This document shows, in pieces, positions 1-31,443 of a stretch of DNA of 31,443 nucleotides. Made by a program: the position numbers and the translations under genes. Source of the stretch: Gemmatimonadota bacterium (lineage in GTDB: Bacteria; Gemmatimonadota; Gemmatimonadetes; Palauibacterales; Palauibacteraceae); contig JAENXO010000001.1 in NCBI GenBank assembly GCA_016649455.1, positions 1-31,443 on the forward strand. Direction: 5' to 3'. Positions within the stretch are counted from its first letter, which is position 1; the number at the start of each line of letters is the position of its first letter. Under the pieces are notes generated by a model. That model was not told the DNA's origin. It did no database searches and worked only from the letters and a program-made list of their open reading frames with translations.

Positions 1-1923
1 CCTGACTTCATCATCGAGCCGTTCGAGCCGGTCACGATCGAGGACAGGTCGCTGACGATCCTCGGACGACGCGTGGAGCTGGGTGAATCGGGGCTCCCGT
101 CCGACATCTTCAGCTACTTCACGCCCGAGCTCACCGGGTTCGCCGAGCAGCCGGAACCCATCCTCGCCCGCCCGCTGGCCCTGGAGGTGACGACCGCCGG
201 AGGACAGGCGGGGGCCGAACAGGCCGAGAGTTTCGAGCACACGCCGTTCGACATCAGGCGAGAGTCCCGCGGCCGGGCCGGGTGGACCGCCGAGGGCAGC
301 TCGGACCGGTTCCGGATGACGGTCGAGGGCGCCCTGGAATATGACGGGATGCTGGACTACCGGATCTACCTGGTGGCCCTGGACGACATCGAGGTGGAGG
401 AGATAGCGCTGCCCATCTCCCTGGTGCCCGGCGCGGCCGAATACATGCTGGGACTGGGGCAGAAGGGCGGGAAGCGGCCGGCGGAGATCGACTGGACCTG
501 GAACGTCGAGAACCACCAGGAAGGAGCCTGGCTGGGCGGAGTCAACAAGGGGCTCCAGTACGTGCTGCGGGATGACAGCTACGTCCGGCCGCTGAACACG
601 AATTTCTACCGGAATCAGCCGCTTCTGATGCCCGCCGCCTGGTTCAACGAGGGACGCGGCGGGATCCGGATCACCGAAGAGCCCGGAGGCGCCGTGACGG
701 CCTTCAACTATTCCGGCCCGAGGACGCTGGCGGCGGGCGACACGCTGAACTTCAACGTCCGCTTCCTCATCACCCCGCTCAAGCCGATCGACACGGCGAC
801 GCACTTCGACACCCGGTTCGTGCACCAGTACGTGCCGGTGGACTCGGTGCGGGCGTGGGGCGGGACGGTGGTAAACATTCACCACGCCAACGAGATCAAT
901 CCCTACATCAATTATCCGTTCTTCAACCTGGAGCAGCAGGCGGCCTACATCGACGAGGCGCACGCCAAGGGCATCAAGGTCAAGCTGTACAACACCATCC
1001 GGGAGTTGACGTACAAGGCCAACGAACTGTTCGCGCTGCGGAGCCTCGGAGACGAGATCCTCAACGACGGCGAGGGCGGCGGGCACTCGTGGATGCAGGA
1101 GCACCTGGAATCCAATTACCACTCGGCGTGGCACGCGTGGCGAGTGGACGACGCCGCGATGCTGAACAAGGGCACGTCCCGCTGGACCAATTACTACATC
1201 GAGGGCCTCGCCTGGCTGGCGGCGAACCAGCAGATCGACGGCCTGTACCTGGACGACATCGCATTCAGTCGCGAGACGGTCAAACGGCTCGTAACCGTCC
1301 TGCACGAGCACCGCGACGAGGTGGTGATCGACCTGCACTCCGCCAACCAGTTCAACGTGCGGGACGGCTTCATCAACAGCGCCATGCTGTACATGGAGCA
1401 CTTCCCGTTCATCTCGCGCCTGTGGTTCGGGGAGTACTTCGAGTACGGCCTGGACCAGGACTACTGGCTCACCGAGGTGTCGGGCCTCCCGTTCGGCCTG
1501 CTGGGAGAGATGCTGCAGGACGGCGGCCACCCCTACCGCGGACTCTTGTACGGGATGACGGCCCGGAAGTACGGCGACGTGGACCCGCGGCCAGTGTGGG
1601 CGATGATGAGCGAGTTCGGGATCGCTGAGAGCCGAATGCTCGGCTACTGGCTCGATGACGCACCGGTCGGGACTGGCGATCCGGGGGTCCTGTCCACTGC
1701 CTACGCCCGGCCCGACGGCGCTCTCATCGTGCTGGCCTCGTGGTCCGAGACTGACGAGGTCGTCGAACTGTCGGTGGACCTGGATGCCCTGGGGCTCGGG
1801 CCGGACATCAGGGCGTGGGCGCCAGAGGTTGAGGGACTGCAGGCCGAAGCAAAAGTGGATCTGTCGGCGGTGCGGGTCCCCGCCGGACAGGGGTTGTTCG
1901 TGGTCGTGGAATTGAGTCAGTGA
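1..1923 (+). CDS. DUF6067 / GH123-like putative glycoside hydrolase, 5' truncated by window edge
   Basis: Frame is open from base 1 (PDFIIEPFEPVTIEDRSLTILGRRVEL...), so the GTG at 73 is internal. Motifs NIHHANEINPYINYPF, IDGLYLDD, LWFGE, TEVSGLPFGLLGEMLQDGG match my recollection of DUF6067 proteins. Confidence 0.7.
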   Translation, partial: PDFIIEPFEPVTIEDRSLTILGRRVELGESGLPSDIFSYFTPELTGFAEQPEPILARPLALEVTTAGGQAGAEQAESFEHTPFDIRRESRGRAGWTAEGSSDRFRMTVEGALEYDGMLDYRIYLVALDDIEVEEIALPISLVPGAAEYMLGLGQKGGKRPAEIDWTWNVENHQEGAWLGGVNKGLQYVLRDDSYVRPLNTNFYRNQPLLMPAAWFNEGRGGIRITEEPGGAVTAFNYSGPRTLAAGDTLNFNVRFLITPLKPIDTATHFDTRFVHQYVPVDSVRAWGGTVVNIHHANEINPYINYPFFNLEQQAAYIDEAHAKGIKVKLYNTIRELTYKANELFALRSLGDEILNDGEGGGHSWMQEHLESNYHSAWHAWRVDDAAMLNKGTSRWTNYYIEGLAWLAANQQIDGLYLDDIAFSRETVKRLVTVLHEHRDEVVIDLHSANQFNVRDGFINSAMLYMEHFPFISRLWFGEYFEYGLDQDYWLTEVSGLPFGLLGEMLQDGGHPYRGLLYGMTARKYGDVDPRPVWAMMSEFGIAESRMLGYWLDDAPVGTGDPGVLSTAYARPDGALIVLASWSETDEVVELSVDLDALGLGPDIRAWAPEVEGLQAEAKVDLSAVRVPAGQGLFVVVELSQ

Positions 1924-2014
1924 AATCGAGTCAGTGCCTGTTGCCAGGGTGCCTCCTCCGATCGACGGCCACGATCGAGGTCGGCATGCGGCTGCACCTG
2001 GCCTGAGACCCGTT

Positions 2015-3013
2015 TCACAGCCCGAAGTCGAGCGCCCACCTGGCGAGCCCGAACAGCACGAGGGCGAACCCTTCCCACCGCGACACCCGCCAGCCGGTAC
2101 GGGCGAAAACGACCACCAGAATCACCATCGCCGTGAGAGCGAGGAGCGAGGCTCTCGCGCCGGGTCCTACTGCCTGCGGATGCAGAACACCGGCGACACC
2201 GAGGACGCCGAGGAGATTGAACAGGTCGCTCCCGATCACGTTCCCGACACTGATTTCGTATCGGCCGCGCAACACGCCGACCAGGGATGTGGCGAATTCG
2301 GGGACGGATGTGCCCGCCGCGACGACCGTCACCCCGATCACCCAATGACTCACACCGAAGCTCCGTGCTATCGGAATGGCGGTATTCACCAGCAGGTGGG
2401 AACCGACGGCAAGCATCGCGATCCCGAAAGCCAATCCAGCCAGGGCTCTCAGTGTTTTCAGGGCATCGCCGTTGTTCCTCCTGTCACCTCGCACTGCCAG
2501 CGTCAGGCCGGGCTCGAGCCACTGAAGGCGGCCGATGGCGAGCACGACTCCCAGGTAGATGGCCATGCCCGCCAGGAGAATCACTCCATCGATGCGATCG
2601 AGTCTGAAGTCCGATGCGATAAGACCGAGGAGCAGCAGAGTGGCCAGGATCAAGGCCGAGCCATCGCGCCGGATGAGTTCTCGGGTTGTGGGAATCGGCC
2701 GGATGATCGCTATGGTTCCGAGGATGAAACCCAGGTTGAAGATGTTCGATCCGACGATGTTTCCCACCGATATGTCCGGGTGTTTTTCGAAAGCTGCGAC
2801 CAGGGTAACACCGAGTTCGGGCAACGAAGTCGCCGCTGCCACGAGCGTCAGGCCGACGATCAACTCCGAGATCCGCAGTCGCCTCGCGATCCGGGCTGCC
2901 GTCTCCACCAGCTGCTGCGCACCCTTGCCGATGAGCACGATCGCGATCGCTGCAAGGAACCAGTTCGCCCAGAGTGGAAGGTCGTCGAGTCGAAAGCCGC
3001 TGAGGTCGAGCAA
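2015..3013 (-). CDS. Calcium/sodium antiporter (CaCA, YrbG-like)
   Basis: About 10 hydrophobic helices; two alpha repeats (AAATSLPE...GNIVGSNIFN and AAGTSVPE...GNVIGSDLFN); TTG start with GGAG 6 nt upstream. Confidence 0.93.
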   Translation of the reverse strand: MLDLSGFRLDDLPLWANWFLAAIAIVLIGKGAQQLVETAARIARRLRISELIVGLTLVAAATSLPELGVTLVAAFEKHPDISVGNIVGSNIFNLGFILGTIAIIRPIPTTRELIRRDGSALILATLLLLGLIASDFRLDRIDGVILLAGMAIYLGVVLAIGRLQWLEPGLTLAVRGDRRNNGDALKTLRALAGLAFGIAMLAVGSHLLVNTAIPIARSFGVSHWVIGVTVVAAGTSVPEFATSLVGVLRGRYEISVGNVIGSDLFNLLGVLGVAGVLHPQAVGPGARASLLALTAMVILVVVFARTGWRVSRWEGFALVLFGLARWALDFGL

Positions 3014-3058
3014 TGCGACTCTCCAGGAAGAGATGGAGGGAGTACCGGAGCCTGCCAG

Positions 3059-3367
3059 CTAACAGGTCTGGATGGCCGCGAGCAATTCCGACACGTGGCA
3101 GTGCCCCTCAACGGGATGCCTCATCGGCCGACCCGTGTGTATGTGATAGCGATTGCGACGGCCCTGCCGCTCGAGCGACAGATACCCCGCATCCCTCAGG
3201 TCAGCGACGATGCGCTGCACCGCGCGCTCGGTGATCCCCACTTTGGCCGCAAGGTCTCGCATCCGAACCGTCGGATCATTGGCAATGCAGATCAGTACGT
3301 GGCTGTGGTTCGTGAGAAAGGTCCACTGGTCGTTCGTGCGTTTTGGCGTGGCTCCAGTTGTGACCAT
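3059..3367 (-). CDS. Small winged-HTH transcriptional regulator (MarR/ArsR/AsnC-like, WTFLTNH type)
   Basis: WTFLTNHSHVL...MRDLAAKVGITERAVQRIVADL...RQGRRNRY; ATG at 3367 has a GGGAG RBS (the ORF track starts at 3382). Confidence 0.88.
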   Translation of the reverse strand: MVTTGATPKRTNDQWTFLTNHSHVLICIANDPTVRMRDLAAKVGITERAVQRIVADLRDAGYLSLERQGRRNRYHIHTGRPMRHPVEGHCHVSELLAAIQTC

Positions 3368-3390
3368 AGGACCGACTCCCATGTAGGCTA

Positions 3391-3443
3391 TTGTAGTCGC
3401 GCTATCTATTTCGTATAATAAATGTCGTATATGGCGAGGTCAA
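3391..3443. promoter_or_regulatory. Overlapping divergent sigma70-type promoters with TCGTATA direct repeats
   Basis: + strand TTGTAG(3391-96)-17nt-TATAAT(3414-19); - strand TTGACC(3443-38)-17nt-TATTAT(3420-15); TCGTATA at 3411-17 and 3425-31; AT-rich island in GC-rich DNA. Confidence 0.7.
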
Positions 3444-3464
3444 GCGATGGCTGGGAGGGGACCG

Positions 3465-4676
3465 ATGGAAATTCAGGAACTCCAGGGTCACATTCGTGAA
3501 CTGGCATCGCTGCCCGAGACCCGGTCTCCGGTCGTCAGCTGCTACTTGCGGGTCGAAGGCGGACGCCTGAGGCACCGCAGGACATTCATGAACCGGGTCG
3601 AGGAGCTCAGGCGGAGCTTTGCAGGAGAGGCTGCGGAGCTGTTCGAGGAAGCTCTAGAGCCGATCGAGCGGTTCCTCTCGGGAGAGTTGCATCGAGGCTC
3701 GAAGGGCGTGGCCGTCTTCTCACGGGCCGGGCGACAGCCTTTCTTCCTGGCCCTCCAGTTCTACGTCCCGCTGCCCACGTGGATAGCGGCTGACACCCTG
3801 CCGAACATCTACCACCTCGTCGAGCTCAAAGACACGTACTGGCGGTTCGTCGTGCTGGTTTGCTCGCAGGACACAGCCCGCATCGTTTCGGTGAACCTGG
3901 GTGCCGTGACGCTCGACTTGCTCCGCGAGAGACCCGAGCTGCGCCAGCGCGTGGGTCGCGAATGGACCAAGGAGCATTTTCGAAAGCACCGCACGACACG
4001 CATCCAGCAGTTTGTCGGCGACTCGGTCAAGGCGCTGTCCGAAGTGATGACAGCCGGAAGCTACGATCACCTGATCCTGGCCGGAGATCCGAAGATGACA
4101 GCGATGGTGAGAAGGGCGCTGCCTTCACACGTGGCCGCGCGACTCTCCGGCGTCATCCGAAAGCCGGGACGAACCGGGGCGCAAGACGTAGTGGCCGAGA
4201 GTATCGCGTCCTTCGTCGAGGCGGAGAACAGGGAATCGCAGGCTACGGCGGAGGAGCTGCAGCGAAAGCTCCGCACCGGGGGGCTCGCTGTCGCTGGAAC
4301 ACGCTCATCATTCTTCGCGCTGAAGCGAGGTCAGGTCGAGACTCTCGTAATGGATGCGGAGTACTCACCGCGTCCGGGATGGGTGTGCCGTGGTTGCCGC
4401 GTCGAGCGGACAGCTGAGCAGTGGCCGAAGAAATGCCCGGCGTGCGGTTCGAACTCGCTGGAAGACCTCAACATCAGGGAGGCCATGCTGCGGCTGGCCG
4501 AACAGCGCGGATGTCAGGTGGAGCTGGTGCGTGACAGCGCAACGCTGAGGCGACTTGGGGGCGTCGGGTGTCTTCTTCGCTTCCGTCCCGGGCGGGGGGG
4601 GAAGACCCGGCAGCAGGACAGGACCCGACCCGAGCGTGGGTGGCGGGGGACAGCTCGCATTCCGGCTCCGGTGTAG
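3465..4676 (+). CDS. Bacterial archaeo-eukaryotic release factor (baeRF/eRF1/Pelota-like) protein with Zn-ribbon insert
   Basis: Three-domain eRF1-like layout: SPVVSCYL...SKGVAVFS, YDHLILAGDP, GQVETLVM...CRGC...CPAC...VELV...LGGVGCLLRF; GGGAGG RBS before ATG 3465. Confidence 0.78.
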   Translation: MEIQELQGHIRELASLPETRSPVVSCYLRVEGGRLRHRRTFMNRVEELRRSFAGEAAELFEEALEPIERFLSGELHRGSKGVAVFSRAGRQPFFLALQFYVPLPTWIAADTLPNIYHLVELKDTYWRFVVLVCSQDTARIVSVNLGAVTLDLLRERPELRQRVGREWTKEHFRKHRTTRIQQFVGDSVKALSEVMTAGSYDHLILAGDPKMTAMVRRALPSHVAARLSGVIRKPGRTGAQDVVAESIASFVEAENRESQATAEELQRKLRTGGLAVAGTRSSFFALKRGQVETLVMDAEYSPRPGWVCRGCRVERTAEQWPKKCPACGSNSLEDLNIREAMLRLAEQRGCQVELVRDSATLRRLGGVGCLLRFRPGRGGKTRQQDRTRPERGWRGTARIPAPV

Positions 4677-4739
4677 CCGCCGTCGAAGCCCACGAGGTGG
4701 CCGTCCGCCGACACGCGAACACCTTGAACACGGACAGCC

Positions 4740-6416
4740 ATGGATCTCTGGGCAGCGCTGCTGAACATTCTGATTCTGCTCGCCGCGGCCATCGTTCTCG
4801 GTGCGCTGTGCGAACGCTTCAGGCTGAGTCCGCTGCTCGGATACCTCCTGGCCGGCGCATTGCTCGGTCCCAATGCGTTCGACCTGCTGCCGAGCCACGA
4901 GACCGTGACCGCGATTGCCGAGTTGGGCGTCGCGCTCCTGCTGTTCACCATCGGCCTCGAATTTTCGTGGCGACGACTTCGAGCCATCGGTCCAGTGGCC
5001 CTCGGCGGTGGCACCCTTCAGGTGGTGCTCACGGCCGCGATAACGGCGGGAATCTGCCTGGTTGTCGGGCTCCGCCCACGCACCTCGGTCGCCTTCGGGG
5101 CTGTGATCGCCTTGAGCAGCACTGCCGCGGTCCTGCAGCTTCTCGCGACCCGGGCCGAGATCGACACAGTTCACGGGCGTTACGCGGTGGGGATCCTCCT
5201 GTTGCAGGACATCGCAGTCGTGCCGCTCGTGCTGCTGATCGCGGTCCTGAGCAGCGGCGGTTCGATCGCCGAGGTCGGCTGGGGTCTTACCCGAGCAGCG
5301 GGGGCGGCGGCGATCCTCGTCGGCGCCCTCCACCTGCTGCTCAACCATGCACTGCCGGTACTCCTCGGTGCCAGAATCGCCGAGCGGTACGGCGACCTGC
5401 CGATCCTCCTCGCGGTTGTCACGCCACTGGGGGCGGCATGGATGTCGCATCAGTTGGGATTCTCACCCGCACTCGGGGCTTTCGCAGCGGGCTTGCTACT
5501 GGCCGAATCTCCGTTTTCCACCCAGATCCGCTCCGACATTATTCCGTTCCGAACGCTCTTCGTGACCCTGTTCTTCTGTTCCATCGGGCTGCTCAGCAAC
5601 CCGGCGTGGGTTGCCGAGCACTGGCTCCTCCTGGCGGGCGTCGTGGCCGCAATCGTGATCGGGAAGGCGGTGGTGACCACTGGCGTCGTCCGACTCTTCG
5701 GCAGACCGATCGGCCCGTCACTCGCGACCGGAATCGTCCTCGCTCAAGTCGGAGAATTCTCGCTGGTCATCGCCGTGGTCGCCCGACAGGGAGGGTTGAT
5801 CGGGCTCGGAGAGTTCGATTTGATCGTCGCTGCGATGATAGCGACGCTGTTTTTCACACCGTTTCTCGTGGGACTCGCGCCGCAGATGGCTCGGGTCGTC
5901 GGTGGGCGCTTATCGCTCTCCTCGAGCATGGCAGAGGGTCCAAACGGGAGACCTGGTGTGCCGGAGACGTTTCGCGATCACATCGTGATCGTCGGTTTCG
6001 GACCGGCCGGGCAAAGGGTCGCAGAGCTGATGATGGCCGAGCGCGGTCCTGACATACTCGTCGTGGAACTGGCAAATCGCACGGCGGAACTCGCGCAAGG
6101 CTACGGACTTCGGGCCCTCATTGGAGACGCTACGCGTGAAGAGGTCCTCACACGCCTGCATGTCGGGACAGCAGCAGTTGTTGTAATCACGATCCCGGAT
6201 CCATCGACCGCCCGGCGCATCATCCAGCAGGTGCGCGCTCTCGCGCCCGATACCCAGATCATCGTGCGCTCCAGGTATCATATTCACCGCTGGCAACTGG
6301 AGATGGCCGGAGCAGACGCTGTCGTCGATGAGGAACAGGAAGTCGGCATCCAGATCGCCAGGGAGGTGCGCCACCGGCTTGCTGATAGAACTGGCCAGTC
6401 CTCGCGGGCTGACTGA
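4740..6416 (+). CDS. CPA2 cation:proton antiporter with C-terminal TrkA-N (KefC/YbaL-like)
   Basis: About 12-13 TM helices; AELGVALLLFTIGLEFS, LSSTAAV, GILLLQDIAVVP, LAQVGEFSLV; Rossmann-type IVIVGFGPAG and GDATREEVL. Confidence 0.93.
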   Translation: MDLWAALLNILILLAAAIVLGALCERFRLSPLLGYLLAGALLGPNAFDLLPSHETVTAIAELGVALLLFTIGLEFSWRRLRAIGPVALGGGTLQVVLTAAITAGICLVVGLRPRTSVAFGAVIALSSTAAVLQLLATRAEIDTVHGRYAVGILLLQDIAVVPLVLLIAVLSSGGSIAEVGWGLTRAAGAAAILVGALHLLLNHALPVLLGARIAERYGDLPILLAVVTPLGAAWMSHQLGFSPALGAFAAGLLLAESPFSTQIRSDIIPFRTLFVTLFFCSIGLLSNPAWVAEHWLLLAGVVAAIVIGKAVVTTGVVRLFGRPIGPSLATGIVLAQVGEFSLVIAVVARQGGLIGLGEFDLIVAAMIATLFFTPFLVGLAPQMARVVGGRLSLSSSMAEGPNGRPGVPETFRDHIVIVGFGPAGQRVAELMMAERGPDILVVELANRTAELAQGYGLRALIGDATREEVLTRLHVGTAAVVVITIPDPSTARRIIQQVRALAPDTQIIVRSRYHIHRWQLEMAGADAVVDEEQEVGIQIAREVRHRLADRTGQSSRAD

Positions 6417-6442
6417 GAGCGGCCCAGACCACTCGCTCCCGG

Positions 6443-8104
6443 CTACACGCAGCTCAAGTGACGGTGGACGTACATCACCGCCATCGACCCCTCACCGACC
6501 GCCGATGCGACTCGCTTGACGGAACCGTGCCTTACGTCCCCGGCGACGAACACTCCCGGCAGGCTTGTCTCGAGCGTGAACGGAAGCCGTTCGAGCAGCT
6601 CGAATTGAGCCGCGGATCCGTTCTCCAGCGCTTCCGGCCCTGAGAGAATGAAGCCGTGGTCATCCCGGGCGACCGTCTCGCCCAGCCAGTCAGTGCGTGG
6701 CTTCGCACCGATGAAGATGAACAGAGCGCACGCGGGGACAGTCTCCGTGCAGTCCCCTCCGTCCAGAGAGAGCACGAGCTCTTCGAGTCGGCTTTCGCCC
6801 CTCGCCTCCAGCACTGCGGACCCGGGCCAGACGCGGATGTTGGCGGTCTCGCCGATCTGGTCGATCAGATACTGTGACATGCTGGCGGCCAGCGATTCTC
6901 CCCGGACGAGCATCGTCACGGTTCCGGCGTAGGCGGAGAAGTACATGGCGGCCTGCCCGGCCGAATTGGCGCCGCCCACGATGTATACGTCTTCCCCGCG
7001 CACCGATTCTCCTTCCGACATCGCTGCGCCGTAGTACACGCCTGCTCCGGTAAGCTCCTGCACACCGGGCGCCTCCAGCTTCCGGTACGCGACTCCCGTG
7101 GCGATCAGCAGGGCCCTTCCCCCGACTTTGGTACCGTCCTCCAGCGTGACGGTCCGTGCCGGTCCGTCAGCAGTGAGCCCAACCACCCGCTGCGCATTCA
7201 GGATCTCCACCCCGAATCGGCTGGCCTGGCTCACAGCCCTTCGAGCCAGGTCGCTGCCGGAAAGGCCGTTGGGGAAGCCGAGGTAGTTCTCGATCCGCGA
7301 GCTCATCCCGGCCTGGCCACCGGGCGCGTGCTCCTCGATCACCAGCGTCTTCAGTCCTTCGGAGGCGCCGTAGACGGACGCGGCGAGGCCGGCCGGTCCC
7401 GCCCCGACGACCACGAGATCGTAGAACGGGTTGTCCGCGCTGGTCCGCAGGCCCACCCGGTCGGCGATCTCCCGATTATCCGGCTTCGTCAAAGTGCTTC
7501 CATCGGCGAAGAACAGCGCCGGCAGGTCTCCCTTCTGCATGCCCGCCGCCTGCAGCAGCACTTCGGCGTCCGGATGCTGCTCCACGTCGAGCCACAGATA
7601 CGGGATGTTGTTTCGGGCCAGGAAATCCTTCGCCCGGTGAGTTGCGGGCGACCAGCGGTTGCCGACGACGCGGATTCCCTCGAATGGCGGACGGTGCCCG
7701 GCCTGCCACTGCTCGAGCAGGTCGGTGAGCACCGGATACAGCTTCTCCTCCGGTGGATCCCAGGGCTTGAGCAGGTAGTAGTCGATGTGCACGTCGTTGA
7801 TCGCCCGGATCGCGGCATCGGTGTCTGCGTAGGCGGTCAGCAGGACCCGCCTCGCGTCCGGGTAGATGTTGACGGCCGTGTCGAGAAACTCCACCCCTGA
7901 CATGCCGGGCATCCTCTGATCGACCAGGAACAGGGCCGAGGGCTCATCGCGCTGCTTGAGCTGGTTGAGCAACTCGAGTGCGGAGGATCCCGAGTCCGCG
8001 CGCACGACCCTGTACTCGGAGCCGTACTGTTGCCTGAGATCGCGCTCCACCGCGCGCAGCACGTTCGCGTCGTCGTCGAGCGTGAGTATGAAGGGTCTGC
8101 TCAT
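6443..8104 (-). CDS. Response regulator: receiver + glutaredoxin-like + thioredoxin-reductase-like flavoprotein fusion
   Basis: True start MSRPFILTLDDD at 8104 (ATGA overlap with the kinase stop). Intact REC (LDDD, FLVDQRMP, LLTAY, LLKPW); FAD motif GAGPAG; NAD(P)H motif GGANSAGQ; C-terminal FVAGDV...KRVASAVGEG. Confidence 0.9.
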   Translation of the reverse strand: MSRPFILTLDDDANVLRAVERDLRQQYGSEYRVVRADSGSSALELLNQLKQRDEPSALFLVDQRMPGMSGVEFLDTAVNIYPDARRVLLTAYADTDAAIRAINDVHIDYYLLKPWDPPEEKLYPVLTDLLEQWQAGHRPPFEGIRVVGNRWSPATHRAKDFLARNNIPYLWLDVEQHPDAEVLLQAAGMQKGDLPALFFADGSTLTKPDNREIADRVGLRTSADNPFYDLVVVGAGPAGLAASVYGASEGLKTLVIEEHAPGGQAGMSSRIENYLGFPNGLSGSDLARRAVSQASRFGVEILNAQRVVGLTADGPARTVTLEDGTKVGGRALLIATGVAYRKLEAPGVQELTGAGVYYGAAMSEGESVRGEDVYIVGGANSAGQAAMYFSAYAGTVTMLVRGESLAASMSQYLIDQIGETANIRVWPGSAVLEARGESRLEELVLSLDGGDCTETVPACALFIFIGAKPRTDWLGETVARDDHGFILSGPEALENGSAAQFELLERLPFTLETSLPGVFVAGDVRHGSVKRVASAVGEGSMAVMYVHRHLSCV

Positions 8105-9930
8105 TCGGCACCATTCCGTTCCCCGCCGTCCGGCGCGCATTCCGCGGCGAATTCGACCGGGACAATGACCCGGAAGACCGTGTGGCCCGGCTCGGAGCGG
8201 ACATCGATCTGTCCGCCGCACCTTCCGGTAACGATGCGGCGCACGACATCCAGGCCCAGACCCGTGCCTTCGCCGACCTGTTTGGTTGTAAAGAATGGCT
8301 CGAATATCCGCGAGCGGACTTCCTCCGGAATCCCCGGCCCGTCGTCCTCGATCTCGACTGCCAGGTGGTCGCCTTCGCCGGACGTCCGAACCGTGATCGT
8401 CCCCGAGGTACCCAGCGCACCGATCGCGTTATCGATCAGATTCGTCCACACCTGGTTGAGCTCGCTTCCCCTGGTCCCGATCCGCGGCAGGTCTCGGTCA
8501 TATTCTCTGACGACGCTGATACCCTGTTTCAACTTGTGGCCGAGCAGCGTGATCGCGTCCTCGATGCCCCGGTGCACGTCGACTTCCTGCACCGGCGCCC
8601 GGTCCATGTGCGAGTACGATTTCACTACGCCTACGAGTTCAGAAATGCTGCTGGAACTGCTGCTGACCGTGCCGATCAACTCCTCAACAGTCAGAGCGTT
8701 GCACAACCATTCGATTGCAGGGGCCAGGGCCTGAGTCGGCAACTGCTCGGCAAACCCGTCCAGGTCCTCGGGTCGAGCACCGGTCGCGACGAGCACGGCC
8801 GCCGGCTCCCATCCGTCCGTGATGCCATGGCCATCGAGCCACGCAATCATCTCCTCTTCACGATCGCTCGCCTCGAGGGGCGACAACGTCGAAATTCCGC
8901 GCCGCTGCCCGAGCTCCCGGTAGCAGGCATCGAGGACGCTCCACTCCGCAGCGCCGACGTCCGACTGGACAAGCTCGAGTGGCGAAGCATGGAGCTTCAC
9001 GATCGCATCCTTCAGCTGATCCGCTGCGCGTGAGGCGGCGGCGGCCGGGTTGTTCAGCTCGTGCGCCAGGCCGGCCGACAACTTTCCGAGCGCAGCCATT
9101 TTCTCGGTCTGCCGAAGCTCCTCCTCCACCCTCAGCCGCTCCGCGATGTCGACGAACGTGACGACGCAGCCGACCCGTTCCCCGTCCCGGAACATCGGGA
9201 ACGACCAGTATTCCACGGGGAATCCCGTGCCGTCGGGCCGGAACAGCAGCTCGTCGAGCACGTGCGTTCCCTCGTTCTGCCCGAGCGCGCGGTAGATGCG
9301 GCATTCCTTCTCGGGATACGCTTCGCCATTCGGCCGCGTATGGTGCGCCAGGTCGTGCATGTTCTCACCCAACAGCTCATCCCTGCTCTCGTAGCCGAGC
9401 AACCGGGCACATGCCGGGTTGGCGAACGTGCAGTTTCCGTCCAGGTCGATCCCGTAGACGCCCTCGCCGGTGGAGTCGAGCAGCAGCTGCACGAGCTCGC
9501 TCGACTCACGCAGATCCCGTTCGACCTTTCGACGCTCGGTGATGTCAGCAAACGTGACTACGCAGCCGACCCGGTTTCCATCCTGGAACATGGGATATGA
9601 CCAGTACTCGACAGGGAATCCGGTCCCGTCGGGCCGAAACAGCAGCTCGTCGAGGACGTGCGTGCCTTCGTCCTGCCGCAGCGCCTCGTAGATGCGGCAT
9701 TCCTTCTCGGGATACGACTCGCCGTTCGGGCGGCTGTGGTGCACCAGGTCGTGCATGTTCCTGCCAACCAGCTCGTCTCGGCTCTCGTAGCCGAGCATCC
9801 GGGCACACGCCGGGTTGGCGAACGTGCAGTTCCCGTTCAAGTCGATCCCGTAGATGCCTTCACCCGTCGAGTTCAGGAGCATTCGGACCAGCTCATCGCT
9901 TCCGACGAGCTGGTCCGCAGTCTTCGCCAC
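8101..9930 (-). CDS. Cytoplasmic sensor histidine kinase with two PAS domains
   Basis: Two PAS-PAC repeats; H-box LSAGLAHELNNP; N-box NQVWTNLIDNA; G1 EDDGPGIP; F-box FEPFFTTK; G2 GTGLGL; no TM segments. Confidence 0.93.
   Translation of the reverse strand: MAKTADQLVGSDELVRMLLNSTGEGIYGIDLNGNCTFANPACARMLGYESRDELVGRNMHDLVHHSRPNGESYPEKECRIYEALRQDEGTHVLDELLFRPDGTGFPVEYWSYPMFQDGNRVGCVVTFADITERRKVERDLRESSELVQLLLDSTGEGVYGIDLDGNCTFANPACARLLGYESRDELLGENMHDLAHHTRPNGEAYPEKECRIYRALGQNEGTHVLDELLFRPDGTGFPVEYWSFPMFRDGERVGCVVTFVDIAERLRVEEELRQTEKMAALGKLSAGLAHELNNPAAAASRAADQLKDAIVKLHASPLELVQSDVGAAEWSVLDACYRELGQRRGISTLSPLEASDREEEMIAWLDGHGITDGWEPAAVLVATGARPEDLDGFAEQLPTQALAPAIEWLCNALTVEELIGTVSSSSSSISELVGVVKSYSHMDRAPVQEVDVHRGIEDAITLLGHKLKQGISVVREYDRDLPRIGTRGSELNQVWTNLIDNAIGALGTSGTITVRTSGEGDHLAVEIEDDGPGIPEEVRSRIFEPFFTTKQVGEGTGLGLDVVRRIVTGRCGGQIDVRSEPGHTVFRVIVPVEFAAECAPDGGERNGAE
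9130..9895 (-). repeat. Intragenic tandem duplication of a PAS domain (396-nt / 132-aa period)
   Basis: gtcgatcccgtaga occurs at 9445 and 9841; by hand alignment 104 of 125 residues are identical between the copies. Confidence 0.9.
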
Positions 9931-9933
9931 TCC

Positions 9934-10629
9934 TTACCCGGCCCGTATCGCCGAGACTGCCTGGTCGGTCGTCAGCACCGCGCTGGCGATCATCCGGAAG
10001 TTGAGAATGGCGGCTTCATAGAAATCTCCGCCCGGAAGCTGGGCGCCCGCCGTGGCGTCCTTTACCACGGCGACCTCGAATCCCTGCTCGGTGAGTTCCC
10101 TGAGATGGGCCTCGACGCAGAGATTGGCGGACATTCCTGCAAGGATCACCTTGTCGATTCCGCGCTTTCGCAGCTGCAGAACCAGGTCGTTCGACTCGGG
10201 CCCGTACACCTTGTGCGGACTCGTGACGATGACTTCGTCACGTTCGAGCAGCGGCTTGAGCGGGCCGTGCCAGTCAGCGCCGGAGCCGTCGAATCCGTTC
10301 GTGTTCAGCGCGCCCGCCCGATCGAACATCCCGACCGCGTGCATCATCTTCTCGAGCGCGCCGCCGAATTCCCACGCGTGGTCGTGCGGATAGTAGTAGT
10401 GGGGAGAAACGAATACCGGCATCCCGGAATCCAGGGCAGCCGAAATCAACTGCCGAAGATGCTCCACCGTGTTGTTTGCCACGACGCTCGCTCCCACGAC
10501 CCCCCAGACAACTCCGTCCTCGGAGAGGAAGTCCTTCTGCGGATCCGTGATCACCACTGCCGTTCTGCCCATTACGACATCGAGCCCGGGGTTGGGAAGA
10601 ATGTCGTCGTACGTCTGCTGCTCGCTCAT
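9934..10629 (-). CDS. Isochorismatase-family cysteine hydrolase
   Basis: Catalytic triad context ITDPQKDF (Asp), PHKVYG (Lys), GMSANLCV (cis-peptide/Cys); RBS before ATG. Confidence 0.9.
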   Translation of the reverse strand: MSEQQTYDDILPNPGLDVVMGRTAVVITDPQKDFLSEDGVVWGVVGASVVANNTVEHLRQLISAALDSGMPVFVSPHYYYPHDHAWEFGGALEKMMHAVGMFDRAGALNTNGFDGSGADWHGPLKPLLERDEVIVTSPHKVYGPESNDLVLQLRKRGIDKVILAGMSANLCVEAHLRELTEQGFEVAVVKDATAGAQLPGGDFYEAAILNFRMIASAVLTTDQAVSAIRAG

Positions 10630-10652
10630 GGTTCAGTACCTTTCCTTCTGGG

Positions 10653-11276
10653 TTATCGTGCGCGCATCTGCTGCGTTCGCGCGCCTGCCTTGATGGTTCT
10701 GCGGACTGTTTCACACAGCTGTGAGGCGTTGAACGGGCGCGGGAGGACTCGAAGGGTCGCGCTGCCCAGGCGCCGCACCTCGTCGGGAATCGGCTCGTCC
10801 ACGACCAGGATCACCGGAAGATCCCGGAATTCGTCCCGGGCTTGAAGCGCCAGGTAGAGTTCCAGGCCCGTACCGTTGGCAACGGTGCGTTCCGCGATGA
10901 TGACGTCGATCCGGTAATCGGCCATTTGAAGCTTCGCCTTCGAGAGAGAGCCCGCTTCCAGGATCTCGGCGATCTCGGTCGTCGCGTGTGCGAGGCAGCC
11001 ACGCAGGTAGAGTCGCATGTCTGCGTCCTCGACAACGAGAAGGATCACGGCCCCTGCGGGCTGATCCTGGTCTTTCTCATCCTTCGTCTTCGATTCGTCG
11101 GCGGATCCGAGGTGCGGCGTGCCACTCTGCTCCGAGCCCAGGAGGCTGATTTCCAGCTCGACCTGACGGGAGGCCCGTGGCGACTCTGAGTGGCCATCGA
11201 GCGGATGGCGATCCGGTCGTCCCCCCGGTCGCCCGGCTCCTCCTTCGGAAATCTCGCTGATCGCGCCCACTCGCAA
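10653..11276 (-). CDS. Stand-alone atypical (pseudo-)receiver domain protein; start uncertain (receiver fold begins at GTG 11048)
   Basis: VILLVVEDADMRLYLRGCL...DVIIAE...NGTGLEL...DLPVILV...LPRPF follows the receiver beta/alpha pattern; the first ~76 codons are low-complexity and may not be translated. Confidence 0.7.
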   Translation of the reverse strand: MRVGAISEISEGGAGRPGGRPDRHPLDGHSESPRASRQVELEISLLGSEQSGTPHLGSADESKTKDEKDQDQPAGAVILLVVEDADMRLYLRGCLAHATTEIAEILEAGSLSKAKLQMADYRIDVIIAERTVANGTGLELYLALQARDEFRDLPVILVVDEPIPDEVRRLGSATLRVLPRPFNASQLCETVRRTIKAGARTQQMRAR

Positions 11277-11410
11277 CTCGCAGATCGAGGGTCTGTATTC
11301 CCACGTGAGTCAACCGTAAGCAGGACTACAGCCGGGGTGTTAGCACGAGCGTCGCGGATCCTTGACGCAACGTCTCCGGGTTTGGAGAGACGACGATTGG
11401 GGACGCTCGG

Positions 11411-14400
11411 TCAGGAGCCGGGTGTCTGCTGCTGCCGGAATTGAGAAGGGGTAGCGCCGTACTCGTCCTTGAAGGACCGGGAGAAGTGGGCAACGCTGCG
11501 GAATCCGACGCCGTACGCGATCTCGCCTACGGTGCCGGCCTGTGCGGAGAGCAACTGACCGGCGCGCTGCAACCTGAGGGAGCGGATCAGCTCGGCCGCC
11601 GACGGCGCGCCGAGTTTTGAAAGTCGTCTGTAGAGGTTGGACCGGCTCTCGGACATTGCTCGCGCGAGCTCATCAACGCCGAATTCCGGGTCATCCATGC
11701 GCTCCCCGATTGCGCGGGTGAGCTTCTCCATGAACACCTCGTCCGACGCTTGAACGTCGATCGGGGTGACCGTCAGCGATCTGTGCTTAGGAATACGCTG
11801 CCGGAGGCGGCGGCGGGACTCGATGAGATTATCGACCCGCGCCGTGAGCTCCTGCATGTTGAATGGTTTGGTCAGATAGTCATCGGCGCCGGTGCCCAGT
11901 CCTTCGACTCTGCTCTCTGGTGACGCCTTAGCCGTGAGAAGCAGAACCGGAATGAAATCCAGCTCGGGATCTGCCTTCATGGACTCGCAGAGATCCATGC
12001 CGTTCATGCCGGGCATCATCAGGTCACTGATCACCAGGTCGGGCAGTTGTTCCCGCACTGTCTCGAGTCCACGCAACCCGTCCGCGGCTTCCAGCACTTT
12101 ATATCGCGGCTCGAGATGTGCCCGCAGATAGGTCCTGATATCCGCCGAGTCGTCGATGACCAGAACGGTGGTCGTGTCCTCGTCCGACGGATCGCCGGGC
12201 GTTTCCAGTTCAGCGCCCCCCACCTCGGACGGATGGGTCCCATTTGTTTCGGCTGTCTCGAACAGAGAGCTGTCCGCAACCGCGTCAGCCGGATCGCTGG
12301 ATTCGTATTGGCCGGGCTCATCGTCGATCTGTCCGGGAGTGAGGTGGGTCCTGCCGAGCGGCAGCCAGAAGGTGAACACGCTCCCGAAGCCCTCCTCAGA
12401 GCTGACATCGATCCCTCCGCCATGCAGTTCGGCGAGTTCCCGCGCCAGCGACAGGCCGATCCCGGTTCCCTTGCGACTACCGAGATCACGGACCCGGTAG
12501 AACCGCTCGAACAGGTGTGAAAGATGTTCACTCGCGATCCCCGGTCCATTGTCCCGAACCTCGATGACCGCCGTCACCGGATTGTCTCCGGCATGGCCGG
12601 ACGGCGGCTCCGACATCAGCGACAGCCGAACCGTCCCCCCGGGGGGGGTGAATTTGAAGGCGTTCGACAGGAGGTTGATCACGACTTTCTCCAGCAGGTC
12701 CGGATCCACATACGCGAAGACTGGGTCCGCCGGGAGCTGTCGGTTGAAAGTGATGGACTTCCGTTCCGCGAGCGAAGCGAACGCCAGGCAGATTCCCTCG
12801 ATGATGGGCACGAGGTCCTGGCGGCTCGCCACCAGATTCATCTCTCCGCTTTCGATCCGGGCCACGTCGAGCAGCTGATTCACCAGCCGCAGCAGGCGCC
12901 GCGAGTTGCGCAGCGACAGCTCGAGCTGCTGTTCTACCTCCGCGGTGGTGGAACCATGGGCACCCGCGAGGACATCTTCCAACGGGCCGATCGTCAACGT
13001 GAGGGGCGTACGGAACTCGTGCGAGATGTTAGCGAAGAACCGGGACTTCGCCTCGTCGATCTCGCGCAGCTTCGCTGTCTGCGCTTCGATCGTCGTCGTG
13101 CGCTCTGACACCAGGTGTGAGAGCTCCTCAGCCCGCGTCTGGTGCGTCCGTTCGCGGCGCCGAATCCCCGCGAACACCAGGACGAGAAAGCTCCCGGCCA
13201 CAGTGAGTCTGAACCCGAGCGTCTCGTAGAAGAAGGGCTGCACCACGAGACTCGTCGGCGACTCGGGTTCGTACCACACGCCGTCGCCGCGCGTCGCGCG
13301 AACCCGGAATTCGTATGTACCCGGAGGAACGTTGGTGTAGAAAGCCGTTCGACGTCCGCCCGCCTCCACCCAATCGGCCTGGAAATCCTCCAGGCGGTAC
13401 TGGAAGCGCAGGTTCTCAGGCGCCAGGAAACTCAGCGCCGTGTAGGTGATCTCGAAGTCCCGCTGGCTCCCGGCAAATCGGACTGGTTGAGAATCAGATA
13501 CCGCACCCGTGGGCACGGCGGAATCTTCGCCGGCTCGAACAGTCTCAACGTATACCGGGAAGGGGATCTCACTCGGGTGCGTGTCCGTCGGATCGACCAC
13601 CGAGACGCCGGCCTGCGTGGCAAACCACAGACGTCCGTCGCTGGCCACGATCGCCGGCGACTGCACACCTCCGTTCCCCTCCCGGTTTTCCAGGCCGTCC
13701 CTCTCGGTATACGAGATAGAGTGAATCCCACTGACCTTCCCGGCAGCGAAGTCCTCGAGATCCGAGCGCAGGACCCAGAAGATGCCCCGGTTCGTGCTCA
13801 TCCAGAACCGGCCTTGACGATCGGGGAGGATCGAGTGAATTCCGTCGTCGTACAGACCGTCCTGCCGTCGGATTGCGGTGATCTGTACGGTCGATCCGAG
13901 TGGTGCGGACTCTCCGGCAGCGGTTGCGTCCGCCGCCAGCTCGACGCGGTTGAGACCTTGATCTTCGGTGCCGATCCAGATCACACCCGCTTCATCTTCG
14001 TGAATCGAGCGCACGAGATTGCTGGACAGGCCGTCGGCCGTCGTGAGACTCTCGAACCGTCCTCGAGAATAGCGCGCAACCCCGCCCCCGTTTGTCCCCA
14101 GCCACAGGGAGCCGTCGTTCGCCTCGTGGATCACCCGCACGAAGTCGTGGGGCAAGCCGTCCTCTGTGGTGAAGTGCCGCATCGACCCGAGCGAGTCCCT
14201 GTACAGCCCCCTGTCCGTTCCGAACCAGAGCGAACCACTACTGTCTTCGTAGATCGACTTCACCGTGTGCCCGGAAAGGATTTGGGAGGTGCAGGCACGG
14301 ACCTCCAGGACGCAGGCGCCATAGTTGATCCGGCCGACCCACACGCGACCTGACCGATCCTCGAGGATCGCCTGTGGAAGGGAAGGTGAACCCGCTCCAC

Positions 14401-15673
14401 GCGCGATGACTCGAAACACTCCGTCCTCGTACCTGGCGATCCCCTCTCCCAGAGAGCCTAACCAGATCCGCCTCTTGGAGTCCTCGTATATCGGATAGAC
14501 GTTGGTGACAGCGCCGTCGGCGGCGCCGTAGGTCCGGAACAGGGCCGGCTTGAGTCGGTGAAGCCCATCGGCGGCGACCCAGAGGCTACCTTCATGGTCG
14601 AGCGCGATCGACGTGACCGGCGACCGACTCTCCAGCACGAGTTCTCCGTTCCGGTACAGCCGTCGGTCGATCCCCAGCCAGCGATCACCGTCATTCGACA
14701 CGGCGACCGAGAGGGGGCCCTCCCCCCCGGCGACGATTCCGGAGTCGAGGAGTCCCAACTCTCCGTCGTGCAGCGCGAAGAGCCCCTCGTACGTCGCGAC
14801 GAGGATCGAGTCGCCCGCGACGCTGTGCATCGCTGCCACTCGGATCGGACCCGACCCAGGCGCATCCAGCTGCCGCACGTCACCGTCCTGCCAGGCGAGC
14901 ACCCCGACGCCTGTGCCGATGTAGACAGTGCCGTCTGCGGTCTCCGCGAACGAGGTGGCGAGCCGGGACAGCGTAGCATCACGACTGGCCTGGATCGCCG
15001 CGACCTGCTCTCCGTCCCAGCGAAGAGCCCCGTGACCGTCGGTGGCGAGCCACGTGGCGCCGATCCGGTCCACGAACAGGGGACCGCCTCGCACCATCAG
15101 CCCGGGCTCGGCGAGCGGCTTGAACGAGCCCTCGCGCAATATGAAGACGCCCCGATTGCTCGCGACCAGCGGGCGTCCGTCGGAATCGAACGCCATCGTC
15201 CTGATCGCCGTTCCGGGCTCGTGCTCGACGCCGTAAACCTCGAATCCACCGGCTACGATCCTGACGACGTGATCGAACTCCGCGGTGGACCACAGACTCC
15301 CGTCCGGCCCTTCAATGATTTCGACGAAGCGATTCGTCGGAAGCTCCGGATTCGTGGCCGTGTTGAACACCGTGAACCGGGCGCCGTCGAATCGGATCAG
15401 ACCATCGAAGCTGGAGAGCCAGAGATATCCGTCCTGCGAGAACGCAAGTCCGTTCAGGTGACTGAGCGGCAGGCCGTCTTCGATCGTCCACGTCTCGTGG
15501 CCGAACTCGACCCCCTGTTCCAGCACGGTCGGATGGCCGGGCGGCACCTGCGCCCGGGCCGGGTCTGGACCGGCAGCTGGTATCAGCTGGAGCAGCAACA
15601 AGGTCGTGCAGATCCGATTCCAGATGCGACCCTGGATCACGGTCGGCACACACTGCGTGGGGCGAGCCTGCAC
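11411..15673 (-). CDS. Hybrid two-component system regulator (beta-propeller sensor, Y_Y_Y, TM, HisKA/HATPase, REC, AraC HTH)
   Basis: Signal peptide; repeated GxLWxGT / DGL propeller blades; YTNVPPGTYEFRV; TM; FANISHEFRTP; DLVISDLMMP...LTKPF; AYGVGFRSVAHFSRSFK. Exact start uncertain. Confidence 0.95.
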   Translation of the reverse strand: MQARPTQCVPTVIQGRIWNRICTTLLLLQLIPAAGPDPARAQVPPGHPTVLEQGVEFGHETWTIEDGLPLSHLNGLAFSQDGYLWLSSFDGLIRFDGARFTVFNTATNPELPTNRFVEIIEGPDGSLWSTAEFDHVVRIVAGGFEVYGVEHEPGTAIRTMAFDSDGRPLVASNRGVFILREGSFKPLAEPGLMVRGGPLFVDRIGATWLATDGHGALRWDGEQVAAIQASRDATLSRLATSFAETADGTVYIGTGVGVLAWQDGDVRQLDAPGSGPIRVAAMHSVAGDSILVATYEGLFALHDGELGLLDSGIVAGGEGPLSVAVSNDGDRWLGIDRRLYRNGELVLESRSPVTSIALDHEGSLWVAADGLHRLKPALFRTYGAADGAVTNVYPIYEDSKRRIWLGSLGEGIARYEDGVFRVIARGAGSPSLPQAILEDRSGRVWVGRINYGACVLEVRACTSQILSGHTVKSIYEDSSGSLWFGTDRGLYRDSLGSMRHFTTEDGLPHDFVRVIHEANDGSLWLGTNGGGVARYSRGRFESLTTADGLSSNLVRSIHEDEAGVIWIGTEDQGLNRVELAADATAAGESAPLGSTVQITAIRRQDGLYDDGIHSILPDRQGRFWMSTNRGIFWVLRSDLEDFAAGKVSGIHSISYTERDGLENREGNGGVQSPAIVASDGRLWFATQAGVSVVDPTDTHPSEIPFPVYVETVRAGEDSAVPTGAVSDSQPVRFAGSQRDFEITYTALSFLAPENLRFQYRLEDFQADWVEAGGRRTAFYTNVPPGTYEFRVRATRGDGVWYEPESPTSLVVQPFFYETLGFRLTVAGSFLVLVFAGIRRRERTHQTRAEELSHLVSERTTTIEAQTAKLREIDEAKSRFFANISHEFRTPLTLTIGPLEDVLAGAHGSTTAEVEQQLELSLRNSRRLLRLVNQLLDVARIESGEMNLVASRQDLVPIIEGICLAFASLAERKSITFNRQLPADPVFAYVDPDLLEKVVINLLSNAFKFTPPGGTVRLSLMSEPPSGHAGDNPVTAVIEVRDNGPGIASEHLSHLFERFYRVRDLGSRKGTGIGLSLARELAELHGGGIDVSSEEGFGSVFTFWLPLGRTHLTPGQIDDEPGQYESSDPADAVADSSLFETAETNGTHPSEVGGAELETPGDPSDEDTTTVLVIDDSADIRTYLRAHLEPRYKVLEAADGLRGLETVREQLPDLVISDLMMPGMNGMDLCESMKADPELDFIPVLLLTAKASPESRVEGLGTGADDYLTKPFNMQELTARVDNLIESRRRLRQRIPKHRSLTVTPIDVQASDEVFMEKLTRAIGERMDDPEFGVDELARAMSESRSNLYRRLSKLGAPSAAELIRSLRLQRAGQLLSAQAGTVGEIAYGVGFRSVAHFSRSFKDEYGATPSQFRQQQTPGS

Positions 15674-15867
15674 GTTACGGTCAAGACTGGTCAGCCTCCG
15701 CGTTCAGTCCACTGACAGACGACGGAACTGATCCAGTCTAATCAAATTTCGGCTGTCGATGTTCCCGCGGCCGGGCTCAGCCTCCCCCGCCTGCCGACCA
15801 ACAGCCCGCCGGGTACCTTCCAACGCGTCTGCTTCTGAATCGGTACTTGCTGGAAAGGTGGTGTTGA

Positions 15868-17283
15868 GTGAAGAGAGCAACGGTGTTGGCCGTATGCCTC
15901 GCGATCGCGCTTTCATTCGGCTGCGACGGAAAGCAGGATGCGCTGGTTATCCGCAACGTGACTGTCATCGACGGAACGGGCGCCCGACCCGAACCCGACA
16001 TGACAGTTGTCATCGAGCAGCGCCGGATCAGAACGGTCGGCACGGAGGGGTCCGTGCGGTATCCCTCCTCGGCCTCGGTCATCGATGGCACCGGCAAGTA
16101 CCTCGTCCCGGGCTTGTGGGACATGCATGTGCACCTGCGCGACCTCGACGGCACCCTCCCCCTGTTCATCATCAACGGTGTGACCACGGTGCGCGACATG
16201 GGGAGCGAACTCGAGAAGACGGTGGCGCTGAGAGAGCAGGTCGAGGCAGGCGCGCTCGTCGGACCCCGCATCGGGACCTCGGGGATGATGGTGGAGAGCT
16301 CGAGCTGGGTTGCACAGTACGTGGACCTGATGCGCGAGCAGGGTGCAGACGAGAAAGCGGTCGAAGAGTTCCTGCGCACGAGGATCATGGTGGGGGACCC
16401 GCAGGAAGCGACGGCGGTTGTGGATTCGCTGACCGCACTCGGTGCGGACTTCATCAAGATCCGACATGCCGAGTCGCCCGAGGTCTTCGCGGCGATCGCA
16501 GACGCGGCGGCGGACGCCGGAACGCACCTCGTGGGCCACTACGTGTGGATCTTGAGCCTCGAGGAGAGCGCCGACGCCGGGCAGCGCAGCATTGAGCACA
16601 ATGTTCTTCCGGGGTTCAACGAGAGAACTCCCGAGCAGAAGCGCGACATCTTCGACGCGCTGCTTCGCAATGACACGCACCTGGTGCCCACCCTGGTCAC
16701 GAATTCCGCGGAGACGCTGCCCTTCGAAAACGTCATTGCCATCGTCGAGGACACCGAGGGCGCCCTGGACTCCCGAAATCGATACGTGTCGAGGGCCATT
16801 CGGCAGCGGTGGATCGAAACTGTAGCCGTCAATTCAGCGGATACGGAGCGCCCGCCGCCGGAGGTTATTCAACAGATGATGACCGGCAGTAATCAGTTCC
16901 TGGCGGAGGCCCGGTCAGCCGGCGTGAAGATGATGGCCGGTACAGATGCCCCTACGACGGGCACCTTCTTCGGGTTCAGCCTTCATGACGAGCTCGCGCT
17001 GCTCGTCGAGACGTATGGGATGACTCCGATGGAGGCGCTACGCAGCGCGACAGCCATTCCGGCGACCTTCATGGGCATGGACACCGAAGTGGGCACGATT
17101 GAGCCGGGCAAACGGGCGGATCTCCTGCTGCTCGACGCCGACCCGCTCGCCGACATCAGGAATACGCGGCGGATCGACACCGTGATCGCGGATGGTCGCG
17201 TGTATGACAGCGCCACGCGAGAGCGGCTGTTGAGCGAGATCGAAGCCGTGGTCGCTGCGACCGGCGCAGAGCCAGCCCAATGA
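15868..17283 (+). CDS. Amidohydrolase-family lipoprotein
   Basis: Lipobox LSFGC; PGLWDMHVH, DFIKI, VGH, SIEH, AGTD metal ligands; IEPGKRADLLLLDADPL. Confidence 0.9.
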   Translation: MKRATVLAVCLAIALSFGCDGKQDALVIRNVTVIDGTGARPEPDMTVVIEQRRIRTVGTEGSVRYPSSASVIDGTGKYLVPGLWDMHVHLRDLDGTLPLFIINGVTTVRDMGSELEKTVALREQVEAGALVGPRIGTSGMMVESSSWVAQYVDLMREQGADEKAVEEFLRTRIMVGDPQEATAVVDSLTALGADFIKIRHAESPEVFAAIADAAADAGTHLVGHYVWILSLEESADAGQRSIEHNVLPGFNERTPEQKRDIFDALLRNDTHLVPTLVTNSAETLPFENVIAIVEDTEGALDSRNRYVSRAIRQRWIETVAVNSADTERPPPEVIQQMMTGSNQFLAEARSAGVKMMAGTDAPTTGTFFGFSLHDELALLVETYGMTPMEALRSATAIPATFMGMDTEVGTIEPGKRADLLLLDADPLADIRNTRRIDTVIADGRVYDSATRERLLSEIEAVVAATGAEPAQ

Positions 17284-17359
17284 AGCCGAGCTCTGAAGCG
17301 CGATCTCCTTGACAGAATGTCCCATCGTCCGACGCATCGTCCGCACCGGGCCTATAAAG

Positions 17360-17541
17360 CTCTCTGAGGGACTACCCCGGATGACCTTCCGATCAACGGC
17401 TGGCCAGGGCCGACAGGTGCAACCTGTCGAGGAACGGTAGTTGCGCGAGCATACGATTACCGAGACCTCAGTCCTTTGCCGTAAAAGTAGCGATCAAACT
17501 CCGGTCGGCTCATGCCCCCCGGGAGTAGTCGCACGAGTGGA
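17360..17541 (+). ncRNA. Candidate structured ncRNA of about 180 nt, 6S-RNA-like long hairpin with central bubble
   Basis: Nested long-range pairing found by eye: GACUAC/CCCGG(17370-80) with CCGGG-A-GUAGUC(17519-30); AUGA/UCAU; ACGGC/GCCGU; AGGGC/GUCCU; inner hairpins 17411-29 and 17435-61 (GCGA tetraloop); TATAAA just upstream (17353-58). Identity not confirmed. Confidence 0.45.
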
Positions 17542-17549
17542 GGTGGAGA

Positions 17550-18743
17550 TTGAATACTCGCCACGCGCCTTCAGTCCTCTTGGTTTGCATCGTCTGCTGT
17601 ACCCTGGCGTGCGGGTCGAATCCGACCGGCCCGCCGGAGTCGGTATTAGCACCGGTTGTCGCGCGGGACGGCATTCCGTTCAATGGGCAGGCGATTCCGG
17701 AGGGGGTTCTCGATCGCCTGTCTCCCTACCGGGTCGTGATGGTCGGCGAGACGCATCATCTGACCGAGCATCGGGAGATGATGGCGGCGCTCGTGCGCGA
17801 CCTGCACGCGAGGGGGTTCCGCCAGCTGATGATGGAGCTGCCGCATATGGCGGACTGGCTGCTCATGGACTACGTCCTCGATGGCGGCGCCGTGCCCGGC
17901 TGGGAACCTCCCCTGGTCTTGGGGGGAAAGCTGATCACGGCCGTGAGGGACTTCAACCGCTCACTTCCCGAAACCGATCGCGTGCTGGTCCGGGGCATCG
18001 ACGTGAACCTCGACGATTACGGCGGCGCGGAGTCGTTCCTCGATTTGATCGGGTGGTACTCGGAGCAGCTGCCGGACCCCGGACCGATAGAGACGTTCCT
18101 CGCTGCACCCTACGCGACCCCCGCGAACCAGGCGGCCGCGATCGGGCAGTTGCAGGATGACCTCCAGAGCCAGCGCGCCGACCTGGTTGCGACCTGGGGC
18201 GAGCAGGCGTTCGAGACCGTGGCCGAGATGGTGGAGGTGGAGCGTACGAGCGTGACGATTCGCGCGGACCGGGATGCTCACTACAACGCCACGGTTCGGG
18301 AGCGCGAGCGGATCATCAAAGAGCTCTGCGATACGAGGATCGAAGAAACTCCGCACGGCACGCTGATCAACATCGGTGGAAACCACGCGCAGAAGACGCG
18401 CATGAAGGGCACGGAGCTCGAGTGGTTGGGGGACTACCTCGTCCATCGGAGCCCGGTGGTGAACGGGTCCATCATCGTTCTGGTCGTCACCGCTGCCCGG
18501 ATCGTCTCCCCAGACGGAGGCACGACTCTCTACGACCTGGGCGCGTCCCCTCCGAACGAGTTGTTCCGCCTGATGAACGAGACCTGGCCGAGCCACACCG
18601 TCTTCCTGCCACTAGGCGACCCGATCTTTTCTGAACAGGGCGTCCTGGTGAACTTCGAGAGCGAACTCTACTCGTCTGCTCTGAAGCGGGTGTACGACGT
18701 GGCCGTCCTGCTACCGCTGGCCCATCGCGATCCGGGAATGTAG
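17550..18743 (+). CDS. Lipoprotein of the erythromycin-esterase/ChaN/Tiki superfamily
   Basis: TTG start with GGAGGTGGAG RBS; lipobox TLAC; VVMVGETHH...HRE...MMELP, RGIDV, GGNHA motifs. Confidence 0.65.
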   Translation: MNTRHAPSVLLVCIVCCTLACGSNPTGPPESVLAPVVARDGIPFNGQAIPEGVLDRLSPYRVVMVGETHHLTEHREMMAALVRDLHARGFRQLMMELPHMADWLLMDYVLDGGAVPGWEPPLVLGGKLITAVRDFNRSLPETDRVLVRGIDVNLDDYGGAESFLDLIGWYSEQLPDPGPIETFLAAPYATPANQAAAIGQLQDDLQSQRADLVATWGEQAFETVAEMVEVERTSVTIRADRDAHYNATVRERERIIKELCDTRIEETPHGTLINIGGNHAQKTRMKGTELEWLGDYLVHRSPVVNGSIIVLVVTAARIVSPDGGTTLYDLGASPPNELFRLMNETWPSHTVFLPLGDPIFSEQGVLVNFESELYSSALKRVYDVAVLLPLAHRDPGM

Positions 18744-18752
18744 GCATCCTCG

Positions 18753-19805
18753 ATGAATTCGGCTCGCTTCTCACGTGACTCTGCGCCATTCCGAGGCGAT
18801 CGCGGTATCAAGGCCGATCGCTACAGAACGTATCTGCTGGTCGCCGCTATCGTTATGACGGTGTGGGGCATAGTCGGCTTCTTCGACGCCGGGCGTTTCG
18901 GGCGTGGAGGGTACGTGTACAGCCCGACGTATGTGGTCGAGGGGATCGAGCGCGGCGGGGCCGCCGACCAGGCGGGCCTTCGCGAAGGCGACAGAGTGAT
19001 CATGGTGGGCGGGATCCCAGTAGAGGATCTCCCGCTGTATTCACGCTGGCCTCGCGGCTTCGCGCCACGTCCCGGGGACGCGTTTCCCCTCGAGGTCGAG
19101 AGGCTCGGCGAGACCCTCGCCGTGGAAATCGTGTACGAACCGCCGACTCGGAGCAACGCCACGCTCAGACTGGGAGTCGCGATAATCGGGCTTTCGTTCA
19201 TGGGATCCGGGCTGTGGGCGCTGTTCTCGGTGGGGACCCGGTACGCGCTTCTCCTTACCTGGATCGGCCTGGCCGCTGGTGCGGCTACGTTTGGCAAGGG
19301 GCCCTACCTGGGCACGTGGGACGGCCTGGCGATGCACATTCAGTTTCTCGCCACGATCCTGTGGAGCCTCCTCATGCTCCGGTTCTTCATCACTTTCCCG
19401 TGGCCGAAGCGGATAGCGGAAAATAGAGTCGTCACGGGGATCATGTACGGCGCCTGCCTCCTCTTCGTGCCGGTGCTTGCCCTGGAGCTGCTGTTGCACC
19501 CGAAACTGTATCACTCGTTCGGGGGCCCCGGTGCACTCCTGATCGTCACGTTCAGTCTCCTGGCCGTAATGGCGCTCGTCCACACGCTTACGACTACGCG
19601 GCGTGATCGATTGAAGGAATCCGGAATGGGTCTCATCACCCTCGGGATCCTGGTAGCCGTCCTGCCGAACCTGCTATCCATGCTGAGCGGGATGCTCTTA
19701 CCGGACCTCGAGCTTCCCGGGTCGAGCTACCTTCCGCTCCTCATCGTCGCGATTCCGATTGCGATGGCCATGGCGGTTCGGAGGCATCCGCGGCGTGTGG
19801 AGTAG
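18753..19805 (+). CDS. PDZ-domain integral membrane protein (1 TM + PDZ + about 7 TM)
   Basis: GGAADQAGLREGDRVIMVGG is a PDZ signature; seven hydrophobic segments follow. Confidence 0.8.
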   Translation: MNSARFSRDSAPFRGDRGIKADRYRTYLLVAAIVMTVWGIVGFFDAGRFGRGGYVYSPTYVVEGIERGGAADQAGLREGDRVIMVGGIPVEDLPLYSRWPRGFAPRPGDAFPLEVERLGETLAVEIVYEPPTRSNATLRLGVAIIGLSFMGSGLWALFSVGTRYALLLTWIGLAAGAATFGKGPYLGTWDGLAMHIQFLATILWSLLMLRFFITFPWPKRIAENRVVTGIMYGACLLFVPVLALELLLHPKLYHSFGGPGALLIVTFSLLAVMALVHTLTTTRRDRLKESGMGLITLGILVAVLPNLLSMLSGMLLPDLELPGSSYLPLLIVAIPIAMAMAVRRHPRRVE

Positions 19806-19884
19806 GCTGCCCGGGTGCCCAGAATCGGTGTTTCCGTCTAAGTTTGAGCAGCGTCAGTGATCTTCCCGGCGACCTGGAGGCACG

Positions 19885-21882
19885 ATGAACCGCAGCGCTC
19901 GGACCATTCTCATCTCGACGATCGCCCTCGTCATAGCCACTCGTCCGGCCGTCGCGCAGACCGCTCCCACGGAACTCGAGATGGGAGACGTCATCCAGCG
20001 AGACATCTCGGTCGGCGAGGTCCACGCCTTCAGCGTCGACATGGATGCCGATCAGTTCCTGCTGGCGGTCGTCGAGCAGCGCGGGGTAGACGTGGCAATT
20101 ACGGCCTACGATCCGAGCGGTGAGGAGCTGGAGGAATTCGACACCCCGAACGGAGCGGTCGGACCGGAAGCCATCACCTTCGTCTCGGAAGACGCCGGCG
20201 AGTATCTCCTGGAAGTACACCCGTACGATGACGAGCAGGAGACGGGGACATACGACATCCGCATCGAACGGCTGGAAGCCGTTGCGGCTACGCCGGCCGG
20301 TAAAATCGATCAGATGTTTGTGGTGTGGGACCAGCCAGGCTCACCGGGAGCGGCCGTCGCGGTCATCCAGGACGGCGAGATCGTGTTCAAGAAAGGATAC
20401 GGCGAGGCCAACCTGGAGTACGGCGTGCCGATTACCCCGGGCAGCGTGTTCTACATGGCATCCGTATCGAAGCAGTTCGTCGCCTTCGCCATTCTGCTGC
20501 TGGAGCAGGAAGGCAGGCTCTCGCTGGATGATGACATCCGAAAATTCGTTCCGGAGCTCCCCGACTACGGCCAGCCAATCACCGTACGCCACCTGATCCA
20601 TCATACAAGCGGAATCCGGGACTACCTGGGACTGGCGGACCTGGCGGGGATGGATATCGGACGGTTCCACGACGACGATGGCGTGATCCGGTTCATTTCC
20701 AGGCAGAAGGCGCTGAATTTCGATCCCGGCGCGGAGTACCTGTACAGCAACTCCGGCTATTTCCTGCTCGCTGTGATCGTGGAGCGGGCCAGCGGCCAGA
20801 CGCTGCGGGAGTACGCCGATGAGCAGATCTTCGGCCCGCTGGGCATGGACAGCTCCCACTTCCACGACGACTACCAGCACATCATTCCCGAGCGCGCCTT
20901 CTCGTACTTCGAGGGTCCGGGCGGCTACCGGACTTTCCTCTCGACATTCGACCGGGTCGGCTCCGGCGGCACCTACTCCACGGTGGAGGACCTGTACCGG
21001 TGGGACCAGAACTTCTATGACGGAAAAGTGGGCGGGAAGGCATTGATCGAACGGATGCACACCCCCGGCATGTTGAACAACGGCAATGAGATAGACTACG
21101 CGATGGGGATCTCGGTCGGCGAGTACCTGGGCGTCAGGGAAGTCCAGCACGGGGGAGCCCTCGGAGGATATCGTACCTACCTGACGCGCTTCCCCGACCA
21201 GGACCTCTCCGTGATCGTGCTCGCCAACCTGGGGAGCGTCGGTGTCGGTCGGCTGGCCCACGACATCGCCGACCTCTACCTGGTCGACGTGCTGGAAGAC
21301 CGCGACAGCGAAGAGATCGACGCGGAACCGACCGCCGAGCGCGTGGCCGCCGACATCGATCCGGAGATCTACGAAGAGTACGTAGGGAAGTACGAACTGC
21401 GACCCGGCTTCATCCTCGCGGTTACGACCGATGATGGACGGCTGCTGGTCGAGCCGTCCGGTCAGCAACAGATCGAGATGGTCCCCGAGTCAGAAACCTC
21501 GTTCTTCGTGCGGGAGGTGGATGCCCGGCTCGAATTCCTGCGGAATGACAACGGCGATATTCACCAGCTGGTTCTGTACCAGGGTGGCCAGGAGATGGCC
21601 GCGCCCAGGATCGAGATCGTACCGCCGGATCCGGGCGACCTTCCGGGCTACGCCGGCGACTACTACAGCGAGGAGCTGGACGTCACGTACGTGATCACCC
21701 ACGAGGACGGAGAGCTGAGACTTAAGGTCGGGTGGGACCCGCGAGGGGAGATCGAGATGTCGCAGGCGGACGTCGGCCTCGGATCAGTCGGCACGCTGAC
21801 GTTCGACAGGAACGACGGGGGAGAGATCACGGGATTCTCGCTCGACGCAGGCCGCGTGCGCGGGATCGAGTTCACGAAATAG
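19885..21882 (+). CDS. Exported beta-lactamase-family serine hydrolase with N-terminal PPC-like beta-sandwich and C-terminal DUF3471-like domains
   Basis: Signal peptide ending AVAQ; SVSK (SxxK), YSN, HGG motifs; GGAGG RBS. Confidence 0.92.
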   Translation: MNRSARTILISTIALVIATRPAVAQTAPTELEMGDVIQRDISVGEVHAFSVDMDADQFLLAVVEQRGVDVAITAYDPSGEELEEFDTPNGAVGPEAITFVSEDAGEYLLEVHPYDDEQETGTYDIRIERLEAVAATPAGKIDQMFVVWDQPGSPGAAVAVIQDGEIVFKKGYGEANLEYGVPITPGSVFYMASVSKQFVAFAILLLEQEGRLSLDDDIRKFVPELPDYGQPITVRHLIHHTSGIRDYLGLADLAGMDIGRFHDDDGVIRFISRQKALNFDPGAEYLYSNSGYFLLAVIVERASGQTLREYADEQIFGPLGMDSSHFHDDYQHIIPERAFSYFEGPGGYRTFLSTFDRVGSGGTYSTVEDLYRWDQNFYDGKVGGKALIERMHTPGMLNNGNEIDYAMGISVGEYLGVREVQHGGALGGYRTYLTRFPDQDLSVIVLANLGSVGVGRLAHDIADLYLVDVLEDRDSEEIDAEPTAERVAADIDPEIYEEYVGKYELRPGFILAVTTDDGRLLVEPSGQQQIEMVPESETSFFVREVDARLEFLRNDNGDIHQLVLYQGGQEMAAPRIEIVPPDPGDLPGYAGDYYSEELDVTYVITHEDGELRLKVGWDPRGEIEMSQADVGLGSVGTLTFDRNDGGEITGFSLDAGRVRGIEFTK

Positions 21883-21891
21883 CATGCTTTG

Positions 21892-21931
21892 AGAGGCGGC
21901 AGCTTCGGACCTGTCGAGAGCTGCCGCCTCT
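21892..21931. terminator. Bidirectional hairpin between convergent genes
   Basis: Perfect 13-bp inverted repeat AGAGGCGGCAGCT(21892-904)/AGCTGCCGCCTCT(21919-31) between stops at 21882 and 21948. Confidence 0.75.
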
Positions 21932-21947
21932 ACGAGCACTCCTCACC

Positions 21948-22708
21948 TCACATGCCGGTGTTCGACACCGGGGCCCAGATATCGTCATCGTGAGCCCGGG
22001 TGAGCTCTGCGAACCGCTCCCAACCGGCCGCATTCCCGTCCCTGCTGTTACCGAACGTGCGGAACAGGTCGTCCAGCTGATCCCAGTCTTCGACGAAGTA
22101 GAGGAGCTTGACGTTGTGCGGACCGCCCGTGTTGTGGCCGAGCTTAACCCAACCCAACAGGATTCCCTCCTGCCTCGCCGTCTCGAGCACCGGCTTCATC
22201 AAGCTGGTCCACAACTCGTTCCACTCGCTCATGTCCTGGAAGTTTACGAGGTAGGACGCGGCGTACATGTGCGAGACATCGGCGTCCGTCGCATCGCCGA
22301 ACTGGACAGCTTCGATGTCCCAGATCTCGTCGCGATGCCTGGCTACGCTGCGGCTGCCGGCCGCCCACTCCGCCGCCGGGGTCGCCTCCTGGAGGCGAGA
22401 CAGGTATTCGCCCCAAAAGATGTTCAGCGAGGCCCAGTCGAAGGTTCGAACGACGGTGCGGATGTTGTAGTCATCACCGCCGGTGTGGTGCCGGGACTGG
22501 CCGAAGCCCTCGATCAGGCCTTCCTCCACCAGGCCCGCCAGCACCGGGACAGAGTACTCGCTATACCGGCGATTCCAGTCGCTCATTCCGGCTGCGTCGA
22601 CGCTGTAATACGCTTCGTACACGAAACTCGCTGTCTGGTCTTCCTGTGCGGCCGGGGTTGTGGAATGATCAGCAGGGCGATAGTGGCTCTGAGAAGTGCA
22701 TGGCGCAT
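21948..22708 (-). pseudogene. Secreted two-repeat dimeric alpha-beta-barrel (NIPSNAP-like) protein with a 1-nt frameshift in its signal peptide (pseudogene or sequencing error)
   Basis: GGAGG + ATG at 22708 gives MRHALLRATIALLIIP; the downstream frame reads TTPAAQEDQTASFVYEAYY...; the two are 86 nt apart (one base short of in-frame). Confidence 0.7.
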
Positions 22709-22775
22709 GGAGCCTCCAGGCTGCGGGAGTCTCGGTGGGCCGCCAGCTCCACGAACACCATAATCAGGGAAGACA

Positions 22776-24281
22776 TCAACCGCCGGTCAGCTGCTCCTCT
22801 TCCATCTCCGCGATATATCCGCGGGCATTCTCATTCGAGGGATCGAGTTCGATAGCTTTGCGATAATTGGCGATCGATTCCTCAAGTCGGCCGCCCGCCC
22901 GCAGGCTTTCCCCGTAGCTGTCCCACACGTTGGAGGATTCCGGGTAGTCGACCGTGTTGCGCTCGAACACCCAGGTCGCCTGCTCGACCGCGTCCCGGCG
23001 GAACAGCACGTAGCCGAGGCTGTTCACCGCGTCCTCGTCCAGCAGGTCCGGATACTCAGTCTTGATCCGCTCGAAGGCCGCCACACCCGCCTCCGTTCCT
23101 TCATGGAGGAAGGTCTTCGTCACCTCGAGCCGCGCCAGCCGGGTGGGATCGTCGTACCGGCCATATTCCAGCCAGCGCAGTGGCCAGTGATCGTCGTCGA
23201 ACGCGAGATCAAGGATGGCCGGGCCGATCGCGAGCCCGTTCTCGCTGTTCGTGAAGTAGACGATCGCGTCTCCGTCGTCCGGGTAGGCGAGCACGAAGCA
23301 GCGGGCCGTACCCTGGTCCCCCCAGTGCCAGAATGACGGACCGCGACGACCCTCCTGGAGCCCCCAGCCAAGGCCCCAGAACAGGTGGTCTCTCGCCTCC
23401 GGATTGTCATCCCACGCGGCTTTCTTGAGGTCGGAGCCGGGCGTGAGCATGGCTGCGCAGGTCTCCGGCACCAGGCCCTCACATTCCATGATCGCACCCA
23501 CGAACCGGGCATAGTCGGTTGCGGAGGTGTGCAGGCTGGCCGCCGCGTTGCCGCTCTCGGGCATCCGGCGGTTCGAGGGATAGCCGAGTTCGTCGTGCGG
23601 GATGGCCGCGAGTGAGTCGAACGGCTCGATCCAAACGTAGTGCGTTGCCGACATTCCCAGCGGCTCGAATACCTCCTGCATTCCGATCTGCTCGAGCGTG
23701 AGGCCGGTCTGTTTCTCGACCGCCTGCTGCAGGTAGACGAAGCCTTCGCCCGAGTAGCCCCAGCGCTCACCAGGATCGGCTTCAAAGGCGAGCTGCGTGT
23801 CACCCCACGCCCAGTTGGGAAGTCCTGTCGTGTGCGTGAGCACATGTCGGGTGGTGAGCTGCCGAGCACGTTCGTCGTGCGCCAGGCGCTCGTATTCCAG
23901 GATCTCCCACAGGGGCTGGTCGAGGTCCCACTCCCCGCGGTCGACCATGCGCAGGACTGCGTACGCGAACACCGGTTTGCTGAGCGATGCCGCCTCGAAA
24001 ACCGTGTTTTCGGTGACCGGGACTTCGTTCTCGGAGTTCGCGTAGCCAAACGCCGCCGTCATCGTGACTTCGCCCGATTCCATGTACGCCATCTGCAGAC
24101 CGGGCACGTCCGCCCGCTGCATGAAAACAGGGATACTGTCGAGCAGGACGAGGGCCGGGGCCTCGGCTGCGGCCGTCATTTCGGGAGTCGGATCCGAGTC
24201 GTCTGGCCCGCAGGCTACCAGTCCGACCATGAGGGCCAGAGACAGAAACGCGTGACGGCGGGCGGGGGCCGGGCTGTTCAT
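22776..24281 (-). CDS. Beta-lactamase-family serine hydrolase lipoprotein with C-terminal TPR
   Basis: Lipobox LVAC; FEAASLSK, YSG, HWG; TPR-like VNSLGY...SNVWDSYGE...YRKAIELDPSN. Confidence 0.92.
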   Translation of the reverse strand: MNSPAPARRHAFLSLALMVGLVACGPDDSDPTPEMTAAAEAPALVLLDSIPVFMQRADVPGLQMAYMESGEVTMTAAFGYANSENEVPVTENTVFEAASLSKPVFAYAVLRMVDRGEWDLDQPLWEILEYERLAHDERARQLTTRHVLTHTTGLPNWAWGDTQLAFEADPGERWGYSGEGFVYLQQAVEKQTGLTLEQIGMQEVFEPLGMSATHYVWIEPFDSLAAIPHDELGYPSNRRMPESGNAAASLHTSATDYARFVGAIMECEGLVPETCAAMLTPGSDLKKAAWDDNPEARDHLFWGLGWGLQEGRRGPSFWHWGDQGTARCFVLAYPDDGDAIVYFTNSENGLAIGPAILDLAFDDDHWPLRWLEYGRYDDPTRLARLEVTKTFLHEGTEAGVAAFERIKTEYPDLLDEDAVNSLGYVLFRRDAVEQATWVFERNTVDYPESSNVWDSYGESLRAGGRLEESIANYRKAIELDPSNENARGYIAEMEEEQLTGG

Positions 24282-24337
24282 TCATCTCTCCGTGATATGG
24301 CTGCGTCGCTGGCGTTCGAATTGATTGCGTGAGTCTC

Positions 24338-25483
24338 CTAGTACCCGGGCCAACCTTCCCTCTCACCGATCAGCTGACGGACCGCGTCGAACATCTCCGA
24401 TGCTCTGTCGCTGTTCGTCAGGATGACCAACCCGTATCCCAGGCTTCGGTGCGCGACCATCCTGCAGCGAAATCCGTCGTTCGCGCCGTCGTGTCCGAAG
24501 TACTGCTGGCCCCGGTCGACCCAGAGGCCGAACCCGAGCCCGTAGTCGTTCTTCACTTCCGTCACGAGCAGCCGGGCATTCTCCTGGCTCAGGACCCGGT
24601 TCGACTCGCCCCGCAACGACAGCTGCAACTCGATGAGGAAGCGGGCGAGATCGGACGAGGTGGTCCACAAAGACGCGGCAGCGACCTCCGGGTAGATGTG
24701 GTGCCCTCCCGGCACCGCCACGCCGTCCGCGTAGTAGCCGGAGGCAGCCGAGTCCTGCAACGAGTCCGGGAGAGGGTACTCGTACGTGCTCTCGCTCATG
24801 CCGGCCGGCTGCAGCACCCGCTGCCGGATGAAGTCGGAATATGCGAGCCCGGTCACGTCCTGCACCGCCTGCTGCATGACCAGGTAGCCACCGCCCGAAT
24901 AGCGGAACTGGCTTCCCGGCACCAGGTCAACCACGATCGGTGGCGAATTGGCGGGCGGATAGCCATTCAGAATCTGGATCAGTGAGGGCACGGGCTCGTA
25001 GTAGCGGTAGCCGCGAAATCCCCCGACCGTCGTCCCCGCCGTGTGGCTGAGCAACCGACGCAGGGTGACCTTTTCCGAGTCCTGAAGTGAGTTGTGGGTG
25101 AGCTTCCACTGGACGAGATAGTCGTTGATCTCCGTGTCCAGGGAGACCGTTCCATCCTGGACCAGGCTCATTACGCCAGTGGCCGATACCCCCTTGCTGA
25201 GGGACGCCGCCTGGAAAAGCGTTCCCGCGGTGACCGGCTCCAGGGTCGTCACACTCTTCACCCCGTGGACCTCGACGTAGTCCAGCTCGAAGTCCCGGAT
25301 CACGGCAATGCTGACGCCGGGAACGTCGTAGTATTGAATCAGGGACGCGATATCGGTCGCGTTCGCGGGCCCTGTCGTACTGCTGCAGGCCGTGACCGCC
25401 AGGCTGGGTATCGCGAACGCAGCCAGGGTCCGCGCAAGGGCCGCGCACCTCGGACGTCGTCTGGTCGTAAATCTCGAGATCAT
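24338..25483 (-). CDS. Beta-lactamase-family serine hydrolase lipoprotein
   Basis: Lipobox VTAC; FQAASLSK, LLSHTAG, YSGGG, GHDG. Confidence 0.92.
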   Translation of the reverse strand: MISRFTTRRRPRCAALARTLAAFAIPSLAVTACSSTTGPANATDIASLIQYYDVPGVSIAVIRDFELDYVEVHGVKSVTTLEPVTAGTLFQAASLSKGVSATGVMSLVQDGTVSLDTEINDYLVQWKLTHNSLQDSEKVTLRRLLSHTAGTTVGGFRGYRYYEPVPSLIQILNGYPPANSPPIVVDLVPGSQFRYSGGGYLVMQQAVQDVTGLAYSDFIRQRVLQPAGMSESTYEYPLPDSLQDSAASGYYADGVAVPGGHHIYPEVAAASLWTTSSDLARFLIELQLSLRGESNRVLSQENARLLVTEVKNDYGLGFGLWVDRGQQYFGHDGANDGFRCRMVAHRSLGYGLVILTNSDRASEMFDAVRQLIGEREGWPGY

Positions 25484-25599
25484 CGGAGCACCCCCACCTT
25501 CAGAGCGAACACGCGCCCTTCTCCACCCACCTGTGTGCCTGGGGTCGTTGCCTCGTCACAATACTGAACAGCTGAAACGGACTGCCCGTTGGGGCTCGG

Positions 25600-25633
25600 C
25601 GGCGCTCCTGCCTGAACAGGCGGGGGAGCGCCG
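25600..25633. terminator. GC-rich hairpin just downstream of the beta-barrel gene, possible terminator
   Basis: GGCGCTCC(25601-08)/GGAGCGCC(25625-32) plus inner GCCT-GAAC-AGGC; no clear U-tract. Confidence 0.4.
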
Positions 25634-25648
25634 ACTCGATCGATCTCC

Positions 25649-26218
25649 CTAGTGCCAGGTCGCTCCCACGGTGAACAGCAGTAGACTCGCTCCGTCTCCC
25701 TCGGTACCGGTGTACACGAAGTCGAGCGCCGGGGTGAGGAAGAAGTTGCGGGCGAGCTGTAGGTCGTAGCCGAGACCGGCTCCAAGCCCGATGCCGCCGT
25801 GGTCCTCCCGGATAGTGGTGGTCACGTTCCCCACACTGAACTCCGTTTCTGCCGACCGTCCGGCGAATCCGGCCCCGCCCTTCAGGTAGAAGCCGCCGCT
25901 CGGGCTTGGATAGTACAGCGCCGTGAACATCAGGGCGGCGCGGCCGATCGACCACTCGTCCTGGTTCGTTCCCCAGCCGATCATCTCACCGCCGATGAGC
26001 AGTTGCTGACTCAGGCTGCCGCCCATTCGGAGGAAGCCTGCGCCACCGAACTTGGAGTCGCCATCCCAGGCATCGTCTCCAAAGGCCGTACCTCCTCCGA
26101 AGCCGAAGCTGATCCAGAACCCGTCGTGAACGGCCGTTCGCTGGGCAGCGGCTGGAGCCGCGAGGAGAAGTACCAGAGCCCCTGACGTGATCATGCGCCC
26201 GAAAACCCGATTCAGCAT
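25649..26218 (-). CDS. Outer-membrane beta-barrel protein (8-stranded, OmpA-like membrane domain)
   Basis: ATG 26218 with GGGAG RBS; signal peptide ending AAAQ; alternating Gly/aromatic strands; C-terminal TVGATWH beta-signal-like end. Confidence 0.85.
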   Translation of the reverse strand: MLNRVFGRMITSGALVLLLAAPAAAQRTAVHDGFWISFGFGGGTAFGDDAWDGDSKFGGAGFLRMGGSLSQQLLIGGEMIGWGTNQDEWSIGRAALMFTALYYPSPSGGFYLKGGAGFAGRSAETEFSVGNVTTTIREDHGGIGLGAGLGYDLQLARNFFLTPALDFVYTGTEGDGASLLLFTVGATWH

Positions 26219-26378
26219 GGTTCCGCTCCCAATTCGAGACAGGGTCTTGCGCGTGAGAGAAGATATCGAACAAAAGCGGAGATATCGACCGGTTGACGGA
26301 CGGATGACGGCCCTCGGAGACGTGATCTTGAAGAGCACGTGCGGACCGTCTTTCCCGAATCCGCCCTGTGACCCGGTA

Positions 26379-26408
26379 TTGGCCGATGTAGCTACATGAC
26401 GCTACATT
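26379..26408 (+). promoter_or_regulatory. TA promoter and antitoxin operator
   Basis: Perfect palindrome ATGTAGCTACAT (26386-97) plus a second GCTACAT (26401-07); TTGGCC-18nt-TACATT. Confidence 0.7.
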
Positions 26409-26414
26409 GTCCGC

Positions 26415-26705
26415 ATGAAAGCCGTGGGAATACGAGAATTGAAGAACCGCCTCAGCGAGTACATCCGCCTCGTACGGGCCGGCGAGACGGTCCTGGTGAC
26501 AGATCGCGGCGTGGTGGTGGCCGAGCTGCGGCCGCCCGGCACGCCGACGGCGGAAGACTCGCATCCCCTGCTGACCATGGCTGTGCGAGAAGGGCGGGCC
26601 CGGGCCGGTGCGCCAAACCGACCGGATCTGTATCCCGAGCTGGCAAAGGTCCTTCCCGAAGGCACCGCGCTTCGGTGGCTCGACGAATCCCGGGCCGACC
26701 GGTGA
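26415..26705 (+). CDS. Phd/YefM-family antitoxin
   Basis: MKAVGIRELKNRLSEYIRLVRAGETVLVTDRGVVVAEL. Confidence 0.92.
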   Translation: MKAVGIRELKNRLSEYIRLVRAGETVLVTDRGVVVAELRPPGTPTAEDSHPLLTMAVREGRARAGAPNRPDLYPELAKVLPEGTALRWLDESRADR

Positions 26706-27130
26706 TTCTCTACGCTGAATCCAGCGCCGTCCTGGCCTGGCTGCTTGCCCAGGAGCACGCCGCCGAGGTCGGCAACATCCTTGCCGAAGCCGAGCTCATC
26801 CTGTCGTCCGACCTCACGCTGCTGGAGTGTGAGCGCGTGCTGGTGCGCGGGAGCGCGACGGGCGAACTGTCAGAGGGTGAGGTGACGAATCGGCAGGTGA
26901 TCCTTCGAACCGCCGCACAGCACTGGATGCTGCTGGGATTCACACCTGCCGTCATCGAGCGCGCTCAGCGGCCCTTTCCGAACGAGCCGGTTCGCACCCT
27001 GGATGCACTGCACCTGGCGTTCGCACTCGAGGCGAAGCGGATCATACCGGAAGTCAGGCTTCTGAGCCTGGATCGACGTATTTGGGAGACGGCGCGTCAG
27101 CTGGGGCTGGAGCTCACTCCTCAACAATAG
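26702..27130 (+). CDS. vapC: PIN-domain (VapC) toxin
   Basis: True start GTG 26702 (GTGA overlap with the antitoxin stop); YAESSAV, LTLLEC, RTLDALHLA, LSLD acidic motifs. Confidence 0.88.
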   Translation: MILYAESSAVLAWLLAQEHAAEVGNILAEAELILSSDLTLLECERVLVRGSATGELSEGEVTNRQVILRTAAQHWMLLGFTPAVIERAQRPFPNEPVRTLDALHLAFALEAKRIIPEVRLLSLDRRIWETARQLGLELTPQQ

Positions 27131-27704
27131 CGCTCGAAGCCATCCACTGCCCGGCGGCCACGTCCGCCACGAGCCCGACCATGAGCTCCACTGCCTCCGT
27201 ATCCGACAGCCCGTGGTCGGTCAGGGAGCGCCAGGTGTAGAAGCCGAGGGCATGGCCGACCCCGGCACGCACCAGTCGCTGGGAGTCGCTGCTCACACCC
27301 CACCCGGCCGAAAGTCCTCCGGCTACCTCCCGCATGTATTCCCACAACGGCTTCATCACCTCAGCGAGTTCCGGCATCTCGGACTCGTCCCGCAGGATAC
27401 TCGCCAGCATCGGGGCGCCACCCCGGAAGAAGTCGTAGAGCCCCCTCAACGCCGTTTCCAGTCGGTCGCGGGGATCCCCGATGCCGGTCCATGTCGCCGG
27501 ATCGGGTAGAGGATGGTCCTCGAACCAGTGGGAGGAGCATGCGCCAAGCAACGCCCGGTCGTCGGGAAAGTGCCGATAGACGGTGAGCCGCTGGACTCCA
27601 GCCCGCTCCGCGATCGCCGTGACCGTAGTGGCCACCGGGCCGATCTCCTCGTGCAGATCGACGACGGCCTCCACGATGCGTTGCCTCGTATCGTTCACGC
27701 CCAT
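27114..27704 (-). CDS. TetR/AcrR-family transcriptional regulator
   Basis: TRQRIVEAVVDL...TTVTAIAERAGVQRLTVYRHFP HTH; likely start ATG 27704; 3' end overlaps vapC by 17 nt. Confidence 0.92.
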   Translation of the reverse strand: MGVNDTRQRIVEAVVDLHEEIGPVATTVTAIAERAGVQRLTVYRHFPDDRALLGACSSHWFEDHPLPDPATWTGIGDPRDRLETALRGLYDFFRGGAPMLASILRDESEMPELAEVMKPLWEYMREVAGGLSAGWGVSSDSQRLVRAGVGHALGFYTWRSLTDHGLSDTEAVELMVGLVADVAAGQWMASSAIVEE

Positions 27705-27707
27705 GTT

Positions 27708-27725
27708 GTGAACATATCTGTTTAC
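27708..27725. promoter_or_regulatory. TetR operator 1 (imperfect palindrome)
   Basis: GTGAACA-tatc-TGTTTAC, overlapping the predicted tetR -10 box. Confidence 0.75.
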
Positions 27726-27773
27726 TCGCACTTGACAAGTCTTGCCAGTATGGGCGACAGTGGACTTATGCTA

Positions 27774-27791
27774 GTGAACATTACTGTTCAC
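27774..27791. promoter_or_regulatory. TetR operator 2 (perfect palindrome)
   Basis: GTGAACA-ttac-TGTTCAC, immediately after a TATGCT -10-like box (27767-72). Confidence 0.8.
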
Positions 27792-27847
27792 CACCACGTC
27801 GCACCTGCGCCGTGAGTCATGCCGGAACTGTCTGACAGGAGCGAGCG

Positions 27848-28774
27848 ATGCACGGCGAGAAGATGCGCAGCAAGGCGGGGCCTGGCAGCATGCCGAGTCA
27901 CATTCCTTATCTGGTCCTGGTGCTCGTCGCGATGGTCGCGGCAGTCACCCTGCAGTCCTGTTCGCCGGGAGAGGCCTCTGAGCCGGATCCGTACCAGGGC
28001 GATTCGGCCGAACTCGGCACCGGGACCGTGAGCACGTACGTCCAGACGGATGCTGCGGGCGAGATCAAGTCGATCGGGGTGCGTCTCTCAGCGGCGGCCC
28101 TCGAGAGCTTCCCGCTCGAGCTCGATGGAACGGCTCCGTGCTTCGACGTCGATGGGGACGGCACCGAGGATCCGCATACCGAGTGCTTCATGATGCTGCG
28201 TCGGGATCTCGACCTGCCGAGTGCGACAGCGCAGGCCATGGCCCCGTTCGGGTACGTGCAGTTCAACTACAATCCGCACGGCCATCCTGCGCCGGCACCA
28301 CCCGTGTACGCGAAACCGCACTTCGACTTCCACTTCTATCTCGTCGGCCTGGACGACGTGAAGGAAATCCGAACCGGCACGTGCGGATTCTTCATCGATT
28401 GCGATGTGTACGAGACGGCGCGCATTCCTGTACCGGACAGATACATGCCGCCGGCCTACATCGAGGTGGGAGCGGCAGCCGGGGAAGAGGGCAATCACCT
28501 GCTGCTCTCCACGGCGCCCGAACTGGGTGATCCGCCCGCAGACTTCACGCAGACCTTCATCTTCGGCTCATATGACGGGCACATCATCTTCTACGAGCCG
28601 ATGATCGCCGTATCCGTGTTCATTGAAAGCCTGGACGAATGTCACGAAATCGCGCGGCCGACAGCCTGGGAAGTCGCGGGGCCGTATCCGACGCAATACT
28701 GCATGCGCTACCTGCCGGGGGAAGAGGCGTATACGGTGTCGCTGGAGTCGTTTGTCCGACGGGAGGCCAACTGA
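27848..28774 (+). CDS. DUF5602/TTHB210-like His-rich lipoprotein
   Basis: AGGAG RBS; lipobox-like LQSC; GTGTVSTYV...IGVRLS...L; NPHGHP...YAKPHFDFHFY...GNH...IFGSYDGHIIFYEPMI. Confidence 0.72.
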   Translation: MHGEKMRSKAGPGSMPSHIPYLVLVLVAMVAAVTLQSCSPGEASEPDPYQGDSAELGTGTVSTYVQTDAAGEIKSIGVRLSAAALESFPLELDGTAPCFDVDGDGTEDPHTECFMMLRRDLDLPSATAQAMAPFGYVQFNYNPHGHPAPAPPVYAKPHFDFHFYLVGLDDVKEIRTGTCGFFIDCDVYETARIPVPDRYMPPAYIEVGAAAGEEGNHLLLSTAPELGDPPADFTQTFIFGSYDGHIIFYEPMIAVSVFIESLDECHEIARPTAWEVAGPYPTQYCMRYLPGEEAYTVSLESFVRREAN

Positions 28775-28777
28775 CGA

Positions 28778-29356
28778 ATGGCGAACATACTGACGATTGT
28801 ACCGGAACAGGCCAAGGGCGTTCGGAAGCTGTTCTTCCGCTGGGTTCAGCGCCAGTACGGAGGTGTCGTGCCGGGTGTATACCAGGTGCTTGCCGTCGAT
28901 CTCAAGGTGGCTCGACCGGCCGGCGCCCTGTACAACCACCTTCATCTTCGGAAGTCGTCGTCAATCAGCAGACTGCAGCGGGAGATGCTGGCCACCGTGG
29001 TCAACGGCAAGGTGGGTGGAGCCCCCTGACTGGGTCTCCATACGGCGGCGGTTCGCCGCCTTTCCGGCGATGAGCATCTCGGCTTCGAGTTCGCGACGAA
29101 CTGGCCCGAGTATGATCTGGATGACAAGACGCGCGCGTTGCTCAGTTACGCCAGCAAACTCACGGAGTCTCCGAGCTTCGTGGGAGAAGAAGACATCGCG
29201 ACGTTGAGGGAGTGCGGCTGGAGCGAGCGCGAGGTCTGGGAGATCACCGCGCTCGCGTCCTTCTTCAACTTCAGCGGACGGATGGAAGCGGCCTCCGGTC
29301 TGCCGCCGGATGAGATTCCGGAGGATGCCGCGATTGCCGAGGCAGGGGGGAAGTAG
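28778..29356 (+). CDS. AhpD/CMD-like peroxidase-related selenoprotein (192 aa; Sec at codon 84, TGA 29027-29029)
   Basis: The two track ORFs are in the same frame; the sequence across the TGA (EMLATVVNGKVGGAP-U-LGLH) aligns without gaps to the AhpD motif ExIAxxVSxxNxCxxCxxxH; continuous AhpD-like sequence to FFNFSGR; SECIS-like hairpin follows. Confidence 0.85.
29030..29067 (+). promoter_or_regulatory. Bacterial SECIS element
   Basis: Upper stem GGCGGCG(29044-50)/CGCCGCC(29054-60) with G-initiated loop GUU, 21 nt after the UGA; lower stem CUGGG(29030-34)/UCCGG(29063-67). Confidence 0.75.
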
Positions 29357-29359
29357 ACG

Positions 29360-30511
29360 TCAGGATTTTGGGATCTCCTTCTCCGGATCGATGAACGGCT
29401 TGGGAATCACCGCGGCTCCACGCACATCTCCGTCCGCAACGGTCACCGTCAGCCGGATGCCGAGCTCAGCCATGTCTGCCGGCACCATTGCATACCCGAT
29501 GTTCTTCTCGAGCCGCGGCGAATAGATCGCTGACGTGATGAAGCCCACTTCGGATCCGTCCAGGTGAACAGGCCAGCGGGTCATGTTCAGGTCCAGCGGC
29601 TCGCCGTCGATCTCCACGCCGGCCAGCAGTCGACGGGGTCCCTCGGCCTTGATCCGTTCGAGCGCCGTCCTGCCGATGAAGTCGGCCTCTTGCTCGAGAT
29701 TCACCTGCCAGCCGAGCCCGACCTCGAATGGGTTTGTGTCCAGCGTCATGTCGATACCGTAGTTGAGGATTCCTGCTTCAATACGCCGGATGTCTGAAGG
29801 TCCGGTCGGACCGATGCCGAATTCCCGGCCCGCTTCCATCACCCTCTCCCACAGATCGACTCCGCGGCTCCCGTCGCGCAGGTACAGCTCGTAGCCAACC
29901 TCCCCGGTCCAGCCCGTCCGCGTGACGATCACTGGGATGCCGTCGATCTGCTTCTCGAGGAACCAGTAATACCTGAGATCCCTGATATCATCGCCGAACA
30001 GTCTCGCTACCACCTCCTGCGACCTGGGGCCCTGAACCTGCATTGGCGAGACATCCGGTTCGCAGATCTTCACGTCCAGGCCTGAGTTGAGCGCGACTCC
30101 CTTTGCCCAGAGAAGCACATCGCTGTCGGCCAGAGCGAGCCAGAAGTGGTTCTCGCCGAGGCGAAGCAGCACGGGGTCGTTGATGATACCGCCGTCTTCG
30201 GCCGTGATGATCACGTACTTGCCCTGCCCAACAGCGCACTTCGTCAGGTCTCTCGGGGTGAGCATGTTGGTGAACGTGAAGGCGTCCGGCCCGCTGATCT
30301 CGACCTGGCGCTCGACGCTGACGTCCCAGACTGTCACGTCGTTCAGCAGCTTCCAGTACTCGGCTTCGAGATCACCGTAGCACGTCGGCAAGAACATGTG
30401 GTTGTACACCGTGTAGCGCTGCGCCCCGTATTTCAGCGTCGCCTCGAAGAACGGCGATCTGCGCAGGCGCGCGCCGCGCTGGATGAGCCTCATGTCGAAC
30501 GTGGCGGTCAT
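29360..30511 (-). CDS. GcvT-family aminomethyltransferase, DmdA-like
   Basis: RRSPF...YTVYNHMFLP, WDVSVERQVEISGPDA, INDPVLL, EPDVSPMQVQGP, RTGWTGEVGYELY, RIEAGILNYG; AAGGAG RBS. Confidence 0.88.
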   Translation of the reverse strand: MTATFDMRLIQRGARLRRSPFFEATLKYGAQRYTVYNHMFLPTCYGDLEAEYWKLLNDVTVWDVSVERQVEISGPDAFTFTNMLTPRDLTKCAVGQGKYVIITAEDGGIINDPVLLRLGENHFWLALADSDVLLWAKGVALNSGLDVKICEPDVSPMQVQGPRSQEVVARLFGDDIRDLRYYWFLEKQIDGIPVIVTRTGWTGEVGYELYLRDGSRGVDLWERVMEAGREFGIGPTGPSDIRRIEAGILNYGIDMTLDTNPFEVGLGWQVNLEQEADFIGRTALERIKAEGPRRLLAGVEIDGEPLDLNMTRWPVHLDGSEVGFITSAIYSPRLEKNIGYAMVPADMAELGIRLTVTVADGDVRGAAVIPKPFIDPEKEIPKS

Positions 30512-31019
30512 CTGAATCTCCTTGTCGGATCTTCTCTCAAGGCCGTGAGTCGTGCCGTTCGCCCGTGCCGTGTTCGGATCGTGCGAACGGGGACGCCCGC
30601 GCGCAAGAAGAAGGTGCGGAGGGAATCTGAGCGGCGGGCCGTCTCCCCGTCAGGGCAATCCAATCTCGCGGCGCAGTTTCCGGAATCGCCGGTGGTGCCG
30701 CAGGGCGTCGAGATGTGGATACGAGTACTACGTTGGGCAGCCACTGGGCGCGCGCTTGAAACCCAGATTCGAGCATGTCCATCCGGGCGTTGGCGTCTAC
30801 ACGGTGACGGCAGAGTTCAGGTAGCAGACTACCGACAGCCGTGGAAGAGGGCGGCTCAAACGGGTGCCGCCCCACCCGCCTGTCGTGATCACTGCACCGG
30901 GGGACGACACCTCAGCACCCAGACCTTGACTCACCTCCCCGGTTCTGGTTTCCCTTGTTTACATCGAAGCCGGCCAGGAGGCGGGCGCACCCGCTTCGAA
31001 CCACACAGGGGAGACGCAA

Positions 31020-31415
31020 ATGTCAGGCATCATCCGGAAGGTCATCGAAGAGGTCTGGAACCAGAAGAACCCGGCACTCCTTGACGACATGTTCACTGAA
31101 GACTTCGTCATGCACACGCCGATCGGGAATTTCGAAGGTCCATCCGGCTACCGGCAGATCTATGACACCTACGTGAATGCCTTCTCCGACTGCCAATTTA
31201 CGATCGACGACGAGCTCTCCGCCGGGGACAGAAATGTCGTTCGCTACACGTTCTCTGGAACCCACGACGGCGAGCTGCTGGGCGTGGCGCCGACTGGCAA
31301 GCGCGTGTCGATCAGCGGCATTTCGATCTCTCGGCTGGTCGGCGGAAAGGTCGCTGAGGAGTGGCCGGTGTGGGATCAGATGGGCGTGATGCAGCAGATC
31401 GGAGCAGTTTCCTAG
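31020..31415 (+). CDS. SnoaL-like ester cyclase / NTF2-fold protein
   Basis: EEVWNQKN...AFSD...GDRNVVRYTFSGTHDGELLGVAPTGKRV...GKVAEEW...DQMGVMQQIG; GGGGAG RBS. Confidence 0.92.
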   Translation: MSGIIRKVIEEVWNQKNPALLDDMFTEDFVMHTPIGNFEGPSGYRQIYDTYVNAFSDCQFTIDDELSAGDRNVVRYTFSGTHDGELLGVAPTGKRVSISGISISRLVGGKVAEEWPVWDQMGVMQQIGAVS

Positions 31416-31443
31416 GTTGCAGCCCGCAGTCCTCGCGGTGAGC

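Follow-up and report, generated by a model that had tools for sequence, protein, structure and literature searches.

A stretch of DNA from a Gemmatimonadota bacterium (31,443 nucleotides; referred to here as the window) carries at positions 28778-29356 what is almost certainly one functional gene, whose in-frame UGA codon at position 29027 is decoded as selenocysteine (Sec) and followed by a SECIS element. Its product is AhpD-like. Selenoproteins are already known in this family; what is new is the branch described here, whose members carry a GxxU motif and are devoid of the partner cysteine. Overall, the data are best explained by a single-Sec AhpD-like selenoprotein that would operate through the external reductant-dependent mechanism proposed below, and we consider this explanation likely to be correct. 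The coordinates of the relevant features are compiled in Table 1.

Table 1. Features of the selenoprotein locus and its upstream region (positions in the window).
Feature	Position	Strand	Details
Divergent TetR-family regulator gene (probable regulator of the operon)	27114..27731	-	PF00440 TetR_N, 38.2 bits
Gene for a TTHB210-like predicted lipoprotein, probably co-transcribed	27848..28774	+	308 aa; lipobox LQSC
Ribosome-binding site GGAGG	28762..28766	+	11 nt 5' of the ATG; read from the sequence
Selenoprotein gene, complete	28778..29356	+	192 codons; ATG 28778, Sec-UGA 29027, stop TAG 29354-29356
Codon of the invariant Glu69	28982..28984	+	12 residues before G81; E69 in 81/81
Motif G81-A82-P83-U84-L85-G86-L87-H88	29018..29041	+	In place of C-x-x-C-x-x-x-H
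UGA codon read as selenocysteine U84	29027..29029	+	TGA in 81/81; Cys at this column in homologues
Predicted bacterial SECIS hairpin	29044..29060	+	Stem 29044-29050/29054-29060; apical loop G-U-U 29051-29053

The original prediction had started from two open reading frames (28778-29029 and 29138-29356) said to share a frame and to be separated by 108 nt without a stop codon (29030-29137). Both statements proved correct, and the translation of the intervening segment, LGLHTAAVRRLSGDEHLGFEFATNWPEYDLDDKTRALL, is exactly the one that had been quoted. Reading through the TGA codon places U84 within the motif listed in Table 1. The gene positioned upstream ends with a TGA stop codon of its own (28772-28774), 3 nt in front of the ATG start codon.

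A scan for homologues, in which each species was represented by one genome, yielded 151 related stretches, the best 80 of which were analysed; together with the window they form a set of 81 sequences from different species. The hosts of these best 80 loci belong to the Gemmatimonadota, Acidobacteriota, Ignavibacteriales, Calditrichaceae, Rubrobacteraceae, Acidimicrobiia, Desulfobulbaceae/Desulfocapsaceae, Myxococcales, Binatia, Anaerolineales, Bacillota, KSB1 and others, and represent more than ten phyla in total. All 80 loci align to residues 1-189 in a single frame, and in each of the 81 sequences the N- and C-terminal parts are in frame and exactly one codon apart, this codon being TGA without exception; such regularity is far more than chance would produce. 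The motif GGAPU[L]G[L]H is near-invariant, while the pairwise protein identity within the set ranges from 52% to 97%. Nucleotide identity calculated for the three codon positions over the whole gene is 0.76/0.84/0.46, and the corresponding values are 0.73/0.83/0.43 for the N-terminal half and 0.79/0.84/0.48 for the C-terminal half. This pattern, which is alike in both halves, indicates purifying selection on one continuous coding frame. A start codon behind the TGA is not conserved among the 81 orthologues. Hence, the homologues are not split into two genes, as would be expected if the two reading frames were separate entities; their halves always lie in one frame and display the type of conservation typical of coding sequences.

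Independent assemblies also read TGA at this site, and not the TGC or TGG that would have spoken against the original prediction. Near-identical DNA is present in runs of at least 11 studies of permafrost, sediment and soil, and contigs from three independent DNA studies span positions 29027-29029 with no difference from TGA. Among the spanning contigs is one from a divergent strain that carries 27 other substitutions in 301 nt, with those around the site being synonymous. A single contig from a metatranscriptome library also spans the TGA codon unchanged, although contigs cannot prove transcription.

In the bSECISearch literature, bacterial SECIS elements are recognised by an apical loop whose G(U) is appropriately spaced from the UGA codon. 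The hairpin found directly downstream (GGCGGCG-GUU-CGCCGCC) has a GC-rich stem of 5-7 bp, is separated from the UGA by a spacer of 14 nt, and positions the G of its loop 21 nt after the UGA. Since the hairpin overlaps the conserved peptide T-A-A-V-R-R-L, its conservation alone proves nothing. We therefore compared the entropy of synonymous codons in the stem with the values for identical amino acids in conserved columns elsewhere. Ala90 is encoded by GCG in 77/77 sequences (entropy 0 versus 1.42-1.86 for ten other Ala columns), Thr89 by ACG in 59/65 (0.50 versus 1.46-1.80 elsewhere), and Arg93 and Arg94 exclusively by CGC or CGT (0.89 and 0.57, respectively, versus 1.68-2.26 elsewhere), while the loop-facing third positions of Ala91 and Val92 vary freely. 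The C/U alternation in the Arg codons preserves G-C or G-U pairs. In three loci (L064, L078 and L080), a GCG to ACG change puts Thr in place of Ala90 and the partner base becomes U, which gives an A-U pair; L080 even possesses two adjacent compensated pairs. Paired cells amount to 89%, compared with 42-69% when the partners are slid, and four doubly changed, compensated cells were counted versus 0.6 in shuffles, none of 500 shuffles reaching four. At least 99% of the sequences preserve the five core pairs, and RNAalifold recovers this core. The covariation is modest, since the encoded peptide dictates most positions of the stem. At the corresponding place, the hairpin is absent from a more distant Cys homologue with a TGC codon (L105/P0122); the close TGC revertant P0004 retains most of it. 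An Rfam search of the window at gathering thresholds gave no match. Suppressed synonymous change, compensation and the absence of the structure from the Cys homologue lead us to conclude that, as judged from these sequence patterns, the hairpin is a bacterial SECIS element embedded in the coding sequence, as had been suspected from its appearance.

Much of the machinery for selenocysteine incorporation, whose presence the original prediction presupposed, was found in the same genome. The selA gene (522.6 bits) and the selD gene (360.9 bits; with an in-frame TGA of its own) are present, and selB is represented by two pieces at contig ends (N-terminal, 228 bits; C-terminal, 126 bits). The gene for tRNA-Sec, selC, was not found in an Rfam RF01852 search of the genome (best score 38.5 bits, cutoff 47; only 150 of 592 candidates were scored), by ARAGORN on the whole assembly, in a permissive Rfam search of the selA, selB and selD contigs, or by blastn with the tRNA-Sec genes of four other carriers. 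The assembly consists of 658 contigs with a median length of 3.7 kb, is 94% complete, and has 28 detected tRNAs; the missing tRNA-Sec is tentatively attributed to this fragmentation and is regarded as weak evidence against Sec. Of five further carriers belonging to different phyla, four combine selA with an ARAGORN-confirmed tRNA-SeC(tca) gene; the exception is a 2.8-Mb MAG.

Two readings of the locus dispense with selenocysteine altogether. If the TGA were a true stop codon, the locus would be a pseudogene or would comprise two small genes (83 aa and about 72-108 aa), a structure that gene callers and GenBank entries do annotate and that would agree with the failure to find tRNA-Sec in this assembly. 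We rejected this reading, the probability of which is practically nil: the TGA codon is retained in all 81 orthologues, both halves are under purifying selection, and a later start site is not conserved. Termination would moreover interrupt a single compact domain halfway, right at its catalytic residue, in a sequence furnished with a SECIS element and at a column where homologues carry Cys. Equally negligible is the chance that the TGA codon specifies a standard amino acid (Trp, Gly or Cys), either by near-cognate read-through or under an alternative genetic code, as some database entries imply by giving W under code 4. This was dismissed because the upstream gene of the operon ends with TGA and because the standard code applies in the phyla of the carriers, of which there are more than ten; homologues have Cys rather than Trp at this position, and the hairpin, the selA, selB and selD genes, and the co-occurrence with tRNA-Sec in other carriers all favour Sec.

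The assignment of the protein to the AhpD-like family, which had been made from the appearance of the translated sequence, is confirmed by profile and structure comparisons. Residues 25-178 match TIGR01926 ('peroxidase-related enzyme') with 109.7 bits (cutoff 81.8); the match to the Pfam CMD family (21 bits) stays under its 23-bit cutoff, and NCBIfam gave no match to NF041047 or NF041238. A profile built from the protein and its homologues detected the structures 3c1l (4e-33), 2pfx (2e-31), and 6k40 and 2oyo (about 3e-26 each). An AlphaFold2 model (pLDDT 93.3; pTM 0.90) is all-helical, with a helix comprising residues 82-96 that begins at the motif, and Foldseek matched it to 3c1l, 2pfx, 2prr, 6k40 and 2oyo with TM scores of 0.77-0.84. 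The gap-free alignment put forward in the original prediction, with the TGA at the second Cys, Gly at the first and the His kept, is upheld by the solved structures: G-A-P-U-L-G-L-H aligns with HCYYCLTAH of 3c1l, KCFYCLVAH of 2pfx and RCVYCAVSH of 6k40, so that U84 occupies the second Cys position of C-x-x-C-x-x-x-H and Gly the first.

Relays consisting of Glu118-Cys130-Cys133-His137 in Mycobacterium tuberculosis AhpD and of Glu36-Cys48-Cys51-His55 in PA0269 have been described (PMC3141380). The spacing of these residues (E, +12, C, +3, C, +4, H) is matched by E69, G81, U84 and H88. The redox/proton-relay motif is thus incomplete: Glu69, Sec84 and His88 are invariant, and the first Cys is replaced by Gly in each of the 81 sequences. 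All four Gly codons are in use at position 81 (GGC 34, GGG 24, GGA 17, GGT 6), which indicates that Gly itself is selected. Cysteine is entirely missing from 71 of the 81 proteins of the clade; the other ten have one Cys each at a non-conserved column, and the protein encoded in the window, with C146 as its one Cys, is among them. By homology and fold, the protein is a member of the family, and it lacks the CxxC/CxxU motif by which members are recognised.

AhpD-like proteins (COG2128/TIGR01926; 'AhpD-like 1') have been known to include selenoproteins since the Sargasso Sea and GOS surveys, where their motif is CxxU (PMC1088965; PMC2398784), and a review from 2026 again lists them as CxxU (PMC13188914). 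The statement in the original prediction that such CxxU selenoproteins are known is therefore accurate, and CxxU is the only motif published for TIGR01926, PF02627, NF041047 and NF041238 (PMC1088965; PMC2398784; PMC13188914). The protein studied here shares with them membership in TIGR01926, the position of Sec at the second site of the motif, the conserved His, and a SECIS element located directly downstream, but it differs by an invariant Gly at the first site, by the lack of a conserved Cys, and by its placement on a long separate branch. As far as we searched the literature (BSepDB not covered), no GxxU or Cys-free AhpD-like selenoprotein, nor any AhpD selenoprotein from Gemmatimonadota, has been described. 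The GxxU form hence adds to CxxU, the motif documented so far for AhpD-like selenoproteins.

The closest solved relatives, Mlr4105 (3c1l), the TM1040 protein (2pfx), Reut_A2532 (2prr), DR1765 of Deinococcus radiodurans (6k40) and the Dgeo protein (2oyo), have the same fold and 25-37% identity, and their Glu, second Cys and His align with the residues considered here. Unlike the GxxU protein, they possess two Cys residues and no selenium, so that an intramolecular disulfide can be formed. M. tuberculosis AhpD (1knc, 1gu9) is similar in its relay spacing and its general CMD-type helical architecture, while the structural match is distant (TM about 0.4); it is a two-domain trimer that has AhpC as its partner and depends on lipoamide for recycling, whereas a recurrent ahpC-type neighbour is lacking here. 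A precedent for the loss of the first Cys is provided by the CMD-family protein TTHA0727 of Thermus thermophilus, in which Ser takes its place (PMC3141380); in contrast to the GxxU protein, TTHA0727 is a Cys protein with a different, shorter CMD architecture.

We placed the protein in the wider family by a quick maximum likelihood analysis with IQ-TREE and SH-aLRT support values; the tree was midpoint-rooted for drawing only. In the wider family, C-x-x-C...H prevails (68 tabulated members), and P0216 was the single classic CxxU protein encountered. Forms lacking the first Cys are all located on one long branch with a length of 1.65 changes per site and a support of 99, which comprises GxxU (38), AxxC (6), ExxC (2), GxxC (2), GxxL (1) and GxxG (1) proteins. 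A GxxU group of 40 (support 81) includes the singletons P0004 and P0008, whose codons TGC and TTA are each one base away from TGA; P0004 is nested in the clade. TGC at the U84 column was verified at the DNA level in L101 and L105. The tree placement implies that loss of the first Cys is a trait of the entire subfamily, one lineage of which uses Sec. The original prediction of a GxxU variant without a resolving Cys accordingly stands as far as the invariant Gly81 and the lack of any conserved Cys are concerned, but loss of the first Cys is not peculiar to the Sec form; likewise, a GxxU clade does exist, but the wider branch without the first Cys also accommodates AxxC and ExxC proteins. The taxa are intermixed in the tree, and within its own phylum the gene occurs only sporadically (6 of 301 sampled genomes, all with TGA), which together indicate horizontal spread.

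The Cys-using sisters have a second Cys close to the catalytic one, as part of C-x-x-x-H-C in 8/8 AxxC proteins and of C-S-C in 2/2 ExxC proteins; the Cys sister P0122 possesses C84 and C106. Such a second Cys in the sisters, with none conserved in the Sec forms, fits the idea that Sec replaces the resolving residue. Comparison of these sequences is suggestive of Sec rendering an internal resolving residue dispensable, with the Cys users representing two or three independent lineages only. A lone-Sec enzyme side by side with sisters relying on Cys plus a second Cys offers a contrast that can be used to test selenium against sulfur.

De novo clustering of the genes within about 3 kb at the 81 loci brought up only two recurrent neighbours, the TetR and lipoprotein genes; a recurrent peroxiredoxin, thioredoxin, reductase or ahpC-type gene was not among them. 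The lipoprotein found no match in Pfam and NCBIfam and was recognised through an Atlas match to PF18197, TTHB210-like (features 0.94; structure TM 0.83); a homologue lies adjacent in 20 of the best 80 of the 151 loci. A homologous, divergently oriented TetR gene is present upstream in 32 of the 80 loci across phyla, and also next to P0122; in the window, its product is the probable regulator of the operon. The intergenic region contains a TetR-operator-like palindrome (GTGAACA-N4-TGTTCAC), and a similar GAACA...TGTTC palindrome at the right intergenic position occurs in only three of the TetR-linked loci (L030, L055 and L086).

How might an AhpD-like protein function with a single redox-active residue? 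Our analysis makes it moderately probable that the Sec84 selenolate would serve as the sole nucleophile, which is oxidised by peroxide or a partner protein and recycled by an external reductant. Situated in the first turn of the helix beside the Glu69/His88 relay, Sec84 would be the only possible nucleophile. A hydroperoxide or an oxidised partner protein would convert it to the selenenic acid or to a mixed Se-S bond, from which a low-molecular-weight thiol, or a dithiol such as thioredoxin or dihydrolipoamide, would regenerate the selenolate. Expression of the gene is probably made conditional by the divergently encoded TetR regulator. Glutathione peroxidase and the 1-Cys peroxiredoxins rely on one nucleophilic Sec or Cys, have no resolving residue of their own and are recycled by external thiols, and recycling of the GxxU protein would proceed in the same manner. 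These enzymes have unrelated thioredoxin-type folds; they are functional analogues, and the likeness is one of inferred mechanism only. A more far-reaching proposal, which we regard as tentative and hold to be possible rather than probable, is that the GGAPU clade represents a mechanistically distinct 'one-selenol, zero-thiol' type of peroxidase or reductase on the all-helical AhpD scaffold, which would parallel glutathione peroxidase by convergence and in which selenium is obligatory and takes over from the resolving Cys. If true, resistance to over-oxidation and the ease with which a selenenic acid is reduced would have allowed selenium to substitute for the resolving cysteine. This would explain why Sec is found in all 81 orthologues, while the Cys sisters each re-acquired a second nearby Cys, and the clade would lend itself to testing, on an example provided by nature, why selenocysteine is used over cysteine.

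The same selenoprotein could instead carry out another type of nucleophilic chemistry, such as reductive dehalogenation, detoxification of electrophiles, or the handling of metals or metalloids, possibly in connection with the TTHB210-like lipoprotein. The CMD-fold debrominase Bmp8 is indeed found among the structural matches (TM 0.69), TetR-type regulators like that of the 32 loci mentioned above are typical of small-molecule-responsive detoxification operons, genes for a Prx or Trx partner are not found nearby, and the long branch on which the first Cys was lost points to the subfamily as a whole having shifted in function. We nevertheless consider such chemistry unlikely. Bmp8 is a distant match (18% identity), the lipoprotein gene accompanies only about one quarter of the loci, the Glu/His relay of AhpD is kept, and the closest solved relatives are AhpD-like (TM about 0.8); DR1765, the only close relative that has been studied experimentally, contributes to H2O2 tolerance through its CxxC motif (PMC8945050). 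Far less probable still is the resolution of the oxidised form by a Sec84-Sec84 diselenide between subunits, in place of an external thiol as the first step. It would draw on the fact that relatives crystallise with many chains (12 in 3c1l, 2prr and 6k40), so that the protein is probably oligomeric, and on the lack of any other redox residue in the chain, but diselenide-resolving peroxidases are not an established mechanism in the AhpD fold. Recycling of Sec84 by an external reductant, the need for which the original prediction had reasonably proposed, is thus the reading that we prefer.

As had been anticipated, standard annotation breaks the gene into fragments. The GenBank entries are pieces of 79-108 aa that, where named, are called 'hypothetical protein', and the many database matches with a length near 106 aa represent the C-terminal part, beginning just past the TGA codon. 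'Full-length' homologues in the databases with W at the U84 column result from translation of the TGA under code 4. The gene is consequently split or truncated in public records, though no fewer than 80 species-level genomes, spread over more than ten phyla, contain it, as do many metagenomes from soil, sediment and permafrost. A rule combining a match to TIGR01926 with the GGAPU motif and the hairpin would retrieve these misannotated genes.

The source genome itself provides evidence, independent of the AhpD-like gene, that UGA is read as selenocysteine in this organism: its selD gene carries an in-frame TGA codon (see the table below), and SelD is hence probably a selenoprotein as well. An in-frame TGA is also present in a distant AhpD-like gene (32% identity) found in four relatives of the same family (G063, G105, G201, and G214, all members of genus g2). 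These four genomes are devoid of a GGAPU orthologue, and their TGA-bearing gene may represent the classic CxxU type.

Two proteins nested within the selenocysteine-containing GxxU clade have a sense codon in place of the TGA. In P0004, this is TGC (Cys), while the hairpin is largely retained; this protein, the sole GxxC representative found within the clade, looks like the product of a recent Sec-to-Cys switch. In P0008, which is present on four contigs, the TGA is replaced by TTA (Leu), a codon just one base away. The hairpin is weakened in this case, and a transposase gene is positioned about 1.5 kb downstream; P0008 may be an inactivated copy.

Coordinates of the features in the window, in the source genome, and in homologous loci
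Feature	Position	Strand	Remarks
ORF of 244 aa with C-terminal PIN domain	window 26396-27130	+	just upstream of the 3' end of the TetR gene and overlapping that end
Imperfect second palindrome copy	window 27705-27725		overlaps TetR start
Perfect palindrome GTGAACA-N4-TGTTCAC	window 27774-27791		within the 116 bp that separate the TetR gene from the lipoprotein/selenoprotein operon
Predicted lipoprotein, 308 aa	window 27848-28774	+	lipobox LQSC
GcvT-family aminomethyltransferase	window 29360-30511	-	downstream of, and convergent with, the selenoprotein gene
selD (locus L011)	G000:C318:4061-4987	-	360.9 bits; one in-frame TGA
P0004 (TGC variant)	L101 1501-2091
P0008 (TTA variant)	L103 1501-2103; L104 115-717

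The selenoprotein gene starts only 3 nt after the stop codon of the lipoprotein gene. Searches of Pfam and NCBIfam with the lipoprotein gave no match; Atlas features and structure (TM 0.83) relate it to the TTHB210-like proteins (PF18197). Among the best 80 of 151 related loci, lipoprotein homologues adjoin the selenoprotein gene, either upstream or downstream, in 20. The perfect palindrome in front of this operon is likely to serve as the operator for the divergently encoded TetR protein; among the TetR-linked loci compared, a similar palindrome occupies the equivalent intergenic position only in L030, L055, and L086.

On the downstream side, the aminomethyltransferase scored 398 bits against the model for the DMSP demethylase DmdA, just below the 410-bit cutoff. 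Contigs of two further samples (X10, and X19, which is an RNA library) match the window closely over the selenoprotein gene and diverge from it directly after position 29349, which indicates a different downstream neighbor in related strains. Such an arrangement fits a mobile, patchily distributed selenoprotein gene.
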